A stretch of DNA of 64,000 nucleotides, from positions 1,442 through 65,441 of the forward strand of contig JAZQZI010000020.1 of the NCBI GenBank assembly GCA_045633985.1, written 5' to 3'. The notes under the pieces were generated by a model. That model searched no databases, was not told where the DNA came from, and saw only the letters and a program-made list of their open reading frames with translations. The DNA comes from Tidjanibacter sp. Its GTDB lineage: Bacteria > Bacteroidota > Bacteroidia > Bacteroidales > Rikenellaceae. This document shows positions 1 through 64,000 of this stretch, piece after piece (positions within the stretch are counted from its first letter, which is position 1; each line of letters opens with the position of its first letter). The translations under genes and the position numbers were made by a program.

Positions 1-114
1 GGATTTATATATATTTTTGTAATTTTTTGCTTCGTTTTTTATCCCATTTGGGGTGGGGATAACAAAGTATATACGGATGAAAAGCGATTTTGTTTCAGGC
101 ACTTTGCATTTTTT

Positions 115-831
115 CTACTCTTGTGCTGTCGGAGCGGTCATTGCAGCCACAAGTTCGTCGAGTGGCCAGGCATCCTCCACGAGGTTGTCGCCACTTCGTG
201 TGCGGCGCAGAGCCGAGAGGTGGGCGCCACTGCCGAGTGCCTCGCCAATCTCTATGGCAAGCGAGCGAATATAGGTACCCTTGCTGCACCTCACCCTGAT
301 GCGCACCAGGGGTAGCGAGTACTCCACGATCTCCATCTCATAGATGTTAATCAGTGCACGTCGCATCTCCACCTGTTCACCCTCACGTGCATACTCATAG
401 GCCCTCTTACCATCAATCATCTTGGCCGAATAGACAGGAGGGGTCTGAAACCTCTCGCCCGAAAGCTGTCGGAGTGCCTCCTCCACCTTCTCACGAGTGA
501 TATGGTCGGTGGGGAAGGTGGCATCTATGGGGTGTTCGAGGTCGCCACTAGGGGTGGTAGCTCCGAGCACCACATCGGCAATGTACTCCTTCTCTCCCGC
601 CTGGAGCTCCTCAACACGCTTGGTGGCCTTGCCTATGCATACCAGCAGAACACCCGTAGCCAGGGGGTCGAGAGTTCCGGCGTGGCCAATCTTAATCTTT
701 GGATAGCCGAGCTTGCGGAGCAGGTATTTGAGTTTGCGGACCACATCGCTGCTGGTCCAGGTGAGTGGCTTATCGACCACCGCCACAACCCCCTCAGGGA
801 AGGGCATATCGTATGTAACAGTCTGACGCAT
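115..831 (-). CDS. truB: tRNA pseudouridine(55) synthase TruB
   Basis: 238-aa ORF with VDKPLTWTSSDVV and GHAGTLDPLATGVL (catalytic Asp motif) and a C-terminal PUA-like region. Confidence 0.9.
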   Translation of the reverse strand: MRQTVTYDMPFPEGVVAVVDKPLTWTSSDVVRKLKYLLRKLGYPKIKIGHAGTLDPLATGVLLVCIGKATKRVEELQAGEKEYIADVVLGATTPSGDLEHPIDATFPTDHITREKVEEALRQLSGERFQTPPVYSAKMIDGKRAYEYAREGEQVEMRRALINIYEMEIVEYSLPLVRIRVRCSKGTYIRSLAIEIGEALGSGAHLSALRRTRSGDNLVEDAWPLDELVAAMTAPTAQE

Positions 832-834
832 AGT

Positions 835-1629
835 TTAGAAGAAGTAGCTGCCAATGGAGATGAGTCCCACCACAAGGCAGTAGATGGCAAACCAAATAAG
901 TTTACCCTTATTGACAATGTTGAGCATAAATTTGCAAGCCAGGCAGCCCGACACAAAGGCGGTCACAAAGCCTACAGCCAGGGGCACGAGGCCCACACCG
1001 ATATTTGCCAAATCGCCACCCAGCAGGTCGAGCAACGACTCACCCAGGATGGGGAGAATGACCATCAGGAAGGAGAACTCAGCCACCACTGCCCTCTTAT
1101 TACCCAGAATAAGACCCGTGGCGATTGTGGTACCCGAACGGCTGAGGCCGGGCATAGTAGCCACTGCCTGTGCGCCGCCGATAATCATTGCATCGCCCCA
1201 CGAGATACTCTCCTTGCTGCGGGGTTTGGCATACTGTGCGAAGGTGAGCAGCAGGGCAGTCACCAGCAACATTGCGCCCACCACCAACATAACATAGTTG
1301 GAGGCCAGCATCTCATTGAACTTATCTTTCAGCAGGAATCCCACAATACCCACAGGTATCATCGAAGCTATAATCTTCAGTGCATAGGTCATATCGGGCC
1401 CCTTGCGGAAGGAGAAGAAACCCGTAAAAAGCCTCTTCACTGCGGGCCACAGCACAACGATGGTGCTCAACACGGTGGCAAAGTGGAGGATAACATCAAA
1501 GGCGATATTGTCGGTAAGCTCAACACCCAGAAGTTCCTTGGCAATCTGGAGGTGGCCGCTGCTACTGACGGGGAGGTACTCGGTAAGACCCTGCACAAGG
1601 CCGAGAATAAATGCTTCAATAATAGACAT
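835..1629 (-). CDS. uppP: undecaprenyl-diphosphate phosphatase (UppP/BacA)
   Basis: 264-aa polytopic membrane ORF with the N-terminal GLVQGLTEYLPVSSSGHL signature and a later PGLSRSG motif. Confidence 0.9.
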   Translation of the reverse strand: MSIIEAFILGLVQGLTEYLPVSSSGHLQIAKELLGVELTDNIAFDVILHFATVLSTIVVLWPAVKRLFTGFFSFRKGPDMTYALKIIASMIPVGIVGFLLKDKFNEMLASNYVMLVVGAMLLVTALLLTFAQYAKPRSKESISWGDAMIIGGAQAVATMPGLSRSGTTIATGLILGNKRAVVAEFSFLMVILPILGESLLDLLGGDLANIGVGLVPLAVGFVTAFVSGCLACKFMLNIVNKGKLIWFAIYCLVVGLISIGSYFF

Positions 1630-1656
1630 AGTTTTACTACTTTATTTTTGGGTTAA

Positions 1657-1929
1657 TTACTCATTGTTTGCTTTGGATTTGTGGAAGATGGAGTAGCCCA
1701 CCACGCCGAAGCCGGCAAGCACCACTGCGGGGGCCAGCACAATGCGACGCCACGAAAATATGGCCTCCGAGTCGAACACCGCAGGGTCGCCACTGCCGCC
1801 ACCTGCCATCAGCACAAAGCCCAAAATAATCACTACTACGCCAAGGAGCATCCACTTATAGTTCGCCCACGAAAAGACCATCTGCTCCTTTTCGGAGCCA
1901 TTGGGGGTCTGTTTTTTACTCTCTTTCAT
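1657..1929 (-). CDS. small two-TM membrane protein (DUF3098-like)
   Basis: 90-aa ORF with two hydrophobic helices. It sits between ftsX and uppP, as DUF3098 genes do in Bacteroidota. Confidence 0.6.
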   Translation of the reverse strand: MKESKKQTPNGSEKEQMVFSWANYKWMLLGVVVIILGFVLMAGGGSGDPAVFDSEAIFSWRRIVLAPAVVLAGFGVVGYSIFHKSKANNE

Positions 1930-1933
1930 ATCG

Positions 1934-2809
1934 TTAATACAAGTTTATCTTTGCACTATTCATATTTATAAACCTGCCGAGTGCCGCCGAGGTGAAGAGC
2001 ACCGAGAGGAGCACGCCGGCCACGAAAATGCCGCCGAAGATGATGGCCATAACCTCACCTCCCGACACCAGCACCACATAGGGCATACCCTCGCTCAGGG
2101 CCACAAGCATTCCCCAGAACATCAGCGAGGCGATGGCACCTGCGGCCAGACCCATCCAGAGACTGTCGGCCACAAAGGAGCGTTTGATAGTCCAGCTACT
2201 TGCGCCCACAAGTTTCATCGTGGAGATAATCTCCCTGCGGGAGAACACACTCATACGGATGGTGTTTTTGAGCAGCACGAGCGATATGAGGAGCAGCACG
2301 GCGCCAAAAATGACAAGCAGCAGTTTGAAGCGCCCCAGGTTGGCATCCATACTCTCCACCATACCCTGCTGGTAGATAACCTCATCCACCCCACCCCACT
2401 CGGTGATGTAGCCCTCCAGGCGTGCCACGAGTTCACGGGGCGACTCGCTGGCCGAGAGTTTCACCTCGAACGATGCGGGCAGGGGGTTGTAGTCCAAAAA
2501 CTCCTCAAAGTCGCCCCCGGCAAAGTTCCTAAAGTCGGCGGCTGCCTCACTCTTGGAGATGAACCTCACCTGGCGGACACCTTCCATATTTTTCAGTTTG
2601 AACTCGGTCTGCTCCACCACCTCCTGGGCGCACCCATCCTCCATCATCACATAGAGGGTCATACGCTCCTTGATGTTGTCCGTCGCCTTCGAGAGGTTCC
2701 AGATGATGTAGCCCACGCTGGCCACCAGGAAGAGCACAAGGGCTATGCTCACCGTGGAGATGGCATAGGAGCCTCGCACCTTGCGTCGTAAGTTTCGGTT
2801 TGCACTCAT
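1934..2809 (-). CDS. ftsX: cell division protein FtsX-like permease
   Basis: 291-aa ORF with an N-terminal TM helix, a large periplasmic loop and three C-terminal TM helices (FtsX/permease architecture). The conserved neighbourhood also fits. Confidence 0.75.
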   Translation of the reverse strand: MSANRNLRRKVRGSYAISTVSIALVLFLVASVGYIIWNLSKATDNIKERMTLYVMMEDGCAQEVVEQTEFKLKNMEGVRQVRFISKSEAAADFRNFAGGDFEEFLDYNPLPASFEVKLSASESPRELVARLEGYITEWGGVDEVIYQQGMVESMDANLGRFKLLLVIFGAVLLLISLVLLKNTIRMSVFSRREIISTMKLVGASSWTIKRSFVADSLWMGLAAGAIASLMFWGMLVALSEGMPYVVLVSGGEVMAIIFGGIFVAGVLLSVLFTSAALGRFINMNSAKINLY

Positions 2810-2818
2810 AATGCTCTA

Positions 2819-5263
2819 TTAATTTTCGTTTTTGTCACACTTCACACACTCTCTGCGGCGGCGCACAATACCCACCACGGCAGTTATGACCAGACCTCCC
2901 ACAATCACCAGCGAGAAGCAGAGAGTGATACCCTCCACAAGGTCGAAGGCGGGGGCCCTGAAGCGCCACTCAACGGTGTGACTGCCAGCGGGGAGCACCA
3001 TAGCCCTCAACAGATAGTCGGCCCTCAAATAGGGCATCTCACGACCATCCACATAGGCCGTCCAACCCTTATCGTAGTAAATCTCCGAGAAGACACAGAG
3101 GCCACCCTCCTCGGACTCGTAGCGATAAACGAGGTTATTGGGGCGATATTTCACAAGCTCGATGACACCGGACGAAAGGGTTACGCCCTCCAGCTCCCTT
3201 GCCGCCACGGCATCCATCACAGCCGTATAGTCGGTGGAAATCTCGCTGAGCCACCTCATCTCCTCCGAGGGCGACGAGGCTACCACAACCTCCTCCACAA
3301 ACCACGCAGGGCCATTAGCACCCTCATTGAGCATAGCCTTGGGGGTTGCCCCTTCTTCCTCTGCCACAATGAAGTACTTGGTGTTGAGCATATCGTAGGC
3401 CTCCATATTGCCCGCCAGCAGTTGGTGGTCTATGAGGTCTTGGTAGCGGGATAGTTTCGCACCGTGGTAGCCACCCACCGAGCGGTGGAAGTAACTGGTT
3501 GTAGCATCGTTAAAGGTGCTCACAGCCATATTGGCAACCCTATATCCGAGCTCCTTATCGGCCATAATCTCAAGGTTTGCCTCGGTGGGAAGAATCGTAG
3601 TCTTGGAGGGCTCCACAAAGTCGTCCCAGAAGAGGTAGCGACTATCCACCCCCACCATATCGAAGGTTACGATGGCACCCAGCAGCAGCAACATAATCCC
3701 TCGGCGCAGGCGACCTGCCGAGGTGTGCCACACAACAAGGGCAGAGAGGGTAACAAGAATGAGCGAGCGCAGAGCATCTGCCTCCAACATTGAAGCCCTC
3801 TCCATCTCCATTGCTGCCACCACATCGGCGGGAAGCCCCAACCTTGCGTCGTACGCAGCCGAGAAACTGAACATCTGGCCGCCCAACAGCCACAGCACAA
3901 GCGACACACCGCCCACAATACCTGCGGCCCAGGCTATACCACGAGTAATCTCGGAGCGCTCATAGTCACCCCTCCAGATGCGCCACAGCACCAATGCTCC
4001 GAGCAGGGGCACGCTCCACTGCACCACAACAAGCGCCGTCGATACGGCCCTAAACTTGTCGTAGGCAGGCAATATCTTAAACATCAACTCCGTGAACCAC
4101 ATAAGGTTGGAGCCCCACGCCAGCAACACCGCAAAGATGCTCACCGCCAGCAGCCACCACTTCTCCCTACCCTTCAGCAGGAACAATCCGAGCACCGCAA
4201 GGAAGAGTGCCGAGGCTCCGAGGTAGGTGGGGCCGGCAGTTCCGGGCTGGTCGCCCCAATAGGTGGGGAGCATACGGGCCAAATTGCGGGCACCATAGGG
4301 GCGCAGAGCATCGGCCACCTCGCCATCCTGTGAGAAACCACCCGACGAGGAGCCTCCCATAAGGTTAGGAATCAGCATATTGAGGCTCTCGGTGCGACCA
4401 TAGCTCCACGCAGTGGCATAGGCCAAGTCGAGGCCATTTACCTCCTCTGCCCCACTCTTCTCGGCCGCCATCACACTGCCGCCACGGGTGGTGTCGGGCT
4501 GGTGTTGTGCCGTATAATAAAGCGACGAGAGGTTGGCACCCACAGCCACCACCGCCGAAGCAACGAGCACTGCCGTGGCCTTCGCAAAGCGACCCACCGT
4601 GCGCTCCCGGGCCGCCACCATAAGGCTGTTAATCCACACGGCGGCAATCACAAAGGCAAAGTAATAGGTTATCTGGGGGTGGTTGGCACCAATCTGGAGT
4701 GCCGCAAAGAGCGCCGTAAGCAATCCACCAAGCACCATACGTCTTCCCCGAAGGGTGTAAACCACGCCACCCACAAGCAGTGGCGCATAGGCAAAGGCAA
4801 ACATCTTGGTGATGTGGCCAGCCCCGATAATCAGAATAGAATAGGTGGAAAAACCGTAGGCTATGGCAGGAACAATGGCTACCAGAGGGTTCATACCCCA
4901 CAGTAGCAACATAACCCAGAAGCCTACCAAAGCCAGAAAAATGAGCACCGCAGGGCGCCCGAAAGCGTTGGCCAAATCGGTTGACCAATTCTTTATCAGC
5001 ATCGAGGGGTACTCGATGTTAATCATATAAGCGGGCATACCTCCGAAGGCATTACCCGTCCACTGTGGGTCTTCGCCCTCAGCCTGCATCTGCTTGATAT
5101 CCCGACTCATACCCTCATATTGGGTGATGTCGCCCATAGAGAGTTCGAGCCCCTCCATCTGGGGGGCGAAGTAGAAGAGCGAGAGTGCCAAAAAGAGCAC
5201 CACAGCACCCACATAGGGCACCCAACTCTTCATCATATCTTTGAGATTTTTTTTCATCATCAT
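2819..5263 (-). CDS. YfhO family membrane protein (putative glycosyl-transfer accessory)
   Basis: The ORF-track entry 2819..5278 starts at a TTG. The first ATG is at 5263 (MMMKKNLKD...). The product has many TM helices and a large C-terminal extracytoplasmic domain, as in YfhO-family proteins. Confidence 0.7.
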   Translation of the reverse strand: MMMKKNLKDMMKSWVPYVGAVVLFLALSLFYFAPQMEGLELSMGDITQYEGMSRDIKQMQAEGEDPQWTGNAFGGMPAYMINIEYPSMLIKNWSTDLANAFGRPAVLIFLALVGFWVMLLLWGMNPLVAIVPAIAYGFSTYSILIIGAGHITKMFAFAYAPLLVGGVVYTLRGRRMVLGGLLTALFAALQIGANHPQITYYFAFVIAAVWINSLMVAARERTVGRFAKATAVLVASAVVAVGANLSSLYYTAQHQPDTTRGGSVMAAEKSGAEEVNGLDLAYATAWSYGRTESLNMLIPNLMGGSSSGGFSQDGEVADALRPYGARNLARMLPTYWGDQPGTAGPTYLGASALFLAVLGLFLLKGREKWWLLAVSIFAVLLAWGSNLMWFTELMFKILPAYDKFRAVSTALVVVQWSVPLLGALVLWRIWRGDYERSEITRGIAWAAGIVGGVSLVLWLLGGQMFSFSAAYDARLGLPADVVAAMEMERASMLEADALRSLILVTLSALVVWHTSAGRLRRGIMLLLLGAIVTFDMVGVDSRYLFWDDFVEPSKTTILPTEANLEIMADKELGYRVANMAVSTFNDATTSYFHRSVGGYHGAKLSRYQDLIDHQLLAGNMEAYDMLNTKYFIVAEEEGATPKAMLNEGANGPAWFVEEVVVASSPSEEMRWLSEISTDYTAVMDAVAARELEGVTLSSGVIELVKYRPNNLVYRYESEEGGLCVFSEIYYDKGWTAYVDGREMPYLRADYLLRAMVLPAGSHTVEWRFRAPAFDLVEGITLCFSLVIVGGLVITAVVGIVRRRRECVKCDKNEN

Positions 5264-5401
5264 TTTCTCGTTAGCCAATAATGCGCCAATATAACTGACA
5301 AATATACAACGAAGAATTGGAAATTGAAAATTGAGAGTTTAAAGTTGAGAGTGATTTGGGTGTTTGGGGGTATTTTGGGTGTTTTGGAATGCCCCCCAGA
5401 A

Positions 5402-5611
5402 CTCCTATTACTCCTATTACTCCTATGCTCTACCCCAAATAGGAATTATGGGAGTTATAAGAGTTATAGGAAATTTTGAATTTTAATCCCCCTTTGGGGG
5501 CTTTTAATTGCTCCCGCTCGGTAAAGTCTGCAAGCAGCCTTTGCTCTCGCTTACTCGCAATTTTGAATTTTGAATTTTGAATTTTGAATTTTCTAATAGC
5601 CCCATACACCC
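5402..5611 (+). repeat. composite intergenic element, copy a
   Basis: Layout: CTCCTATTA x3, a loop, ATAGGAGTT-like x4 (an inverted 9-mer array), a core with two hairpins (5488-5500 and 5523-5542), AATTTTG x4-5 (5559-5593), then the tail CTAATAGCCCCATACACCC. The core aligns to copies at 34252-34336 and 54326-54412 on the opposite strand. A TTTGGGTG-like tract lies at about 5355-5397. Confidence 0.85.
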
Positions 5612-5799
5612 TATAAAAGTTTTCGGGCTTGCCCAGCAAGCCCGCGACGGTAGTCGGTCGTCGGTTGGCGGTAGACGTAAAAAGCACAGATTGTCGAAGG
5701 GATTTTGTGCCAAACAAGAAGGCAGCTCCGGAGTTTGCAAACGCAAATGAGGAAGCTGCCTACCGCAGTTTGGTGCAAAATTCACCGACAATTCGCCCG

Positions 5800-5837
5800 A
5801 AAATAAAAAGTTTGGGATACCTCACGGTATCCCAAAC
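5800..5837 (-). terminator. intrinsic terminator with no upstream gene on its strand
   Basis: Perfect 12-bp stem GTTTGGGATACC/GGTATCCCAAAC with loop TCAC. On the minus strand it is followed by CTTTTTATTTT. Confidence 0.6.
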
Positions 5838-5925
5838 CCCCCAACTTAAAATACTGATTATGAAAGAATCACTAAAACAACTATTTGCGTTAAACAAATG
5901 CTTGCTTTACGCCAACCATTGCTTT
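5800..5925 (-). ncRNA. candidate small RNA (orphan promoter-to-terminator unit)
   Basis: On the minus strand there is a -7 box TACTTTTG (5932-5939) and a TTTG (5960-5963) 20 nt upstream of it. About 125 nt downstream lies the 5800-5837 terminator. There is no ORF longer than 9 codons in between, and an internal hairpin lies at about 5887-5912. Confidence 0.3.
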
Positions 5926-5931
5926 GCAGAA

Positions 5932-5963
5932 CAAAAGTAAGTAAAATTTTCTCAACTTCCAAA
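5932..5963 (-). promoter_or_regulatory. Bacteroidota-type promoter (-33 TTTG / -7 TAnnTTTG)
   Basis: The reverse complement of 5932-5939 is TACTTTTG. The reverse complement of 5960-5963 is TTTG. The spacer is 20 nt. Confidence 0.45.
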
Positions 5964-6047
5964 CCTTTTATCAAAAAAAGCAATTATATTTGTATTGGAG
6001 TTATATCCAGATATTTTGTATAGGTAATTTAGAACATTTTTGGAAAT

Positions 6048-7097
6048 ATGAGCGATAAGAAGAGTGACTACAACCCTTCGGACGTGGGTTGCAGCAATGG
6101 CAACTATTTCGGTATGCCCTTCACTACCGAGGAGGCGGAGTTGGTATTGGTGTCTATACCCTGGGGTGTCACAGCCTCCTATGGCGGTGGCCAGAGCTAC
6201 GGCCCCGACGCCATTATTGGAGCCTCTGTGCAGCTCGACTTCTACGACCCTGTGAGCCCCAACCAGTGGAGGAGGGGTATTGCAACGGCACCCATCGACT
6301 ACTCCATTCAGGATAGCGATGCACTACTGAGGCACGACGCCGAGAAGGTTATCAAGTTCTTGGAGGAGGGTGGTACCATCTTCGAACAGTCGATGGTTTC
6401 GACCCGCCGTTCGAGGGTCAATATGGGCTCGGCGGAGCTCAACTGCAAGGTGAAAGAGCAGGCGGCAGCGTGGCTCGACAAGGGCAAACTTGTGGGCCTT
6501 GTGGGCGGCGACCACAGCACCCCGCTGGGTTATATTGAGGCGCTGGCCGAGAGGCACGAGAGCTTCGGAGTGCTCCACATCGACGCCCACGCCGATTTAC
6601 GCAAGTGGTATGAGGGTTTCCGCTACTCCCACGCATCGATTATGTACAATGTGATGGAGAGTGCGCCCCAGGTATCGAAACTTGTGCAGGTGGGAATTAG
6701 GGACTACTGCGACGAAGAGGTGGAGTATGCAGCCTCGCTGGGTGGCAGGGTTGTTCAGTTTGACGACTACCTGCTGGCAGCCGAGAGGTTTGAGGGTTCC
6801 ACGTGGGCCGAGCAGTGCCGCAAGATTGTGGCCGAGCTGCCCGAGAAGGTCTATGTGAGTTTCGACATCGACGGTTTGGCGGCCGACCTCTGCCCCGGCA
6901 CGGGCACCCCTGTGGCGGGCGGTTTGACCTTCCACCAGGCCGTATATCTGCTGAATGAGGTTGTCAAGAGTGGCAGGAGGATTATCGGTTTCGACCTTGT
7001 GGAGGTTGCTCCGAGCGACAAGGAGAGCGAGTGGGACGCAAATGTGGGCGCACGAATGCTCTTTAAATTGTGCGGACTCACACTAAAATCAAATTAA
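6048..7097 (+). CDS. arginase-family ureohydrolase (agmatinase/formimidoylglutamase-like)
   Basis: 349-aa ORF with the Mn-binding signatures GGDHS, HIDAHADLR and SFDIDGL. A TATATTTG -7 box lies at about 5986-5993. Confidence 0.8.
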   Translation: MSDKKSDYNPSDVGCSNGNYFGMPFTTEEAELVLVSIPWGVTASYGGGQSYGPDAIIGASVQLDFYDPVSPNQWRRGIATAPIDYSIQDSDALLRHDAEKVIKFLEEGGTIFEQSMVSTRRSRVNMGSAELNCKVKEQAAAWLDKGKLVGLVGGDHSTPLGYIEALAERHESFGVLHIDAHADLRKWYEGFRYSHASIMYNVMESAPQVSKLVQVGIRDYCDEEVEYAASLGGRVVQFDDYLLAAERFEGSTWAEQCRKIVAELPEKVYVSFDIDGLAADLCPGTGTPVAGGLTFHQAVYLLNEVVKSGRRIIGFDLVEVAPSDKESEWDANVGARMLFKLCGLTLKSN

Positions 7098-7183
7098 TTG
7101 AGTTATATTTGTGGCCGATTCTTCCGATTTAGAACAGAAAATCAAAAACAAAAACTAATACTAAACAAAAAACACAAACAACG

Positions 7184-7885
7184 ATGAAAAAATTTCTTAC
7201 TATTGCAGTAGCAGCTCTCGCAGCTCTCTCGATGACTTCGTGTGGTGGTTCGCGCGCTATGAAGAGCGACATCGACACCGTTTCGTATGCACTTGGTACC
7301 GACTTCGGTATGTCGCTCAAGAGGCTTATCGGCCAGATTGAGGGCGAGATGAATATGGACCTCTTCTACGCCGGTGTGGAGGATATCCTCAACGACAAAG
7401 CTGTTCTCGACCAGCAGGAGGCTTTCGCATTCCTTCGCAACTATATGAATGTCACCAACCCCCAGAAAGCTCTGGCTGCTTCGGAGGCTTACCTCGCAAA
7501 TATTGCCGAGAATGAGGGCGTGCAGAAGACCGAGAGCGGCCTTCTCTATGAGATTATCAGCGAGGGCGACGCCGAGAAAAAGGCTACTCTCGACACCGAC
7601 AAGGTGAAAGTTCACTACGAGGGTAAACTTCGCAATGGCGAGGTGTTCGACTCTAGCTACGAGCGTGGCGAGCCCGCAGAGTTCGCTCTCAACCAGGTTA
7701 TCAAAGGCTGGACCGAGGGTATGAAACTCGTAGGCGAGGGTGGCGAGATTAAACTCTGGATTCCCGCCAATATGGCTTATGGCGCTCGTGGTACCCGCGA
7801 TGGTTCCATCGGCCCCAACCAGGCTATTATGTTCACCGTGGAGCTTCTGGAGGTTATCCCCACCGAGCCCAAAGAGGAGAAATAG
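7184..7885 (+). CDS. FKBP-type peptidyl-prolyl cis-trans isomerase lipoprotein
   Basis: 233-aa ORF with a lipoprotein signal (LSMTSC) and the FKBP core VHYEGKLRNGEVFDSS...GWTEG...IPANMAYG. Confidence 0.85.
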   Translation: MKKFLTIAVAALAALSMTSCGGSRAMKSDIDTVSYALGTDFGMSLKRLIGQIEGEMNMDLFYAGVEDILNDKAVLDQQEAFAFLRNYMNVTNPQKALAASEAYLANIAENEGVQKTESGLLYEIISEGDAEKKATLDTDKVKVHYEGKLRNGEVFDSSYERGEPAEFALNQVIKGWTEGMKLVGEGGEIKLWIPANMAYGARGTRDGSIGPNQAIMFTVELLEVIPTEPKEEK

Positions 7886-8027
7886 TCCTGCCGCACACTG
7901 CGACAACGCTTTAGAAGGGGCGCACCAATATTTGGTGGGCCCCTTGTTTTGTGGGCCGAAAAAATGTAGTAACTTTGTAGGGTCTGCCCACGGCGACACA
8001 AAAAAAGGATTAAGCAATAACCCGAAT

Positions 8028-9290
8028 ATGAGCAACACCCCTCTTGCAGAACGACTCAGGCCACAGAGCCTCGACGAATATATAGGCCAGAGCCACCTGG
8101 TAGGCACCGATGGTGTCATACGCCGCTTTGTGGAGAGTGGCAACATCCCCTCGTTTATCCTGTGGGGCCCTCCGGGAGTGGGCAAAACGACCCTTGCCAA
8201 ACTTGTGGCCCTCTCGCTGGGGCGACAGATGTTCACCCTCTCGGCCATTGCAAGTGGGGTGAAGGAGGTGAGAGAGGTTATTGAGGCAGCCAAGAAGAGC
8301 CGATTTTTCAACTCGGGAGCCCCCATCCTCTTTATCGACGAGATTCACCGCTTCAACAAGGCACAGCAAGACTCGCTGCTGGGTGCCGTGGAGCAGGGGG
8401 TGTTTACTCTGATTGGTGCCACCACCGAGAACCCCTCGTTTGAGGTTATCACTCCCCTACTCTCGCGCTGTCAGGTCTATGTGCTAAAGGCTATGGACGA
8501 GAGTGAGCTCGGCGAGTTGCTCCAGAGGGCCATCACCACCGACAGTGAGCTGAAGGAGAGGGGCGTGAGGGTGGTGGAGACCCACGCCCTATTTGAGTTC
8601 TCGGGTGGCGATGCACGCAAGCTGCTCAACATTCTCGACATTATGGCAAGCGCCACCGAGGGGGAGATTGTCATTGACGACCAGAGGGTTACCGACTGTC
8701 TGCAACAAAACATTGCTCTCTACGACAAGGGGGGCGAGCAGCACTACGACATCATAAGCGCCTTCATTAAGAGTATCCGAGGGAGCGATCCCGACGCTGC
8801 TATCTACTACCTGGCACGTATGCTGGCCGGTGGTGAGGATGTGAAGTTCATCGCACGCAGGCTCGTTATTTCGGCCTCGGAGGATGTGGGACTCGCCAAT
8901 CCCAATGCACTGCTGCTGGCCAATGCCTGCTTCGACGCTGTGCACAAACTCGGTATGCCAGAGGCGAGAATTCCTCTGGCTGAAGCCACCGTCTATCTGG
9001 CCACAAGCCCCAAGAGTAATTCGGCATATATGGCAATAAATGAGGCACTTGCAATGGTGGGAAAGGACACAACCAATCGTCCAGTACCCCTCCACTTGCG
9101 CAATGCTCCCACCAAACTGATGGGCGAGCTGGGCTATGGCAAGGGCTACAAATATGCCCACGACTACGAGGGCCACTGGGTGGAGCAGGAGTTTATGCCC
9201 GCAGGGCTGGAGGGGCGTAAGTTCTACAAGCCACAGCACAAGCGTGAGCACGATGCAATGGCCTGGAAAGAGGTGTTAAAAAATAAGTAG
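8028..9290 (+). CDS. rarA: replication-associated recombination protein A (RarA/MgsA AAA+ ATPase)
   Basis: In-frame ATG at 8028 (MSNTPLAERLRPQSLDEYIGQ), Walker A GPPGVGKTT, and a C-terminal MgsA domain. The ORF-track start at 7740 overlaps the FKBP gene and is rejected. Confidence 0.9.
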   Translation: MSNTPLAERLRPQSLDEYIGQSHLVGTDGVIRRFVESGNIPSFILWGPPGVGKTTLAKLVALSLGRQMFTLSAIASGVKEVREVIEAAKKSRFFNSGAPILFIDEIHRFNKAQQDSLLGAVEQGVFTLIGATTENPSFEVITPLLSRCQVYVLKAMDESELGELLQRAITTDSELKERGVRVVETHALFEFSGGDARKLLNILDIMASATEGEIVIDDQRVTDCLQQNIALYDKGGEQHYDIISAFIKSIRGSDPDAAIYYLARMLAGGEDVKFIARRLVISASEDVGLANPNALLLANACFDAVHKLGMPEARIPLAEATVYLATSPKSNSAYMAINEALAMVGKDTTNRPVPLHLRNAPTKLMGELGYGKGYKYAHDYEGHWVEQEFMPAGLEGRKFYKPQHKREHDAMAWKEVLKNK

Positions 9291-9310
9291 AAACAGAGAG
9301 TCTGCACATA

Positions 9311-9344
9311 AAAAGGGGATGGCTATTTTTAGCCATCCCCTTTT
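9311..9344. terminator. bidirectional intrinsic terminator (rarA / LytTR gene)
   Basis: AAAAGGGGATGGCT-ATTTTT-AGCCATCCCCTTTT, with A and T runs on both sides, between convergent genes. Confidence 0.75.
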
Positions 9345-9358
9345 GCTATTAGGTTGCA

Positions 9359-10162
9359 TTACAGTAGTTTAGCCACCTCATCTTGATACTTGCGCGAAAT
9401 GGGGATGGGCTCCATTCCCTCCACTGCAAGCTCCGCAACAACCACCCCGGAAGGCTCCTTACGAATCATCTTAATGTGGTCCGGATTGATAAAGAAGGAG
9501 CGGTGGCAACGTACCAGGCCGTGTCGCACCATCTGCTCCTCAAGCGCCCTCATAGAGGAGCGAAGGACAAACTTTTTGGTGCGAGCGCCATCGGTGTAGT
9601 GGATATTGACGTAGTTCTCCTCGGAGCGCAAAAAGACCACGGCCGAAGAGTCAATGACAAACTTAAGTTTCTGATACTCATCGTAGAACTTGATGAGTGC
9701 CGAGCTATCCACCTCCTCCTCCGCAAGAGTAGCTGCTCGTAGCTCCAAGCAGAGGAACAACACCACATAGGGATAGATCACAATGCCACACAGGCGGCTG
9801 AACACTCCGCCCACATACTCAAAATAGGTAGCCTCACCTCTTGCCATAAGAGTCACGTAGAGGGCACCAAAGAGCGACGCCACAACAACCTCTCCGAGGC
9901 AGAACACACCATAGGTAAGGGTTGAGGGGTTGATTTTGCGGCGGAAAGCAAAGAGGAGGCTGCGGGTGATGGCCACCGAGCCGAGCAGGATGCAGTAGAG
10001 CATCGTGATATTGAAGGTGTAGTCCACCCTACCAATCTCCAAAGCGGCGGGTATGCCGAATGGGCGGTAGAGCACCGTGAAGACAAAAGCAAAGAGGGGC
10101 ACTATAAGGATGTGAGCCACCGTGCTCACACCTCCGAGTAGGTTTTTTCTGCGTTTTTCCAT
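9359..10162 (-). CDS. membrane-anchored LytTR-domain DNA-binding protein
   Basis: 267-aa ORF with about four N-terminal TM helices and a C-terminal LytTR-like segment (VVFLRSEENYVNIHYTDG...RCHRSFFINPDHI). Confidence 0.75.
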   Translation of the reverse strand: MEKRRKNLLGGVSTVAHILIVPLFAFVFTVLYRPFGIPAALEIGRVDYTFNITMLYCILLGSVAITRSLLFAFRRKINPSTLTYGVFCLGEVVVASLFGALYVTLMARGEATYFEYVGGVFSRLCGIVIYPYVVLFLCLELRAATLAEEEVDSSALIKFYDEYQKLKFVIDSSAVVFLRSEENYVNIHYTDGARTKKFVLRSSMRALEEQMVRHGLVRCHRSFFINPDHIKMIRKEPSGVVVAELAVEGMEPIPISRKYQDEVAKLL

Positions 10163-10364
10163 AGTTGATTAATCCCGTTATTGGTAGGGACAAAGATACA
10201 AATTTTCTGTCATTTGTCACTAAATCGCCCACTTTATCCCTAAATAACCTTTTTTATAACTATTCATTCGTACCTATCACCATTTTTGAGCGACCACACA
10301 GAGGGGCATTACTTTTGCAGCCGACAACCGCAAATCAGAGTTTCGCAAACAGACAGACAAAAGT

Positions 10365-11054
10365 ATGAAAATCGTTGCCCTCGGAGATTCCATCACCAAA
10401 GGAGTGGTGCTCTCCCCCGACTACAACTACACCACCCTCCCCCATAGTTTCACAGAGATTGTGGCACACACACTGGGTGCACAGATAGAAAACTACGGCA
10501 AATTTGGCTCCACCATCAGCTTTGGCCACCATCTGCTCCAGCGCCACGCATCCGAGGTGGCTGCTGCCGACTACACACTACTCGAATATGGCGGCAACGA
10601 CTGCGACTTCTATTGGAAGCGCATAGCCCTCGACCCCGATGGTTCTCACAGGGCAAAAACCACCCTCGAGGAGTTCCGAGAGCTCTACCTTTCGCTCATC
10701 GAGCGTGTGAGAAGCCTCGGCAGCCGTCCCGTTCTCCTCTCCCTACCTCCCATTGGCTCAAGCAGTTACTTCTCCTTTGTAAGCCGTTCGCTCACCGACG
10801 ATAACCGCTCCAACATCCTCCGCTGGATGGGTGGCGATGTGGAGGCCATAGGTCGTTGGCACGACTCCTACAACGAGGTGGTGTTTGAGGTGGGCAGGCA
10901 GACCAACACCCCCGTAATCGACGCCACACACCCCTTCTACGCCCACACCGAAGGGTTCGACTCGCTCCTTTGCACCGACGGCATACACCCCAACAGCGAG
11001 GGTCACAGGCTCATAGCCGAAGCCATCGTAAGTTCCGGAGCACTCGGGGCATAG
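10365..11054 (+). CDS. SGNH/GDSL family hydrolase
   Basis: 229-aa ORF with block I ALGDSITKG, block III GGND and block V DGIHPN. Confidence 0.8.
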   Translation: MKIVALGDSITKGVVLSPDYNYTTLPHSFTEIVAHTLGAQIENYGKFGSTISFGHHLLQRHASEVAAADYTLLEYGGNDCDFYWKRIALDPDGSHRAKTTLEEFRELYLSLIERVRSLGSRPVLLSLPPIGSSSYFSFVSRSLTDDNRSNILRWMGGDVEAIGRWHDSYNEVVFEVGRQTNTPVIDATHPFYAHTEGFDSLLCTDGIHPNSEGHRLIAEAIVSSGALGA

Positions 11055-11122
11055 AGTTCCCCCCCCCTCTCTGGCACCCCTTTTGCACTCTCTCCATAGT
11101 TTCAACCAAGCTACAACAGACT

Positions 11123-11731
11123 ATGGAAAAGAGTTTTATGCAGACTATGGAGCACCGTCGCTCCATCTATCATCTCGGCAGCGGGTGTGACCCTACGGAG
11201 GAGCAGATTGCCGACCTACTCCAGCGCACACTCCTTGCCGTACCCTCCGCTTTCAACGGCCAAACCACTCGCATTGTGTTACTTATGGGCACCCACCACT
11301 ACGAGCTGTGGGAGATTGTGAAGCAGACCCTTGCCGAACGTCTGTCACCCGAGGCGATGGCCAAAACAAGGGAGAAAATCGACCGCAGTTTCCAAGCGGG
11401 ATGCGGCACAGTGCTCTTCTACGAGGAGCAGAAAATCGTGGAGCAACAAAAGAGGGACTTTACCCTCTATGCCGAGGCTATGTCCATCTACAGCCAACAC
11501 ACCTCGGCGATGCACCAATTTGCCGTGTGGTGTCTGCTGGAGGAGTTGGGGCTCGGGGCCTCACTTCAACACTACAATCCACTGATTGACAGCCGTGTGG
11601 CCGAGCGATGGAGCCTACCTACTTCGTGGCACCTTGTGGCCCAGATGCCCTTTGGCGCACCCCTCGCCAAGCCCGCCCCACGGGAACAACACCTCCCACT
11701 CTCGGAACGGCTCATAATCTTCTCCGACTAA
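11123..11731 (+). CDS. nitroreductase family protein
   Basis: In-frame ATG at 11123 (MEKSFMQTMEHRRSIYHLG...). The RRS-xY N-terminal motif and the size of about 200 aa are typical of FMN nitroreductases. The upstream extension overlaps the SGNH gene. Confidence 0.75.
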   Translation: MEKSFMQTMEHRRSIYHLGSGCDPTEEQIADLLQRTLLAVPSAFNGQTTRIVLLMGTHHYELWEIVKQTLAERLSPEAMAKTREKIDRSFQAGCGTVLFYEEQKIVEQQKRDFTLYAEAMSIYSQHTSAMHQFAVWCLLEELGLGASLQHYNPLIDSRVAERWSLPTSWHLVAQMPFGAPLAKPAPREQHLPLSERLIIFSD

Positions 11732-11779
11732 AAATAGCCAACACCCCCTCGGCAATACCGAGGGGGTGTTGGCTATTTT
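11731..11779. terminator. bidirectional intrinsic terminator (nitroreductase / porX)
   Basis: 22-nt arms AAAATAGCCAACACCCCCTCGG / CCGAGGGGGTGTTGGCTATTTT with loop CAATA, between convergent genes. Confidence 0.8.
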
Positions 11780-11797
11780 TCCTTTTCCGCAAAATCT

Positions 11798-13375
11798 TTA
11801 CGATTTGGGGTGGAGCACGATGTAGGGAACAATCATCTCCTCCATCGACACTCCGCCGTGCTGGAAAGTACCCTTATAGTAGCGGATATACTGGTTTGCA
11901 TTGGTAGGATAGGTCAAAAAATCCCTCCCGAGGGCAAAAATGTAGCTACTCGTGAGATTGCCCTGGGGCAACTGCGCATCTGTGGGGCGGGTAATCTCAA
12001 ATACCTCCTTTGGATTGTAGGCAAGGTTGCGACCAGTCTTATAGCGCAGGTTGGGCGAGGTCTCCCTATCGCCCTGCACCTTCACAGGGTTCTCCACACG
12101 TGTGGTGCCGTGGTCGGAGGTGATGATGACCGTGTGGCCCGCCTCGGAGAGCAGGCGCAACATTTCAAGGAGCTCTGAGTGCTCAAACCAGGTGCGTGTG
12201 AGCGAGCGGAAAGCCGCCTCATCCTCGGTGAGTTCACGGATAATCTCCGTCTCGGTACGTGCGTGGGAGAGGATGTCGAGGAAGTTATAGACAATCACCG
12301 AAAAATCGGCATCCTTCACCCGCTGGAAGTTATCAATAAGTCTGCGTCCCGCCTCGGGTTTTACGAGTTTGTCGAAACTCACATTCCACCCCTTGCCGGC
12401 ACGGGTGAGCTGACGGCGCAGGAACTCCTCCTCATACTTATTCTTGGCCCCCTCCTCGTTGTCGTTGAGCCACTTATCGGGCATCATCTTGTCGATAGCC
12501 AGAGGCATAAGACCCGCGAAAAGGGCATTGCGGGCATATTGGGTGGCCGTAGGGAGGATGCTGCAATAAAACTCCTCGCTGTGGAGGTCGAACATTGGGA
12601 GCAACAGGGGCCAAATGGTGCGCCACTGGTCGTAGCGGAAGTTGTCGATAACAAGCAGTGTTACCTTCCCTTTGGTGCTCTCCACCGTGGGGATTATCCG
12701 GTTGCGGAAGAGCGTGTGCGACATTGTGGGGCGCTCCTCGTCACGTGCATTGACCCAATCGAGATAGTTGCGACGCACAAACTTACCAAACTCGGTGCCG
12801 GCCTCATTCTTCTGATAGGCAAGCACATCACGTATACTGCGGTCGGTAGAGTCGGTGAGCTCCATCTCCCAAATGACAATCTTGCGATAGATGGCAGCCC
12901 AATCATCGAAACTGCGAGCCGCCCCCAGCGAACTGCTAATCTGCCCAAACTCTGCCCTGTAATCGGCCGTAGTCTGCTCCGTAACAAGCTGACGGGCAAG
13001 CACATTCTTCTTTATCGAGAGCAACACCTGATTGGGGTTGATGGGCTTTATGAGGTAGTCGGCAATCTTGGAGCCTATGGCCTTGTCCATAATATTCTCC
13101 TCCTCGCTCTTGGTGACCATAATGACAGGTGTCGAGGGCCTCACTTCCTTGATTTTGGGGAGGGTTTCGAGCCCCGTCATACCGGGCATCATCTCATCGA
13201 GAATTATAAGGTCATAGGGGGTGGTGCGGGCCATATCCACCGCATCGAAGCCATTGTTGCAGCTGTCCACCTCGTAGCCTTTGGCCTTGAGGAAAAGTAT
13301 GTGGGGTTTGAGGAGTTCCACCTCGTCGTCCACCCAGAGTATGTTTATCTCGTTGTTCATATAGTTCTTCGTCAT
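11798..13375 (-). CDS. porX: response regulator with PglZ (alkaline-phosphatase superfamily) output domain, PorX-like
   Basis: 525-aa ORF with a CheY-like receiver (ILWVDDE...DLIILDEMMPGMTG...IADYLIKP) followed by a roughly 380-aa PglZ-type domain. This architecture and size match the type IX secretion regulator PorX. Confidence 0.7.
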   Translation of the reverse strand: MTKNYMNNEINILWVDDEVELLKPHILFLKAKGYEVDSCNNGFDAVDMARTTPYDLIILDEMMPGMTGLETLPKIKEVRPSTPVIMVTKSEEENIMDKAIGSKIADYLIKPINPNQVLLSIKKNVLARQLVTEQTTADYRAEFGQISSSLGAARSFDDWAAIYRKIVIWEMELTDSTDRSIRDVLAYQKNEAGTEFGKFVRRNYLDWVNARDEERPTMSHTLFRNRIIPTVESTKGKVTLLVIDNFRYDQWRTIWPLLLPMFDLHSEEFYCSILPTATQYARNALFAGLMPLAIDKMMPDKWLNDNEEGAKNKYEEEFLRRQLTRAGKGWNVSFDKLVKPEAGRRLIDNFQRVKDADFSVIVYNFLDILSHARTETEIIRELTEDEAAFRSLTRTWFEHSELLEMLRLLSEAGHTVIITSDHGTTRVENPVKVQGDRETSPNLRYKTGRNLAYNPKEVFEITRPTDAQLPQGNLTSSYIFALGRDFLTYPTNANQYIRYYKGTFQHGGVSMEEMIVPYIVLHPKS

Positions 13376-13463
13376 ATATGGAGGTCAAAGAACAAAAAGA
13401 CCCCGTGCAAATATAATGCACAAAGAGGTCTTTTTATTGTGTCCGAGGGGCCCTTTTATGGGC

Positions 13464-14549
13464 CTACTCTTTGTCGCTATTGGAATTTTCCTGCTGGTGC
13501 TCGGTGCGCTCCACACGGCGTGTGCGCTCTGTTCGGCGGCGACGCAAGGCCACCTTCACGGTGGATGCCGCACGTCCCGTCACTACATTGTCGATGGCTA
13601 TCATCGTGTTATCGAAGAGTTTACGCAAGGGGCGTACTCCGTGCTCCAGACCTCGGGTGTGGCGCTCGGTCTTGTGGGGATACATATCGGGGATGGTAAT
13701 CATAATACCCGTCTCCTCCACCTCGCCAAAGTCGGGGTTGATAACCGTAGAAAAGACCATCATCGTGGGCGACACACTCATATAGGAGCTAATCATAGGG
13801 GGCACAAACTCACCACGCTCCTTGAGCTCACGGAGCAGGATTTTGTGGTCCTCGGCATAGTCCTCGCCCGTAAAGAGGCGCTCCATCGACTCCATATTGA
13901 TGTTGAGCTCCAGAGGGTGGATGGGCTCCAACAGATTATCCCTCTCGGGGAAGTGTTTGTGGAGGAAGTACATCAGCATATTGCGGGCCTCAACATTGTA
14001 GTGGCCATACATCGTCACCTTACCGAAGAAGTACTTTTTGTCGGGATTATTGACCATAATGGCTCCCAGACCGTCCCAAATGTTATCCATCACATAGAGG
14101 CTCTTGGCATTAGCCCTGGTACTCTGATAGTTGGGATGTACATAGCTGCGGCCCAGCTCGATGGCATAGGGGAGATACTCTTTACGGAAGGTGTCTGTAA
14201 AGCGGAAGTAGTGCTCCGTGGAGAGGTGTTTCTGCTCGGGGCTGTCGCATATAATAAAGCGGTAGCCACCCACAATCTCCTTGGCCACGGGGTCCCACAC
14301 CACCAACTGTTTGTAGCCGTTGGGTGCGAGGTCCTCCTCGTCGATGTCGTAGGGCTCGCCCGTGCCGCCACCCGCACTACGGAAGGCCCACTCACGCAGT
14401 CGGCCTATCTCCCTCATCACATTGGGACACTCGGCAGCCGTCACAACATAAATCTCGTTGCCTGCACGGTTGGTTTCACGCAGGAAGTACTCCTCCTTGA
14501 GCTCCTTCATAAGGAGGGTTCTCGACACAGGTTTTATGATAGGTTTCAT
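13464..14549 (-). CDS. glsB: GNAT-fold N-acyltransferase (OlsB/GlsB-like, amino-acid lipid synthesis)
   Basis: 361-aa ORF of the hemolysin-like/OlsB type, immediately downstream of a PlsC-like acyltransferase. The pairing matches the Bacteroides glsB-glsA glycine-lipid genes. Confidence 0.6.
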   Translation of the reverse strand: MKPIIKPVSRTLLMKELKEEYFLRETNRAGNEIYVVTAAECPNVMREIGRLREWAFRSAGGGTGEPYDIDEEDLAPNGYKQLVVWDPVAKEIVGGYRFIICDSPEQKHLSTEHYFRFTDTFRKEYLPYAIELGRSYVHPNYQSTRANAKSLYVMDNIWDGLGAIMVNNPDKKYFFGKVTMYGHYNVEARNMLMYFLHKHFPERDNLLEPIHPLELNINMESMERLFTGEDYAEDHKILLRELKERGEFVPPMISSYMSVSPTMMVFSTVINPDFGEVEETGIMITIPDMYPHKTERHTRGLEHGVRPLRKLFDNTMIAIDNVVTGRAASTVKVALRRRRTERTRRVERTEHQQENSNSDKE

Positions 14550-14594
14550 ACCTTTTTCTCCTTGTTTTGTTGGTTAAACGTCTCTTTCGTCGTG

Positions 14595-15413
14595 CTATTT
14601 CACCTTGCCTGGGGCCATCTCATAGACCTTGCCCCTCACAAACTCTGTGGCACGGCCGGGATTGTTCATCTCTGCTAACTGCTCCCAAGCGATGGGCTCA
14701 CCAATATGAATAACAATGTGTTTACCCTTCTGCTTGAACATCTCGTCCACAAGGTAGAGCATCTCAATGTTGGCCTTCACTCCGAGCCTCTTACGCCAAG
14801 TGGCAAGGTTGTAGAATCGATTGGAGAGCTTGCCCTCCACATAGACAGGCACGACGGTGCGGTGGTGCTGAACAGCCTTTTTCACAAAGCTGGGCCTCCA
14901 CTCCAAGTCGATTACCTCGCCCTTAATACGGCGGGAGCAGAGTCCCGCAGGGAAGGTTTGAATGGGGATGTCGCCGGCGAAGGTCTCCTCGAAGATGCGG
15001 GCAGCCTCCTTGGACTGTCGGCCGTGCTTATTGACGGGGAGAAATATGGGCCTGAGGGGCTCCACGAAGAGCAGCAGGTCGTTGCTGATACTCCTCACCT
15101 CTCCTCCGAGGTGGCCGGCAATCTCCTGTGCAAGAATCACACCGTCCATACCGCCAAAGGGGTGGTTGGAGGCGAACAGATAGCGACCCTCACGGGGCAG
15201 ACGCTCCATACCCTCAACCCTCCAGGTTACACCCATATCGCCCAGCGCCGAACGAATAAACTCCATAGGGGGAAGCTCGCCGTGCTTGGCCAAAATCTGG
15301 TTGATTTCCTCTTGATGAATGATTTTTTTGAGATAACGGATGATGAAGCGAGGGAGCCTTTTAGAGAGTTTAGGCGCCTTGCTTGCCAACACTTTTTCTA
15401 CATCTATTTGCAT
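14595..15413 (-). CDS. glsA: lysophospholipid (PlsC-family) O-acyltransferase, GlsA/OlsA-like
   Basis: The likely start is the ATG at 15413 (MQIDVEKVL...). It has the acyltransferase NHPFGGMDG (HX4D-type) motif. The ORF-track start at 15533 adds 40 unlikely residues. Confidence 0.6.
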   Translation of the reverse strand: MQIDVEKVLASKAPKLSKRLPRFIIRYLKKIIHQEEINQILAKHGELPPMEFIRSALGDMGVTWRVEGMERLPREGRYLFASNHPFGGMDGVILAQEIAGHLGGEVRSISNDLLLFVEPLRPIFLPVNKHGRQSKEAARIFEETFAGDIPIQTFPAGLCSRRIKGEVIDLEWRPSFVKKAVQHHRTVVPVYVEGKLSNRFYNLATWRKRLGVKANIEMLYLVDEMFKQKGKHIVIHIGEPIAWEQLAEMNNPGRATEFVRGKVYEMAPGKVK

Positions 15414-15531
15414 GGTTTGTAGTGTTTGTGTATTCTCAAATTGCCTTGCCAAGCCTCCTCGAAATGTGTGCGATTGGAAGGCCGCAAAGTCCGAACAATA
15501 GACAAAAGTAGTGACTTTTTCCCGAAAAAAC

Positions 15532-15561
15532 AAAAAAGTTCCACTCCGGGAGGAGCGGAAC
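15532..15561 (-). terminator. intrinsic terminator after mutS2
   Basis: 10-bp stem GTTCCGCTCC/GGAGTGGAAC (G-U on the minus-strand RNA, A-C on the plus strand) followed by TTTTTT. It lies 7 nt after the mutS2 stop. Confidence 0.7.
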
Positions 15562-15567
15562 TTTTTT

Positions 15568-18057
15568 CTACTTGAACTTCACAACCGTGATTCCGGCACC
15601 GCCACGGTCGGGATGGTCGTCGGTAGCCGAGGCCACCGAGGGTATGTAGCGCAGGTAGCGGCGCACCTCCTCCTTGAGAGCTCCCGTACCCTTGCCGTGG
15701 AGAATGGTCACCGTGCCGATGCCCACCATTATGGCGTCATCTATGAAATCCTGCACAATCTCCATAGCCTCCGCAGCCCTCATACCTCTAATGTCGATAT
15801 TATCTTTGAAGTTGAGCTTGCGGCTCGAAATATCCACACTCACCACCGTACGGGCCGTGGTGGGGCGCGTCTGCTTCTTGAACTCATTCTGACTGATGGC
15901 CTCCAGGCGGTCGATGGCTATAGTGGTCATAATCTGGCCAATAGCAACCGTCGCTTTCTTGCCCTTGATGGCCGTAACCTCACCTACGCCTTCCTGGCCT
16001 ACAATGCGCACTTTGGCACCCACCACCACGGGGAGTACCACAGGCTCAGGGGCTGCAGTCACCTCCTCGGTGCTCTCACCACGCTGCGCACGGCGCTCGG
16101 CACGTTTCTGGCGGCGACGCTCAATCTTCTCCATCTCACGGGCCACCTTCTCGCTCTCGGCCGAGAGGTAATCCACATCGCTCTCCACCCTCTCTCGCAT
16201 AGACTCCAACTCACGGCGTGCAAGGCGGGTGGTCTCCTTCTCTGCCTGCGACTCACGGATGACCCTCACAGTGTTCTCAATGGTGCGGTTGGTCTGGTCC
16301 AAAATCTCCTTGGCGTCCTCCTTGGCTTGGCGAATGATGGCTGTGCGCTCATCCTTAAGCTTCGAGAGACGGTCGGCATACTCCTTCTCCATCTCCTCCA
16401 CACGCTTGTCGGCAATGCGTATGCGCTCACGCTTCTGCTCCCAATAGTTGCGGTTGCGAGCCACCTCGCGGAGCTGACGCTCAAGGCTCATAATGTCAGA
16501 GCCCACCTTCTCGGAAGCACTGCGGATAATAGACTCAGGAAGACCAATTTTGCGGGCAATCTCTATGGCAAACGAACTGCCTGGCTCGCCCATCTCCAGG
16601 CGGAACAGAGGGCGTATGTTCTGCACATCGAAGAGCATAGCTCCATTGGCCACACCTCGGTGACCCGATGCAAAATACTTAATATTGGTGTAGTGGGTAG
16701 TGACAATGCCGTAGGTGCCCGACTCCACAAATCGCTCCAACATAGCCTCGGCAATGGCTCCGCCAATGGTGGGCTCGGTACCTCCACCAAACTCATCAAT
16801 CAGAATGAGGGTGTTCTCATTGGCACCTGCGAGCATCTCCTTCATATTTGTCAGGTGCGACGAGTAGGTACTCAGGTCGTTGTCGATACTCTGCTGGTCG
16901 CCGATGTCGATGAAAATACGCTCGAAAATGGGCAGCTCACTCACAGCCGAAGCGGGGATTGCCACACCACACTGGAACATATACTGCAATAGACCCACCG
17001 TCTTGAGGCACACCGACTTACCGCCCGCATTGGGGCCCGAAATTACGAGTATTCTGCGACCACCGTCGAGCACCAGGTCGAGGGGCACAACCTCCTTGTG
17101 CTCCCTGGCGTGGCTCTGCTGTAACAGCGGATGGCGGGCATCCACCAGGCGTACCATACCCTCCTCGGAGAGAATGGCTCGGTAGGCACCATTGTCGAGT
17201 GCCCAGCGGGCCTTGGCACGCAGAAAATCAAAGAGGGTCAAATATTTGCGACTCTCGGCTATCTCGGGTGCGAGGGGTCGGATGTCGTCAGTCAGAAGGG
17301 TGAGAATGCGAATGACCTCCCTGCGCTCGGCATACTCGAGCTCACGGAGCTGGTTGTTAATCTCCACCACCTCCAGGGGCTCTATATAGACGGTCTTTCC
17401 CGTGGCCGACTCGTCGTGCACAAAACCCTTCAGCTTGCGCTTGTTGGCCGCCGACACGGGGATTACCGTACGTCCATCCCTCACAGAGAGGGCTGCATCG
17501 GCCTCCACAACACCACTGCGAATAGCCTCGGCAAGCACCGCCTGCAACCTCTTGGCTGCCTGTCCTTCGTGGGCACGTATGGCTCGACGTATGTCATAGA
17601 GCTCGGCGGAGGCGTTGTCCTTCACCTCGCCGTGACGGTCGATGATGGTGTCGATGTGGCCCACCACCTCGGGGAAATGGCCGACCTTCTCGGAGAGAGA
17701 GGCCATCAGGGGGTATCGCTCGCGGGAGGCGAGGAAGAGTCGTGTAGCCTCTGCCACCCCCTTGAGTCCGCCACGGAGCGTGAGTAGCTCCTCAGCCTCG
17801 AGGAATGTGCCCTCCACGGCGAGCTTTGCCACCACCGAACCAAACTCGGTGAGCTCTCCCTTGGGGAAGAACTGCTCCATCATAAGGGCCACCCTAACCT
17901 CTTCGGCCACAGCTTGTCGCCACTCCACCTCACGGGGGTCGGTGGCAAACTCCATATCGGCCACCAACTCTCGGCCACCGACTGTGGAACACAGCTCGAC
18001 AATCTGCCGCCTTATGCGGTCAAATCCAAGTTTTATTTCGAGTTTTTTGTGCATCAT
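15568..18057 (-). CDS. mutS2: endonuclease MutS2 (MutS ATPase plus C-terminal Smr domain)
   Basis: 829-aa ORF with Walker A GPNAGGKS, a long coiled-coil and the Smr ending LHGKGTGALK. Confidence 0.9.
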   Translation of the reverse strand: MMHKKLEIKLGFDRIRRQIVELCSTVGGRELVADMEFATDPREVEWRQAVAEEVRVALMMEQFFPKGELTEFGSVVAKLAVEGTFLEAEELLTLRGGLKGVAEATRLFLASRERYPLMASLSEKVGHFPEVVGHIDTIIDRHGEVKDNASAELYDIRRAIRAHEGQAAKRLQAVLAEAIRSGVVEADAALSVRDGRTVIPVSAANKRKLKGFVHDESATGKTVYIEPLEVVEINNQLRELEYAERREVIRILTLLTDDIRPLAPEIAESRKYLTLFDFLRAKARWALDNGAYRAILSEEGMVRLVDARHPLLQQSHAREHKEVVPLDLVLDGGRRILVISGPNAGGKSVCLKTVGLLQYMFQCGVAIPASAVSELPIFERIFIDIGDQQSIDNDLSTYSSHLTNMKEMLAGANENTLILIDEFGGGTEPTIGGAIAEAMLERFVESGTYGIVTTHYTNIKYFASGHRGVANGAMLFDVQNIRPLFRLEMGEPGSSFAIEIARKIGLPESIIRSASEKVGSDIMSLERQLREVARNRNYWEQKRERIRIADKRVEEMEKEYADRLSKLKDERTAIIRQAKEDAKEILDQTNRTIENTVRVIRESQAEKETTRLARRELESMRERVESDVDYLSAESEKVAREMEKIERRRQKRAERRAQRGESTEEVTAAPEPVVLPVVVGAKVRIVGQEGVGEVTAIKGKKATVAIGQIMTTIAIDRLEAISQNEFKKQTRPTTARTVVSVDISSRKLNFKDNIDIRGMRAAEAMEIVQDFIDDAIMVGIGTVTILHGKGTGALKEEVRRYLRYIPSVASATDDHPDRGGAGITVVKFK

Positions 18058-18078
18058 TTAAACATTAACAAGCGGACG

Positions 18079-19149
18079 TTATTCAATAATTCCGCACTCC
18101 GTAAATATAAACTCCAACACCTTGCGGGCATCTCTTCGCATAATGGGGTCGTTCGTGTGAGAAACAACCAACTCTATCCAACGACGACCTCTATCATTGG
18201 TCGTTTCACCTCCCCAATTCTCAACCAACACATCTTCAGCACACTCTTTCAAAGTGTTTTTGAACAACTCCTTATGCTCGGCTATCTTACGGAAAACTGC
18301 CGGCATCAACACTCTTGACCCATCGGCAGTTGTCATCCACTCTTTACCTCCCGACGAGAACGAATCTCTCACATTGGCATTGATTATTCCGTTCTCTGTT
18401 GCAAGCCACAAAGTTGCACGGTCATACTTAAACTGGCTCCTGGACAATATCGTTTCGGGGAACAGAACATAGATTGTAGCCTCCAGCTCGTCCTTTTCAA
18501 CCGAAGAGAGCGTTCGCCACAACCTTACCGTTGCGGGAATGGCCGTGTCAGTCCTACCACCAGCCCACCACAAAGCCTCACCTTGTCGAAGTTGTGATTT
18601 ATAGTACTCGGCAACGGGTGTAACAGGATTCTCCATTGTGCGCAACTTGTCATACGGGCACCCCATCTTATCAAAGATGGTTTCTCCCTCCCTTAAATTC
18701 ATATCAATTTGATAACGAGGATAATGAGTGACTGCTATGCCGGACATACACTCCTCATAAGGGCGAGAACGAAATCCTACGGGGTCGGACAATTTACCGA
18801 AAGTCAGAAATATGCGCTCAACATCTGCTATGCGGGTTGATTCCAAAATAGAGCTACCTATCGACCTCCAATTATTACCTTTTGAACTTTTTACCTCTAT
18901 ACCGTAGTATCTGGATGCGACAATGTCTGGGAATGATGCGCCCGAAACCAATTGAATGGCTCCTTCAAATGTGGTATGTTTAGCGCTCTCTACTGCAGCC
19001 GCCCATACATCGCTTTCAAGTTGCAGACCACCTCGGGCAACATAATAATCGCCTCGTTTGGCTGCGTCTGCATTCAATATATCATCCATCCTCTGTATGA
19101 GTTCCTTGAACTCCTCGAGAGAGGGTTTAGGGTTAGTAGCAACAATCAT
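18079..19149 (-). CDS. putative type II restriction endonuclease (PD-(D/E)xK fold)
   Basis: 356-aa ORF with a candidate catalytic motif FPDIV...GIEVKSSK. Its ATG directly abuts the TAG of the upstream C5 methyltransferase. G+C is low. Its specificity is unknown. Confidence 0.55.
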   Translation of the reverse strand: MIVATNPKPSLEEFKELIQRMDDILNADAAKRGDYYVARGGLQLESDVWAAAVESAKHTTFEGAIQLVSGASFPDIVASRYYGIEVKSSKGNNWRSIGSSILESTRIADVERIFLTFGKLSDPVGFRSRPYEECMSGIAVTHYPRYQIDMNLREGETIFDKMGCPYDKLRTMENPVTPVAEYYKSQLRQGEALWWAGGRTDTAIPATVRLWRTLSSVEKDELEATIYVLFPETILSRSQFKYDRATLWLATENGIINANVRDSFSSGGKEWMTTADGSRVLMPAVFRKIAEHKELFKNTLKECAEDVLVENWGGETTNDRGRRWIELVVSHTNDPIMRRDARKVLEFIFTECGIIE

Positions 19150-20391
19150 CTATTCGGATTTAAAATATCGTTCCCATTTGGATTCGAGGTTCTTTGCAAT
19201 ATTGTAAGCCAACAAACAAGGAACAGCATTACCAATAATTTTATAGGCGTCGCTCGCACACAGCGAACCATGGCTACCGGTTTTGGCAAGCACAAATTGG
19301 TATTCATCCGGGAATGTTTGTATTCTAGCACACTCTCTCACTGTCAGCCTTCTCTCTATCATCCCACTATTAAGCTCACTAAGATACTTTCCGCCGTGCT
19401 CTGCCGACAATCTGCGATACTCGATGTTTCCGTGGTGCTCCGAACGGATTGTGGGCCCTACGGATGACAAGCGCACCTCCGTTTGTCCCTGACAATGTGG
19501 GCCCATATATTTTGCTTTGGAATAGGCTCTCTGTGACATATCGCAACTCGCCTCCGGCTCATCCAAACCCACAAATGCATCCTCACACGTCACATAGGGA
19601 GAAAGGTTGATTCCGTGAGTGGGAGTTGGATAGGGGTCGTATGCTGAGGGTATATTCTCTTGCGAAAGGGCAGCCAAAGCCTCAGGAGTGAGCGCATCTC
19701 TGCGGAAACCGAAAAAAAACACCCTCTCTCGCGACTGCGGAACACCATATTGAGGAGCTTCCAACACCCTGGACGGCACAACCAAATACCCTGCTTCTGC
19801 AGCTTCCGCAAACCCTTTTTCGATAACTTCCTTAACGTCACCGAGATTGGTCAGACCTTTGACATTTTCAGCAACAAAAAGCTTTGGCTTGGTAAGTGAC
19901 ACAACCTCCCTCATCCACACATAAAGTTGTCCTCGGTTCTCTATGGATTGGTTGTCCCCCTCCAAAGTCGTACCATTGTGGCTTTTCTGCGAAGCAAAAC
20001 CGCGACGCTTGCCGGCAACGGAAAAATCTTGACAGGGAAAACCTCCCGTCACAACATCGACCTCTGCAGGAAATATTTTTTCACCCTGTTGTGCTCTTTT
20101 GACAAAATCAACAATGCTGCCCAGATGGTAAATATCTTCGCTAATATTTTGATGATCTGAAAAATAAGTTATCCAGGCAGTTTGTGCATCGGTGCGTATA
20201 TCATTCGCAAAGATTGTACGAAAGGCGGTGGGAGCCAACTTCACCCAATCCCCCCCATCTTCCACAACCCAATCGGGATGCATATGGAGATTTACCGACT
20301 TTTTCAAGCAACGAAAATTGCCCTCAAAGCCGATATCCATTCCTCCACATCCGGAGAAAAGGGATAAAACTTTCAAATCTTTACTTGACAT
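19150..20391 (-). CDS. DNA (cytosine-5)-methyltransferase
   Basis: C5-MTase motifs I LFSGCGGMDIGF, IV GGFPCQDFS, VI ENVKGL, VIII QSRERVFFFG and X GNAVP. The first ATG is at 20391 (MSSKDLKV...). The ORF-track start at 20424 is a TTG. Confidence 0.9.
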   Translation of the reverse strand: MSSKDLKVLSLFSGCGGMDIGFEGNFRCLKKSVNLHMHPDWVVEDGGDWVKLAPTAFRTIFANDIRTDAQTAWITYFSDHQNISEDIYHLGSIVDFVKRAQQGEKIFPAEVDVVTGGFPCQDFSVAGKRRGFASQKSHNGTTLEGDNQSIENRGQLYVWMREVVSLTKPKLFVAENVKGLTNLGDVKEVIEKGFAEAAEAGYLVVPSRVLEAPQYGVPQSRERVFFFGFRRDALTPEALAALSQENIPSAYDPYPTPTHGINLSPYVTCEDAFVGLDEPEASCDMSQRAYSKAKYMGPHCQGQTEVRLSSVGPTIRSEHHGNIEYRRLSAEHGGKYLSELNSGMIERRLTVRECARIQTFPDEYQFVLAKTGSHGSLCASDAYKIIGNAVPCLLAYNIAKNLESKWERYFKSE

Positions 20392-20434
20392 TTTATTTTG
20401 CGGTAATTGCGTCTTTATACTCAACCATCAATGG

Positions 20435-23161
20435 TTATTCATACATATTGTCGTAGTGCGAGGAGCTCTTCTCATACTTGAGGTCCTGGAGCATCGACGA
20501 CTTAACATTTATTCTAAAGCTCCAGCTCTTGCGGTAGCCAAACGGCACACAACTGAAGTTCATCTGCCAGCAGTGGAGATCCCTCACAAGGGTCAAGGAG
20601 CCCGGCGTAAGCGACTTACCCTCAAAGTCGTAACCACCCGCATAGGTCACTGCCCACTTCTTGTCCTTGTCGAGAGTCAGCGACGCATTGAACGAGAGGG
20701 TGTTGGTAAACTTCTTTGTTCGTCCGTTATCATTGTAGTTAATTGCGTAGTTGAACGAGAAGTTCCACGGCATCGAGAAGTCGTAGTACTGCGAAGTCAT
20801 AAGTTGTCGTCTTAAAGACGGGTCGAGCGGGTCGTTGGGGTCATAGAAGTATGGGTTGGAATACTCGGGGTACTGTTTCGAGATGTCGTTGATAACACCT
20901 TCGGTGTAGAGATCCGAGGAGCGGAAGGTGTAGCCGCACGACCAACCGGTCGAAACAATACGGCCGGGGATACCTCGTCTGATAAGCAACTTATTAAGGC
21001 GCTGACCCGTGGTGCGATCCACCTCGTAGAGGTCCAAATTCATCGAGAGGTTGATGCCGAAGTTGGGGATGGCACTCGAGCGCAACCTCACGCTCACGGG
21101 CGAGCCGAGCTTCATAGAGTCCTTCAAGAAGTCGTAGTTAAGACCAAAGGCAAACTCGTCGATAATCTTCAGTTTCTTCATACCCGTGGTATCGGTATCG
21201 CTGGCCACTTTTGCCTCAAGCGTCTGGCTGATATTAAGGCTCAACGTAGCACTCGGGCTGCTGCCCGGCACTCCGAACATTGCACCCGTGTAGGGCGACA
21301 CACGCTGGGTGCGGGTACCATCGGCATTAGCCTGCACCTCCTTCCAGTAGCCAAACTTCTCCTTGCCGAAGTCGGGGGTGTAGGTGGCCGAGGCGGAGAG
21401 GTTGATGGTATGACGGATAGCCTTCAGGAAGCTCTTAGGGTTCTTGAATTGGTACATACCATATAGGGTGGTGTTGGCCGAAATCGAGGCATTGTAGTCA
21501 TAGACACGGTAGAACCCTCGGGTGGTGTCGGACACGATGGTGTTCTGCTCGGGGCTCCACTCGTGGTTCACACGTTTGAAATACCACCTCTCCTTGTAGT
21601 TCACCGAGGGCGACACATTGATAAAACCTCCCACGTTGAACGAGGCGCTCACAGGGATTGTGTGGAGCACTCCGTTGTCCATATTTTCGAAGGTTTCGGC
21701 CTTGAAGAGGTTGTCGAAATCGGTGCTCACCTTATTCTGCAGCTTGGCCGTGTAGGTCATCTGAATCTTCTCATACCACCTCTGCTTACCCACAGCCACC
21801 TTACGTTTGAAGGGGTTGAAGCGGCTCACGCTGAAGTCGGCATTGGGCAAACCCATCGAGATTTTACCATTTCTATCCTGGCTCATATTGGCCGCAATCG
21901 AGAGTCGCATAGGGCGACCGCTCCACGAGTGGGAGTAGCTGATTGAGGAGTTGGTCGAGGGCGACAGGTAGTCGGTGAGGTTCTGCGAGGCATTCTTATT
22001 GAAGCCGGGCGAGGTGAAGTTCACCGAGGCAGAGAAGGTGGAGTTGGGATTGAACTTGGGGTCCTGCGAGTGGGTCCAGGCAATCTTAAACTCGGGGGTG
22101 CTCATATAGTCTGCCGACCCCTTTTCACCCGTCACCACCTGGGAGTAGTTGAGGTTCACGCCGCCGCTATACTTGTAGCGCACACGATAGTTGGAAGAGA
22201 GTTTGGCTTCCCACGAACCGAGGGTATAGATACTACCCGTCAGCTTGAGGTCCACATAGTCGTTGATGTGGAAATAGTAACCACCATCTCGCAGGTAGAA
22301 ACCTCGGTTGTTCTCCTCACCATAGCTGGGCATTACAATACCCGACTGGCGCTCCATATTCATCGGGAAGAATATCTCGGGAATAAGCAGTGGCAGGGGT
22401 ACATCGGCAATCACAAGGTAGAGGGGGCCCGACACAATCTTCTTGCCGGGGATAAACTTGGCCTTGGTCATCTGGATGTAGAAGTGGGGGTGGTCGGTGT
22501 GGTCGCAGGTGGTATAAACACCTCCCTTGATGTTGAACGACTTGTCGTCCATCATCTTCACCTCACGGCCCGTGAGGAATCCCTCGCCATCTTTGGTCAC
22601 TACGCCCTTAATCTTGGCCCTCTTGGTGTCGATGTTGTAGGTCACGGTGTCCATAGTGTAGGTGGAGCCCGCCTCGGTGAACTCGGGACGGGTGTGGCCA
22701 TAGGCCGATGTATCGGCCTTGCCGTAGGCCAAAATCTCCTTGGAGTCCATCGACACCCTCATATAGTCGGCCTTGATGTTCATATTGCCGTAAGTCACAT
22801 CGCCCTGCTCGTAGATGTGAACCATCTTGCCCCTCACATCGTAGTAGAGGGAGTCTTTGTTCTTACCGTTGATAATTTCGTCGAGGAAGTTGCGCTGTTT
22901 GCGTCGGCCGGCGGTGTCGGAGGGGAGAACAAGCAGGGAGTCGATACTCCTCTGGCCGGAGGTGTGGAGCAGCGAGTCGCGTCGTTGCTCGGCACGGCTA
23001 CGCAGCGAATCGACCACTCGGGTATTGCGGCCGAGGTAGTCCTCCTGTCGAACACTATCCACCCTGGGGGCAGATAATTTTCCGCCCTCGGCAATATTTT
23101 GAGCCCCCAGCGTAGCTGACATCAGCAGCGCCGAGAGTGAAATAATCAGATATTTTATCAC
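20435..23161 (-). CDS. LptD/OstA-like outer-membrane protein (putative LPS assembly protein)
   Basis: A protein of about 908 aa that is rich in beta strands. A GTG at 23161 gives a plausible signal peptide (IKYLIISLSALLMSATLGAQ). It lies divergent from an amidase gene, as lptD-like genes commonly do in Bacteroidales. The ORF-track TTG start at 23215 would overlap the amidase promoter. Confidence 0.6.
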   Translation of the reverse strand: MIKYLIISLSALLMSATLGAQNIAEGGKLSAPRVDSVRQEDYLGRNTRVVDSLRSRAEQRRDSLLHTSGQRSIDSLLVLPSDTAGRRKQRNFLDEIINGKNKDSLYYDVRGKMVHIYEQGDVTYGNMNIKADYMRVSMDSKEILAYGKADTSAYGHTRPEFTEAGSTYTMDTVTYNIDTKRAKIKGVVTKDGEGFLTGREVKMMDDKSFNIKGGVYTTCDHTDHPHFYIQMTKAKFIPGKKIVSGPLYLVIADVPLPLLIPEIFFPMNMERQSGIVMPSYGEENNRGFYLRDGGYYFHINDYVDLKLTGSIYTLGSWEAKLSSNYRVRYKYSGGVNLNYSQVVTGEKGSADYMSTPEFKIAWTHSQDPKFNPNSTFSASVNFTSPGFNKNASQNLTDYLSPSTNSSISYSHSWSGRPMRLSIAANMSQDRNGKISMGLPNADFSVSRFNPFKRKVAVGKQRWYEKIQMTYTAKLQNKVSTDFDNLFKAETFENMDNGVLHTIPVSASFNVGGFINVSPSVNYKERWYFKRVNHEWSPEQNTIVSDTTRGFYRVYDYNASISANTTLYGMYQFKNPKSFLKAIRHTINLSASATYTPDFGKEKFGYWKEVQANADGTRTQRVSPYTGAMFGVPGSSPSATLSLNISQTLEAKVASDTDTTGMKKLKIIDEFAFGLNYDFLKDSMKLGSPVSVRLRSSAIPNFGINLSMNLDLYEVDRTTGQRLNKLLIRRGIPGRIVSTGWSCGYTFRSSDLYTEGVINDISKQYPEYSNPYFYDPNDPLDPSLRRQLMTSQYYDFSMPWNFSFNYAINYNDNGRTKKFTNTLSFNASLTLDKDKKWAVTYAGGYDFEGKSLTPGSLTLVRDLHCWQMNFSCVPFGYRKSWSFRINVKSSMLQDLKYEKSSSHYDNMYE

Positions 23162-23283
23162 TTTGTGTACCAAAATCTCACAAAAAATTGTTACCTTTGC
23201 CGACAGGGTCGGCAAAAAATCCTAATCAAGTGATTATCAGCCGCCTTGCAGCCTCGAACCAACCTACAAAAATAGCAAAAAAA

Positions 23284-24498
23284 ATGAAACTGACGTCACT
23301 TTTGACCCTTATACTAACGTTTTCTCTCACCCACTCCGTATGCGCACAGGGAAAAATCGACGCCGCCGAGCGACGACTCTCCACACTTGTCATCGACGCC
23401 GGCCACGGCGGCAAAGACCCCGGATGCACCTGGGGCGACAAGAAGGAGAAAGACCTCAACCTGAAGATTGCGCTTCTGCTGGGCAGTATGGTGGAGGAGG
23501 CCTACCCCGATGTAAAGGTCATCTACACCCGTAGCGACGACCGTTTCATAGAGCTCCACACCCGTGGCGACATTGCCAACCGTGCAGGTGCCGACCTATT
23601 CATCTCCATCCACACCGACGCTGTGGGTAACAACGAGGCACACGGCAGCAGTACCTACATTATGGGTAACGACAAGAGCGAGAAGAACCTTGCTGTAGCC
23701 CAGAGGGAGAACTCGGTAATCGTTATGGAGGGCGACTACGAGGCCAAGTATGAGGGCTACGACCCCAATAGTGCCGAGAGTTTCATCATCTTCTCGCTGA
23801 TGCAGTATGCCCACGCCGAGCAGAGTATGGTCTTTGCGGAGATGGTGCAGAAGCACTACGCCAAGCGTACCCCCATCACCGACCGTGGTGCCCGCCAGGG
23901 CCCCTACCTTGTGCTGTGGCGCACGGCTATGCCCTCGGTACTCACCGAGATGGGATTTATGACCAACAAGAACGACCGTGACTACCTCCACAGCGAGGTG
24001 GGTCAGAAGCAGGTGGCCGGGGCGTTGTTCGACGCCTTCAGCGAGTACAGAGCCCGCTACAATGCCCAAGCCGACGAGTCGGCGAAACAGCCCGCACCTA
24101 CCCCCAAGCCCGAGGCCAAACCTGTGGCAAAGGAGGAGCCCAAGCCTGCGGCCAAGCCCGCTCCTGCACCCGCACCCAACACCAAGGAGGAGGCGAAACC
24201 CACCCCAAAACCCGTGGTAAAAGAGGAACCCAAAGCTATTGAGGGTGAGAAGATTGCCGACAAGGTGGAGTATTTTGTGCAGATTTGCACCCTCTCCTCC
24301 AAGAGTAATCCCTCCGACCGCAAGTTTGGCAAGTATGCAGGGCGCATCGAGCAGCGACAGACCTCCACGGGCAAGTGGCGCTGCCTGGTTCCCGCCGCCA
24401 CCCTCCAGGAGGCACGAGAACTCCAAAAGGAGGCCGAGAAACACTTTGCCGGAGCCTTCGTGGTGGAGATTAAAGGCGACAGCGTGACCCGCAAATAG
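23284..24498 (+). CDS. N-acetylmuramoyl-L-alanine amidase with C-terminal SPOR-like domain
   Basis: ATG at 23284 with a signal peptide, an Amidase_3 core (VIDAGHGGKDPG...SIHTDA), a P/K/A/E-rich linker and a C-terminal SPOR-like segment (YFVQICTLSS...). A TACCTTTG -7 box lies at 23192-23199. Confidence 0.8.
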   Translation: MKLTSLLTLILTFSLTHSVCAQGKIDAAERRLSTLVIDAGHGGKDPGCTWGDKKEKDLNLKIALLLGSMVEEAYPDVKVIYTRSDDRFIELHTRGDIANRAGADLFISIHTDAVGNNEAHGSSTYIMGNDKSEKNLAVAQRENSVIVMEGDYEAKYEGYDPNSAESFIIFSLMQYAHAEQSMVFAEMVQKHYAKRTPITDRGARQGPYLVLWRTAMPSVLTEMGFMTNKNDRDYLHSEVGQKQVAGALFDAFSEYRARYNAQADESAKQPAPTPKPEAKPVAKEEPKPAAKPAPAPAPNTKEEAKPTPKPVVKEEPKAIEGEKIADKVEYFVQICTLSSKSNPSDRKFGKYAGRIEQRQTSTGKWRCLVPAATLQEARELQKEAEKHFAGAFVVEIKGDSVTRK

Positions 24499-24553
24499 TG
24501 GCTCCACCCCGCAAAACAGAACAACAACACAAACACAAATAAACAAAGAGAGA

Positions 24554-26638
24554 ATGAAAACAAAACTTATGACATTTGTTATGGCAGCAGCTGTAATGAC
24601 CGGTTGTGATTCCTTGAACAACAACCCTCTGATTAACCAGGGCAACACCCCCTATGGCACCCCCGAGTTCTCGAAGATTAAACTCGAGCACTATATGCCC
24701 GCCTTCGACTACGCACTCGCCGAGGCAAGGGCCGAGATGGACGCTATCGTGAACAACACCGAGGAGCCCACCTTCGAGAACACCATTGTAGCAATGGAGC
24801 GCAGTGGCGAGCTTCTGGACCACGTTTCGACCATCTTCTTTGTACTCAACGGCAACGAGACCAGCGACGAGATGCAGGCTCTGGCTATGGAGGTACAGCC
24901 CAAACTGATTGCCTTCTCGAACGATGTGAACCTCAACCCCGAGTTGTGGGCACGTGTAAAGAGCGTCTATGAGCAGCGTGAGTCGCTCTCGCTCAACGAG
25001 GAGGAGGCCAAACTGCTGGAGAACACCTACAATGGTTTCGTGCGCAGTGGTGCCAACCTCAACGATGAGCAGAAAGAGCAGTACCGCCGTATCTCGGAGG
25101 AACTCTCGAACCTCTCGTTGCAGTTTGAGCAGAATGTGCTGGCAGCCACCAACGCCTTCTCGCTCAACATCACCGACGAGAGCGTAGTGGCCGAGCTTCC
25201 CTCGTTTGTGCGTGACGCTATGGCTGCCGAGGCTAAGGCTCGTGGCGAAGAGGGCTGGACCGTAACCCTTCAGCAGGCTAATATGTTCCCCTTCCTCACC
25301 TACTCGTCGAACCGTGAGCTGAAGGAGAAGGTGTGGATGGCTTCCAACACCAAGTGCGTGGGTGGCGAGTACAACAACCTGGAGAATGTTAAGCGCATCG
25401 CCGAGCTCCGTCTGGAGATGGCCCACCTGTTTGGCTACGAGGACTACGCCTCCTTCGTGCTGGAGGAGCGTATGGCCGAGAACACCAAGACCGTAAACAG
25501 CTTCCTCGAGGAGCTCCGTTCGGCCACCATCAAATATGCCAAGAAGGACTACAAAACCGTGTCGGCCTACGCCAAGAAAAATGGCGCAGACTATGAGATT
25601 ATGCCCTGGGATTGGGCCTACTGGAACGAGAAATACAAAGTTGCCACCTTCGACTACAACGAGGAGGATGTGAAACCCTACTTCGAGCTGGAGAATGTTA
25701 AGCAGGGCATCTTCGTGTTGGCCGAGAGGCTCTATGGTATCCGTTTTGTGGAGAACAAGGATATTGATGTATATCACCCCGATGTGAAGGCCTACGACGT
25801 GCTCGAGGAGAATGGTGAGTTCTTGGGCGTTCTCTATATGGACTTCTTCCCCCGTGCAACCAAGCGTGGTGGTGCGTGGATGACCGCCTTCAGGGAGATG
25901 AAGACCGTTGATGGCGAGGAGGTTCGCCCCTTCATTTCGCTCTGCGGCAACTTCACCAAGCCCACCGAGAACACCCCCTCGCTCCTCACCTTCGACGAGT
26001 TTGAGACCTTCCTCCACGAGTTTGGTCACTGCCTCCACGGCCTCTTCGCCAAGGGTACCTACCAGTCGCTCACCGGCACCTCGGTTTACCGCGACTTTGT
26101 GGAGCTCCCCAGCCAGGTTCTGGAGAATTGGGCCATCCAGCCCGAGTTCCTCGACATCGTGGCTGTTCACTACCAGACCGGCGAGAAGATGCCCACCGAG
26201 TTGAGGGATAAGATTATCGCTTCCAAGAAGTACCTCGCCGCCTACGCCAACATCCGTCAGGTGTCGTTCGGTACCATAGATATGGCCTACCACACCATCA
26301 CAGAGCCCATCGAGGATGTAATGGCATTCGAGCGCAAGGCTTCGGCTTCGACCCAGGTGCTTCCCGTTGTTGACGGCACCAATATGGGTTGCTCCTTCGG
26401 CCACATCTTCTCGGGTGGTTATGCAGCAGGTTACTATGGTTACAAGTGGGCCGAGGTGCTCGACGCCGACGCTTTTGAGCTCTTCAAGGAGATGGGTATC
26501 TTCTCCCGAGAGTGTGGCAACCGCTTCCGTGAGGAGGTTCTCTCCAAGGGCGGTATCCGTCACCCTATGGAGCTCTATGTAGCCTTCCGTGGCCACAAGC
26601 CCGAGACTCAGGCTCTCATCGACGAGATTTTGAAATAA
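24554..26638 (+). CDS. dcp: M3-family zinc metallopeptidase (peptidyl-dipeptidase Dcp-like)
   Basis: 694-aa ORF with a lipoprotein-type signal (AVMTGC) and the HEFGH zinc motif (FLHEFGHCLH). Confidence 0.85.
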   Translation: MKTKLMTFVMAAAVMTGCDSLNNNPLINQGNTPYGTPEFSKIKLEHYMPAFDYALAEARAEMDAIVNNTEEPTFENTIVAMERSGELLDHVSTIFFVLNGNETSDEMQALAMEVQPKLIAFSNDVNLNPELWARVKSVYEQRESLSLNEEEAKLLENTYNGFVRSGANLNDEQKEQYRRISEELSNLSLQFEQNVLAATNAFSLNITDESVVAELPSFVRDAMAAEAKARGEEGWTVTLQQANMFPFLTYSSNRELKEKVWMASNTKCVGGEYNNLENVKRIAELRLEMAHLFGYEDYASFVLEERMAENTKTVNSFLEELRSATIKYAKKDYKTVSAYAKKNGADYEIMPWDWAYWNEKYKVATFDYNEEDVKPYFELENVKQGIFVLAERLYGIRFVENKDIDVYHPDVKAYDVLEENGEFLGVLYMDFFPRATKRGGAWMTAFREMKTVDGEEVRPFISLCGNFTKPTENTPSLLTFDEFETFLHEFGHCLHGLFAKGTYQSLTGTSVYRDFVELPSQVLENWAIQPEFLDIVAVHYQTGEKMPTELRDKIIASKKYLAAYANIRQVSFGTIDMAYHTITEPIEDVMAFERKASASTQVLPVVDGTNMGCSFGHIFSGGYAAGYYGYKWAEVLDADAFELFKEMGIFSRECGNRFREEVLSKGGIRHPMELYVAFRGHKPETQALIDEILK

Positions 26639-26718
26639 TCATCCGAAAGTATTCGGCGGAGAACAGGCTGTGTAGGGCCCGACCGAGCATACATTATTCG
26701 TAAAACCATAAGAGCACT

Positions 26719-29034
26719 ATGAAGTACAAACTCAGCGAAATAGCACACCTTACACCCCGTGGCGAGTTCCACGGCAAGGATATGGAGGTGAGGAGTGTGA
26801 TGACCGATTCGAGGCACAGCTTCGACTCGGAGAGCGCACCTATGTTCGTGGCCATTGCTGGCGTCAACCACGATGGTCACAACTTCATTGACGACCTCTA
26901 CCGCCGAGGTGTGAGGGCCTTTATGGTGGAGCGCAGGCTCGATTTCGAGTCGTGGCCCGAAGCGGGCTTTGTGGTTGTTGAGCGCTCGCTGCGAGCACTC
27001 CAGAGCCTTGCTGCCCACTACCGCCAGCGATTTGGCGGCAAGGTGGTGGCCATCACAGGCTCCACGGGCAAGACTGCCGTGAAGGAGTGGATTGCCGAGT
27101 CGGCCCCCGAGGGTTTGAGAGTCTTTCGCTCGCCCCGTAGCTACAACTCACAGCTGGGTGTGGCCCTCTCTCTGCTGATGATGGATGGCACCGAGGATTT
27201 GGCTGTCATAGAGGCGGGCATTTCACGCCCCGACGAGATGGCACGCCTGGAGGCCATCATCCGTCCCGATGTGGGTATCTTCACCTCGCTGGAGGGTCAG
27301 CACGACGAGAATTTTATTGACAGGGCTCATAAGGCGGCCGAGAAGGCGACGCTCTTTGCCCGCACCTCCACCGTCATCTACAACTCCACAAACCCCTATA
27401 TTGTGGAGGCCCTGGAGGCTACCTCCAATAAGGTGGGTGTGGCAAGTATGAGGGAGATGGTGGGCGAGCTCTACGCCCAGCTGGGCTACGACCGAGAGGC
27501 TGTGGAGGAGCGCCTGGCCCACTCGGAGCCTGTGAAATTGCGCCTCTCGCTGGCCGAGGGTCTGGGTGGCTCGGTGGTGCTGAGCGACACCCACAACTCC
27601 GATATCAACTCGCTGGGCATAGCCCTCGACTCGCTCCGTGAGGTGGCTGGCGGACGCCGCAGGGTTGTGGTGCTCTCCGATATGCTCTACAGCACCCTCC
27701 CGGATGAGGAGATATACTCCCGTGTGGCCCGCACTGTGGCGGCTGCCGGGATTGATAAATTTATAGGTGTAGGTCGCTTTGTTGCGGCCCACAAACACTT
27801 CTTTACCGACACCGACGAATTCTACTCATCGGCCGACGAATTCCTGAAGGTACTGTCTCAGAACAGCTTTGAGGGTGCTGCGGTGCTTATCAAGGGCGGC
27901 CCTATGTCGGGCTTCGACCGCATAGTCCACACCCTCTCCCGCCGCTGCCACACCACGGTGCTGGAGGTGAACCTCTCGGCTATGGTGGCCAACCTCAACC
28001 GCTACCGCAGTCGTCTGCCACAAGGCACCAAGTTGATGACTATGGTGAAGGCCTCGGGCTATGGTCACGGCGACTATGAGCTCGCTGTGGAACTGCAACA
28101 CCAGGGGGTTGATTACCTCGCCGTAGCCTTTGCCGACGAGGGCGTACTGCTCAGACAGAAAGGTATCACTATGCCCATTGTGGTGCTCAATGCCGATGCC
28201 GACAGCTTTGGTCTTATGACCTCCTACCGTCTGGAGCCCGAGATTTATAACTTCTCCTCGCTGGAGGCCTTCGCTCTGGCCGCCGAAAGTGCGGGTGAGA
28301 GCGACTACCCCATCCACCTGAAGGTTGATAGCGGTATGCACCGTCTGGGCTTCCGTATGGGGGATGTGGAGCGACTTAGCAAGAGGCTCGCCGAGCTGCG
28401 AGGGGTGCTCACCGTGAGGAGTATCTTCTCCCACTTTGCCACGGCCGATATGCCCGAAGAGAGGGAGTTTGTACGCCACCAGCAGCGCACATTTGCAGAA
28501 GTTTCGGAGGCCGTAATGGCCTCGCTGCCCAACAGACCCCTGCGCCACATAAATAATACGGCAGGTATGGAGTACTTCGCCGACTCCACCTACGATATGT
28601 GCCGCCTTGGCATTGGCCTTTATGGTGTGGGCGAGGGTACTGTGCCCATCTCACGCCTTACCACCCGCATTGTGCAGGTTAAGGAGCTGGAGGAGGGCGA
28701 GACGGTTGGCTATGGCCGTGCAGGGCGCATCGAGCATCCCACCACAGTGGCCACCATCCCTATTGGCTATGCCGACGGCCTCGACCGACGCCTCGGAGGG
28801 GGTGTGTGGAGTGTGAGCGTGGGTGGCCGAAGAGCCCCCATCATCGGCCGTGTATGTATGGACAGCTGTATGATTGATGTCACCGGCATCGAGTGCGCCG
28901 AGGGTGAGGAGGTTGTTATTTTCGGCGGCGAGGGCGGCTCCGTGGTGGAGATGGCCGAGCTGCTCGACACCATCCCCTATGAGGTTATGACCTCCATATC
29001 GAGCCGTGTGAAGAGAATTTATGTCAAAGAGTAA
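26719..29034 (+). CDS. bifunctional UDP-MurNAc-tripeptide--D-Ala-D-Ala ligase (MurF) / alanine racemase (Alr)
   Basis: 771-aa ORF. The N-terminal half is a Mur ligase (ITGSTGKT). The C-terminal half is a PLP racemase (VKASGYGHG, ...PIGYADG...GRVCMD). Confidence 0.85.
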   Translation: MKYKLSEIAHLTPRGEFHGKDMEVRSVMTDSRHSFDSESAPMFVAIAGVNHDGHNFIDDLYRRGVRAFMVERRLDFESWPEAGFVVVERSLRALQSLAAHYRQRFGGKVVAITGSTGKTAVKEWIAESAPEGLRVFRSPRSYNSQLGVALSLLMMDGTEDLAVIEAGISRPDEMARLEAIIRPDVGIFTSLEGQHDENFIDRAHKAAEKATLFARTSTVIYNSTNPYIVEALEATSNKVGVASMREMVGELYAQLGYDREAVEERLAHSEPVKLRLSLAEGLGGSVVLSDTHNSDINSLGIALDSLREVAGGRRRVVVLSDMLYSTLPDEEIYSRVARTVAAAGIDKFIGVGRFVAAHKHFFTDTDEFYSSADEFLKVLSQNSFEGAAVLIKGGPMSGFDRIVHTLSRRCHTTVLEVNLSAMVANLNRYRSRLPQGTKLMTMVKASGYGHGDYELAVELQHQGVDYLAVAFADEGVLLRQKGITMPIVVLNADADSFGLMTSYRLEPEIYNFSSLEAFALAAESAGESDYPIHLKVDSGMHRLGFRMGDVERLSKRLAELRGVLTVRSIFSHFATADMPEEREFVRHQQRTFAEVSEAVMASLPNRPLRHINNTAGMEYFADSTYDMCRLGIGLYGVGEGTVPISRLTTRIVQVKELEEGETVGYGRAGRIEHPTTVATIPIGYADGLDRRLGGGVWSVSVGGRRAPIIGRVCMDSCMIDVTGIECAEGEEVVIFGGEGGSVVEMAELLDTIPYEVMTSISSRVKRIYVKE

Positions 29035-29054
29035 CCCACTCCCGCAAACAGACT

Positions 29055-29774
29055 ATGGAGAAGAAAAAGACGGGTAAAATCTATATGCTCCCCTGCCCCA
29101 TTAGCGAGGGCAATCCCTATGATGTGCTCCCCGAGACCAACCGCAAGGTGATGGCCTCCATCGACTACTTCATTGTGGAGAATGTGCGCACGGCACGCCG
29201 CTTCCTCTCGGCAGCCAAGATTGGAAGGCCTATTGAGGAGCTTGAGTTTGCCGAGTGCAACGAGCACACCTCGGCATCCGATGTAGGGCCCTTGTTGGCC
29301 CCCGTGATGGAGGGAAAGGATTGCGGCATCATCAGCGAGGCGGGACTCCCCGGCGTTGCCGACCCCGGAGCAGATGTTGTGGCTGTAGCACAACAGAGGG
29401 GTATTGAGGTGGTTCCCCTGGTGGGCCCCTCTTCGATACTTATGGCACTGATGGCCAGCGGCCAGAATGGTCAGAGCTTTGCTTTCAACGGCTACCTCCC
29501 CGTGAAACCCGCCGAGCGCCAGAAGGCCATACGCCACTTCGAGCGAAGGGCACAGAGCGAGGGGCAGAGCCAGATATTTATTGAGGCCCCCTATCGCAAC
29601 GACAAACTTTTTGCGGAGTTGGTGGCCACCTGCGCCCCCTCGACCCGCATCACGGTTGCTGTGGATATAACCTCTCCCACGCAGGTCATCCGCACTCTCT
29701 CGGCCGGTGAGTGGCGCAAAACTCCCGCCCCCGAGATGCACAAACGCCCCACAATATTCATCATCGGAGCATAA
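29055..29774 (+). CDS. SAM-dependent methyltransferase, tetrapyrrole-methylase fold (RsmI-like)
   Basis: 239-aa ORF with SEAGLPGVADPG and the GPSS motif typical of the RsmI/TP-methylase family. Confidence 0.7.
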   Translation: MEKKKTGKIYMLPCPISEGNPYDVLPETNRKVMASIDYFIVENVRTARRFLSAAKIGRPIEELEFAECNEHTSASDVGPLLAPVMEGKDCGIISEAGLPGVADPGADVVAVAQQRGIEVVPLVGPSSILMALMASGQNGQSFAFNGYLPVKPAERQKAIRHFERRAQSEGQSQIFIEAPYRNDKLFAELVATCAPSTRITVAVDITSPTQVIRTLSAGEWRKTPAPEMHKRPTIFIIGA

Positions 29775-29776
29775 CA

Positions 29777-29814
29777 GAAAAAATCTTCACCTCGCAGTCG
29801 GGGTGAAGATTTTT
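29777..29814. terminator. bidirectional intrinsic terminator
   Basis: AAAAAATCTTCACC-loop-GGTGAAGATTTTTT between convergent genes. Confidence 0.75.
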
Positions 29815-29867
29815 TGTGTAGGGGGATTTATTGGATGGGGTTTGGTCCATCAATTTCCAGCCCCCTG

Positions 29868-30239
29868 CTATTTTTTGAAGGCGAAATAGACGGCCAGGAG
29901 TATCAGCACAAACGACACCAGGTAGTTCCAGCGGAAAACCTCCGTTTTGAAGAGGGTGAGGGCCAGCACCGTAAAGACTACCAGCGAGATACACTCCTGG
30001 ATAATCTTGAGCTGAAAGAGGGTGAAGGGGCCGCCGCCTCCCACAAAACCTATACGATTGGCGGGGATGGTGAGGCAGTACTCAAAGAAAGCTACGCCCC
30101 AGCTGAGTAGGATGATGATAATGAGTGGGAAGGGGTCCTTACCACCGTTCATATCTCGTAGTTTGAGGTTGCCATACCAGGCGAAGGTCATAAAGACATT
30201 CGAGAGCAACAACATTCCTATGGTCACAAGTCCTTTCAT
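29868..30239 (-). CDS. DMT-superfamily small membrane protein (DUF486-like)
   Basis: 123-aa ORF with four TM helices and the N-terminus MKGLVTIGMLLLSNVFMTFAWYG. Confidence 0.65.
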   Translation of the reverse strand: MKGLVTIGMLLLSNVFMTFAWYGNLKLRDMNGGKDPFPLIIIILLSWGVAFFEYCLTIPANRIGFVGGGGPFTLFQLKIIQECISLVVFTVLALTLFKTEVFRWNYLVSFVLILLAVYFAFKK

Positions 30240-30291
30240 CTGCTTTCGGGTTATCGGTTATTTCATTCTCGGACAGGCAGTGTCCGCTGTC

Positions 30292-30319
30292 GGTTGACGG
30301 TTGACGGTTGGCGGTCGAC
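30292..30319. repeat. heptamer tandem array GGTTGAC x4 (degenerate)
   Basis: GGTTGAC GGTTGAC GGTTGGC GGTCGAC lies directly 3' of the dusB stop. Related GTCGGTC-type tracts lie at about 5650-5672 and 54444-54464. Confidence 0.8.
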
Positions 30320-30320
30320 C

Positions 30321-31364
30321 TTAAATATCGTGCGAGAGGGGTGCTGGGATGGTGGTCGAGAAGTCGTAGTCGTGCCAACGCTCGGCGGTGTAGTCGAGCA
30401 GTGCCCTTATCTCCTCGGGGTCGTAGCTGGTCACAAGCTTCATCCTCGTCTGCTTGAAGTCGGGCAGCCCCTTGAAGTAGTTGGAGAAGTGGCGGCGCAT
30501 CTCGATGATGCCCACAAAATCGCCTTTGGCAGCCAACGAGAGGTCCAAGTGGTGCTTGGCAATGGCCACCCTCTCAGGCACAGAGGGCTGTGGGAGCAAC
30601 TCGCCCGTCTGTATGAAGTGTTTGCACTCACGGAAAATCCAGGGGCGACCATAGGTGGCACGGCCAATCATCACAGCATCCACCCCATACCTATCGAAGC
30701 ACTCGGCAGCCCTCTCGGCGGTGGTCACATCGCCATTGCCGATGATGGGGATATGGATGCGAGGGTTGTTCTTCACCTTTCCGATAAGAGTCCAATCGGC
30801 CTCGCCGCGGTACATCTGCGAACGTGTGCGGCCGTGGATGGTGAGTGCCTGAATACCAACATCTTGCAGTCGTTCGGCAATCTCCTCGATATTCTTGTTT
30901 TCGTCGTCCCATCCGAGCCTTGTCTTGACCGTCACGGGGAGCTTCACGGCCTCCACAATCCGGCGGGTCATCTCCACCATCAGGGGGACATCCTTCATCA
31001 TACCGCTACCTGCTCCTCGGCCTGCAATCTTCTTCATCGGGCAACCGAAGTTGATATCTATAACATCGGGGTTGGCCCTCTCGGCCAGCTTGGCGGCCTC
31101 CACCATAGGCTCTATGAGGTGACCGTAAATCTGGATGGCCACGGGGCGCTCACCCTCCGCCACATTGAGTTTGCGGAAGGTCTTCTCGGCGCCGTGGAAG
31201 AGTCCGTCGGACGACACAAACTCGGTGGTCACCATATCGGCGCCAAACTCCTTGCAGAGCTGGCGGAACGAGGGGTCGGTGACATCCTCCATAGGGGCCA
31301 AAAAGAGGGGCTTTTCGCCAAAATCTATACTACCTATCTTCACTGTGATTGAATTTTGCCCCAA
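30321..31364 (-). CDS. dusB: tRNA dihydrouridine synthase (DusB-like)
   Basis: 347-aa ORF with a TTG start in the track, LAPMEDVTD and NFGCP motifs, and a TIM-barrel Dus family pattern. Confidence 0.85.
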   Translation of the reverse strand: MGQNSITVKIGSIDFGEKPLFLAPMEDVTDPSFRQLCKEFGADMVTTEFVSSDGLFHGAEKTFRKLNVAEGERPVAIQIYGHLIEPMVEAAKLAERANPDVIDINFGCPMKKIAGRGAGSGMMKDVPLMVEMTRRIVEAVKLPVTVKTRLGWDDENKNIEEIAERLQDVGIQALTIHGRTRSQMYRGEADWTLIGKVKNNPRIHIPIIGNGDVTTAERAAECFDRYGVDAVMIGRATYGRPWIFRECKHFIQTGELLPQPSVPERVAIAKHHLDLSLAAKGDFVGIIEMRRHFSNYFKGLPDFKQTRMKLVTSYDPEEIRALLDYTAERWHDYDFSTTIPAPLSHDI

Positions 31365-31417
31365 AAATAACTATATTTGCGCTCTAAACAATGAAATAAT
31401 CAAAACAATATAACGCA

Positions 31418-33196
31418 ATGACTATCGAACAGACAATCCTCAATGCCGTAACGGCCACCGTCGAGAAGCTCTACGGCCCCCTCGATGGGCTTCAGCTCCA
31501 ACTCCAGAAGACCCGCAAGGAGTTCACCGGAGATTACACACTCGTAGTATTCCCCCTGCTGAAGCGCAGCCGCAAGTCGCCCGACGCTACAGCCGCCGAG
31601 ATTGGTGAGGCTCTGGCCGCCGAGTGCCCCCTCGTTGAGAGCACCAACACCATCAAGGGCTTCCTCAACATTCAGCTGAAGGCCGACTTCTGGCTCGAGG
31701 AGTTCCGCAAGATTGCCGCCACCGAGCAGTTCGGTAAGGCCCCCGCAAATGGTAAAACAGTGATGGTGGAGTACTCCTCACCCAACACCAACAAGCCCCT
31801 CCACCTGGGCCACATCCGCAACAACCTCCTCGGCTACTCCGTATCGCAGATTTTGGAGGCGTGCGGCTACCGAGTAATCAAGGCCAACCTGGTGAACGAC
31901 CGTGGTATCCACATCTGCAAGAGTATGCTCGCTTGGCAGCTCTATGGCGGTGGCGAGACCCCCCAAAGCAGCGGTATGAAGGGTGACCACCTGGTAGGTA
32001 AATACTATGTGGAGTTCGACAAACACTACAAAGCCGAGGTTAAAGCCCTCGTGGAGAAGGGTATGAGCGAGGATGAGGCCAAAAAGGAGGCCCCCATTAT
32101 GCAGCAGGCACGCACAATGCTCCAGAAGTGGGAGGCTCACGACCCCGAGGTGTATGGCCTCTGGGAGCGTATGAACGGCTGGGTATATGAGGGTTTCGAT
32201 GCCACCTACAAGGCTATGGGTGTATCGTTCGACAAGGTATATTATGAGTCGCAGACCTATCTTTTGGGTAAGGACATCGTGGCCGAGGGTCTGGAGAAGG
32301 GTGTATTCTACCGCCGTGAGGATGGCTCGGTGTGGATCGACCTCACAGCCGACGGCCTCGACGAGAAACTCCTTCTTCGTGGCGACGGCACCAGCGTCTA
32401 TATGACCCAGGATCTCGGTACCGCCCTCAGCCGTCAGCGTGACGAGAGCCTCGATGGCATCATCTACGTTGTGGGCAATGAGCAGAACTACCACTTCCAG
32501 GTGCTCAAACTCGTCCTCAAGAAGCTCGGCTACGAGTGGAGCGACGACATCTTCCACCTCTCCTATGGTATGGTAGAGCTGCCAGAGGGTAAGATGAAGT
32601 CGAGGGAGGGCACCGTGGTGGATGCCGACGACCTCATTGAGGATATGGTGACCACCGCACGAGAGATGAGCGAGGAGCTCGGTAAGCTCGACGGTATGAC
32701 CCCCGAGGAGCAGGACAACATCGCCCACATCGTGGGTCTTGGCGCCCTCAAGTACTTCATCCTCAAAGTGGACCCCAAGAAGACTATGCTCTTCAATCCC
32801 CGTGAGAGTATCGATTTCAACGGCAACACCGGCCCCTTCATTCAGTACACCTACGCACGTATCCACTCGGTGCTCCGCAAGGCTGCCGAGGCAGGTATTG
32901 CCACCTCGTTCGATGGCAAGTTGGAGCTCATCGCCGAGGAGGTGGAGCTGGTGAAATACCTCGCCGACTTCCCCCAGACCGTGCTCCAGGCGGGTGCCAC
33001 CTACTCGCCCAGCGTCATCGGTGCCTACGTTTACGACCTGGCAAAGATGTACAACAGCTACTACCACGACCACTCCATTCTGCGTGAGGAGAGGGAGGAT
33101 GTACGCAGGTTCCGTGTAGCCCTCAGCTCCGTTGTGGCCTCCACCATCGGCTATGGTATGAGCCTGATGGGTATTGAGGTTCCCGAGCGAATGTAA
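31418..33196 (+). CDS. argS: arginine--tRNA ligase
   Basis: 592-aa ORF with the class I HIGH variant (SSPNTNKPLHLGHIRN) and a C-terminal DALR anticodon-binding region. Confidence 0.92.
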   Translation: MTIEQTILNAVTATVEKLYGPLDGLQLQLQKTRKEFTGDYTLVVFPLLKRSRKSPDATAAEIGEALAAECPLVESTNTIKGFLNIQLKADFWLEEFRKIAATEQFGKAPANGKTVMVEYSSPNTNKPLHLGHIRNNLLGYSVSQILEACGYRVIKANLVNDRGIHICKSMLAWQLYGGGETPQSSGMKGDHLVGKYYVEFDKHYKAEVKALVEKGMSEDEAKKEAPIMQQARTMLQKWEAHDPEVYGLWERMNGWVYEGFDATYKAMGVSFDKVYYESQTYLLGKDIVAEGLEKGVFYRREDGSVWIDLTADGLDEKLLLRGDGTSVYMTQDLGTALSRQRDESLDGIIYVVGNEQNYHFQVLKLVLKKLGYEWSDDIFHLSYGMVELPEGKMKSREGTVVDADDLIEDMVTTAREMSEELGKLDGMTPEEQDNIAHIVGLGALKYFILKVDPKKTMLFNPRESIDFNGNTGPFIQYTYARIHSVLRKAAEAGIATSFDGKLELIAEEVELVKYLADFPQTVLQAGATYSPSVIGAYVYDLAKMYNSYYHDHSILREEREDVRRFRVALSSVVASTIGYGMSLMGIEVPERM

Positions 33197-33230
33197 ATAA
33201 CCTGAGTTTTTATTTATATTCCTCCCTAAA

Positions 33231-33420
33231 TCCCTCCTTTATCAAAGGAGGGACTTGGTCAAAAAGCTTTATAGGGGCTTTTTGAAAAGAGGATGTTTCG
33301 GAATTTCAACAAGCTGAAATTCACGAAACTGACGTTAAATAAAGCGCATATTGTTGGTGATTTTTTCACCACCCTCAATGGGCAAGTTCCTCTTTTGCAG
33401 CGGGACTTGCCTTTTTTGTT
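33231..33420 (+). ncRNA. candidate structured RNA or long argS 3' UTR (five consecutive hairpins ending in a terminator)
   Basis: Hairpins lie at 33231-33253, 33260-33284, 33301-33322, 33356-33370 and 33381-33411. The last has a U-G pair only on the plus strand and is followed by TTTTTTGTTT. Confidence 0.3.
33381..33420 (+). terminator. intrinsic terminator (plus strand)
   Basis: Stem GGCAAGTTCC/GGGACTTGCC followed by a T-run. Confidence 0.65.
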
Positions 33421-33475
33421 TGGCATTAAGGTCATAGAGCCATTAGGGCCCTATACACCCAACACACCCAAAGGG

Positions 33476-33509
33476 CAAAAAAGAGGGGCTCCCGATTTGG
33501 GAGCCCCTC
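33476..33509 (-). terminator. intrinsic terminator after rplT
   Basis: 11-bp stem GAGGGGCTCCC/GGGAGCCCCTC, followed on the minus strand by TTTTTT. It begins 24 nt after the rplT stop. Confidence 0.8.
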
Positions 33510-33532
33510 CGTCAGTTCGCACAATGTGCAAA

Positions 33533-33877
33533 CTATTTAACCGTGTTCACAATTTTCTCGAAAGCCTGGGGGTGGTTCATAGCCAGGTCGGCGAGAACCT
33601 TGCGGTTCATCTCGATACCCTTAGCGTGGCACTTACCCATAAACTCGGAATAGGTCAGACCGTGCATACGAGCGGCAGCGTTGATACGCTGAATCCACAA
33701 GCTACGGTAGTTCCTCTTCTTCTCTTTGCGGTTGCGATAGGCGAACTGCAAACCTTTCTCGACAGTATTTTTGGCTACTGTCCAGACATTTCCCCTTGAA
33801 CCAAAGTTACCTTTGGCAAGTTTTAAAACTTTTTTCCTGCGAGCTCTCGATGCTACAGCATTTACTGATCTAGGCAT
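33533..33877 (-). CDS. rplT: 50S ribosomal protein L20
   Basis: 114-aa ORF beginning [23 protein letters not shown] and continuing ...[10 protein letters not shown]. Confidence 0.95.
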
Positions 33878-33977
33878 AAAATCTTAAAGTTTTAATCGAA
33901 AGATTAGCGGCGGGTTTCTCTCCCACTCTTCGGGGCTAATTCTCTCTTTGGTTAAACAATTTTGCTCTACGGGTTAA

Positions 33978-34172
33978 TTACTTAACGAGGAGCTTGCGAA
34001 GTTTGGCTGCGTCGGCGGGAGTAACGATTGCCGAGTAGTCCAAGTTGCGTTTGCGTTTGGTAGATTTCTTGGTGAGGATGTGGCTGTGATAAGCGTGTTT
34101 CCTCTTAATCTTACCGGTGCCGGTGAAGTCAAAGCGTTTCTTCGCGCCGGCGTTAGTTTTCATTTTTGGCAT
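33978..34172 (-). CDS. rpmI: 50S ribosomal protein L35
   Basis: ATG at 34172 gives the 64-aa product [14 protein letters not shown]...[16 protein letters not shown]. The ORF-track start at 34232 lies inside the repeat array. Confidence 0.9.
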
Positions 34173-34203
34173 TTCGATAAAATTTAATTGGTTAAACAGC
34201 CCG

Positions 34204-34211
34204 CAAAGATA
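34204..34211 (-). promoter_or_regulatory. -7 box TATCTTTG for rpmI-rplT at the edge of the heptamer array
   Basis: The reverse complement is TATCTTTG, about 32 nt upstream of the rpmI ATG. On this strand the adjacent AATTTTG array places a TTTG every 7 nt, and one of them lies about 18 nt upstream. Confidence 0.5.
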
Positions 34212-34216
34212 CAAAG

Positions 34217-34419
34217 AAAATTCAAAATTCAAAATTCAAAATTCAAAATTGCGAGTAAGCGAGGGCAAAGACTGCTTGCAGGCTCTGACGAGCGAGAGCA
34301 ATTAAAAGCCCCGAAGGGGATTAAAATTCAAAATTACCTATAACTCCTATAATTCCTATAACTCTTATCCGGAGTAGAGCAAAATAGGAGTAATGGGAGT
34401 TATAAGAGTTATGGGAAAT
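34217..34419 (-). repeat. composite intergenic element, copy b
   Basis: AAAATTC x4-5 (34217-34251), a core with hairpins at 34267-34286 and 34309-34319, then an inverted 9-mer array (CCTATAACT-type at 34337-34370, a loop, ATAGGAGTA-type at 34384-34419) that runs up to the trmH-like stop codon. Confidence 0.85.
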
Positions 34420-35106
34420 TCAAAAATCTTCGCCAAATCCTTTGCGGAGGATACCTTCGTCGTCCTTGATGCTCTCCCTCATCCAGCGGTAGAGCAGTTC
34501 GCTCTGCTCCTCGGGCGAGAGTCGCCAATCGACACTGCTGCGATGGAGCCGCTCCTTGAGTCCCTGAATGAGGATAGCTGCACAAGCCGACACATTGAGG
34601 CTCTCCACAAATCCATACATAGGTATCTTTATAAAATCGTCGGCCGCAGCCATCACCTCGGGCGAGATACCCTGCTTCTCAGTGCCGAACACCAGGCAGA
34701 AGGGGCCTCGGGTGACATCGAAACTGTCGGGTGTGCAGTCGTCGCTATGGGGAGTGGCCGCCACAATACGGTAGCCACTCTCCTTAAGCAGGGCAATGGT
34801 GTCGGGGGTATTCTCGTGGCGGAAAATATCGACCCACTTGTCGGTGCCACGCACAATGTGGGTGTTGGCTTGGAAGCCACAGAGGAACTCAATGGCGTGG
34901 AGCTCCTGCACACCGAAGGCCTCACAGTGGCGCACAAGGGCACTTGCATTCTGGGGATGAAAAGTATTCTCGGCACATACGGTCATATAGCGTGTGCGGT
35001 CGGCCACCACACGTCGCATAGTAGCAGCCCTCTCGGGGAGCATAAACTCCTCAAGATAGGCTATGCGCTGGTCGTACCACTCTTTGGGTTTAGCGATATT
35101 TGCCAT
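34420..35106 (-). CDS. TrmH/SpoU-family RNA 2'-O-methyltransferase
   Basis: The likely ATG is at 35106 (MANIAKPKEWYDQR...). It has the SpoU motifs (FGTEKQGIS, IPMYGFVESLNVS). It overlaps the rsgA end by 17 nt. Confidence 0.75.
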   Translation of the reverse strand: MANIAKPKEWYDQRIAYLEEFMLPERAATMRRVVADRTRYMTVCAENTFHPQNASALVRHCEAFGVQELHAIEFLCGFQANTHIVRGTDKWVDIFRHENTPDTIALLKESGYRIVAATPHSDDCTPDSFDVTRGPFCLVFGTEKQGISPEVMAAADDFIKIPMYGFVESLNVSACAAILIQGLKERLHRSSVDWRLSPEEQSELLYRWMRESIKDDEGILRKGFGEDF

Positions 35107-36007
35107 CGTCGTCGAGCATTTTGATGTAACTTTCGTAGCGGCTCTCGGTAATCTCGCCATCCACCACAGCCCTCATCACGGCACATTGTGGCTCGTGGGT
35201 GTGGGTGCAGTTGTAGAACTTACACCCCTTGCTCACCCTCATAATCTCGGGGAAGTAGTGGTAGAGCTCCTCGGGCTTGATGTCGATAAGTCCGAAGCCT
35301 CGGATACCGGGGGTGTCTATCAATCGGCCACCAAAGGCAAGGGGATAGACACGGGAGAAGGTGGTGGTGTGTTTACCCTGGAGGTGGACATCGGAGATGG
35401 CGCCCGTCTTGGCTGCTGCCGAGGGCTCAATGGCATTCACGAGGGTCGATTTGCCCACACCCGAGTTGCCGGCAAGCAGGGTTGTCTTGTCCCTCAACAG
35501 TTCCACCACCTCATCGAGGCCCTCGCCCGTGAGCGCCGAGCACTCAATGATGCGGTAGCCGGCCGAGGTGTAGATATGGTGGAAAGCCTCAAGCAGTTCG
35601 GGGTGCTCTCGGGCGGTGTCTATCTTATTGAGAATGATGACGGCGGGTACCTTGTAAGCCTCGCAGGTCACCAAAAAGCGGTCCACAAATTCGGGAGCTG
35701 TGACGGGGGCTGCGATGGTCACTACCACTGCAGCACAGTCGATGTTGGCAGCGATGATGTGTGACTCTTTGGAGAGGTTGGAGGCTCGGCGTATGATGTA
35801 GTTGGTGCGGGGGGCGATACTCACAATGAACCCCTCACCCGCCTCGGAGAACTCCACACCCACCTTGTCGCCCACAACTACGGGCGAGGTGGAACGCACC
35901 CCCTTGAGCCTCAATCGACCACGGGTGCGACAATCATAGACGGCACCCTCAATCTCCACCTTATACCAGCTTCCGGTGCTCTCGACCACAAATCCCTGCT
36001 GAATCAT
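35090..36007 (-). CDS. rsgA: ribosome small-subunit-dependent GTPase A
   Basis: 305-aa ORF with circularly permuted GTPase motifs (ILNKIDT...GNSGVGKST) and a C-terminal zinc-binding CxH..C pattern. Confidence 0.9.
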   Translation of the reverse strand: MIQQGFVVESTGSWYKVEIEGAVYDCRTRGRLRLKGVRSTSPVVVGDKVGVEFSEAGEGFIVSIAPRTNYIIRRASNLSKESHIIAANIDCAAVVVTIAAPVTAPEFVDRFLVTCEAYKVPAVIILNKIDTAREHPELLEAFHHIYTSAGYRIIECSALTGEGLDEVVELLRDKTTLLAGNSGVGKSTLVNAIEPSAAAKTGAISDVHLQGKHTTTFSRVYPLAFGGRLIDTPGIRGFGLIDIKPEELYHYFPEIMRVSKGCKFYNCTHTHEPQCAVMRAVVDGEITESRYESYIKMLDDDGKYR

Positions 36008-36540
36008 ATCTCACTATTGTTTGGACTGTTAGTATCGTTGTTGAGTTGGAAGGTGTCACTCTCCACAATGGCATCCTTGGCCTCCACGAGGTAGGGGAAG
36101 ACCACCTCGGCAACCCTCTCGATGGGGCCTACAAGGGTGGAGGTTTCCATCACCTCGGACTCCACAATCTCCAGGTGGCTGTTAAGATTGCGGAAGAGGC
36201 CCAGCAGCAGGCTCAACACCAGGCAGCAGGTGACCAACGAGAGGAGCGCTCCGCCAATCTTATCGACAAACCCGAGCCCTATGCCGTGGAGAATCCAACG
36301 AGAGAAACGGGCCATAATCCACGCCAGAAACACGGCGGCCACGAAGAGTATGACATAGGCTGCCACACCCTCCACCTCTATTCCTGTCCACTCTCCCAGG
36401 CGGTCGTTGAACTTGAAGGCTACCCATACACCCAGGAGCACACCCACGAGCGAGGAGGCTTGCGATATGAGCCCCTTGCGCAGGCCACTGATGAGGGCCC
36501 ACGCCAGAATGATTGCAAGAATAATATCTACGATATTCAT
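36004..36540 (-). CDS. cvpA: CvpA family membrane protein
   Basis: 178-aa ORF with four TM helices and a CvpA-type N-terminus (MNIVDIILAIILAWALISGLRKG). A 4-nt ATGA overlap links it to rsgA. Confidence 0.75.
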   Translation of the reverse strand: MNIVDIILAIILAWALISGLRKGLISQASSLVGVLLGVWVAFKFNDRLGEWTGIEVEGVAAYVILFVAAVFLAWIMARFSRWILHGIGLGFVDKIGGALLSLVTCCLVLSLLLGLFRNLNSHLEIVESEVMETSTLVGPIERVAEVVFPYLVEAKDAIVESDTFQLNNDTNSPNNSEI

Positions 36541-36759
36541 AGTTTTTTTAGAATTTCACGATTACCTCTTTGGAAATACTTTCCACTCTACAAAGCTACA
36601 AAAAAGTGCTCTAAAAATCGCCCACTCGCCCCCAAAATATTTCACCCCTCACCCCGAGGGAGAGGTTTTGTGGCAGTTTGGTGCAAAAAATTTCCTCGTC
36701 TGCGGTAAAATTTGTATCTTTGTGGTGGTATGACCCTATGTCACACCACCGGAAAGATT

Positions 36760-38790
36760 ATGAAAAAACTCTTTGCAACATACGCTCTCCTTGTGGCACT
36801 CCTCCTGGCAGGGGCGGCCGACGGCTTCGCTCGAGAGAGCTACACCCTCAACCGAGATTGGAAATTTTTTACCTACTCGGAGAATGCATCCTCCATCGTA
36901 AATCTTCCACATCAGTGGAACTCCGACGCCCTCGGCGGACGACTCGACTACTACCGTGGTACGGGTAACTACCTGCGCTACATCGACTTCTCGCCCGAGT
37001 GGAAGGGCAAACGAATATTCTTGCGCTTCGGTGGTGCCAACCTTGTGACCGACGTACTCCTCAACGGTCGTTATGTGGGCCGCCACGAGGGAGGGAGCAC
37101 CGCCTTCACCTTTGAAATCACCGACCACATCAACTTCAACGGGCGCGACCTGCTGTGGGTAATCGTAAACAATGGTCAGCAGAGCGATGTGATGCCCACC
37201 GCCGGCAACGAGATATCCTATGGCGGCCTCTTTCGCGAGGTAACAATCATCGTGGAGGAGCCCACGCACATCGCCATCGACCACTACTCCTCCAACGGCC
37301 TCTACATCCATCCCAAAAGTGTGTCGGCCGAGCGGGTGGAGGGCGAAGTGGAGGTAAAGGTAAGCTCTCGCACCATCGTAAGTGCCACCCTCAACCTCAC
37401 CGTCACCGCCCCCAATGGCGACAAAGTACTCTCGGCAAGCCAGAGGGTACGCACCACCAACGGCACGGTGAGCACCTTCATCCCCTTTGAGATTGAGTCG
37501 CCACAACTGTGGAACGGCACCATAGACCCCGCCCTCTACACCTTCCACGTCACCCTCGCCCACGGAGGCGCACAGTGCGACGAGGTGGGAGCGGCCACCG
37601 GCTTCCGCCACTATGAGGTGAGCAGAGAGGGAGGTTTCGTGCTCAACGGCGCCCCCTACCCCATTCGTGGCGTACTGCTTCACCGTGACCGTGCGCTGAG
37701 CGGTTCGGCAGTGAGCGAGAGAGAGATTTACGAGGATGTGGAGTATGCCCGAGAGATGGGCGCCAATGCCATACGTGTTGTGGGCGGCAGCCACCACCCC
37801 TCCTTCTACCGCATCTGCGACCACCTCGGAATGGTGGTCATCAACGACCTCCCATTTATGGGTGCCACAACCCTCAATGGCAAAGGATTTTTCAACACCG
37901 AGAGTTTCCGCAACAATGGCAAGGAGCAGTTGCAGGAGATGATTTTCCAGAACTACAACCACCCCTCGGTGGTGGTGTGGAACCTCTTTTCGGAGCTGGA
38001 GGTGAGGGGCGAGAGTCCCGTGGGCTACATCCGTGAGCTCCACCAGCTCGCCAAGCGTATCGACCCCACACGTCTCACCTCGGGCTGGAGCAACCAGGAT
38101 GGCGACATCAACTTCATAACCGACCTTGTGGTGTGGAGCCACAGCTTCGGCTGGATGGAGGGGCTCCCCACCGACATCGGCGTATGGCAGGAGCAGTTGC
38201 TCTCCGTGCCCGAGTGGGCAGCATTGCGCTCGGGTGTGAGCTACAAGTGTGGCGGTAACATCTTCCACCAGGGCGACCTGCTCCAAAAACCCCTCTCGTC
38301 GAGCAATTGGCACCCCGAGCGTTGGCAGACCTACTTCCACGAGACCTACCTCGAATCACTCGGCAAGGGTGGTCACTTCTGGGGGCTCTTTGTCGATGGC
38401 CTCTTCGACTACGCCTCGGTCGATACCCACCGTTCGGCAGGCGGCGTGTGTGATATGGGTCTTGTGAGCTTCAACCGCCAGGCACGCAAAGATGCCTTCT
38501 ACCTCTACAAGGCAGCTTGGAACGAGGAGGAGGAGTTCCTCCACATCGCCGAGCGACGCTGGGGACGACGCAGCGACACCCTCCAAAGGGTGAAAATCTA
38601 CACCAACCTCCCCGACGTGGAGCTCACCGTGAATGGTAAGTATCTGGGCTCCAAGGAGAGTGTGGATGGTATTGTGGAGTGGGAAGATGTCGATTTGGAG
38701 CGTGGTGCCAACACCATCGAGGCCACATCGAGAGGCATAACCGACCGTGTGTCGGTGGAGATTCCCCACAGCTACTCCAACGAACTATAA
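36760..38790 (+). CDS. glycoside hydrolase family 2 protein
   Basis: ATG at 36760 gives a signal peptide (MKKLFATYALLVALLLAGAADG). The GH2 sugar-binding, Ig-like and TIM-barrel order is present (LNRDWKF..., NAIRV..HHP, WNLFSE). Confidence 0.8.
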   Translation: MKKLFATYALLVALLLAGAADGFARESYTLNRDWKFFTYSENASSIVNLPHQWNSDALGGRLDYYRGTGNYLRYIDFSPEWKGKRIFLRFGGANLVTDVLLNGRYVGRHEGGSTAFTFEITDHINFNGRDLLWVIVNNGQQSDVMPTAGNEISYGGLFREVTIIVEEPTHIAIDHYSSNGLYIHPKSVSAERVEGEVEVKVSSRTIVSATLNLTVTAPNGDKVLSASQRVRTTNGTVSTFIPFEIESPQLWNGTIDPALYTFHVTLAHGGAQCDEVGAATGFRHYEVSREGGFVLNGAPYPIRGVLLHRDRALSGSAVSEREIYEDVEYAREMGANAIRVVGGSHHPSFYRICDHLGMVVINDLPFMGATTLNGKGFFNTESFRNNGKEQLQEMIFQNYNHPSVVVWNLFSELEVRGESPVGYIRELHQLAKRIDPTRLTSGWSNQDGDINFITDLVVWSHSFGWMEGLPTDIGVWQEQLLSVPEWAALRSGVSYKCGGNIFHQGDLLQKPLSSSNWHPERWQTYFHETYLESLGKGGHFWGLFVDGLFDYASVDTHRSAGGVCDMGLVSFNRQARKDAFYLYKAAWNEEEEFLHIAERRWGRRSDTLQRVKIYTNLPDVELTVNGKYLGSKESVDGIVEWEDVDLERGANTIEATSRGITDRVSVEIPHSYSNEL

Positions 38791-38815
38791 AGACAACAAC
38801 ACACCATAGATATAT

Positions 38816-39232
38816 ATGAGAGAGATTACAGTAAACGGATTGGGCGACCTGCCCGAGGCGGCCGAGGAGATACTCGATGCGCTCGACGGACGAAACGTGG
38901 TGGCCTTCTTTGGTACAATGGGTGCGGGCAAAACGACCCTCATCCGAGAGATTTGCGAGCAGCTCGGCAGTGAGGATGTGGTGACAAGCCCCACCTTTGC
39001 CCTCGTAAACCGCTACAACAGCGCCAACGGACGCCCCATCTTCCACTTTGACTTCTACCGTATAGAGCACCCCGAGGAGGCCTTCGATATGGGCTACGAG
39101 GAGTATTTCTACTCCGATGGGCTCTGCCTGGTGGAGTGGTCGGAGAGGATTGAGGAGCTGCTGCCCGACGATGTTATGAAGGTGGAGATTGAGGTTGTCA
39201 GCCCCACAAAACGCCACATTACCATCGACTAA
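38816..39232 (+). CDS. tsaE: tRNA t6A37 biosynthesis ATPase TsaE
   Basis: 138-aa ORF with P-loop GTMGAGKTT, SPTFALVN, HFDFYR and EW motifs. Confidence 0.88.
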   Translation: MREITVNGLGDLPEAAEEILDALDGRNVVAFFGTMGAGKTTLIREICEQLGSEDVVTSPTFALVNRYNSANGRPIFHFDFYRIEHPEEAFDMGYEEYFYSDGLCLVEWSERIEELLPDDVMKVEIEVVSPTKRHITID

Positions 39233-39275
39233 ATAATTGATTTACAAACAACCATAACCCCATAGAGAAACCTTT

Positions 39276-39869
39276 ATGATAAAAAATGTGATATTCGACC
39301 TGGGCGGCGTAGTGCTCGGTCGTGACTTCAAGAGGCTTGGCGACGTTCTCGGCAACACCTTTGCCTTCATCTCGGCCGATGAGGCTTTTCCCGAATATTG
39401 GAGCGAGTTTGACCGTGGCACCTACACTCGCAGTGAGGTGACCCGTATGCTGGCCGACGACTACAACCTCACCCTTGAGGATGCCAACGACCAGGTACAA
39501 AAACTCCTGGAGCTCCTGCAGCCCATCCCCGAGACCGAGGAGCTCATCCGTGAGCTGAAGGCCGAGGGCGTAAGGTGCTACGTGCTCTCCAATATGTCGG
39601 GTGAGTTCTACGCCGAGCTGCTGAAGTTCCCCGTCTTTGAGCACTTCGATGGCGCTGTGGTGTCGTATCAGGAGAGGGTCAACAAGCCCGACCGCAAGAT
39701 TTATGAGATTATCCTCTCCCGCTACGGTTTGGAGCCCTCCGAGACCCTCTTTGCAGATGATAAGGCGGCCAACACCGCCGCTGCGGCAGAGCTGGGCCTC
39801 CACACCGTCACCTACGACTGCAATGGCGACGGCCCCGCACAAGTCCGCAAAGCGGTGCTGGGAAGATAA
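39276..39869 (+). CDS. HAD-superfamily hydrolase (phosphatase)
   Basis: 197-aa ORF with motif I FDLGGV, an SN motif and a C-terminal DD motif (FADDKAAN). Confidence 0.8.
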   Translation: MIKNVIFDLGGVVLGRDFKRLGDVLGNTFAFISADEAFPEYWSEFDRGTYTRSEVTRMLADDYNLTLEDANDQVQKLLELLQPIPETEELIRELKAEGVRCYVLSNMSGEFYAELLKFPVFEHFDGAVVSYQERVNKPDRKIYEIILSRYGLEPSETLFADDKAANTAAAAELGLHTVTYDCNGDGPAQVRKAVLGR

Positions 39870-39871
39870 CC

Positions 39872-39903
39872 AAAAAAGGCGTTCCGAGTGGAACGCCTTT
39901 TTT
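39872..39903 (+). terminator. intrinsic terminator after the HAD gene
   Basis: GGCGTTCC-GAGT-GGAACGCC followed by TTTTTT. Confidence 0.8.
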
Positions 39904-40011
39904 AGTTATCAGTTGTCAGTTATTAGGGAGTTATAGGAGTTATAGGAGTTATAGGAGTTATAGGAGTTATAGGAGTTATAGGAAATTTCTCTAATGGCCC
40001 TATGTACCCCC
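39903..40011 (+). repeat. truncated (core-less) copy d of the composite element
   Basis: AGTTRTY x3, six perfect GGAGTTATA units (39927-39980), GGAAATTT, then the tail CTAATGGCCCTATGTACCCCC, which resembles the tail of copy a. The hairpin core and the AATTTTG array are missing. Confidence 0.8.
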
Positions 40012-40021
40012 GGCCAACCCT

Positions 40022-42388
40022 TTAGAACGGATAGCCGATACCGAAGTTGAGCGCCGTATTGTGGATGTTGGGGTGCGAGATAACCCATCTCTCACCCTCG
40101 GGCTTGCCGGGATTGTGGAGCTGGATACCCCAATCGAGGCGCAGCACAAGTACATTGAGGTTGAGCCTCAAGCCCACACCCGTATTGAGAGCCATCTGCG
40201 ACAGGAAGGTGTCGAACCCGAAGGCCGCCCCCTCGGGAATACCCTTAATACCGGGGGTGTACCACACATTACCCGCATCCACAAAGGCTGCACCATCGAA
40301 AATACCTCCCAGCGGGAAGCGCCACTCCAAGTTGGCCTCCAGGCGGAGATTACCAAATTGGCTCGGGTAGCCACTATTCACCTCGGGCGAACTGCCGGGG
40401 CCGAGGGTGCGCACGGGCCAACCACGCATACTGTTGATACCTCCCGCATAGAAGAGCCTATCTGCCGGCAGCGACTCGTTGCGAGAGTTGCCATAGGGGA
40501 AAATCAGACCTCCATAGAGGCGATATACCAATTGGCTGCGGTCGGTAAGGCTGAGTGATTGGGCCCAGGTGAGGTCGCCACGCACATATTGTGCATAGGG
40601 GATGCCAAAAACGGTGTAGTGGCCGTCGCTCTTCTCTTCTCCCAGCAGGCTCTTAACGCCCGACAGGAGATTACCACTGGTGGAGAGGCCCACACGCAGG
40701 GTTGTATAGTCGCTCTGGTTGGCGACATTGGTTGTGCCATAGGCGTAGGAGCCCGAGATACCCGCCATCATCTGTGTGGTGTAGCTATCCCTCAAATATG
40801 GGTTTTGCAGCCTATCCAGAAACTCCTGGCTCACATAGTTCATCTTCACAAGGCTCACATCAAAGGGGCGAATGGTGAAGTAGCTCTTGCGACCATTGTT
40901 CCAGCTGTAACCGAAGCTCACATTGGAGAGCACACGGTTGTAGTAGCGTCGGTTCTGGTCGTTTATGGAGAACTCAAGGCGCGTCTGGGGGCTGTGGGCC
41001 ACACCTGCGTGGTCGAAGTCGAAGGGGAGGAGGAATTGAGGGAAGGTGACACCCACCATACCGCCCAGCTCTGTGGAGTTGCGGTTGAGCGATGGGTCCT
41101 CCACTCTAAGAAGTTCATAGCCAAACGTGAAACTCATATCGAACAGCTCGGCACCACGGAAGAGGTTGAGATTCTGATAACCGAGCGTTGTGGCCACACC
41201 ATAGAAGCTGGAGGTTGTGGATGCCTCAAGCTCCACCTTATAGCTCTGCCTCATTGCAGGCGAGAGCCTTATCTCGCAGTCGAGCACACCCTCCATAGTC
41301 TCTGCCGTGTCACTCCAATGGTCGCCCACAAAGGTCACGGGGTGCATAGAGCCCGCCACGGGCGAGAAGATGATGTTGGCACTGTGGATATAATCCATAC
41401 CCATAAGGTTGTCGTAGGTGGTTGCCACCTTCCTGTCGTCGTACATAGAGCCGCTGTGGAGCCTTATGAGTCTGCCGAGCACCGAGGGGCGGATGTTGGG
41501 CCTCTCGCCGGGGTAGATTATCTCCATACCGTTGTGCGTGAGGGTGTCGAGCGAGAGGAGGTAGTCGGGATTGGTGGCGGCCTCTCGTGCGTCGTAGTCG
41601 GGCATCACACGTATATTGCCGATGCGATAGAGGGGGTTGTTGCGTGTTTGGGGCCTACCCTGCGAGTCATAATCGACCACCTGGCGGGTTAGCACCATCT
41701 CCACCGAGGCTTTGTGGTCGCCGAGGGTGGTATCCACCTGAAACTCTATGTTATTCTCCGTGAAGTCATAAAAACCCTCGCTACGCAGACGACGTGTGAG
41801 CTCCGAGCGCTCCTCGCCGAGGGCCTCGATATCCAAAATCCTCCCGGGTCGCAAACCGCCGAGGGTGTCATCCTGGAGCAACTTGGCTATGTAGCTGTCC
41901 TCAATATCGTACTCCACCTCGGAGATACGGTAGGGCTCGCCCTGAATGGTTGTGTAGGTCACCTCGGCCGTCCGTCTTTGGGGGTCGAGATGGAAGGAGT
42001 ACTCCTCCTCGGCACCGAAGAATCCTCGGGAGGCAACGTAGGCCTCAATATTCTCTGCACTGCGACGTGTAAGGGTGGTATCGAGGATTGTGGGAGGGGT
42101 GCCCAGGGTACGCATCAGGCTGTTCCATACGTTTTTACTCTCGGGGTCGGACTTCAGATAGAGCCACGCACGAAGGTGGAAGAGGTCCATCGAGGGGCGC
42201 TGTTTTATATACTTGGAAATCTCCTCGGCGGAGATGCGCTCCTCACGGGGCGTGGAGTGGTCGCTCTCCACACGGTTTTGGGTGAGCACATAGGCCCCTT
42301 CGGGGAGCAGCGAGCGTATATTGCAGGAGCTCATCACGAGAATGATGAGCATCAGCAATACTGTTTGTCTTCGTTGCACTCGGGCCAT
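40022..42388 (-). CDS. BamA/TamA-family outer-membrane protein (POTRA plus Omp85 barrel)
   Basis: ATG at 42388 gives MARVQRRQTVLLMLIILVMSSC (a lipoprotein-like signal). It is 788 aa and ends in the aromatic barrel terminus ...NFGIGYPF. The ORF-track entry extends to 43246 through dapF on the other strand, and that part is rejected. Confidence 0.75.
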   Translation of the reverse strand: MARVQRRQTVLLMLIILVMSSCNIRSLLPEGAYVLTQNRVESDHSTPREERISAEEISKYIKQRPSMDLFHLRAWLYLKSDPESKNVWNSLMRTLGTPPTILDTTLTRRSAENIEAYVASRGFFGAEEEYSFHLDPQRRTAEVTYTTIQGEPYRISEVEYDIEDSYIAKLLQDDTLGGLRPGRILDIEALGEERSELTRRLRSEGFYDFTENNIEFQVDTTLGDHKASVEMVLTRQVVDYDSQGRPQTRNNPLYRIGNIRVMPDYDAREAATNPDYLLSLDTLTHNGMEIIYPGERPNIRPSVLGRLIRLHSGSMYDDRKVATTYDNLMGMDYIHSANIIFSPVAGSMHPVTFVGDHWSDTAETMEGVLDCEIRLSPAMRQSYKVELEASTTSSFYGVATTLGYQNLNLFRGAELFDMSFTFGYELLRVEDPSLNRNSTELGGMVGVTFPQFLLPFDFDHAGVAHSPQTRLEFSINDQNRRYYNRVLSNVSFGYSWNNGRKSYFTIRPFDVSLVKMNYVSQEFLDRLQNPYLRDSYTTQMMAGISGSYAYGTTNVANQSDYTTLRVGLSTSGNLLSGVKSLLGEEKSDGHYTVFGIPYAQYVRGDLTWAQSLSLTDRSQLVYRLYGGLIFPYGNSRNESLPADRLFYAGGINSMRGWPVRTLGPGSSPEVNSGYPSQFGNLRLEANLEWRFPLGGIFDGAAFVDAGNVWYTPGIKGIPEGAAFGFDTFLSQMALNTGVGLRLNLNVLVLRLDWGIQLHNPGKPEGERWVISHPNIHNTALNFGIGYPF

Positions 42389-42466
42389 TGTTGCTTTTGG
42401 GGTCAAAAAATTTCTCAAATATACAATAATTTCGTTATATTTGTGAGCATTAACAGCCGTTTTTCG

Positions 42467-43264
42467 ATGAAAATAGAGTTTTGGAAATACGAGGGCGCAG
42501 GCAACGACTTTATACTCCTCGACCAGAGGGGTGCAAATTTCGAGCCCACAACCCGGCAGATACACCTTTTGTGTGACCGTCGCCGAGGAATCGGCGCCGA
42601 CGGACTTATGATGCTCGGTGAGAGTCGGGGTGCCGACTTTTCGATGCGCTACTTCAATGCCGACGGCCCCGAGGCTACAATGTGTGGCAACGGCGGCAGG
42701 TGCATCACCTGGTTTGCCGACCTGCTCGGCATAGGCGGCGACACCAAGCGTTTCGAGGCTGTCGATGGCCTCCACACATCCACCATCCTCCACCGAGAGG
42801 GTGCGTCGGCAACCGTGAAACTCGGAATGACCGATGTGGAGCGTATCACTGTTTGCCCCGATGGCGATGTATTGCTCGACACCGGCTCCCCCCACCTTGT
42901 GCGACGTGTGGAGAGCCTCGATATAGATGTTGTGGGTCTGGGCCGAGAGTTGCGCTACGACGCCAAAACCGCCCCCACAGGTGGTGCCAACATCAATTTT
43001 GTGAAGATTGGGGGCGAGGGAAAACTCTCGCTGCGCACCTACGAGCGAGGTGTGGAGGATGAAACTCTGGCTTGTGGCACAGGAGCCACCGCCACCGCCA
43101 TTGCCGTGTGTCACACGCTCCAGCCCTCCGTGCATCACTTTGAGCTCCAAGCCCAGGGTGGCGACCTCGAAGTGGAATTTACACCCGAGGGCAATGGGCA
43201 CTACACTAACATTTACCTCACAGGCCCCGCCCGTCTGGTATTCCACGGCACCATAGAGATTTAA
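42467..43264 (+). CDS. dapF: diaminopimelate epimerase
   Basis: ATG at 42467 (MKIEFWKYEGAGNDFILLD...) with both catalytic-Cys regions (NADGPEATMCGNG and CGTGATA). A TATATTTG -7 box lies at 42436-42443. Confidence 0.9.
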   Translation: MKIEFWKYEGAGNDFILLDQRGANFEPTTRQIHLLCDRRRGIGADGLMMLGESRGADFSMRYFNADGPEATMCGNGGRCITWFADLLGIGGDTKRFEAVDGLHTSTILHREGASATVKLGMTDVERITVCPDGDVLLDTGSPHLVRRVESLDIDVVGLGRELRYDAKTAPTGGANINFVKIGGEGKLSLRTYERGVEDETLACGTGATATAIAVCHTLQPSVHHFELQAQGGDLEVEFTPEGNGHYTNIYLTGPARLVFHGTIEI

Positions 43265-43397
43265 TCCGCCCGACAGAGATACACAAAAGACCCTTTGGCA
43301 TCTACCAAAGGGTCTTTTGTGTATAGCAGTGTTTGCAATATATCAGTGTTTGCAGAATATACGTGTGTACAGAATCTCCGTGTGTGGGCACCCCCCA

Positions 43398-45041
43398 TCA
43401 GCCGATAAGTTCTCGGGCCTGTTGGAGCGCTGCGGGGGTGACATCTGCTCCCGAGAGCATCGCCGCAACCTCGCGGATACGCTCCTCGTGGTCGAGCAGT
43501 CGTAGTTGTGTGTGGCCACTCTCGCCATCCTTATAGACCTTAAAGTGGGTGTCACCCTTGGATGCCACCTGGGGCAAGTGGGTGATATTGACCACCTGAC
43601 GGCCCGCCGAAAGTTCGGCAATAATCTGGCCCGTCACGTCGGCAATACGACCCGAAATGCCGGTGTCAATCTCGTCGAAAATGACCGTAGGCATATTGGT
43701 CTTACCCGCCACCAAGGCCTTCAGGCAGAGCATAACACGGGATATCTCACCACCCGAAGCAACCCTCTCCAGGGGTTGGGGTTGAAACTTGGGGTTCGAC
43801 GAGAAGCGAAACTCCACGCCATCACCACCCGTGGCCGAAAGTTCCACAGGGGTCACAGCGCACACAAAACTGCTCTGCTCCATACCGAGTCTCGAGAGCA
43901 TCGCCACAACCTCTCGGGCAAGCTGTTCACCCGCACGAGTGCGTGACTTGGTGAGCTCTCCGGCCACAGCCTGGGCCTTGCGCCTCAGCTCTTCCACCTC
44001 TGCCGCAAGCTCCGCCAATCGGCTGTCGCCCTCCACAATCACTCCCAGGCGATCGCCATACTCCTTCTCAAGAGCCACAAGCTCCCCCTCACTCTGCACA
44101 CCGTGTTTACGCATCAGGGTGTAGATGGCATCGATGCGCTCCACCACCACGGCAGCCCTCTCGGGGTTGCCCTCCACCCTCTCTCGCTCGTCGGCAAGCA
44201 GCGAGGATATATCCTTAAGCTCCAAAAGAGTGGCCCTCACACGCCCTGCAATCTCGCCGGCAGGAGCATAGACATCGCTACTCTTCTGGAAGAGGTTCTC
44301 AATCTGTTTGAGCCTTGCGAGCACGCCATTCTCCTCCTCGTCGAGCAGCTGACCGCCACCACCCAGGGCCTCGCTTATGCGCTCCACATTGTCGAGCAGG
44401 CGCTGCTCACTCTCCAGCTCCTCGAGTTCTCCGGGGCGCAGTTTGAGCGCCGCAAGCTGGTTATACTGGTGCTCGATGTACTCTCTATCCCTTCGGGCGG
44501 CCTCCACCCTCTCTCGCAACTCTGCAAGTTCTCGGCGGCTACGGCGCAGCGCTTCGTAGCGCACACCATACTCCTCCCTCAGAGCCCCATTATCGGCCAT
44601 CGCATCCACAATGGCCATCCTGAAGCCCTCATCGGCCACACGCAACGAGTGGTGCTGCGAGTGGATATCTATCAGTCTGCTGCCCAGCTCCTTGAGCACC
44701 GAGAGCTGCACAGGAAGGTCGTTGATATAGCTGCGCGACTTTCCGGCAGGAGTTATCACTCGGCGGAGAATACTCTCACTATCATACTCCAGGTCGTTCT
44801 CCTCAAAGAATCCCTCCAAGCCATAGGCGCCAATGTCGAAGGTCGCCTCCACAACACACCCCCTACCACTCTCCTTCAGCGTTGCAATGTCGGCACGCTC
44901 ACCCAGCACAAGGCCAAGGGCCCCGAGCAGGATACTCTTACCGGCACCCGTCTCGCCCGTGATGATATTAAGGTTGGGCGAGAGCGTCATATCCAGACGC
45001 TCGATGAGTGCATAATTTTCTACCGTTAGGTGACGTAACAT
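43398..45041 (-). CDS. recN: DNA repair protein RecN
   Basis: 547-aa SMC-like ORF with Walker A GETGAGKS, a coiled-coil middle and a C-terminal signature with FDEIDTGISG. Confidence 0.92.
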   Translation of the reverse strand: MLRHLTVENYALIERLDMTLSPNLNIITGETGAGKSILLGALGLVLGERADIATLKESGRGCVVEATFDIGAYGLEGFFEENDLEYDSESILRRVITPAGKSRSYINDLPVQLSVLKELGSRLIDIHSQHHSLRVADEGFRMAIVDAMADNGALREEYGVRYEALRRSRRELAELRERVEAARRDREYIEHQYNQLAALKLRPGELEELESEQRLLDNVERISEALGGGGQLLDEEENGVLARLKQIENLFQKSSDVYAPAGEIAGRVRATLLELKDISSLLADERERVEGNPERAAVVVERIDAIYTLMRKHGVQSEGELVALEKEYGDRLGVIVEGDSRLAELAAEVEELRRKAQAVAGELTKSRTRAGEQLAREVVAMLSRLGMEQSSFVCAVTPVELSATGGDGVEFRFSSNPKFQPQPLERVASGGEISRVMLCLKALVAGKTNMPTVIFDEIDTGISGRIADVTGQIIAELSAGRQVVNITHLPQVASKGDTHFKVYKDGESGHTQLRLLDHEERIREVAAMLSGADVTPAALQQARELIG

Positions 45042-45210
45042 TTTTTTGTTAAAGGGATGTCTGTCGGTGGGTGTAACTTTTCTGGGTTATGGGTGGGAGA
45101 TGGAAAGGGCCGACAATTACAAGGGGGGTAACTTTTACCAACAAAGCGGGTGGAGAGCAACTCCCCAACCCGCCTTAGGTCATACTTTCCCTTCTGTGGG
45201 TGGCCCTACC

Positions 45211-45522
45211 CTACTTTTTCTCTTTGAAAACCACCTCTCCATCGAGAAACTCCTCGGTAGCGATGAGGGTGGGCTTGGGAATACGCTCGTAGTACTTAGA
45301 AATCTCTATCTGCTCACGGTTCTCGAAAGTCTCCTCGAGAGCGTCGGTCGAGCTGGAGAAGTCGGCCAGCTTGCGGTTGAGCTCCTGTTTCAGCTCGGTG
45401 GCAATCTGGTTAGCACGTTTTGCAATAATGGTTACCGACTCATAGACATTGCCGGTGGGGCCGTCGATGTCGGTGAGGCGGCGGGTTACAGTGTTGTTGG
45501 GAACATTCTTTTTGATTTCCAT
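45211..45522 (-). CDS. rpoZ: DNA-directed RNA polymerase subunit omega
   Basis: 103-aa ORF with NVYESVTIIAKRANQI, which resembles the RpoZ core. The bamD-rpoZ-recN order is typical of Bacteroidota. Confidence 0.7.
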   Translation of the reverse strand: MEIKKNVPNNTVTRRLTDIDGPTGNVYESVTIIAKRANQIATELKQELNRKLADFSSSTDALEETFENREQIEISKYYERIPKPTLIATEEFLDGEVVFKEKK

Positions 45523-45549
45523 ATTATTCCTCCTATTGTTGGTGTTTGA

Positions 45550-46401
45550 TTAATTCGTTTGATTGTCCTCTGTGCTCTCCTCTACGCCCTTGTCATCGGC
45601 ATTGTGCTTTGCCAGAAACCTCTTGGAGGCTCGGTGCATACGCTCGGCAGCCTTTGCGTGCTTCGAGGAGGGGAATTCCGAGATGAAGTTGTAGTAGGCA
45701 TCCATAGCGTCGAGGTAGCGGTCCACCTGCAACTCCGAGATGGAGTTGTCGGCCAGGCGGTAGCTCGCATCGAGGGTAAGGAAGAGAATCTCCTCACGGT
45801 GGGGAGTCTCGGGATACTCCTCCAGGGCGTTTCGCAGAGCGATGATGGCTGCCTTGTAACGACCGGTCTTGTAGTAGGTGCGGGCATTGATGAAGGCCTT
45901 GTCGTAGAGCTTACCTTTGAGCTCGCCGAGCCTCACCTCGCACACACCCAACTTGGGGGACTCTGGATAGCGCTCCATATATTCGTTGATGGCGCTGATG
46001 GCCTGCACGGTCTTTGTCTGGTCCCTCGAGGGCTCGGGCGAGGAGAAGTAGTAGCCCATAGCGTGCATATACTCCACATCCTCCAGCAGAGGGCTGCGAC
46101 CATAAGTGCGGCGATACTCGTCGAAGATGAGTGCGCTCGACTCGAAGTCGCCCTGCTTGTAGAGGCAGCAACCTGTGTAGTACATTATGGTATCGGCACG
46201 GAAGGTGGAGGCATAGCGGGGGCCGAGCTCCTGGAAGAGCTGAAGTGCGTGCTGGTAGTCACCTTCGTGATAGTAGTTCACTGCGGCGTGGAACATCTGG
46301 TCGGAGTCATTGAGTTTGAGCAACTTGTTAAAAGGGCTGCAACTCACCACTCCCACAAAGGCCGCCACAACGACCATCCTAACCACATTAATTCTCTTCA
46401 T
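45550..46401 (-). CDS. bamD: outer membrane protein assembly factor BamD (TPR lipoprotein)
   Basis: 283-aa ORF with a lipoprotein signal (VGVVSC) and TPR-like repeats. A TAACTTTG -7 box lies at 46441-46448 on the minus strand. Confidence 0.8.
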   Translation of the reverse strand: MKRINVVRMVVVAAFVGVVSCSPFNKLLKLNDSDQMFHAAVNYYHEGDYQHALQLFQELGPRYASTFRADTIMYYTGCCLYKQGDFESSALIFDEYRRTYGRSPLLEDVEYMHAMGYYFSSPEPSRDQTKTVQAISAINEYMERYPESPKLGVCEVRLGELKGKLYDKAFINARTYYKTGRYKAAIIALRNALEEYPETPHREEILFLTLDASYRLADNSISELQVDRYLDAMDAYYNFISEFPSSKHAKAAERMHRASKRFLAKHNADDKGVEESTEDNQTN

Positions 46402-46553
46402 ATCTATCTATATGTATCTGCCACAAGGGCATTTAGCGTGCAAAGTTAATACATTTTTAACGACTAACGCAAAATTATATTATATTTTTAATCGCTATTT
46501 CTGCAAGAAATTTGTTATCTTTGGGCTATACAAACCTTTCAGCTGCCAACACT

Positions 46554-47513
46554 ATGAGCTCCCGACTACCACTTTTTGCAGATTATCTGCGTGCCGAGCG
46601 CCGTCTTTCGGAGGGCACCGTGCACAACTACCTACGTGATTGTCAGGAGTTTATGGCGTGGTGCAACAGCTCTCCCGAGGAGTTCTGCCCCGAGCAGACC
46701 ACCTACGACGATGTGAGCGGATGGATGATGTCGCTTGCCGAGGCCAAAAAGGTAGTGACCCAAAGTGGGCCCAAGAGCAAAAAGCCTGCCTACACCCCCG
46801 CCAGCATCAACACCAAGGTCTGCTCCGTGAGGGCATATTTCAAGTGGCTCCACACGCTCAACTACATCCCCACCAACCCTACCGAGAAGTGCCACCTGAT
46901 GAAGACCCCCTCCCGACTCCCCACCTTCATTCCAGAGGAGCAGATGACCGATATTCTCTCCCACCTGGAGGAGATGCAGCAGAGCAATGACTACGAGGAA
47001 CGACGCAACGCCCTCATAGTGATGATGTTCTACTGCACGGGGCTGCGTTTGGCAGAGCTCACGGGGCTCACCCGCAACGATTTCACCCCCTCGTGGGATG
47101 CGGTACGAGTGGTGGGCAAGGGGCGCAAAGAGCGCATCGTACCAATTGTGAGCACGTTACGGCCCCACCTGGAGAGCTTCCACAAATTTACCCTGCAAAA
47201 TATTTGTGCATCTCGACAAAATTCATTAATTTTAACATCAGAAGGGGACCCAATGAGCCGTTATCAGATAGAGCGTGCGGTGCAGAGGGTGCTCGCCGAG
47301 TGTGGCGTGAAAGGTAAGCACAGCCCCCACGTGTTGCGCCACACATTTGCCACCCTGCTGCTGGAGAGGGGTGCGGATATCAGGGAGATACAGGAGTTGC
47401 TCGGCCACTCGTCGTTGGCGACAACGCAGATTTACACCCACAACAGCATCGCCCGCCTCAAGGAGGTCTATCGCACCGCCCACCCGAGAGGAAATACAAA
47501 CGGGAAACCATAA
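46554..47513 (+). CDS. xerC: tyrosine site-specific recombinase XerC/XerD-type
   Basis: ATG at 46554. It has an N-terminal SAM-like domain and the catalytic residues R...HVLRHTFAT...LLGH..LATTQIYTH. The housekeeping context with hpf downstream fits Xer. A TATCTTTG -7 box lies at 46516-46523. Confidence 0.75.
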   Translation: MSSRLPLFADYLRAERRLSEGTVHNYLRDCQEFMAWCNSSPEEFCPEQTTYDDVSGWMMSLAEAKKVVTQSGPKSKKPAYTPASINTKVCSVRAYFKWLHTLNYIPTNPTEKCHLMKTPSRLPTFIPEEQMTDILSHLEEMQQSNDYEERRNALIVMMFYCTGLRLAELTGLTRNDFTPSWDAVRVVGKGRKERIVPIVSTLRPHLESFHKFTLQNICASRQNSLILTSEGDPMSRYQIERAVQRVLAECGVKGKHSPHVLRHTFATLLLERGADIREIQELLGHSSLATTQIYTHNSIARLKEVYRTAHPRGNTNGKP

Positions 47514-47588
47514 AAAAAGGGGGGCAAAACAGAGACAACAACGCCCGAGAGGGCATATTATAAACACAATTAAAAAAAGGAGGATATT

Positions 47589-47885
47589 ATGAACGTTAAG
47601 ATCCAATCCGTAAAGTTCGATGCAGACAAGAAGCTCATCGACTTCATTGAGGCCAAAATGGACAAACTCGACCGCTTTGTGGAGCGAGCAGTCTCGGCAG
47701 AGGTTATCCTCAAACTCGACAAAGACCCCGAGCAGGGCAACAAGGTTGCAACAATCAAAATCGAGGTCCCCACAGATACCATCATCGCTGAGCACCAGAG
47801 CAAATCCTTCGAGGAGTCGGTTGACGGCGCTATCGACGCCATCAAGAAACAGCTCGAAAAACACAAAGATAAATTTGCAAAGTAG
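47589..47885 (+). CDS. hpf: ribosome hibernation-promoting factor (HPF/RaiA short form)
   Basis: 98-aa ORF beginning MNVKIQSVKFDADKKLIDFIEAKMDKL, preceded by an AGGAGG. Confidence 0.85.
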   Translation: MNVKIQSVKFDADKKLIDFIEAKMDKLDRFVERAVSAEVILKLDKDPEQGNKVATIKIEVPTDTIIAEHQSKSFEESVDGAIDAIKKQLEKHKDKFAK

Positions 47886-47903
47886 AAACCTAAAAAACAT
47901 CAT

Positions 47904-47940
47904 CGGCAACCCTCGCAACCCGGGGGTTGCCGTTTTGTTT
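47904..47940 (+). terminator. intrinsic terminator after hpf
   Basis: Stem CGGCAACCC/GGGTTGCCG followed by TTTTGTTT. Confidence 0.7.
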
Positions 47941-47991
47941 CCTTCGCAACAAAGCACCACGCAACAACCCTAATCTCACACATCTGTCACT

Positions 47992-48693
47992 ATGACCTTT
48001 AGACCCCTCGCCGACCTATTTCACCTCTTTGTGCCCCGCCGTTGTCCCGCCTGCGGAGCCAACCTTCTGGAGGGGGAGCAGCCCTTCTGTGTCCGCTGTC
48101 TGATGTCGGCACCCTACACCGACCACCCCACATCGGCCTCCAACAACCTCCTGGAGCATCTGCGAGAGGAGGTGCCCGTGGAGCGTGCAGCAGCCCTCAT
48201 AAGGTTCCCCAAAGGGTCTGTATGGCGAGAGGCTGTGCACAATTTCAAATATGCCGGAGGGTGGCGTGTGGCGCTTCAATCGGGCTATTGGTTGGGGGAG
48301 GCTCTGGCCGAAGGAGGGCTCTTCTACGACGTCGATATGGTGGTGGCCATCCCCCTCCACCCACGCAAAACACTCCGCAGGGGCTACAACCAGGCCGACT
48401 ACATAGCACAAGGGGTGGCCGAGGTGCTCCAAAGGCCCTGGGTGAGGGGCAACCTGCGAAGGGTGCGCAACAACCCCAGCCAGACCCTCAAGCGCACGCA
48501 CGAGAGGTGGGACAATGTGGAGGGTATCTTTGTGGTGCGCCATCCCGAGGAGTTTGCTGGCAAGCACATCTTGCTGGTGGACGACGTCATAACCTCGGGC
48601 GCCACCATAGGGTCGGCGGCGGAGGTCATTCTGAGGAGTTGTCCGGGTGCTCGGGTGAGCATAGCGGCCATTGCCACCGCCCACTACTACTAA
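47992..48693 (+). CDS. comF: ComF family protein (phosphoribosyltransferase domain)
   Basis: 233-aa ORF with an N-terminal CPACG...C..C zinc-finger-like motif and a C-terminal PRTase motif (ILLVDDVITSGAT). Confidence 0.8.
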   Translation: MTFRPLADLFHLFVPRRCPACGANLLEGEQPFCVRCLMSAPYTDHPTSASNNLLEHLREEVPVERAAALIRFPKGSVWREAVHNFKYAGGWRVALQSGYWLGEALAEGGLFYDVDMVVAIPLHPRKTLRRGYNQADYIAQGVAEVLQRPWVRGNLRRVRNNPSQTLKRTHERWDNVEGIFVVRHPEEFAGKHILLVDDVITSGATIGSAAEVILRSCPGARVSIAAIATAHYY

Positions 48694-48712
48694 CCTCCCC
48701 GTAAGATGCAAC

Positions 48713-48758
48713 AAAAACGAGAGAGGCCGACCTTTCGGGGTCGGCTTCTCTCGTTTAT
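48713..48758. terminator. bidirectional intrinsic terminator (comF / PiT)
   Basis: 15-bp stem CGAGAGAGGCCGACC/GGTCGGCTTCTCTCG with loop TTTC and flanking A and T runs. Confidence 0.75.
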
Positions 48759-48776
48759 ATGCACGCTGCGGGCCTA

Positions 48777-51002
48777 CTACATAGCCTGCTCGGTGCGCTG
48801 TGCCTCCACAAAGTACTTCTGCGACTTGAGCAGGTTGCGGCTCTGGAGCACCATAGTCTTTGTCTCATTGAGGATGGTGAGGTAGAGCATACTTGCCTTG
48901 GTCGAGGTGGAGTTATTCTGAATTCGACGGAGCTGATTCTTGATAGCCTGTGCAATCAACTCAAAGAGCTCATCACGCATAGCCAGCACCAGGTCGATAT
49001 TTGCAAAGTCGTTGGACTGGAGCATATCGTTGATGCGGGTGTAGAGCTCCGACACGGAGTTGTTGATGGTGGTGAGGTCCTCCACCTGCTCCTCACTCAT
49101 ACCACGGTGGTTGTTGTCGATATGCTCGAAGCAGGGACGGGTGATGTGAACGAGTGCCTTACACATCTCGCTGATGTAATCCACCACCTGCACATAGTAG
49201 TGACCTGTGTCGATGTAGTTCTCCTCGTGGAACTTGTGGAGCGTAGGCAGCATTGCATACTTACGCTCACGAGCTGCATAGAAGAGGTCGTTGGACTGAC
49301 GTACGAGGGTGCGGAGAGCCTTGCGGTCCTCACGGAGGGTTGCCTCGATGGTCTGTGCGTAGATGTTGGTAGTGGTCTGCATAGTCTGGCACACCTCGAT
49401 AACGATGTCGCCGAGTACCTCATTCTCGTTCTCCGAGAGATTAACCTTGACACTCTCCTCCTTCTGGGCGCCTTTTTTCTTCTTGGGCAGCATCATATAG
49501 ATGCAGACGAGCGAGAGGACGATGATGGCCACCATACCGCCCCAGTGGAGCAGGAGGGTGATGATGATGGAGAGCACAAAGGCGGCAAGACCCGTAACGA
49601 ACCAACCGGCCACCACGGTGATAACGCCTGTGATGCGATATACGGCGCTCTCACGGCCCCACGCCTTGTCGGCGAGCGACGAACCCATAGCCACCATAAA
49701 GGTTACGTAGGTGGTCGAGAGGGGGAGCTGGAGCGAGGTACCGATGATAATCAGCATCGAGCCTGCGGTGAGGTTCACGGCGGCACGGATGAGGTCATAC
49801 TGACCGAAGTCGGCGCCGAGCTCTGCGGCCGAGGGGGCCTCGAAACGGCGAGCCACCGCTACACGCATACGCTTGGGAGTGTGGTCCTCAAACCAGCGGC
49901 TGCAACCTACGGCCACACGCACAATGGCACGGGAGAATGCCGACGAGCCAAACTTCTCTGCGCCATCGTCCTGTGTGGAGGAGAGGGAGAGCTCTGTGTC
50001 GCTCACATTCTCGGTCTTCTTGGAGGTCCACAGGGTCAAAATCATAATCAGACCCGAGGCCACCAGGAAGAGGGTGTCGGCCTTCACGGGGTTGTTGAGC
50101 GCACCCATCAACATATCGGGGTTGCCGGTTGCCTGTGCAATCTTCCACGAGTCGAGGCCTGCGAGGGGTACACCGATGAAGTTCACCAGGTCGTTACCTG
50201 CAAATGCCAGAGCGAGCGAGAAGGTACCGGCGAGGATGGTAATTTTGAGGATGTTCACCTTGCAGAGCTGCAGGAGGAACATCAACAGCGAGCTTGCGAC
50301 AAACACTGCGAGCAGACAGATGGCTGTATGGTCGTTGATGTAGGCCACCAAATCTACTGCCAAGCCCGACGACTTCAGACCTTTGATGAGGGCGAAATAG
50401 ACGATGATTGTGAAGGCCACGCCACACCACAGGGCGCCCCAACGACGGAGCTGCTTGTGATAGCGGAAGGTGAAAATCAGTCGGCTCAGGAACATCAGGA
50501 TGGTACCTGTCACAAAGGCGACAACCACCGAGAGGAGGATACCGGCAATCATTGCCAGCGCCTTGCCGGAGTTGATGAGGGTCACGGGGTGACCGTCGGG
50601 GCCGAGGATGGGCTCCTTGAAGAGCGCCACAGCGATGGCCGAGCCGAGCAGACCGAATACGAGTGCCACGGTGGTGGAGGTGGGCAATCCGAGCGAGTTG
50701 AAGACATCCAGGAGGATGACATTGGCGAACATCACACCGAGGAAGAGAATCATCACTTCGTGGAATGTGAAGAACTCAGGATAATAGACACCGCTTCGTG
50801 CAACCTCCATCATACCGCTGGAGGTGAGGGCGCCGATGAGGATACCCACGGAGGCGATGGTGAGAATCACCTTTTTAGGGGCAGCTTTGGAGCCGTAGGC
50901 GGAGTTAAGGAAGTTTACGGCGTCGTTCGACACGCCCACATAAAGACCGCCGATAGCCAGAAGGATGAGTACCACGACGGCGAAAATGTAAATAGCTGAC
51001 AT
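48777..51002 (-). CDS. inorganic phosphate transporter (PiT family) with a large soluble insert or C-terminal regulatory region
   Basis: 741-aa ORF with PiT signatures (GVSNDAVNFL and GNDLVNFIGVP) and a hydrophilic helical C-terminal region of about 200 aa. A TACATTTG -7 box lies at 51042-51049 on the minus strand. Confidence 0.8.
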   Translation of the reverse strand: MSAIYIFAVVVLILLAIGGLYVGVSNDAVNFLNSAYGSKAAPKKVILTIASVGILIGALTSSGMMEVARSGVYYPEFFTFHEVMILFLGVMFANVILLDVFNSLGLPTSTTVALVFGLLGSAIAVALFKEPILGPDGHPVTLINSGKALAMIAGILLSVVVAFVTGTILMFLSRLIFTFRYHKQLRRWGALWCGVAFTIIVYFALIKGLKSSGLAVDLVAYINDHTAICLLAVFVASSLLMFLLQLCKVNILKITILAGTFSLALAFAGNDLVNFIGVPLAGLDSWKIAQATGNPDMLMGALNNPVKADTLFLVASGLIMILTLWTSKKTENVSDTELSLSSTQDDGAEKFGSSAFSRAIVRVAVGCSRWFEDHTPKRMRVAVARRFEAPSAAELGADFGQYDLIRAAVNLTAGSMLIIIGTSLQLPLSTTYVTFMVAMGSSLADKAWGRESAVYRITGVITVVAGWFVTGLAAFVLSIIITLLLHWGGMVAIIVLSLVCIYMMLPKKKKGAQKEESVKVNLSENENEVLGDIVIEVCQTMQTTTNIYAQTIEATLREDRKALRTLVRQSNDLFYAARERKYAMLPTLHKFHEENYIDTGHYYVQVVDYISEMCKALVHITRPCFEHIDNNHRGMSEEQVEDLTTINNSVSELYTRINDMLQSNDFANIDLVLAMRDELFELIAQAIKNQLRRIQNNSTSTKASMLYLTILNETKTMVLQSRNLLKSQKYFVEAQRTEQAM

Positions 51003-51141
51003 TTATACTTTAGTTTGGTTAATATGCAGATTTTTACGCCACAAATGTAGCCCCATTTTTCGATCCTTCCATAGGCCCCATTCTCAATTAACAAAAACTT
51101 AAAATCTGCGTAACACTAAATTAACAATGTGGGGCGTTAGG

Positions 51142-51168
51142 GGTGTTATAGGAGTTATAGGGGTTATG
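51142..51168. repeat. 9-mer array (copy e) overlapping the 3' end of the four-helix-bundle gene
   Basis: GGTGTTATA GGAGTTATA GGGGTTATG, preceded by the G-rich tract GTGGGGCGTTAGGGG. Confidence 0.75.
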
Positions 51169-51727
51169 GTTCGATTTTAGCCCTGGAGGCCACACGTACA
51201 CGGGTCATCTCCTCTCTTACACCGCCATTGGTTATGAATGCCTCTTTCCGGCTCTCAATCAGTTTTCCGAGAAGCGTATCTGTTTGGTGGAGGAGTATTA
51301 TGGCAATGTTGGCGACCGTTTCATCCGTACGCACAGCCACTATTTCACGATAATATGCGGAGTCGTTGTGCTCTCTGCACAGCTGCCTTGCCACGGTATA
51401 TTTTTCGTCGGCGACACTCCACATACAAAGATTTCTCACCCTCAGATAATCTTCGTAGTCTGCGAGCAACTCCTTGAGGCTTGCACGTGCGACATTGAGT
51501 AGCTTGAGCTCCATTTCGGAGGAGGTGGGGGCAGCTGCTGTGCCCTCCACAATGTTTTGTTTTCCGGAGCGTGCAGCTTGCACCATTTGGTCTATTGTGC
51601 GGTCGCTTTTGTCGAGAAATTTGTGGGCAAAGATGTAGGTTGTATCATAGATGCACTCCGCCTTCTGATAGACAATCAGATTTTTGTAATTGCCTTTGGA
51701 TGAGAGGAATTTGGTGTTGGTAGCCAT
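51164..51727 (-). CDS. four-helix-bundle protein (23S rRNA intervening-sequence protein / Avd-like family) with C-terminal extension
   Basis: 187-aa ORF. Its N-terminal segment YKNLIVYQKAECIYDTTYIF...QMVQAARSGKQNIVEG is typical of the family. A consensus promoter (-7 TATCTTTG at 51744-51751, -33 TTTG at 51772-51775, 20-nt spacer) lies just upstream. Confidence 0.75.
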   Translation of the reverse strand: MATNTKFLSSKGNYKNLIVYQKAECIYDTTYIFAHKFLDKSDRTIDQMVQAARSGKQNIVEGTAAAPTSSEMELKLLNVARASLKELLADYEDYLRVRNLCMWSVADEKYTVARQLCREHNDSAYYREIVAVRTDETVANIAIILLHQTDTLLGKLIESRKEAFITNGGVREEMTRVRVASRAKIEP

Positions 51728-51790
51728 AATCGTGTGTTTACCACAAAGATAAACCCCCGAGAGATAAATTGCAAATAATTTTTAGATTTT

Positions 51791-51932
51791 TTATAGGAGT
51801 TATAGGAATTATAAGAATTATAGGAGTTATAAGAGTTATAGGCATCTTTCCCCCATTACTCCCATTACTCCTATCACTCCCATTACTCCTATCACTCCTA
51901 TTACTCCTATCACTCCCATCACTCCCATCACC
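51791..51932. repeat. inverted 9-mer arrays (copy f)
   Basis: TTATAGGAG-type x6 (51791-51844), a short loop, then CCCATTACT/CCTATCACT-type x9 (51852-51932). The second array is roughly the reverse complement of the first, so the two could form a long imperfect hairpin or cruciform. Confidence 0.85.
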
Positions 51933-51954
51933 CCTCCTCTCCTCCCCCCACCAA

Positions 51955-51983
51955 CAAAAAAAGCACCCCCTTTACGGAGGTGC
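51955..51983 (-). terminator. intrinsic terminator after the lipoprotein gene
   Basis: On the minus strand: GCACCTCC-GTAAA-GGGGGTGC (one G-U pair) followed by TTTTTTT. Confidence 0.7.
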
Positions 51984-52031
51984 TTTCTCGTGAATCTATT
52001 TTGCAAGTAGCCTCGCTACACTGCAATTATT

Positions 52032-53963
52032 TTAGTTGATACCAATCTCACTGCCTTTAAGAGTGTTGCCCTCTGCCTTGATGGTAACTTTGGAATCATT
52101 AGACTTCCAGTTCCCGCCATTATTAACAAGGAAGTTGATAGTCTTGCCAACCAACTCAGAAGGAACAACGATGCTCCAAGTGTAGTTACCCTCAGATGTC
52201 ATAGTATTTCCGGGCCAAGTGGTGTCGAACGAAGTGCCGGTATCCCAAACGTGAATCTTCATAGTGTTTCCCCACCACTGCTTAGAGTTATCGGTGTCGA
52301 GAGTAATTTTCAGTTTGATAACGGTCTCCTCGAGAGTAATGGTTGCACCAGTTTTGCTGATGTTTATACTACCAGTCGAGTTCTTGGAACCATTCGAGAG
52401 AGTATAAGAGAGGTCCTCTCCGATGTAGTCACCGCTAATTGCATACTTGTTATCAGTTACAGTTGCGTTATTTACGATAGTGGTATCACCATTCTTCAAA
52501 GTGATGTAGAGGGGACTCCAATTAGCCTTGTTGTTGATAGTGATGTTAACCATAAGGTTGGTGTACTCCTCAGCTACAGTGTACTTGAACGCTTTGGTCT
52601 CGGGGTTGAAATAGATGTCGAACTTGCCGTTCTTGGTCACTTTGATGTCTTGGCCACCAGCCTGAACAAGAGTGTACTCTGTGTCTATTTCTGCTTTCAA
52701 AACAGAATCTTTGTTACCGCCGTAGCTTACATCCCAAGAGTTGCCCTCAACAAACTTGAACGCATCGTCTTTGTAGAGCTCTACGCCATTGGCAACAATC
52801 CAACCATCACCATTATCGGTCATAGCAACAGGTTTTTCAACATCCCAGCCTTGGAACGAACCAACAACACCAATGGCGGGTACAGGAATCTCATAGTCGG
52901 CAGTCTGCCAAGTGCATTCATCCCAACCGATAATGTAGCAGTAATTGTTGGGGGCTGCGCTGATGGTGAGGTCGTCGGTCTGTGTCCAAACAACACCATC
53001 CCAAGTACCAAAGTTGGCTTCTGTTGCGGTGTTTGCCATACGGCAGAAGATAACACTATCGAAGTCCTTGGGAATCTCGCACTCATATACACCGTCTGCA
53101 TCCTCGTCGGTCATCTTCACCCAATTGTTGATAGCAGCACGAGTCTGTACGCTGGAGGCTGCATTGAAGAAGTAAGCTGCAAACCAAGCGTTGTCAGCCT
53201 TCCAATTGTTGTTGGGAACAAGGTAGAGTTTCTCTGCGGGAACAACAACCTCCTCTGCCTCGATAGTGCCGAGGTTGTAGATTTTGCCGTTGGCAAAGTT
53301 GCGGGTAATCTGTTTTACGACTTCGCCGTCAATAGAAGCGGTGAGGGTCAAGTCTGTGCCATCAACAGTACCTGCCCAAACATAGAAAGGAACCCAAATA
53401 TCCTCGCCTGTCAATTCGGGGGTAGATGCAGTCAACTCGTCGTTGTAGCAGAAGGCATCGTAATCGCCACCCTCTACAGTGAGGACTACATTTTCGGAGC
53501 TGCTAAAGTGGAAGAACGAGTTCTCGACAGACAACTCAATGTTCATACCATTCACAAAAGTAACCTCGCCGTTAGCAAGGCCAAGGCACATACCTGCTTT
53601 ACCTGCCTTAGAGTCAAAACCATAGTCCGAAGCATAGTAATTCACAGAGACAATTTTACCAACAAGGTTGTTTACGTTTTCCTCCTCGCACACAAACTTC
53701 TCACCGTTGAAAGTGAAAGTGAAGGTGACAGGTTCTTCGTTTTCATCAATATAAGTCACATCGAGATCGTCACCTTCCTGCCATACTACGGGGTAACCAT
53801 TGCCCTCATCGAAGTCGCCAATGGTGATACGGGTCATCTCAACCTCTGCGGTAAACGACAGGCCCTCGCTCTCGGGGGCAATGTTCTCATTGATGTCATT
53901 CTGGCAAGCTACTGCGCCCAAGGCAACAATAGCGCTCGCAATAAAATAGAAAATCTTTTTCAT
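52032..53963 (-). CDS. surface lipoprotein with several putative carbohydrate-binding modules (SusE/SusF- and CBM26-like)
   Basis: 643-aa ORF with a lipoprotein signal (LGAVAC). Repeated W...W/G-W-D...FKF and WPG..M segments recall starch-binding modules. G+C is clearly lower than in the flanks (one 60-nt line counted at 42 %). The functional call is tentative. Confidence 0.5.
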   Translation of the reverse strand: MKKIFYFIASAIVALGAVACQNDINENIAPESEGLSFTAEVEMTRITIGDFDEGNGYPVVWQEGDDLDVTYIDENEEPVTFTFTFNGEKFVCEEENVNNLVGKIVSVNYYASDYGFDSKAGKAGMCLGLANGEVTFVNGMNIELSVENSFFHFSSSENVVLTVEGGDYDAFCYNDELTASTPELTGEDIWVPFYVWAGTVDGTDLTLTASIDGEVVKQITRNFANGKIYNLGTIEAEEVVVPAEKLYLVPNNNWKADNAWFAAYFFNAASSVQTRAAINNWVKMTDEDADGVYECEIPKDFDSVIFCRMANTATEANFGTWDGVVWTQTDDLTISAAPNNYCYIIGWDECTWQTADYEIPVPAIGVVGSFQGWDVEKPVAMTDNGDGWIVANGVELYKDDAFKFVEGNSWDVSYGGNKDSVLKAEIDTEYTLVQAGGQDIKVTKNGKFDIYFNPETKAFKYTVAEEYTNLMVNITINNKANWSPLYITLKNGDTTIVNNATVTDNKYAISGDYIGEDLSYTLSNGSKNSTGSINISKTGATITLEETVIKLKITLDTDNSKQWWGNTMKIHVWDTGTSFDTTWPGNTMTSEGNYTWSIVVPSELVGKTINFLVNNGGNWKSNDSKVTIKAEGNTLKGSEIGIN

Positions 53964-54002
53964 CTCTTTCTCTCTTTTGCTAATTGTTAAACTTGGGATT
54001 AA

Positions 54003-54137
54003 TTACCACACTACATCCTCCTCGGTGAGGTAGATGTCGGCGATACCGTCAACGGTCTGGATGCTGGCAGCGATGCCCTGCTCGATAGCCATCTCAACAC
54101 TCTCAATGGCGGGAGCAACATAATTGGTTTTCTTCAT
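54003..54137 (-). CDS. unlisted 44-aa acidic small ORF upstream of the lipoprotein gene
   Basis: Manual translation gives MKKTNYVAPAIESVEMAIEQGIAASIQTVDGIADIYLTEEDVVW. It has an ATG start and a TAA stop, lies 39 nt upstream of the lipoprotein ATG on the same strand, and falls below the ORF-track length cutoff. Confidence 0.3.
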   Translation of the reverse strand: MKKTNYVAPAIESVEMAIEQGIAASIQTVDGIADIYLTEEDVVW

Positions 54138-54290
54138 TGTTTGGTTTAGTTTTTAGTATAAATTGTTTGTTTGGTTGTTTGTCCAATTTTTTTGCAAACG
54201 CAAAAATAGTTTTTTTCAACCACAATTGCAACTTCCCCGCCCCCAACAGCACACATTTGCCGACAAACAGGGTACACGACACGACCAATT

Positions 54291-54412
54291 GAAATTCAAA
54301 ATTCAAAATTCAAAATTCAAAATTGCGAGTAAGCGAGAGCAGAACAAACTTGTTTGTTATGCCGAGCGTGAGCAATTAAAAGCCCTCGAAGAGGGGTTAA
54401 AATTCAATATTG
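54291..54412 (-). repeat. composite intergenic element, copy c (no 9-mer arms)
   Basis: (G/A)AAATTC x4-5 (54291-54325) followed by a core with hairpins at 54343-54358 and 54383-54395. These hairpins differ in sequence from copies a and b but keep the pairing. After the core come a GCCCCC...GGGGGC hairpin (54419-54443) and a GGTCGTC x2 tract. Confidence 0.85.
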
Positions 54413-54463
54413 ACACACGCCCCCTCTATGTTAGAATGGGGGCTGTTGTCGGTCGTCGGTCGT

Positions 54464-54491
54464 CATAAAATAAGGCGCCGTGTGGCGCCTT
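54464..54491 (-). terminator. intrinsic terminator after the 229-aa gene
   Basis: AAGGCGCC-ACAC-GGCGCCTT followed by ATTTTAT on the minus strand. Confidence 0.65.
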
Positions 54492-54496
54492 CACTT

Positions 54497-55186
54497 TTAT
54501 ATGTCGTCCGAGCGGAACTCATACCCCAACCTCTTACCCGTCTGGAGCTTGGTATTCTCCTGGCGGGAGAGGAACTGCTCGGCAGCCACCGTCTTCACGG
54601 TGTCGTAGGCGGGCACCAGCAGGTCGAAGCTGAGCGCATAGAGCATCGCACGCTCCAAAATCTCCAAAATCGCCTCCCTCGAAACGCTCTCCTTGCCGAA
54701 ATCATCGACCCTCCAGCGCTCCTGGCGTTTGCCCTCAACAAAGAACTTACCCTCACGGTTCACAAAAATTCGACCAATGAGGTAGCCCTCATCCTCCTCA
54801 CGTTTATACTTCATAGAGTCCGCCAAGAAGTTGTAGATGTTAATCACACCGCAGTAGCCGTTGGCACGGTCGGCCTGGACATAGGGGTTGTGCCAAATAC
54901 GGTGGCCACGCTCAAAATTGAAGACGTTGGTGTGCATAACAAACACCAACAGGTCGCCCGCAATCTGTATCTGCGCCTCAAACTTGCCTCGGTCGCTATA
55001 CTCGATGCGGATACGTTTGTCGATACGCTCGTCGAGCTCCTCGTCAATCTCCGTGGAGAACTCGTGGAGTGCGTCCTTCAGCTCCGCAAAAAGGGCATTA
55101 GTATTGTCGAAAATCTGTTGTTTGAGCCCCGACTTGGTCACCAGAAGCTCCTTAATGTGAGTACGTAACTCGGATTGTGATTCCAT
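54497..55186 (-). CDS. hypothetical protein (229 aa)
   Basis: Intact ORF with codon usage like the core genes and 38 nt downstream of the glucosaminidase gene on the same strand. I recognise no motif. Confidence 0.55.
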   Translation of the reverse strand: MESQSELRTHIKELLVTKSGLKQQIFDNTNALFAELKDALHEFSTEIDEELDERIDKRIRIEYSDRGKFEAQIQIAGDLLVFVMHTNVFNFERGHRIWHNPYVQADRANGYCGVINIYNFLADSMKYKREEDEGYLIGRIFVNREGKFFVEGKRQERWRVDDFGKESVSREAILEILERAMLYALSFDLLVPAYDTVKTVAAEQFLSRQENTKLQTGKRLGYEFRSDDI

Positions 55187-55224
55187 AGATATTATTATGA
55201 GTTGTTATCTTTCTTTGTGCAACA

Positions 55225-56067
55225 TTAGCGCTCCAGGTAGATGCGCTCGCCCGCAATCACGCTCTTCTCCTTGGGCATATCGTTGATGCGGCGAAGGGCT
55301 CTCACCGAGATACCCACAGCGTCGGCCACACGGGAGAGGTTGTCGCCCTCGGAGGCCACCACATAGCGGCGACCACCCTCGGCATAAACACCATAGCCCC
55401 CCACCTTATGAATGGCAACCCTGTGGTTGTCGATGTTCACACGGTGCACAGGTGCTACCACGGGGCTCTCCACACTCTCGGGGGCCTTCTCCACCTCGGG
55501 CGCAGGGGTCGTAGTCGTGGGGGTCACATAGTCGGCCAGCAGGGCATTGTCGTAGCGGAAGAGTTCATACTCCTCAATAATCTTGATGAGCAGCTCCGCA
55601 TAGCGGGGGTTTGTGGCATAGCCCGCCTTCTTGAGGCCGTGGGCCCACCCCTTATAATCCTTGGGGTCGAGGTCGAACAACGGGCGGTACCACTTGCGCT
55701 CGGAGAGTATCAGCGAGTGGTCGATGTAGCTCTCCTCCACCGAGTCGTAGGCCCTGAAGCACTCCTGCAGGGCGTCGTCATCGTGACGCACCGAGCGACC
55801 CTCCCACGAGGAGCCACACTTTATGCCGAAGTGATTGTTGGCCTCGGTGGCCAGGCGGCTGTTGCCATTGCCCGACTCCAAAAGGCCCTGAGCCAAAGTG
55901 ATACTCGCAGGTATGCCATAGAGGGTCTGCTGCTCCACAGCCAAGGGTGCATAGCGCTCGATGTACTCCTTGCGGGTCATCTTCGCCTGCTGCTGGCCGC
56001 TGGCCGAAAGGCACCCGCCACACAAGGCAAGCACCACAACCACTATCTTTACAATATCCCTACACAT
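55225..56067 (-). CDS. glucosaminidase (GH73-like) with C-terminal LysM domain
   Basis: ATG at 56067 gives a signal peptide (MCRDIVKIVVVVLALCGGCLSASG). It has the GH73 motif ITLAQGLLESGNG...NNHFGIK and a C-terminal LysM segment (YVVASEGDNLSRVADAVGISVRALRRIN). A TATCTTTG -7 box lies at 56099-56106 on the minus strand. Confidence 0.8.
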   Translation of the reverse strand: MCRDIVKIVVVVLALCGGCLSASGQQQAKMTRKEYIERYAPLAVEQQTLYGIPASITLAQGLLESGNGNSRLATEANNHFGIKCGSSWEGRSVRHDDDALQECFRAYDSVEESYIDHSLILSERKWYRPLFDLDPKDYKGWAHGLKKAGYATNPRYAELLIKIIEEYELFRYDNALLADYVTPTTTTPAPEVEKAPESVESPVVAPVHRVNIDNHRVAIHKVGGYGVYAEGGRRYVVASEGDNLSRVADAVGISVRALRRINDMPKEKSVIAGERIYLER

Positions 56068-56189
56068 ACCGTCGTTCTGAAATTGGTCACTTTGGGGACA
56101 AAGATAGCTATTTTTTAGATACTCCCTCATTTTTGGTGGCCCGCTTTTAGAATTTTTATACCTTTGTGGCACAAACAGCCCTCCACACA

Positions 56190-57269
56190 ATGGTACGCTC
56201 ACCTCTCCGACACATACTCATCATCCGACTCGGAAGCCTCAAGCAGACAGCCATCTGCGTCCACTCACTCCGTGGGCTCACCCGTGATTTCCCCGAACTG
56301 AAAGTCACCGTGCTCACACTCAGCATCCACCGCCCCCTCTTCGCAGGCGTGGAGGGACTGGAATTTATCTATGCCGACGAGGAGTGTTACAAAGGTTTTG
56401 GGGGAAAGTTACGCCTGTGGTGGAGGCTCCAAAAGCTCGGGGCCGATGCCCTGGCCGACCTTACAGCCACACCCCTCGCACGACTCCTCTCCTTCAGCCT
56501 CACACCCTGGAGGCGCAAGAGTGTCCGCATCTCACGCCGACGACCCGAAGGTCGAGAGCTCACACGCAAATACCGCAAAGTGCTCGTGCAGCTCACCCCC
56601 ACCGCTACCCGCATACGTGATCTCTTCGCCACCCTCGGCCTCCCCTTCAATATGCCCGCACCCCCACGTCGCAACCGCACAACACCACTCCCCGAGGCGG
56701 TGGAGAGAGTTGTGGGAGGCAAGACTGAAAAGAGTATCGGCGTAGCCCTGCCCTCCCCCAACCACGGCACCTGCTACCCCCTACCCCTCGCCTGCAAGCT
56801 CATAGAGCAACTCGCCGGGCTCTACCCCCGTGTGGTGGTCTTCGGCCAGGGTGAGTATCAGCGCCAATTTGCCGAGGGTATGCACTCTCTCCACGAAAAT
56901 GTGGTGTCGGCAGTCGGCAAGTTCTCGCTTGAGGAGGAGATGACGCTCATCGCCTCCCTCGATGTGGTGGTGACCATCGACAGCGGCCTACTGCGCCTTG
57001 CCTCTCTATTGGGCACTCCCGCCGTGTCGCTGTGGGGCGCCACCCACCCCTTCCTGGAGTCGAGCGGCTACGGGCAAGACCCCCTGAATGCCATTCAGCA
57101 CGATATGCCCTGTCGCCCCTGCTCCTCGTCGGGCAAGCGAAAATGCCTCACGGGACGCTACGAATGTATGCACTCCATCACCCCCGAGGAGGTGATCAAG
57201 AGGGTGAAAACCATCGCCCGCCCACCCCGCAAAGCCAACTTCACCCCAAAAACCGATGTTAATTCTTAA
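56190..57269 (+). CDS. glycosyltransferase family 9 (heptosyltransferase-like)
   Basis: ATG at 56190 (MVRSPLRHILIIRLGSLK...) with the C-terminal GT9 pattern (TIDSGLLRLASLLGTP...LWG). A TACCTTTG -7 box at 56159-56166 argues against the GTG at 56166. Confidence 0.75.
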   Translation: MVRSPLRHILIIRLGSLKQTAICVHSLRGLTRDFPELKVTVLTLSIHRPLFAGVEGLEFIYADEECYKGFGGKLRLWWRLQKLGADALADLTATPLARLLSFSLTPWRRKSVRISRRRPEGRELTRKYRKVLVQLTPTATRIRDLFATLGLPFNMPAPPRRNRTTPLPEAVERVVGGKTEKSIGVALPSPNHGTCYPLPLACKLIEQLAGLYPRVVVFGQGEYQRQFAEGMHSLHENVVSAVGKFSLEEEMTLIASLDVVVTIDSGLLRLASLLGTPAVSLWGATHPFLESSGYGQDPLNAIQHDMPCRPCSSSGKRKCLTGRYECMHSITPEEVIKRVKTIARPPRKANFTPKTDVNS

Positions 57270-57388
57270 AAAATTTTACTATTAGTTTGAAAGTTTATTA
57301 CCTACTGCATATCAACCACTTATGAACACATAACATCCGATTTAACAGCAATTTTAATGTTAAATTATTATTAAAAAATTTTAATAAG

Positions 57389-57421
57389 TTTGGAAGTTAG
57401 GGGAAAATGCCCTTATCTTTG
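57389..57421 (+). promoter_or_regulatory. consensus Bacteroidota promoter with no ORF downstream
   Basis: -33 TTTG (57389-57392), a 21-nt spacer, and -7 TATCTTTG (57414-57421). The expected transcription start is near 57428. Confidence 0.5.
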
Positions 57422-57427
57422 CAACGA

Positions 57428-57541
57428 AGTTTTAAGGTTCATTTAGGTTAGTAGTTTTAGGTTAGTAGAAGCAGGGTTAGAAGTGATTCTATCCCCTGTT
57501 GATTAAAAGGTTACGATTTTGTTTAAATCGTAACCTTTTTT
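57428..57541 (+). ncRNA. candidate sRNA or leader transcript ending at the first module terminator
   Basis: It runs from the promoter above to the hairpin GGTTACGATTT/AAATCGTAACC (57509-57535) and its TTTTTT run. It contains the direct repeats AGGTTAGTAG x2 and no ORF. Confidence 0.3.
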
Positions 57542-57630
57542 GTTTTGTGCTAAAGGGGATAGAATCACTATCGAAGAGCCCAACGGGGTCTTCGACCAAG
57601 TCCCCCTTTGCCAAAGGGGGATTTAGGGGG
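57487..57630 (+). repeat. structured ~144-nt module, copy 1
   Basis: A long-range stem GTGATTCTATCCCCT (57483-57497) / AGGGGATAGAATCAC (57554-57568) encloses a terminator-like hairpin. It is followed by hairpins at 57571-57595 and 57601-57621. The module repeats 216 nt downstream. Confidence 0.85.
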
Positions 57631-57646
57631 AATGTAAATACGAAAC

Positions 57647-57700
57647 CTGCGGATATTGCAATGTGCTATCCACGTATGTAACAAGTTGCCATATCCGCAG
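57647..57700 (+). other. long hairpin in the spacer between the two modules
   Basis: CTGCGGATAT-t-GCAA ... TTGC-c-ATATCCGCAG, with 14 paired positions and a loop of about 24 nt. Confidence 0.7.
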
Positions 57701-57702
57701 CG

Positions 57703-57847
57703 TTCTATCCCCTGTTGATTAAAAGGTTACGATTTTGTTTAAATCGTAACCTTTTTTCTTTTTATGCCTCGGGGGATAGAATCACTATCGAAGAGTCCAA
57801 CGGGGTCTTCGACCAAGTCCCCCTTTCTCAAAGGGGAATTTAGGGTG
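57703..57847 (+). repeat. structured ~144-nt module, copy 2
   Basis: Near-identical to copy 1 in all paired segments. It diverges in the linker after the T-run and in a hairpin loop, and it has one C-to-T change that turns a G-C pair into G-U. Confidence 0.85.
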
Positions 57848-57911
57848 AAAATATACACCATTTGGCAATAAAAAATAGAGGGTATTCGTTCGCAATATTG
57901 AGTAACATCAC

Positions 57912-57919
57912 TACCTTTG
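57912..57919 (+). promoter_or_regulatory. possible -7 box (TACCTTTG) proximal to the efflux operon
   Basis: It matches TAnnTTTG about 105 nt upstream of the tolC-like ATG. No clear -33 TTTG sits at the expected spacing. Confidence 0.35.
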
Positions 57920-58025
57920 CGCCGTTAGGAATGGGAAATTCCGAAAACACCCCCTCACACTCTCACAATGAGGGTGGCTTCGACCACGATTCGAATAACA
58001 AAACAGATATTCACACAGTAGAACT

Positions 58026-59435
58026 ATGAAGAGATTTATCATTTCGCTGCTCGTTGTGTGCGGCGCCCTCTCCGTGAGTGCCCAACCCATCGAGCTATCG
58101 CTCGCCAAGTCGCTCGAAATCGCACTGTCGGACAACCCCACAATCAAGGTTGCCGATATGGAGATTGAGCGTCAGGACTGGGTCAAGAAGCAGAGCATCG
58201 GCAACCTGCTCCCCTCGGTATCCATCTCGGGACAGTACTCCTACAGCATCGTGAAGCAGGAGATGGCCAAGGGTCTTTCCTTTGGTGCCGACAACTCCAT
58301 CAGCACCTCGGCCTCCCTCACCCTTCCCCTGTTTGCTCCCGCCGTGTATGAGACACTCAAGATGAACCAGACACAGATGGAGCAGGCTGTGGAGAGTGCC
58401 CGCAGCTCCAAGATAACCCTCGCCAACGAGGTGAAGAAGGGCTACTACAACATTCTGCTGGCCGAGCAGTCGCTGGCAGTGCTCAAGGAGAGCGAGGCCT
58501 CCATCTCGGAGACCGTGAGGAACACCGAGAATATGTACAACCAGGGGTTGGCATCCGAGTATGACCTCCTCTCGGCCCAGGTGCAGCTCTCCAACCTCCG
58601 CCCCACTATTGTACAGACCGAGAACTCCATAAAGGCCTCCAAGCTCCTGTTCCGTATGTATCTGGGGCTCCCCGCCTCGGTGGACTTCACGCTTGGTGGC
58701 ACCCTCGACGACTTTGCCGAGGAGGTGGCTATGGCCACCGTACCCACCAATGAGGTAGATCTTTCGGCCAATGCCGACCTGAGGGCCCTCGACCTTCAGC
58801 GCCGACTCCTCGACCACCAGCTGCAACTTGTGAACGCTTCGAGGATGCCCACCGTGGCCGCCTTCACCAACTTCATCTTCTCCGGTAACGACAACACGAT
58901 GGACTTCGGCAGTATGATGGGCGGTATGGGCTCCGCAGGTGGCGGCACCGAGGGAGGCTCGACAGGCAGCTCCCCCTCAACCAAGAAGGAGTGGTGGTGG
59001 CAGAACCCCCTCTCGGCAGGTATCACCATAAGCATCCCCCTCTTCTCGGGTGGTAAGAATATCAATAAGGCCCACGAAATCCGCAACTCCATCTCCCAGC
59101 TCTCGCTCCAGAGGGACTACCTCGAGCAGAGCATCGGTGTGCAGGTGGAGAGTGCCTTCAATAATATTGTGGCCGCAAGGGAGAAGATGACCGCCAACGA
59201 AATCACCGTGCGTCAGGCACAGAAGGCCTACGAGATTGCCGAGGTGAGGTACAACGCCGGAACGGGCACCATCCTCGAGCTCAACTCCTCGGAGCTGTCG
59301 CTCACACAGGCCAAGCTCAACTACTCCCAAGCCATCTACGACTACCTGGCAGCACGTGCCGACTACGAGAAAATCATTGGCGAGGATTTCGAGCCCGAGG
59401 AGAGCTCCGAGCCCACAGCCGAGGTTGCCCAATAA
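58026..59435 (+). CDS. TolC-family outer-membrane efflux protein
   Basis: 469-aa ORF with a signal peptide, two tandem TolC-like repeats and a G/S-rich insert. It is the first gene of the efflux operon. Confidence 0.85.
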   Translation: MKRFIISLLVVCGALSVSAQPIELSLAKSLEIALSDNPTIKVADMEIERQDWVKKQSIGNLLPSVSISGQYSYSIVKQEMAKGLSFGADNSISTSASLTLPLFAPAVYETLKMNQTQMEQAVESARSSKITLANEVKKGYYNILLAEQSLAVLKESEASISETVRNTENMYNQGLASEYDLLSAQVQLSNLRPTIVQTENSIKASKLLFRMYLGLPASVDFTLGGTLDDFAEEVAMATVPTNEVDLSANADLRALDLQRRLLDHQLQLVNASRMPTVAAFTNFIFSGNDNTMDFGSMMGGMGSAGGGTEGGSTGSSPSTKKEWWWQNPLSAGITISIPLFSGGKNINKAHEIRNSISQLSLQRDYLEQSIGVQVESAFNNIVAAREKMTANEITVRQAQKAYEIAEVRYNAGTGTILELNSSELSLTQAKLNYSQAIYDYLAARADYEKIIGEDFEPEESSEPTAEVAQ

Positions 59436-59490
59436 CCCCACCCCGCAAAACCCAAAAGAGATAGAAATAATAACGTATATATAAATAGGT

Positions 59491-60528
59491 ATGAAACGAC
59501 TTGCAATTATTGCCCTCACCGCTTCGCTCTTTACCCTCACCTCGTGTGACAGGAGCGCCAAGAGTTCCGAGGCACAAACTACCCAGACCCAGGAGGTACT
59601 CACCAAAGTTGCTCCCGTAATGAAGCAAGAGGTGGCCGAGAGTGTGGACTTCACAACCACCCTCCTCCCCTACAAAAAGAGTTTTATCACTCCCCAGATG
59701 TCGCTCCGCATCGACGAGATTCGTGTGGAGGTGGGCGACAAGGTGAAGAGTGGCCAGGTTGTCGCTATGCTCGACAAGAACCAATACAACCAATCGGCCG
59801 TGCAGCTGCGCAATGCCGAGCAGAACCTCAAACGTATGAGGAGTGTCTATGAGGCAGGTGGTGTGAGCAAGTCGCAAATCGACGAGCTGGAGACCTCCGT
59901 GACCGTACTGCGTGAAACCGTTGCCAACCTGGAGCGCAACATAGAGCTCCGCAGCCCCTTCGATGGCATCATCACCGGTCGCTACAACGAGCCCGGCGAC
60001 CTGTTTGCTATGGCCGGCAATGCCGATGGTGGCATAGGTGTGTTGCAGGTGATGCAGATTAACAAGCTGAAGGCAGTGGTTGCCATCTCGGAGAAGTACT
60101 ACCCCCAGGTTTATAAGGGTATGAAGGTGGAGATTGTGGCCGACGTCTATCCCGACAAGGTGTTTGAGGGTACTGTAAACATCGTCTATCCCGCCATCAA
60201 CTCCGCCACCCACACTTTTAATGTAGAGATTGTGGTGCCTAATGGACAGGAGATTTTGAGGCCCGGTATGTTCGCCCGCACCGAGTTCAATATGGGCAAC
60301 CGTATGAGCCTCACCGTGCCCGATGTGGCTGTGCAGAAGCAGATGGGTGTGAACGACCGCTACGTATATATTGTGAAGAACGGCGTTGCCGAGCGCAGGG
60401 TTGTAACCCTCGGTCGTCAGGTGGGCGACCGAGTGGAGATTCTCTCGGGCGTGGCAGAGGGTGAAGAGGTTGCCATCACCGCCCTCTCCCGCATCAAAAA
60501 CGGTACTCCCGTGAAGATTGTCGAGTAG
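59491..60528 (+). CDS. efflux RND periplasmic adaptor (membrane fusion protein)
   Basis: 345-aa ORF with a lipoprotein signal (LTSC) and a biotinyl-lipoyl/hairpin/beta-barrel HlyD-like pattern. Confidence 0.88.
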   Translation: MKRLAIIALTASLFTLTSCDRSAKSSEAQTTQTQEVLTKVAPVMKQEVAESVDFTTTLLPYKKSFITPQMSLRIDEIRVEVGDKVKSGQVVAMLDKNQYNQSAVQLRNAEQNLKRMRSVYEAGGVSKSQIDELETSVTVLRETVANLERNIELRSPFDGIITGRYNEPGDLFAMAGNADGGIGVLQVMQINKLKAVVAISEKYYPQVYKGMKVEIVADVYPDKVFEGTVNIVYPAINSATHTFNVEIVVPNGQEILRPGMFARTEFNMGNRMSLTVPDVAVQKQMGVNDRYVYIVKNGVAERRVVTLGRQVGDRVEILSGVAEGEEVAITALSRIKNGTPVKIVE

Positions 60529-60591
60529 CCCTAACCCCAAAAAGAGAACAGCTACCCTTTTTAAAAACAGAGCACTGAAGAACAGAAAACA

Positions 60592-63500
60592 ATGAAAATA
60601 TACGAAACCTCTGTCAAAAAGCCCATCTCAACGGCCCTCATCTTTGTGGCCGTGATAGTCTTTGGCCTCTATTCGCTCAAGAATCTGGCCATCGACCAGC
60701 TCCCCGAGATGGACCTCCCCTCGATTTCGGTCATCACCACCTACACGGGTGCCAACGCCGAGGATATCGAGAACAACATCACACGACGCATCGAGGACGG
60801 ACTCAACACCGTAAGCAACCTCAAGGAGATTACCTCCCGCTCGAGCGACGGAGTGTCGCTTGTGTCGCTGGAGTTTGAGTGGGGCACCAACCTCGACGAA
60901 GCCTCCAACGATATCCGTGACGCACTTGGCAGGCTTACGGACTACCTGCCCGAGGATGCCGAGGAGCCCATCCTCTTCCGCTTCAACTCGTCGATGATGC
61001 CCATTATGGGCTTCTCCATTACCGCTGAGGAGAGCTACCCCGCACTCAACAAAATCCTCGAGGAGCAGTTCGTAAACCGCCTGAGCCGCATCGACGGTGT
61101 GGGCTCGGTGAGCGTTATGGGTGCCCCCGTGAGGGAGATTCAGGTGAATGTCGATCCCGTGAAGATGGAGGCCTATGGCCTCTCGGTGGAGCAGATTGGC
61201 AGCATCATCGCCCAGGAGAACATCAACACCTCGGGCGGTGTGCTCGACATCGGCAACCACACCTACAACCTCAAGGCCGACAGCGAGTTCACCTCCTCCG
61301 ACGACCTGAAAACAATCCTCATCAGCAACCTCAATGGCCAGGAGATATACCTCCGCGACATCGCCGAAATCAAGGATACACTCGAGAAGCAGACCCTCGA
61401 TGAGCGAATGAACGGCAAGTTGGGTGTGAGGGTGATGATTCAGAAGCAGTCGGGTGCCAACACTGTGCGCATCGTGGAGAAGGTGAAGAAGATGTTGCCC
61501 GACATCCAGAAAAACCTCCCCTCGGATATCACCATACACCTGCTCAGCGACTCCTCGAAAAACATCAAGGACTCCATCAGCACCCTCACAGACACTGTGA
61601 TGTTCGCCTTCCTGTTTGTGATTTTGGTGGTCCTCTTCTTCCTGGGCAGGTGGAGAGCAACGCTGATTATCTGCCTCACCATCCCCATCTCGCTGATTGT
61701 GGCCTTCATCTACCTCAACCTCACAGGTGGTACGCTCAACATCATCTCCCTCTCGTCGCTCTCTATTGCGATTGGTATGGTGGTGGACGACGCCATTGTG
61801 GTGCTTGAGAACATCACCACCCACATAGAGAAGGGCTCCAAGCCCCGTGAGGCGGCCATCTATGGTACCAACGAGGTGTGGCTGTCGGTTATCGCCACCA
61901 CCCTGGTGGTTGTTGCCGTATTCCTCCCCCTCACAATGGTGAAGGGTATGGCTGGTGTGATGTTTAAGCAGCTGGGGTGGATTGTGTCGCTGGTGGTATC
62001 GACCTCCACCGTGGCGGCCATCACCCTCACCCCTATGCTCTCGGCTCTTATGCTCCGCATAGAGAACAACCAACACACCTACAAGGGTATAAGCGCCATC
62101 TACAAACCTATCGATAGGTTCCTCGCCTGGCTCGATGGTGCCTACGACAAGTTGCTCCAGTGGGCCCTCCGCCACAAGAAACTCATCTTCTTTGCCCCTA
62201 TGGCCCTTCTGGCCGTAGGCGTGTGGCTATTTGCGACCAAGATTCCCACAGAGTTTATGCCCAGCAGCGACGGCGACAGTATGAGTGCCACCGTGACCCT
62301 CGACCAAAACCTCGGCGTGGAGTACACCACAGCCGTGGCTCGTCGTATCGACTCGATTGTCTATGCCAAATATCCCGAGGTTATGTTGCTCTCCACAAGT
62401 GCCGGTTCGTCGAGCTCGTCGAATGTGTTTGCAGCAATGAGCACCACCGGTAGCAACATCATCAACTACACCTTCCGACTCACCGACCCCCAGGATAGGG
62501 AGCGTACCGTATTCGAGATTGCCGATGAGTTCCGTGCCGACCTGGCCACCATCCCCGAGATTAAACGCTCCACGGTGAGTGCCGGCGGCGGTATGGGCGG
62601 TATGATGGGAGGTGGCAGCTCCGTGCAGCTGCAGATTTTCGGCCACGATCTGGAGCTTACCAGCGGCATCGCCGACGACCTTGTGGCACAGTTCTCCCAG
62701 CTGGAGGGTGCACGAGATGTACGCCTGTCGAGGGATGATATGAGGCCCGAGTACAACGTGGAGTTCGACCGCAACAAACTCGCCTACTATGGGCTCAACA
62801 CCTCCACCGTGGCAACCGCCATCCGCAACCGCATAAATGGTATGACCGCCTCCATCTATCGTGAGGATGGCGAGGAGTACTACATCAAGGTGCGCTACGC
62901 CGAGGAGCATCGCACATCGCTCGAAGATGTTGAAAACATCCTCGTCTATAACTCCCGAGGTCAGGGCGTTAGGGTGCGAGATTTGGGCCGTGTGACCGAG
63001 GTGTATGCACCCCCCACCATCGAGCGTGACAACCGACAGAGACTCGTGACCGTCACCGTGGCTCTGGGTAACAATGTGGCCCTGGGCGATATGGTGGAGC
63101 GTGTGGAGGGCGTGCTGGACAACTACCCCCTGCCCGAGGATGTCTATATCGACATCGGTGGCGACTATGAGGACCAGAAGGAGTCCTTCTCGGAGCTGGG
63201 AACACTTATGCTACTCATCGTACTACTCGTGTATATCGTTATGGCCACCCAGTTTGAGTCGTTCGTAATGCCCTTCATCATAATGTTCACCATTCTCTAT
63301 GCACTGCCCGGTACGGCCATCGCCCTGTGGGCCACCAACACCCCCCTCAGCCTTATGGCACTCATCGCCGTGGTGATGCTGATTGGTATTGTTGTGAAGA
63401 ACGGTATTGTTATGGTGGACTTCACCAACCTCCTCAGGGAGAGGGGTGTGAGTATGTACGACGCAGTGTTGGCAGCCGGAAAGAGCCGTCTGAGGCCCGT

Positions 63501-63762
63501 GCTTATGACATCACTCACCACCATTCTCGGTATGTTGCCCCTGGCAATCGGTATGGGTAACGGTGCGGAGATGTGGCAGCCTATGGGTATCGCCATCATC
63601 GGCGGTCTGACCCTCTCCACCATCCTCACCCTCGTGGCAGTGCCAATCCTCTACTACGTATTTATGGGCCGCAGCGAGCGCTGGAACGCACGCCGCAAAG
63701 CCCGCAAACAGCAGGCCTATGAGGAGAAAATGAGGGCTATCGCCGAGAGAGATAACAACTAA
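60592..63762 (+). CDS. efflux RND transporter permease (AcrB/HAE1-like)
   Basis: 1056-aa ORF with 12-TM and two-large-loop architecture and the conserved GMVVDDAIVVLENI motif. Confidence 0.92.
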   Translation: MKIYETSVKKPISTALIFVAVIVFGLYSLKNLAIDQLPEMDLPSISVITTYTGANAEDIENNITRRIEDGLNTVSNLKEITSRSSDGVSLVSLEFEWGTNLDEASNDIRDALGRLTDYLPEDAEEPILFRFNSSMMPIMGFSITAEESYPALNKILEEQFVNRLSRIDGVGSVSVMGAPVREIQVNVDPVKMEAYGLSVEQIGSIIAQENINTSGGVLDIGNHTYNLKADSEFTSSDDLKTILISNLNGQEIYLRDIAEIKDTLEKQTLDERMNGKLGVRVMIQKQSGANTVRIVEKVKKMLPDIQKNLPSDITIHLLSDSSKNIKDSISTLTDTVMFAFLFVILVVLFFLGRWRATLIICLTIPISLIVAFIYLNLTGGTLNIISLSSLSIAIGMVVDDAIVVLENITTHIEKGSKPREAAIYGTNEVWLSVIATTLVVVAVFLPLTMVKGMAGVMFKQLGWIVSLVVSTSTVAAITLTPMLSALMLRIENNQHTYKGISAIYKPIDRFLAWLDGAYDKLLQWALRHKKLIFFAPMALLAVGVWLFATKIPTEFMPSSDGDSMSATVTLDQNLGVEYTTAVARRIDSIVYAKYPEVMLLSTSAGSSSSSNVFAAMSTTGSNIINYTFRLTDPQDRERTVFEIADEFRADLATIPEIKRSTVSAGGGMGGMMGGGSSVQLQIFGHDLELTSGIADDLVAQFSQLEGARDVRLSRDDMRPEYNVEFDRNKLAYYGLNTSTVATAIRNRINGMTASIYREDGEEYYIKVRYAEEHRTSLEDVENILVYNSRGQGVRVRDLGRVTEVYAPPTIERDNRQRLVTVTVALGNNVALGDMVERVEGVLDNYPLPEDVYIDIGGDYEDQKESFSELGTLMLLIVLLVYIVMATQFESFVMPFIIMFTILYALPGTAIALWATNTPLSLMALIAVVMLIGIVVKNGIVMVDFTNLLRERGVSMYDAVLAAGKSRLRPVLMTSLTTILGMLPLAIGMGNGAEMWQPMGIAIIGGLTLSTILTLVAVPILYYVFMGRSERWNARRKARKQQAYEEKMRAIAERDNN

Positions 63763-63777
63763 AAACACCCCGAAACA

Positions 63778-64000
63778 ATGAAAGCACTATTTATATCCTA
63801 TAATCAGGCAACCACCGAGCGCATAAACGATATGCTCGACCGCCTGGAGATACGTGGCTACACCCTCTTCCCCCTCACCTACGGTAGGGGAAGCGCCACC
63901 GGTGAGCCCCATATGGGCAACCACACTTGGCCCGCTATGAACTCCACCATCATTGCGATGGTGGAGGATGCCAAGGTGGAGCCCGCCCTCGAAGCACTCC
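63778..64000 (+). CDS. small transporter-associated protein (PG0541-like), 3'-truncated by the window end
   Basis: ATG at 63778 (MKALFISYNQATTERINDMLDRLEIRGYTLFPL...). It remains open to the window end and lies 15 nt after the RND pump stop. The naming is from memory of Bacteroidota annotations. Confidence 0.5.
   Translation, partial: MKALFISYNQATTERINDMLDRLEIRGYTLFPLTYGRGSATGEPHMGNHTWPAMNSTIIAMVEDAKVEPALEAL

Follow-up and report, generated by a model that had tools for sequence, protein, structure and literature searches.

Three intergenic loci in the window, by which we mean the whole 64-kb stretch of DNA that was analysed, are the Rikenellaceae lineage of a large and widespread family of structured elements that has no counterpart in Rfam. 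The feature is real and its structure is strongly constrained. It folds from one strand into three helices around a conserved internal loop, recurs under the names of several Bacteroidales genera and on viral contigs, is gained and lost between close genomes, and changes in tandem copy number. We give about an even chance to the reading that the element is a structured RNA module in operon and phage transcripts, recognised via its conserved loop, while its DNA spreads as a repeat. The original prediction had proposed a structured element with a gene-oriented terminator; the structural insight stood, and the terminator model did not.

The three copies lie at 5472-5592 (minus strand, copy a), 34217-34335 (plus strand, copy b) and 54292-54412 (plus strand, copy c), and can be aligned over ~130 nt. 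Three intergenic copies with a common core had been predicted and are present as described. The hairpin sequences quoted for them were correct, and the 9-mer arrays were found at copies a and b and not at c, as foreseen. The blocks GCGAGTAAGCGAG and GAGCAATTAAAAG occur three times each in the 64-kb window, invariably paired up, against a chance expectation of ~1 match even at two mismatches. The predicted heptamer array, (AAAATTC)x4.7-4.9, adjoins the first block in all three copies; it is found only beside these cores, where chance would give 0 occurrences. The three window copies share the same P1, loops and linkers, and P2 differs at many positions with its pairing kept.

RNAalifold and single-sequence folding both revealed a third helix, P1, in which AATTGC directly 5' of GAGTAAGCGAG pairs with GCAATT within the second block. 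The conserved blocks, which had been taken to be single-stranded, thus make up the opposite sides of an internal loop, GAGUAAGCGAG / CGAGCGNGA, which is closed by the strongly covarying outer helix P1 and sits between P1 and P2, with P3 next. The unit measures ~85-90 nt and reads, on the folded strand, AA, P1 5' strand, loop, P2, loop, P1 3' strand, linker, P3, AA. The P1 5' strand is 6-7 nt long and lineage-specific, and is followed by GAGUAAGCGAG and one variable nucleotide. P2 is a hairpin of 11-12 bp with a frequent G.A mismatch, a conserved bulged A/G on its 3' side and a loop that is mostly CUUG or CUCG. After P2 come (C)CGAGCGNGA and the P1 3' strand, and then, behind a short linker, P3, a 4-5 bp hairpin often closed by a GNA triloop. 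The minimum free energy fold of copy c is the family structure (z -3.27, single-sequence fold). The purine-rich loop probably holds two tandem G.A/A.G steps around a 2-bp GC helix. Among covariance-model hits outside the search pattern, one internal loop pair shifts from C-G through U.G to U-A, which supports such a 2-bp helix inside the loop. A kink-turn was also considered for the loop and rejected, by reasoning and not by computation, on a strand order and bulge length that misfit the standard K-turn layout. The parts of the three copies are located as follows.

34217-34250, plus strand: copy b heptamer array (AAAATTC)x4.9, from TRF, pattern search and sequence; its last unit enters the P1 5' strand
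34246-34252, plus strand: copy b P1 5' strand AAATTGC, from the RNAalifold outer helix, the single-sequence fold and family-wide covariation
34253-34264, plus strand: copy b internal loop 5' strand, GAGTAAGCGAG and one variable nucleotide, from sequence, loop variants and a covarying internal C-G pair
34265-34288, plus strand: copy b P2, hairpin 1 of the original prediction, GCAAAGACTG-CTTG-CAGGCTCTGA, with conserved non-canonical positions and a CUUG loop
34289-34297, plus strand: copy b internal loop 3' strand, CGAGCGAGA
34298-34303, plus strand: copy b P1 3' strand GCAATT, from covariation and fold
34309-34319, plus strand: copy b P3, hairpin 2 of the original prediction, CCCC-GAA-GGGG, with AAAAG before it and ATTAAAATTCAAAATT after it, to 34335
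34337-34416, no strand assigned: copy b inverted 9-mer arrays CCTATAACT / AGTTATAGG, from TRF; a neighbouring independent module outside the family core
54292-54412, plus strand: copy c as a whole, with an AAAATT tail to 54412 and without 9-mer arrays
54292-54324, plus strand: copy c heptamers
54320-54326, plus strand: copy c P1 5' strand
54327-54338, plus strand: copy c internal loop, first strand
54339-54362, plus strand: copy c P2
54363-54371, plus strand: copy c internal loop, second strand
54372-54377, plus strand: copy c P1 3' strand
54383-54395, plus strand: copy c P3
5472-5592, minus strand: copy a as a whole, with an AAAATT tail to 5472
5592-5559, minus strand: copy a heptamers
5563-5557, minus strand: copy a P1 5' strand
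5556-5545, minus strand: copy a internal loop, first strand
5544-5521, minus strand: copy a P2
5520-5512, minus strand: copy a internal loop, second strand
5511-5506, minus strand: copy a P1 3' strand
5500-5488, minus strand: copy a P3
5401-5471, no strand assigned: copy a inverted 9-mer arrays, ACTCCTATT x2.9 at 5401-5426 and the AGGAATTAT/GGAGTTATA arm at 5439-5471; an independent neighbour module

The family was first searched for with a gapped pattern that demanded both blocks. This gave 36 exact matches at 34 loci in ~14 genomes, all of them MAGs of Rikenellaceae that bear the labels Tidjanibacter, Alistipes or Rikenellaceae bacterium; the guts of ruminants or other animals were the source of several. 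When these matches were aligned with the window copies, RNAalifold showed inner pairs of CG, GC, AU and UA in hairpin 1 and of AU, UA, GC and CG in hairpin 2, and the first covariance model found divergent copies with AAATGC/GCATTT and AGTTGC/GCAACT at the P1 positions. A second search held only GAGTAAGCGAG and CGAGCGNGAG fixed and left all else free. It found 24 loci on IMG/VR viral contigs and at least 120 metagenome loci, and at least 163 distinct elements were left after ~nine chance matches in G+C-rich coding DNA had been dropped. Among the elements listed, the base immediately 5' of GAGTAAGCGAG is paired to the final G of CGAGCGNGAG, and the six nucleotides further out are complementary in nearly all, with a sequence that is wholly lineage-dependent (for example GGCTGC/GCAGGC, AATCGC/GCGATT, CTTTGC/GCAAAG, AGGTAC/GTACCT, CTCATC/GATGAG and ATAAC/GTTAT). 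The same elements carry at least 53 distinct P1 7-mers, and 88% of their P1 cells are Watson-Crick pairs.

Covariation was quantified on an alignment (A6, MAFFT) of 70 elements with a 49-nt core, comprising 65 distinct sequences, in which 21 pairs were scored. Since the alignment is gap-free, no structure-guided fitting was involved. Standard pairs filled 93.5% of the cells, compared with 74.6% after partner shuffling and 30-42% when partners were slid by 1-3 columns. Double-change pairs numbered 16 of 21 against a shuffled mean of 12.1, and cells altered on both sides 267 against 72, a count that none of 500 shuffles reached. Among the elements listed, 121 of 161 have a P3 hairpin of at least 4 bp beginning no more than 5 nt from P1; the best P3 stem averages 4.16 bp against 2.02 bp for shuffled sequence, 59 distinct stems occur, and the loops are mostly GNA triloops. 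With more copies, the compensatory changes by which the stems had been predicted to be kept stand far above both the shuffled and the slid controls. As judged from the sequences, compensatory changes beyond controls and strand-specific wobble pairs would place the element among structured RNAs. Part of the loop conservation is owed to the search patterns themselves. A second covariance model (R2) also found elements that the pattern does not cover, and in these the loop genuinely varies, for example GATTAAGCGAG and GAGTAAGTGAG; there is a sister subfamily with GGAGCAGCGAG ... CCGAGTCGCGAC; the part common to all, sister subfamily included, is GCGAG-N-P2-CCGAG.

The strand that folds can be told from wobble pairs in the stems: with G.U outnumbering A.C by 31 to 8, it is the GAGUAAGCGAG strand. 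Non-pairs in the stems are almost all purine-purine (GA 36, GG 22 and AA 15, against TT 1 and CC 1), and in all three window copies the GAGUAAGCGAG strand is more stable than its complement, with a predicted fold that includes P1. Strand asymmetry by itself is no proof of RNA, because single-stranded DNA likewise favours G.T wobbles and GNA triloops. The orientation of the elements to genes was counted as well. Outside Rikenellaceae, elements between co-directional genes lie on the gene strand in 30 locus clusters and on the other strand in 7 (two-sided binomial ~2e-4, calculated by hand), the clusters being approximate and the genes called with a home-made codon-usage caller trained on the loci. 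On seven viral contigs, 19 of 19 covariance-model hits are on the gene strand; one of these contigs, L066, bears 6 copies in 9.6 kb. Within Rikenellaceae the split between co-directional genes is random, with 15 on the gene strand and 11 on the other (14 and 11 in the count over 39 copies), and two window copies, b and c, lie antisense to the operons around them. A role as sense RNA cannot hold for every copy.

None of the 39 Rikenellaceae copies lies inside a gene, and positions in 3', 5', convergent and divergent spacers all occur. Outside Rikenellaceae, elements tend to lie nearer the end of the gene upstream, as marked by its stop codon, than the start codon that follows, and in five clusters the UAA of the loop is itself the stop codon. 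In-frame insertion into genes, after the manner of Rickettsia palindromic elements, was considered and rejected: 6 same-strand and 2 opposite-strand open frames run across an element, roughly the number to be expected of chance read-through in short spacers (estimated at ~4).

Confinement to one genome, a possibility raised in the original prediction, was not found. The family occurs in gut and rumen Bacteroidales and on viral contigs; the taxa are Tidjanibacter, Alistipes and viral contigs, and exact look-ups of flanking proteins returned the names Paraprevotella clara, Prevotella sp., Mediterranea/Bacteroides sp. and Bacteroidaceae. Extra copies no more than a few kb apart are common, and density in the DNA examined is estimated at ~1 per 20-25 kb. 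The 147 proteins that flank non-Rikenellaceae elements fall into 132 Pfam families, of which the commonest are HU-HIG (5 proteins) and a phage-type peptidase (3); none is common to more than 5 of the 147, and neither transposase nor reverse transcriptase is among the 25 flanking families listed. Neighbours of such diversity, together with mixed spacer positions, are not those of a riboswitch or gene-specific leader.

The element had been predicted to belong to no Rfam family, and a search of the whole window against Rfam 15 at gathering scores returned 0 matches. Searches of the element itself gave none at E<=1 in 16 loci and none at E<=0.5 in 5 viral loci, and the sole hits at E<=10 in positions 34100-34500 were fortuitous ones to miRNA and CRISPR-DR entries, which fell on P3 and on the 9-mer hairpin. 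A BLAST of one viral locus against a phage collection returned a methyltransferase match only, with the element bare of annotation. The loop sequence met only unrelated primer matches in full-text literature, and no description of the motif was found in the searchable literature, which is no proof of absence.

The repeats that surround the core in the window had been read as parts of one composite element, and they do not form a single unit with it. Since 9-mer arrays are also present without the core, at 39927-39983, 51145-51167 and 51791-51931, they form an independent module. The heptamer is no general part of the family. In the window lineage the heptamer, CAAAATT, repeats the sequence of the P1 5' strand, and a few other lineages show a like correspondence. 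Among the elements listed, extra copies of the P1 7-mer average 0.59 upstream and 0.55 downstream, against 0.12 and 0.20 for shuffled 7-mers, and among the non-Rikenellaceae elements listed such a copy lies upstream in 19 of 119 and downstream in 23 of 119. In several other lineages different A/G-rich 6-8-mers adjoin the element.

Related genomes document the turnover of the element at two of the window loci. Locus b, between a SpoU-type methylase gene and rpmI, holds one core unit in the window. The same locus holds two tandem units in L045 (methylase 99% identical to the window's) and at least three, across a scaffold gap, in L192 (99-100% identical); in L046 (97% identical) the element is absent and unrelated sequence follows the stop codon, until the contig ends 55 nt on. 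In the window, L045 and L192 the methylase stop codon falls within TTTTGAATTT or TTCTGAATTT, at the edge of the block of repeats. At the syntenic loci of L039 and L042 (~74% identity over 35 aligned coding bases) the spacer is 150 nt long, lacks the element and keeps the rpmI promoter-proximal sequence, with TTTTGAATT 18 nt ahead of TATCTTTG. At locus c, the relative L197 has the same gene order and a flanking protein 98% identical, and lacks the element; the upstream terminator and distal spacer align, and between them L197 has ~85 nt against ~205 nt in the window, a stretch that includes, besides the element, a run of GACGACC heptamers and a further hairpin. Neither locus b nor locus c showed a target duplication or a clean empty site, the element-free relatives having different spacer DNA. 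Truncated and mosaic copies of the element exist. Identical P1 and loops beside divergent, still paired P2 within one window are not what would be expected of recent transposition or neutral decay. A protein 100% identical to the window methylase is encoded on a 67-kb NCBI contig, and homologues at 85% identity are labelled Tidjanibacter sp.

Several known systems resemble the element in part. The closest in organisation is the TwoAYGGAY RNA (RF01731), an intergenic multi-copy structured motif of Pseudomonadota and Bacillota with strain-variable copy number, flanked 5' by 5-6-nt tandem repeats and 3' by larger repeat arrays (Minerva preprint, 10.64898/2026.09.22.753630). The window's order of heptamers, core and 9-mer arrays is laid out alike. 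However, sequence and fold are unrelated here, without AYGGAY loops or an Rfam match, the hosts are Bacteroidales, and the conserved nucleotides sit in the internal loop instead of terminal loops. The closest in architecture are the ncRNA units of UG27 RTs, 135-167 nt long with a pseudoknot and AUCN7UANAG / UUYA motifs, which lie beside the RT and two accessory genes in arrays whose tandem units are gained and lost between related loci, in phages predicted on Bacteroidota (10.64898/2026.09.22.753630). In both, a conserved asymmetric internal loop brackets a variable central stem. The present element, by contrast, is ~85 nt long, carries the GAGUAAGCGAG / CGAGCGNGA motifs and is dispersed genome-wide, with no family, RT included, in more than 5 of 147 neighbours; it is not a UG27 RT ncRNA array. 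The FopS/GibS sRNAs of Bacteroides are multicopy and occur also in a phage; FopS RNAs are independent genes, each of which has a promoter of its own, a seed that stays single-stranded and a hairpin as terminator, and are reported by the FopS authors as deposited in Rfam (PMC11697453). They are alike in being a multicopy non-coding Bacteroidales family also found on phage. Identity was rejected, the element having a different architecture, no promoter or terminator of its own and no Rfam match.

REP/BIME of enterobacteria, the BOX elements of Streptococcus pneumoniae and the Correia elements (nemis) of Neisseria are small modular intergenic hairpin repeats with many copies, mosaics and tandem arrays, co-transcribed with the genes beside them, and known examples influence how stable the mRNA is or serve as cleavage sites for RNase III or RNase E. 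They are functional analogues of the element and not relatives. The prediction that it is no REP agrees with the lack of a GTAG-plus-palindrome signature, of a neighbouring RAYT and, among flanking proteins, of a transposase in the 25 families listed. That it is no MITE, as also predicted, agrees with a P1 inverted repeat that lies within AAAATT direct repeats and varies between lineages, with no duplication or precise empty site. Correia elements differ further in their long terminal inverted repeats with target duplication. The stems of the present element vary and its internal loop is conserved, which is the opposite of what REP and Correia copies show, and the element, unlike REP/BIME, BOX and Correia, lies on viral contigs too and beside proteins named for several Bacteroidales genera. 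The RNase III sites of phage T7 are repeated internal-loop hairpins between cistrons in sense orientation. Their placement matches that of the viral-contig copies, but the loop of the element is conserved across hosts and phages far beyond what RNase III needs.

The original prediction saw the element as facing genes, with its heptamer end towards the 5' end of the next gene and hairpin 2 as a terminator. From the periodicity of TTTG in the heptamers one can construct a gene-oriented cassette, in which hairpin 2 and CTTTTAATT would terminate upstream transcription and the heptamers, with TTTG every 7 nt, would feed a downstream promoter. In the window, each of the three copies does have its heptamer end towards the 5' end of a gene; ahead of rpmI, a TTTG from the last heptamers stands 18 nt upstream of the TATCTTTG box, a spacing that presumably fits the Bacteroidetes -33/-7 promoter consensus, and element-free relatives retain TTTTGAATT at the same spot. 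However, among the 39 Rikenellaceae copies, 16 have the heptamer side towards a 5' end and 21 towards a 3' end, so that, with the near-even split between co-directional genes, the orientation seen in the window does not generalise. A simple terminator scan found no terminator-like site near copy b on either strand, and the folded strand is opposite to the supposed terminator strand. Among the listed elements with a P3 hairpin, P3 is most often followed on the folded strand by AA (55 of 121) and not by a U tract, so that the G+C-rich hairpin with U tract of an intrinsic terminator is not what the family displays. Heptamer-like copies of the P1 5' strand precede only the 19 of 119 listed non-Rikenellaceae elements noted above, and the promoter-like TAnnTTTG match of copy c lies ~85 nt past its heptamers. 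The cassette was dropped as a general account on the 16 to 21 count and the terminator scan; we regard it as very improbable, and what it describes may be a local side effect at rpmI and not the logic of the family.

The orientation bias outside Rikenellaceae and on viral contigs is better accommodated by the RNA module named at the outset. On this reading the unit would be transcribed as part of operon and phage mRNAs, where it would be a recognition site for a protein or RNase; 'punctuation' between cistrons for processing or stability would be the simplest conjecture. As DNA, the unit would spread through duplication and recombination, as other dispersed repeats do. Many copies of the window lineage, b and c included, may be passengers with little local function, since orientation is random in that lineage and copies come and go between close genomes. 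These last two observations speak for the main rival account, a mobile or recombinogenic palindromic repeat that acts at the DNA level, with hairpins in single-stranded DNA or cruciforms, an incidental RNA structure, and copying by a trans-acting HUH/RAYT-like transposase, a recombinase or a replication-slippage process. We take this account, copier included, as a serious possibility that is nonetheless on the unlikely side. It would explain why presence and tandem number differ between loci with flanking proteins 97-100% identical, why copies are so dense on host and viral contigs with no linked gene family, and why some are truncated or mosaic; the P3 GNA triloops fit as well, C(GNA)G triloops being classic stable DNA mini-hairpins. 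Yet the 147 flanking proteins show no enrichment in transposase or Y1/HUH, no target-site duplication, clean empty site or precise excision was seen, and a co-orientation of 30 to 7, and of 19 in 19 on viral contigs, exceeds the weaker replication-linked bias that we would presume for a DNA repeat. P2 is hypervariable in a single genome beside identical P1 and loops, unlike the outcome of recent transposition, and the conservation of mismatches and of a bulge tells against simple palindrome correction. The same non-canonical positions, never 'corrected', weigh against decaying, functionless selfish repeats whose stems are kept by intrastrand templated quasi-palindrome correction and whose blocks are alike through recent descent. 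Fast turnover between close genomes and truncated copies would suit such repeats, but the loop persists from Rikenellaceae to contigs with Paraprevotella, Prevotella and Bacteroidaceae names and to viral ones while all three stems have fully diverged, and strand asymmetry and orientation bias are left over; this is the least probable of the explanations considered. Somewhere between the cassette and the DNA repeat in probability, and decidedly unlikely, is that the loop is the active core of a new Bacteroidales/phage RNA class, either a self-cleaving ribozyme or the handle of a trans-acting protein. By analogy with UG27 this protein might be a reverse transcriptase that copies P2, or else a nuclease, and the hypervariable P2 would then carry locus-specific information and not be a mere spacer. 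The likeness to self-cleaving ribozymes is circumstantial and would lie in ~20 conserved loop nucleotides flanked by helices that vary, in the large number of copies, in tandem arrays and in the phage link.

Bacteroidales dominate the human gut and rumen, and their non-coding repertoire is thinly charted. To our knowledge they lack Hfq, ProQ and CsrA. The family would be either a general post-transcriptional signal with a putative reader protein or a very successful selfish hairpin of unusual spread. Since flanking proteins are named for Paraprevotella clara, a human-gut species with a 4.03-Mb record, the family should be open to experiment. The element can serve as a strain-level marker through its copy number, and it marks repeat-rich spacers at which short-read contigs can break, as in L046, where the contig stops so soon after the methylase stop codon.

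Beyond the main family of structured intergenic elements (an outer helix P1, a conserved internal loop and hairpins P2 and P3), sister subfamilies were found that have only GCGAG-N-[hairpin]-CCGAG in common with it. The conserved strands are GAACCGACGCTGCGGAGCGAG...GCCGAGCCGC in an Alistipes type and GGAGCAGCGAG...CCGAGTCGCGAC in a type from phages and metagenomes, and for both of these types there are single contigs that hold the main type alongside the sister type. Their loci, on the compared contigs, are:

L019, 5257-5344
L008, 1939-2029 and 4840-4927
L022, 2043-2132
L066, L099, L082, L059 and L058

Elements also adjoin known RNAs, with Rfam matches above the gathering score in each case: c4-2 antisense RNA on a viral contig (L055, 2410-2496) and DUF805b RNA on a metagenome contig (L118, 998-1033).

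We compared the stop-codon region of the SpoU-type methylase gene that borders the locus b spacer:

window, 34420-34430
L045, a locus with two tandem units, 2185-2190
L046, a relative without the element, 2185-2190

In the window and in L045 the stop is a TGA lying within the TTTTGAATTT / TTCTGAATTT repeat-block edge, and the same methylase in relatives without the element ends in TAA or TAG. The upstream gene stops at the conserved loop's own UAA in another five clusters.

Near copy c, downstream of a 214-aa gene, the hairpin GGCGCCACACGGCGCC is followed by a T run (window 54467-54500; about 2147-2180 in L197, which keeps the gene order of locus c and lacks the element there). This looks like an ordinary terminator; the hairpin is kept in both sequences, and the spacer past it is replaced.

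Tandem arrays of 9-mers also occur in intergenic spacers of the window without the structured core:

39927-39983
51145-51167
51791-51842
51852-51931

Their units are GGAGTTATA (6.3 copies, perfect), TTATAGGAG (5.8 copies) and the CCCATCACT type (8.9 copies), and at 51791-51931 two arrays of differing sequence stand back to back. Related genomes array other 9-mers, namely TTAGGGAGT, GACCTTAAG and GTCTTATGG. Further tandem repeats of the window are:

5648-5674, 54448-54464, 30291-30319, 5351-5387, short repeats CGGTAGT, GTCGGTC, CGGTTGA, GTGTTTTGG
43323-43383, 17-nt repeat ATATCAGTGTTTGCAGA, 3.6 copies, 79% matches

The short repeats lie mostly within the intergenic spacers of copies a and c, and the 17-nt repeat is next to where a long gene on the minus strand (40022-43246) ends.

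At 18079-20424, two long minus-strand ORFs of 356 and 424 aa were left uncalled by the codon-usage gene caller, which called their neighbours. These ORFs may be atypical in composition and, if so, could be acquired DNA.

Follow-up and report, generated by a model that had tools for sequence, protein, structure and literature searches.

The window analyzed here is a single stretch of 64,000 nt, and the region described lies upstream of its TolC/RND operon. A predicted small-RNA gene is followed there by two tandem copies of a structured block and then by the candidate promoter of the operon; a further copy of one part of the block is found between rplT and argS. Three other loci were used for comparison, L077 and L242 from other species and L253 from a close strain. 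The features are as follows.

57389-57421, + strand: putative small-RNA promoter, with −33 TTTG (57389-57392), a 21-nt spacer and −7 TATCTTTG (57414-57421).
57427-57546 (∼120 nt), + strand: predicted small RNA, with a 5′ single-stranded region, hairpin P2 and terminator hairpin A.
57442-57454 and 57456-57468, + strand: two copies of TTTAGGTTAGTAG, the signature 5′ motif and a candidate seed or protein-binding motif.
57470-57500, + strand: hairpin P2, which on folding pairs 57470-57476 with 57494-57500 and 57478-57482 with 57487-57491.
57505-57546, + strand: hairpin A with its T-run, a perfect 15-bp stem (57505-57519 / 57525-57539) and the predicted intrinsic terminator of the small RNA.
57554-57568, + strand: R-arm, the exact complement of 57483-57497, outside both the small RNA and the dispersed repeat.
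57568-57641, + strand: copy 1 of the dispersed repeat, made up of CTATC, hairpin B (57571-57595), GACCAAG, the triplex motif and the tail AATGTAAATAC.
57601-57633, + strand: triplex motif of the class II purine type, found at 0 mismatches in an ITxF-style search; Y-stem TCCCCCTTT (57601-57609), loop GCC, R-stem AAAGGGGGA (57613-57621), loop TTT and third strand AGGGGGAAT (57625-57633).
∼57645-57702, + strand: spacer hairpin D, with two double compensatory changes at its base relative to L077.
57703-57762, + strand: first part of copy 2, comprising a truncated 5′ arm (57703-57713), hairpin A′ (57721-57755) and a T-run.
57763-57858, + strand: second part of copy 2, comprising R-arm′ (57772-57785), hairpin B′ (57788-57812) and a decayed triplex motif (57818-57850).
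57912-57919, + strand: candidate −7 box of the TolC/RND operon promoter, TACCTTTG, downstream of the whole module.
33210-33332, − strand: third copy of the dispersed repeat, between rplT and argS, with a different upstream family.

The two tandem copies occupy 57487-57641 and 57703-57858, with a start-to-start distance of 216/217 nt. They are 92.3% identical across 143 nt (BLAST, E=4.5e-50) and differ at 16 positions, one of them an indel; a 24-nt probe taken from the duplicated unit, for which 0 matches were expected, occurs twice in the window. In copy 1, 57483-57497 and 57554-57568 form a perfect long-range stem of 15-16 bp, which is reduced in copy 2 to ∼10-11 bp (57703-57713 / 57772-57785). 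Hairpin A is enclosed by this stem and recurs in copy 2 at 57721-57755, both copies being scored as terminator-like in a terminator scan. Hairpin B (57571-57595) forms 10 of 11 pairs, and hairpin C (57601-57609 / 57613-57621) is a perfect stem of 9 bp. A preliminary description of this DNA had reported the two copies 216 nt apart, the 15-bp long-range stem with a shorter counterpart in copy 2, two further hairpins and a hairpin in the spacer between the copies, and all of these were recovered. The terminator-like hairpin with a T-run that it placed inside the long stem was found as well, with a stem of 15 perfect bp instead of 11. A scan for tRNA and tmRNA detected none. The folding is far stronger than that of shuffled sequences on either strand (z = −11.0 and −11.2), and because the excess is present on both, it is a palindromic DNA signal that favors neither RNA strand.

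The 5′ part of the locus resembles a small-RNA gene. The promoter consensus of Bacteroidota consists of a −7 TAnnTTTG and a −33 TTTG (PMC7366714), and both elements are found at 57389-57421, preceded by an A/T-rich block at ∼57350-57388. This promoter block is 83% identical to that of the other-species orthologue L077, whereas neutral stretches of the intergenic region reach 26%–42%. Judged from the sequence, the small RNA is probably promoted independently, with transcription starting at ∼57426-57428 (at GAAGU) and ending in the T-run. An own promoter and an intrinsic terminator are high-confidence features of small RNAs in Bacteroidota (PMC7366714); the TTTG/TAnnTTTG promoter and the 3′ intrinsic terminator are both present here. 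The 5′ region is 96% identical between species, and in strain L253 the small RNA is identical at 110 of 110 aligned positions, up to the T-run of hairpin A, right after which the homology stops.

The signature of the family is the presence of two UUUAGGUUAGUAG within the 5′ region. The motif TTTAGGTTAGTAG does not vary among orthologues and paralogues; it was matched twice in the window, where 0.03 matches were expected. Approximately 34 distinct gut-metagenome loci share the promoter, GAAGU, the doubled seed and the hairpin with its T-run. The −7 box is kept in the orthologues and precedes ∼34 family members, paralogous or orthologous, and a hairpin of −10 kcal/mol or better stands ahead of the T-run in 32 of 34 members. 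Both hairpins show compensation. In P2, two double compensatory changes were observed among three orthologues (G-C to A-U at 57474/57496 and A-U to U-G at 57473/57497), and hairpin A carries three adjacent ones (ACG/CGT to GTC/GAC) relative to L077 and L242. The RNA with two UUUAGGUUAGUAG is predicted to represent an undescribed small-RNA family, conserved in Bacteroidales and absent from Rfam. At the gathering score, Rfam gave 0 matches in the window, and only tRNAs were detected over the window together with 23 related loci. At a permissive E-value the matches were all sub-threshold, the best being Termite-leu (30.9 bits as opposed to 51), which covers the terminator hairpin alone. This match, like those of plant and animal miRNA models to the long palindrome, was discarded as a generic hairpin match. 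BTnc231 was considered as the identity of the small RNA and rejected as a chance match (16 bits in comparison with a gathering score of 80, with the alignment extending past the terminator). A full-text literature search for the UUUAGGUUAGUAG seed signature found nothing relevant. Targets of the seed in the window did not exceed chance; matches to its complement consisted of the minus-strand copies of the gene itself and one site with 2 mismatches at 19127-19139.

The loop and 3′ strand of P2 are the segment that had been named the 5′ arm (57483-57497) in the preliminary description, where the long stem was thought to compete with the terminator during transcription. The long stem encloses hairpin A, so that the two are nested and do not compete; the competitor of the long stem is P2, within the small RNA. 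From this competition a tandem attenuator or riboswitch in the leader of the TolC/RND operon had been proposed. The block does lie upstream of tolC, holds two hairpins resembling intrinsic terminators and is strongly structured. The attenuator reading fails because the 5′ arm belongs to P2, a local hairpin with compensatory changes of its own. In addition, the candidate −7 box of TolC, a position that rests on the box motif and not on a mapped start site, lies downstream of the module and is present in all three orthologues (TACATTTG in L077 and TACCTTTG in L242). The repeat that makes up half of the module is dispersed and has no relation to efflux genes, parts of the module stand beside unrelated genes elsewhere, and no Rfam match was obtained. 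The block is also absent from L242 and from the 98%–100% identical L253, whose tolC follows tetR. An attenuator at this position is thus extremely improbable.

A comparison of strains and species shows how variable this segment is. In L253, HlyD is identical, the TolC-HlyD DNA is 98.3% identical, the flanks are 98%–100% identical and the small RNA is identical. The segment from 57547 to ∼58005 is missing from L253, and in its place is a TetR gene that abuts TolC. The order in this strain is small RNA, one terminator, TetR gene and TolC, and the repeat block is absent. The other-species locus L242 also lacks the block, and its small RNA is intact. The locus between the small RNA and tolC was therefore seen in four states, those of the window, L077, L242 and L253. 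The three inter-species orthologues are equidistant (TolC amino-acid identity of 83.6%–86.6%), and because of this, gain of the block cannot be polarized against loss. An exact-protein look-up returned nothing on record for TolC, and those for HlyD and L20 gave matches.

R-arm has no counterpart in L253 and L242, although both retain the 5′ arm. Between the window and L077, it shows one double compensatory change, at 57496/57555. The similarity to the dispersed copies begins only at 57568, where R-arm ends. Perfect inverted repeats of 15-16 bp around a 56-nt interior with a hairpin are what would be expected if 57483-57568 were a MITE with 15-bp terminal inverted repeats and a terminator, duplicated after its insertion upstream of TolC. 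The preliminary description had offered a MITE as an alternative, which is correct insofar as part of the module is dispersed, and incorrect in regard to an element bounded by the 15-bp inverted repeats. L253 and L242 have the left repeat and the interior but no right repeat, and the left repeat belongs to a small-RNA hairpin that shows covariation. Apart from the orthologue L077, no other copy of the unit was found in 1.7 Mb of mostly related DNA, and the 13-mer of R-arm, GGGATAGAATCAC, occurred only in L077 among 119 related loci (∼0.8 Mb). When viral and metagenome loci were searched with two mismatches, a match abutting the small RNA was found only in L242, the rest being scattered single sites; the 5′ arm of L242 carries a one-base insertion and is for this reason not listed by such a search. 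No direct repeat flanks 57483-57568, and the L253 breakpoint coincides with the T-run and not with the arms. A MITE of this description is hardly credible.

The first part of copy 2 is a promoter-less duplicate of the small-RNA 3′ end, 98% identical to copy 1. The earlier suggestion of a duplicated sRNA gene was right in that a small RNA is involved, but it is the 3′ end and not the whole gene that was duplicated. No TAnnTTTG box was found between 57422 and 57911 on either strand. The first part of copy 2 is also present in L077, with two double and one single compensatory changes, and the second part is missing from L077. Between the window and L077, R-arm is 87% identical, hairpin B 78% and L′ with hairpin A′ 79%, compared to 26%–42% for neutral DNA. 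The base of hairpin D is likewise conserved above the neutral background, and all these parts carry compensatory changes. This conservation could mean that the block is functional where a lineage possesses it; alternatively, it could be due to homogenization by gene conversion or quasipalindrome template switching.

If the block were functional, it might be an extension of the small-RNA locus that acts as a fail-safe insulator or generates isoforms. Read-through past hairpin A would allow the 5′ arm to pair with R-arm, with dissolution of P2 and formation of a duplex of ∼30 bp. The product would be an alternative isoform or a processing site for RNase III, and the second terminator would stop transcripts before the TolC promoter. 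The perfect pairing of R-arm over 15-16 bp, its maintenance in L077 by the double change at 57496/57555, and the fact that pairing of the arms and P2 are true alternative structures are consistent with such a role, as are the 79%–87% identity of R-arm, L′ and hairpin A′ between species and the compensatory changes in hairpin A′. With no promoter box inside the block, transcription there would occur only by read-through. In contrast, L253 and L242 lack the block and have an intact small RNA, so it is dispensable. A single covarying pair is informative, and repeats may stay matched by conversion or template switching without selection. The downstream half of copy 2, absent in L077, is decaying in the window. 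Taken together, a functional extension of the small RNA is unlikely.

The remaining half of the module is of a different nature. Hairpin B, hairpin C and the G-run of copy 1 form a dispersed intergenic repeat of Rikenellaceae. In a scan of species-representative genomes, more than 114 stretches were found among the matches listed, nearly all from Alistipes, Tidjanibacter and other Rikenellaceae; three MAGs contained at least 10 copies each. Copy 1 is 88%–100% identical to the other loci (BLAST). The 3′ boundary of the repeat is sharp, and its core is common to several upstream families with no relation to one another. Hairpin B, with a stem of at least 6 bp, abuts GACCAAG in 75 of 110 copies in comparison with 36 of 330 control positions; many other copies are likewise followed by a hairpin. 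Nine tandem pairs were counted elsewhere among ∼126 copies. The preliminary description had asked whether the copies always accompany efflux or transport genes and had named many dispersed copies, with target-site duplications and no link to downstream genes, as evidence against a regulatory role. Dispersal without such a link was found: the copies are intergenic in 119 of 122 cases, in any orientation, and no link to efflux genes was seen among the 122. A full-text literature search for the core motif gave nothing relevant.

The third copy in the window (33210-33332) is composed, in order, of a ATTTCAGC..GTTGAAAT hairpin, hairpin B, GACCAAG and a variant triplex motif, TCCCTCCTTT-GAT-AAAGGAGGGA-TTT-AGGGAGGAAT (33253-33218). 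Locus L261 shares both rplT-argS flanks and has 24 nt in place of the ∼123-nt repeat; neither a clean empty site nor a target-site duplication was found in this comparison. Loci bearing the motif vary in the states between small RNA and tolC, in presence or absence at rplT-argS and in tandem pairs, which is a qualitative observation.

Beyond Rikenellaceae, the core is also found in Cyanobacteria, Acinetobacter, Geobacter, Syntrophobacterales, plasmids and phage contigs, with 30-35 identical core bases. In the phage contigs, the copies are co-oriented and lie in ∼100-nt gaps between ORFs, with up to 7 per 23 kb, and in an Acinetobacter plasmid the core immediately follows a stop codon. A BLAST search of the module against phage GenBank gave no match. 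Matches in Lactococcus plasmids were discarded as merely a generic G/C hairpin 3′ of the Fst toxin gene.

The positions of the copies relative to genes bear on the question of whether the unit of hairpin B and triplex motif acts as RNA. In the manner of REP/BIME elements, it could serve as a 3′-end stabilizer, a weak terminator or a punctuation mark for translation coupling, and the copies at this locus would then modulate the stability of read-through transcripts. Enrichment between convergent and depletion between divergent gene pairs (25 vs. 7, p=0.002) points in this direction, as do the placement of the phage-contig copies between ORFs in one orientation and that of the Acinetobacter plasmid copy after a stop codon. 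In Rikenellaceae, however, no strand bias relative to co-directional neighbors was observed (co- versus anti-orientation 21 vs. 27, p=0.47). The related E. coli motif has no promoter or terminator activity (PMC4666352), and according to literature cited in that paper, purine-motif triplexes do not form in RNA. An RNA hairpin model does not readily explain the mirror rule of the third strand described below. Action at the RNA level is, on this evidence, very unlikely.

The core of the repeat can be described as an intrastrand triplex motif. Under the ITxF criteria (PMC4666352), three blocks follow one another, the stems measure 6-15 nt and the loops 1-6 nt, no more than 1 mismatch is tolerated, and the third block runs antiparallel to the purine block with the triads C-G*G, T-A*A or T-A*T. 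Copy 1 and the copy at 33.2 kb fit these with 0 mismatches, and 30 shuffled windows gave 0 matches. The motif of copy 2 (57818-57850) does not fit, having a C-A mismatch in the stem and two bad triads. The triplex oligonucleotide sequence is TCCCCCTTTGCCAAAGGGGGATTTAGGGGGAAT, the variant form is TCCCTCCTTTGATAAAGGAGGGATTTAGGGAGGAAT and the core pattern can be written as AAGTCCCCCTT-N2-8-AAGGGGGATTTAGGGGGA. Asymmetric stems distinguish a mirrored third segment from a directly repeated one. In 35 distinct asymmetric instances from 11 stems, the third segment fits only the mirror (antiparallel) rule, and 7 of these stems have an internal A at the mirrored position; only the direct-repeat rule is fitted by 5 instances, all of them from one unrelated stem. 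By these sequence criteria, the motif is a member of the BoxC/PIT/TM class and belongs to a different sequence family, the TMECO/BoxC consensus CCCTCNCCC-N3-6-GGGNGAGGG-N3-GGGNGAGGG not being matched. It may fold as a triplex in vivo. Formation of a triplex in vivo was not detected for the E. coli motif, and such motifs mark rearranged loci (PMC4666352).

Several other interpretations of the core were rejected. Mimicry of Shine-Dalgarno and anti-Shine-Dalgarno sequences (GGAGG/CCTCC in the variant) disagrees with the canonical cross-phylum form, which is G5/C5, and the mirror rule holds without GGAGG. The ATG TAA that follows the G-run could be read as a start-stop mini-ORF, but its TAA is not kept across the copies. 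If the C-run were paired instead with the second G-run, the canonical form would be accounted for and the asymmetric variants would not. CRISPR repeats, attC sites, IS200/IS605 ends, group II intron domains and self-cleaving ribozymes found no support in the anatomy or in Rfam.

The locus is probably a composite, in which the 3′ end of a small RNA and a dispersed triplex repeat have been locally duplicated, and not one regulatory module. The small RNA would be transcribed from its own promoter at 57389-57421 and would consist of a 5′ single strand with two UUUAGGUUAGUAG, P2 and terminator hairpin A, so that what had been taken for a 5′ arm and a terminator would simply be its 3′ end. A copy of the repeat would lie directly downstream, with a hairpin of variable sequence joined directly to a unit of ∼45 nt that hardly varies. 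This unit has as its core a pyrimidine arm, a loop, a purine arm, TTT and a mirrored purine run; as single-stranded DNA, the core would form a hairpin with a third strand in its groove. Rearrangement at these structured sequences, presumably by slippage or template switching, may have produced both the inverted copy of the 5′ arm (R-arm) and the direct duplication of 155 nt located 216 nt downstream; the origin of R-arm is not explained in detail by the composite model. Conversion would keep the first copy similar, and the second would already be decaying. The TolC/RND operon would be transcribed from its own downstream promoter, and the block would contribute no more than one further terminator to the stretch that separates the operon from the small-RNA promoter. 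A more far-reaching proposal is that the variable hairpin and the invariant triplex unit constitute one horizontally spreading element in which the single-stranded DNA triplex fold itself is selected. This is put forward tentatively, with the odds against it; the fold may be a recognition structure for a conserved replication, recombination or mobilization enzyme.

In place of a tandem riboswitch or attenuator annotated at a multidrug-type efflux operon, the locus would hold a small-RNA gene and repeat DNA. The small-RNA family, unannotated and conserved in gut Rikenellaceae, has a clear promoter, seed motif and terminator, and if the prediction is true, the RNA with two UUUAGGUUAGUAG is an undescribed and widespread regulator in these bacteria. 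Intrastrand-triplex repeats, which have been little studied, are extended to Bacteroidota, plasmids and phage contigs, and the natural covariation of triads bears on whether triplexes have a role in vivo. Should the fold be selected, the mirrored three-way covariation would argue, on comparative grounds, for the formation and importance of intrastrand triplexes in vivo, beyond what experiments on the E. coli motif could show. The segment upstream of tolC is replaced between strains, with tetR in one and repeats in another, which could alter the regulation of the efflux pump between near-identical gut strains.

Enterobacterial REP/BIME and pneumococcal BOX elements are short, structured, non-coding modules in variable order, with dozens of intergenic copies, a preference for the 3′ ends of genes and tandem arrays of variable copy number. 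The mosaic intergenic habit is shared with the repeat described here; there is no sequence similarity, and the core of this repeat obeys triplex rules and not those of a simple palindrome. Template switching at quasipalindromes and slippage at hairpins generate inverted copies of arms, matched changes that arise without selection and direct duplications at structured DNA. Such a template switch, which is a mechanism and not a family, would explain the exact inverted copy of the 5′ arm beyond the hairpin.

The predicted small RNA resembles the Bacteroides small RNAs GibS, BTnc201 and BTnc231 (Ryan et al. 2020, PMC7366714) in its sigma-ABfr-type promoter (TAnnTTTG), a length of ∼100-150 nt, a conserved single-stranded 5′ region and an intrinsic terminator. 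It differs from them in having no Rfam match. The closest likeness of the repeat core is to the E. coli BoxC/PIT/TMECO motif (Hoyne et al. 2000, as cited in Holder et al. 2015, PMC4666352), with the same three-block layout and triads. In both, a pyrimidine stem, a loop of 3-6 nt, a purine stem, a 3-nt loop and an antiparallel second purine stem follow one another (PMC4666352). Also shared are stems of 9-10 nt, many near-identical intergenic copies, the lack of strand bias, some inverted or tandem pairs, and loci that differ between close relatives (PMC4666352). The stems are different, being TCCCCCTTT / AAAGGGGGA / AGGGGGAAT here and CCCTCNCCC / GGGNGAGGG / GGGNGAGGG in TMECO. The hosts of the present motif are Bacteroidota, and its core also occurs on plasmids and phage contigs, where TMECO was reported to be absent (PMC4666352). 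Unlike TMECO, the core is fused to an abutting variable hairpin and embedded in longer mosaic units.

The feature is the 3′ end of a predicted small RNA together with one dispersed triplex-repeat unit, locally duplicated within a rearrangement-prone spacer. This 756-nt spacer has 38% G+C compared with 54% for the window, and lies between a family-9 glycosyltransferase gene on one side and the TolC/membrane-fusion/AcrB-type operon on the other. Every hairpin listed in the preliminary description was found in the window, as was the internal terminator, hairpin A followed by a T-run, which a terminator scan called terminator-like in both copies. The copies, spaced 216/217 nt apart, show 92.3% identity over 143 nt (E = 4.5e-50) and differ at 16 positions, one indel among them.

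Features of the duplicated unit, the small-RNA promoter and the third repeat copy
57389–57392 (TTTG), 21-nt spacer, 57414–57421 (TATCTTTG), + strand: small-RNA promoter
57483–57497/57554–57568: long-range stem, 15–16 bp (5′ arm L/R-arm)
57487–57641: multi-hairpin unit, copy 1
57505–57539: hairpin A, perfect 15 bp, then T-run
57571–57595: hairpin B, 10 of 11 pairs
57601–57621: hairpin C, 9 bp
~57645–57702: spacer hairpin (D)
57703–57858: multi-hairpin unit, copy 2 (its parts are primed)
33210–33332, − strand: third triplex-repeat copy, between rplT (33533–33877, −) and argS (31418–33196, +)

The fold of the region is ∼11 standard deviations more stable than that of shuffles on either strand. 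Such a two-strand excess is a signature of palindromic DNA and does not tell which of the strands, if either, works as an RNA. The Rfam search suggested in the preliminary description was run on the whole window and returned no family at gathering score; permissive matches were to the terminator hairpin by itself or to the long palindrome, and a tRNA scan found none.

The small-RNA promoter fits the Bacteroidota consensus quoted in PMC7366714, and we infer a transcript whose predicted extent is ∼57427–57546, with TTTAGGTTAGTAG present twice in its 5′ region. Comparison with L077, the orthologous locus of another Tidjanibacter species (TolC ∼80% DNA identity), gave 83% identity for the promoter, 96% for the 5′ region, 88% for the local hairpin P2 (57470–57500) and 76% for hairpin A with its T-run, including three adjacent double compensatory changes, against 26%–42% for neutral parts of the spacer. 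When the small RNA is folded alone, the 5′ arm of the preliminary description forms the loop and 3′ strand of P2, and this pairing is kept through two double changes across three orthologues. The proposal of a duplicated sRNA gene was partly correct, in that a small-RNA gene is involved, but only the 3′ end of the small RNA lies in the unit.

A metagenome scan with the small-RNA signature matched at least 120 stretches. Among the matches listed, ∼34 distinct loci carry a −7 box, GAAGU, two copies of the 5′ seed motif, and then a hairpin and T-run; the hairpin is at −10 kcal/mol or better in 32 of the 34 family loci listed. Family loci often adjoin a tRNA gene, and a paralogue is present in the related locus L069. 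Rfam gave no family for the small RNA in the window and related loci, the signature had no text match in the searchable literature, and the 2× UUUAGGUUAGUAG family is apparently undescribed. In the window (57389–57546, +), its organization is a Bacteroidota promoter, GAAGU, two copies of UUUAGGUUAGUAG and a variable terminator; in gut metagenomes, such loci are often directly upstream of a Leu-like tRNA gene. A third GGUUAG-like motif further on in the window small RNA (GGGTTAGAAG) is a hint of a repeated binding motif for protein or RNA. Many metagenome matches to the seed pattern (L144, L183, L208, L224, L252 and similar loci) are tandem TTTAGGTTAGT-like arrays from environmental samples; they have neither promoter box nor terminator and were rejected as members.

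Hairpins B and C belong to a dispersed repeat. In a sensitive self-search of the window, one further copy came up on the minus strand at ∼33.2 kb; it is partial, and its hairpin-C stem is altered in sequence with its pairing kept. A pattern built to fit all three window copies, scanned against one genome per species, gave >114 stretches among the matches listed, nearly all in gut MAGs (ruminant and human) of Rikenellaceae, Alistipes and Tidjanibacter among them. Three MAGs have at least 10 copies each; the non-Rikenellaceae matches listed come from Geobacter (two MAGs), Syntrophobacterales and Muribaculum (one MAG each). The copies are intergenic (119 of 122) and lie either way relative to co-directional neighbors (21 versus 27, p = 0.47), with convergent pairs enriched (25) and divergent pairs depleted (7; p = 0.002). 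No link to efflux genes was found in the gene contexts of the 122 copies, and the proposed tie between the module and such genes does not hold.

Made up of GACCAAG, hairpin C and TTTAGGGGGAATGTAAATA, the conserved unit has a sharply defined 3′ boundary. Directly 5′ of it there is nearly always a hairpin whose sequence varies, equivalent to hairpin B: stems of 6 bp or more reach exactly to −1 in 75 of 110 copies versus 36 of 330 control positions, and 84 distinct sequences are represented. Farther upstream, several unrelated families of other hairpins (∼70–105 nt) are fused to the same core, and the repeat system is thus mosaic. The third copy in the window is the variant form TCCCTCCTTT/AAAGGAGGGA/AGGGAGGAAT and has a different upstream family, starting with the hairpin GTTTCGTGAATTTCAGC..GTTGAAATTCCGAAAC. 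At L261, which has both rplT-argS flanks in common with the window, 24 nt replace the ∼123 nt of the window that include this copy, and no clean target-site duplication is seen between the two. Since similarity of the window to other copies begins at 57568, the R-arm is outside the dispersed unit. Nine same-strand tandem pairs, 122–433 nt apart, occur among ∼126 copies, which makes the duplication in the window typical of the repeat family.

The segment that follows the first terminator T-run (R-arm through copy 2), here called the block, varies among relatives. In L242, another orthologous locus (amino-acid identity of TolC 85%), promoter, small RNA, P2 and hairpin A are all present, and everything from there to tolC is unrelated sequence. 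L253, a near-identical strain found by exact-protein look-up of the membrane-fusion protein, has TolC-HlyD DNA 98.3% identical to the window and a small RNA identical over its last 110 nt, through to the T-run. Homology is lost right after the T-run (∼57547) and returns at ∼58005–58013, just ahead of the tolC start codon; in between, L253 carries ∼210 nt that are unrelated to the window, a −7 box of its own and a gene of the TetR family that stops 4 nt ahead of tolC, a junction also found in L254. The R-arm, hairpin B, triplex motif, spacer hairpin and second copy are all absent from L253. Viewed side by side, L253 1–960 has tetR where window 57437–58030 has the repeat block, and the HlyD of the two strains is identical. 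No tetR occupies this position in the window strain, L077 or L242, and regulation of the efflux operon may thus differ among near-identical strains. L077 has copy 1 and the spacer hairpin and, of copy 2, the first part (5′ arm′ and hairpin A′); GAAAGACAA-type tandem repeats stand in place of the R-arm′, B′ and second motif. This stretch of L077 (∼3990–4170, minus strand) combines GAAAGACAA/GAAAGACAG units in tandem with a C9 run, a further sign of slippage-prone DNA at the locus. The small RNA-tolC locus is therefore seen in four states (window, L077, L242 and L253).

Absence of the block from L253 and L242 indicates that it is required for neither the small RNA nor the operon. In each of the three inter-species orthologues, a candidate TAnnTTTG box for tolC itself lies downstream of all these parts (57912–57919 in the window), and no such box occurs within the block on either strand. 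The feature is thus not a leader switch for TolC/RND: the duplicated module upstream of the operon is real as DNA anatomy, but the attenuator or riboswitch function assigned to it was wrong. TolC identities are 83.6%–86.6% in all three orthologue pairs, and such equal distances do not polarize gain versus loss of the block.

Beyond the terminator, the R-arm repeats the small-RNA 5′ arm exactly in inverted orientation. Position 57496, which has alternative partners in P2 (57474) and in the R-arm past the terminator (57555), is C in the window and T in L077, and at both partners the G of the window is A in L077. Comparison of the two loci shows conservation above neutral DNA for the R-arm, hairpin B, L′ with hairpin A′, and the hairpin D base. 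Possibly the block, though dispensable, is useful where present; for example, read-through transcripts could be trapped in the long duplex and stopped at the second terminator. It is also possible that the repeats stay matched via gene conversion or quasipalindrome template switching.

Unexpectedly, BLAST against plasmids matched the core (AAGTCCCCCTT..AAGGGGGATTTAGGGGGAT) in plasmids of cyanobacteria and Acinetobacter. When viral contigs were scanned, nine stretches contained it, up to seven times per 23 kb in one contig, co-oriented with genes in inter-ORF gaps and again with a variable hairpin directly before it. In the Rikenellaceae variant (TCCCTCCTTT/AAAGGAGGGA/AGGGAGGAA), three segments are altered in concert, and the third is the purine arm mirrored, neither a direct copy nor an alternative pairing partner. 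Across 1.72 Mb of DNA in total, the segment after asymmetric pyrimidine/purine hairpins fits only the mirror (antiparallel) rule in 35 distinct instances, which represent 11 stems, seven of them with an internal A at the mirrored position; 5 instances, all of one unrelated stem, fit only the direct-repeat rule. Judged by sequence, the mirrored third segment matches the geometry predicted for an intrastrand triple helix of the purine motif. The sole stem fitting the direct rule is a recurrent Tidjanibacter intergenic hairpin module, in which CCTCCCCTGAGTCAGGGGAGG precedes a small GC hairpin and GGAGGGG, found ∼60–150 nt upstream of the core (L013, L039, L049, L059, L064, L069, L101 and others) and probably a separate repeat family.

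In the phage-like contigs L127, L132 (IMG/VR contig 3300035670_001258) and L128/L129, inter-ORF gaps holding the co-oriented cores (up to 7 per 23 kb) are ∼100 nt. A C-rich partner resembling a reverse complement (AATCCCCCCTAACCCCCCTTTC..GAAAGGGGGG) and a small hairpin of GCGAAGC type often precede the cores, and some cores form head-to-tail arrays with 39–81 nt spacing. Across at least four phyla, 30–35 core bases (…AAGTCCCCCTTT-loop-AAAGGGGGATTTAGGGGGA…) are identical, in loci that include Geobacter MAGs (L031, L080, L113), Syntrophobacterales (L071) and plasmids of Acinetobacter, Synechocystis, Nostoc and Planktothrix (L001, L002, L004, L005); the GACCAAG prefix is also identical in the Geobacter and Syntrophobacterales MAGs. 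This identity may reflect horizontal spread, or it may reflect convergence on a preferred triplex sequence. Together with the natural three-way covariation supporting the triplex fold, it is the most interesting residue of the analysis.

Intrastrand triplexes of this class have been described as BoxC, later as PIT elements and then as 'TM' motifs (Holder et al., 2015, PMC4666352). These are abundant in enterobacteria and cyanobacteria, always intergenic and without strand bias; the single strand forms a stable triplex in vitro, not detected in vivo. The motif has neither promoter nor terminator activity and is associated with local rearrangement of loci (PMC4666352). Under the search criteria of that study, copy 1 (57601–57633) and the 33.2-kb copy are recovered with 0 mismatches, and 30 shuffled windows gave no match. 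The copy 2 motif (57818–57850) falls outside them because of a mismatch in the stem and two bad triads, indicating that it is decaying. The window motif differs in sequence from the E. coli BoxC/TM consensus, and its core occurs on plasmids and phage contigs, whereas the published E. coli motif is reported absent from both. Within a known repeat class, the core thus forms a new family by sequence; alongside the apparently undescribed small-RNA family, it represents a modest novelty.
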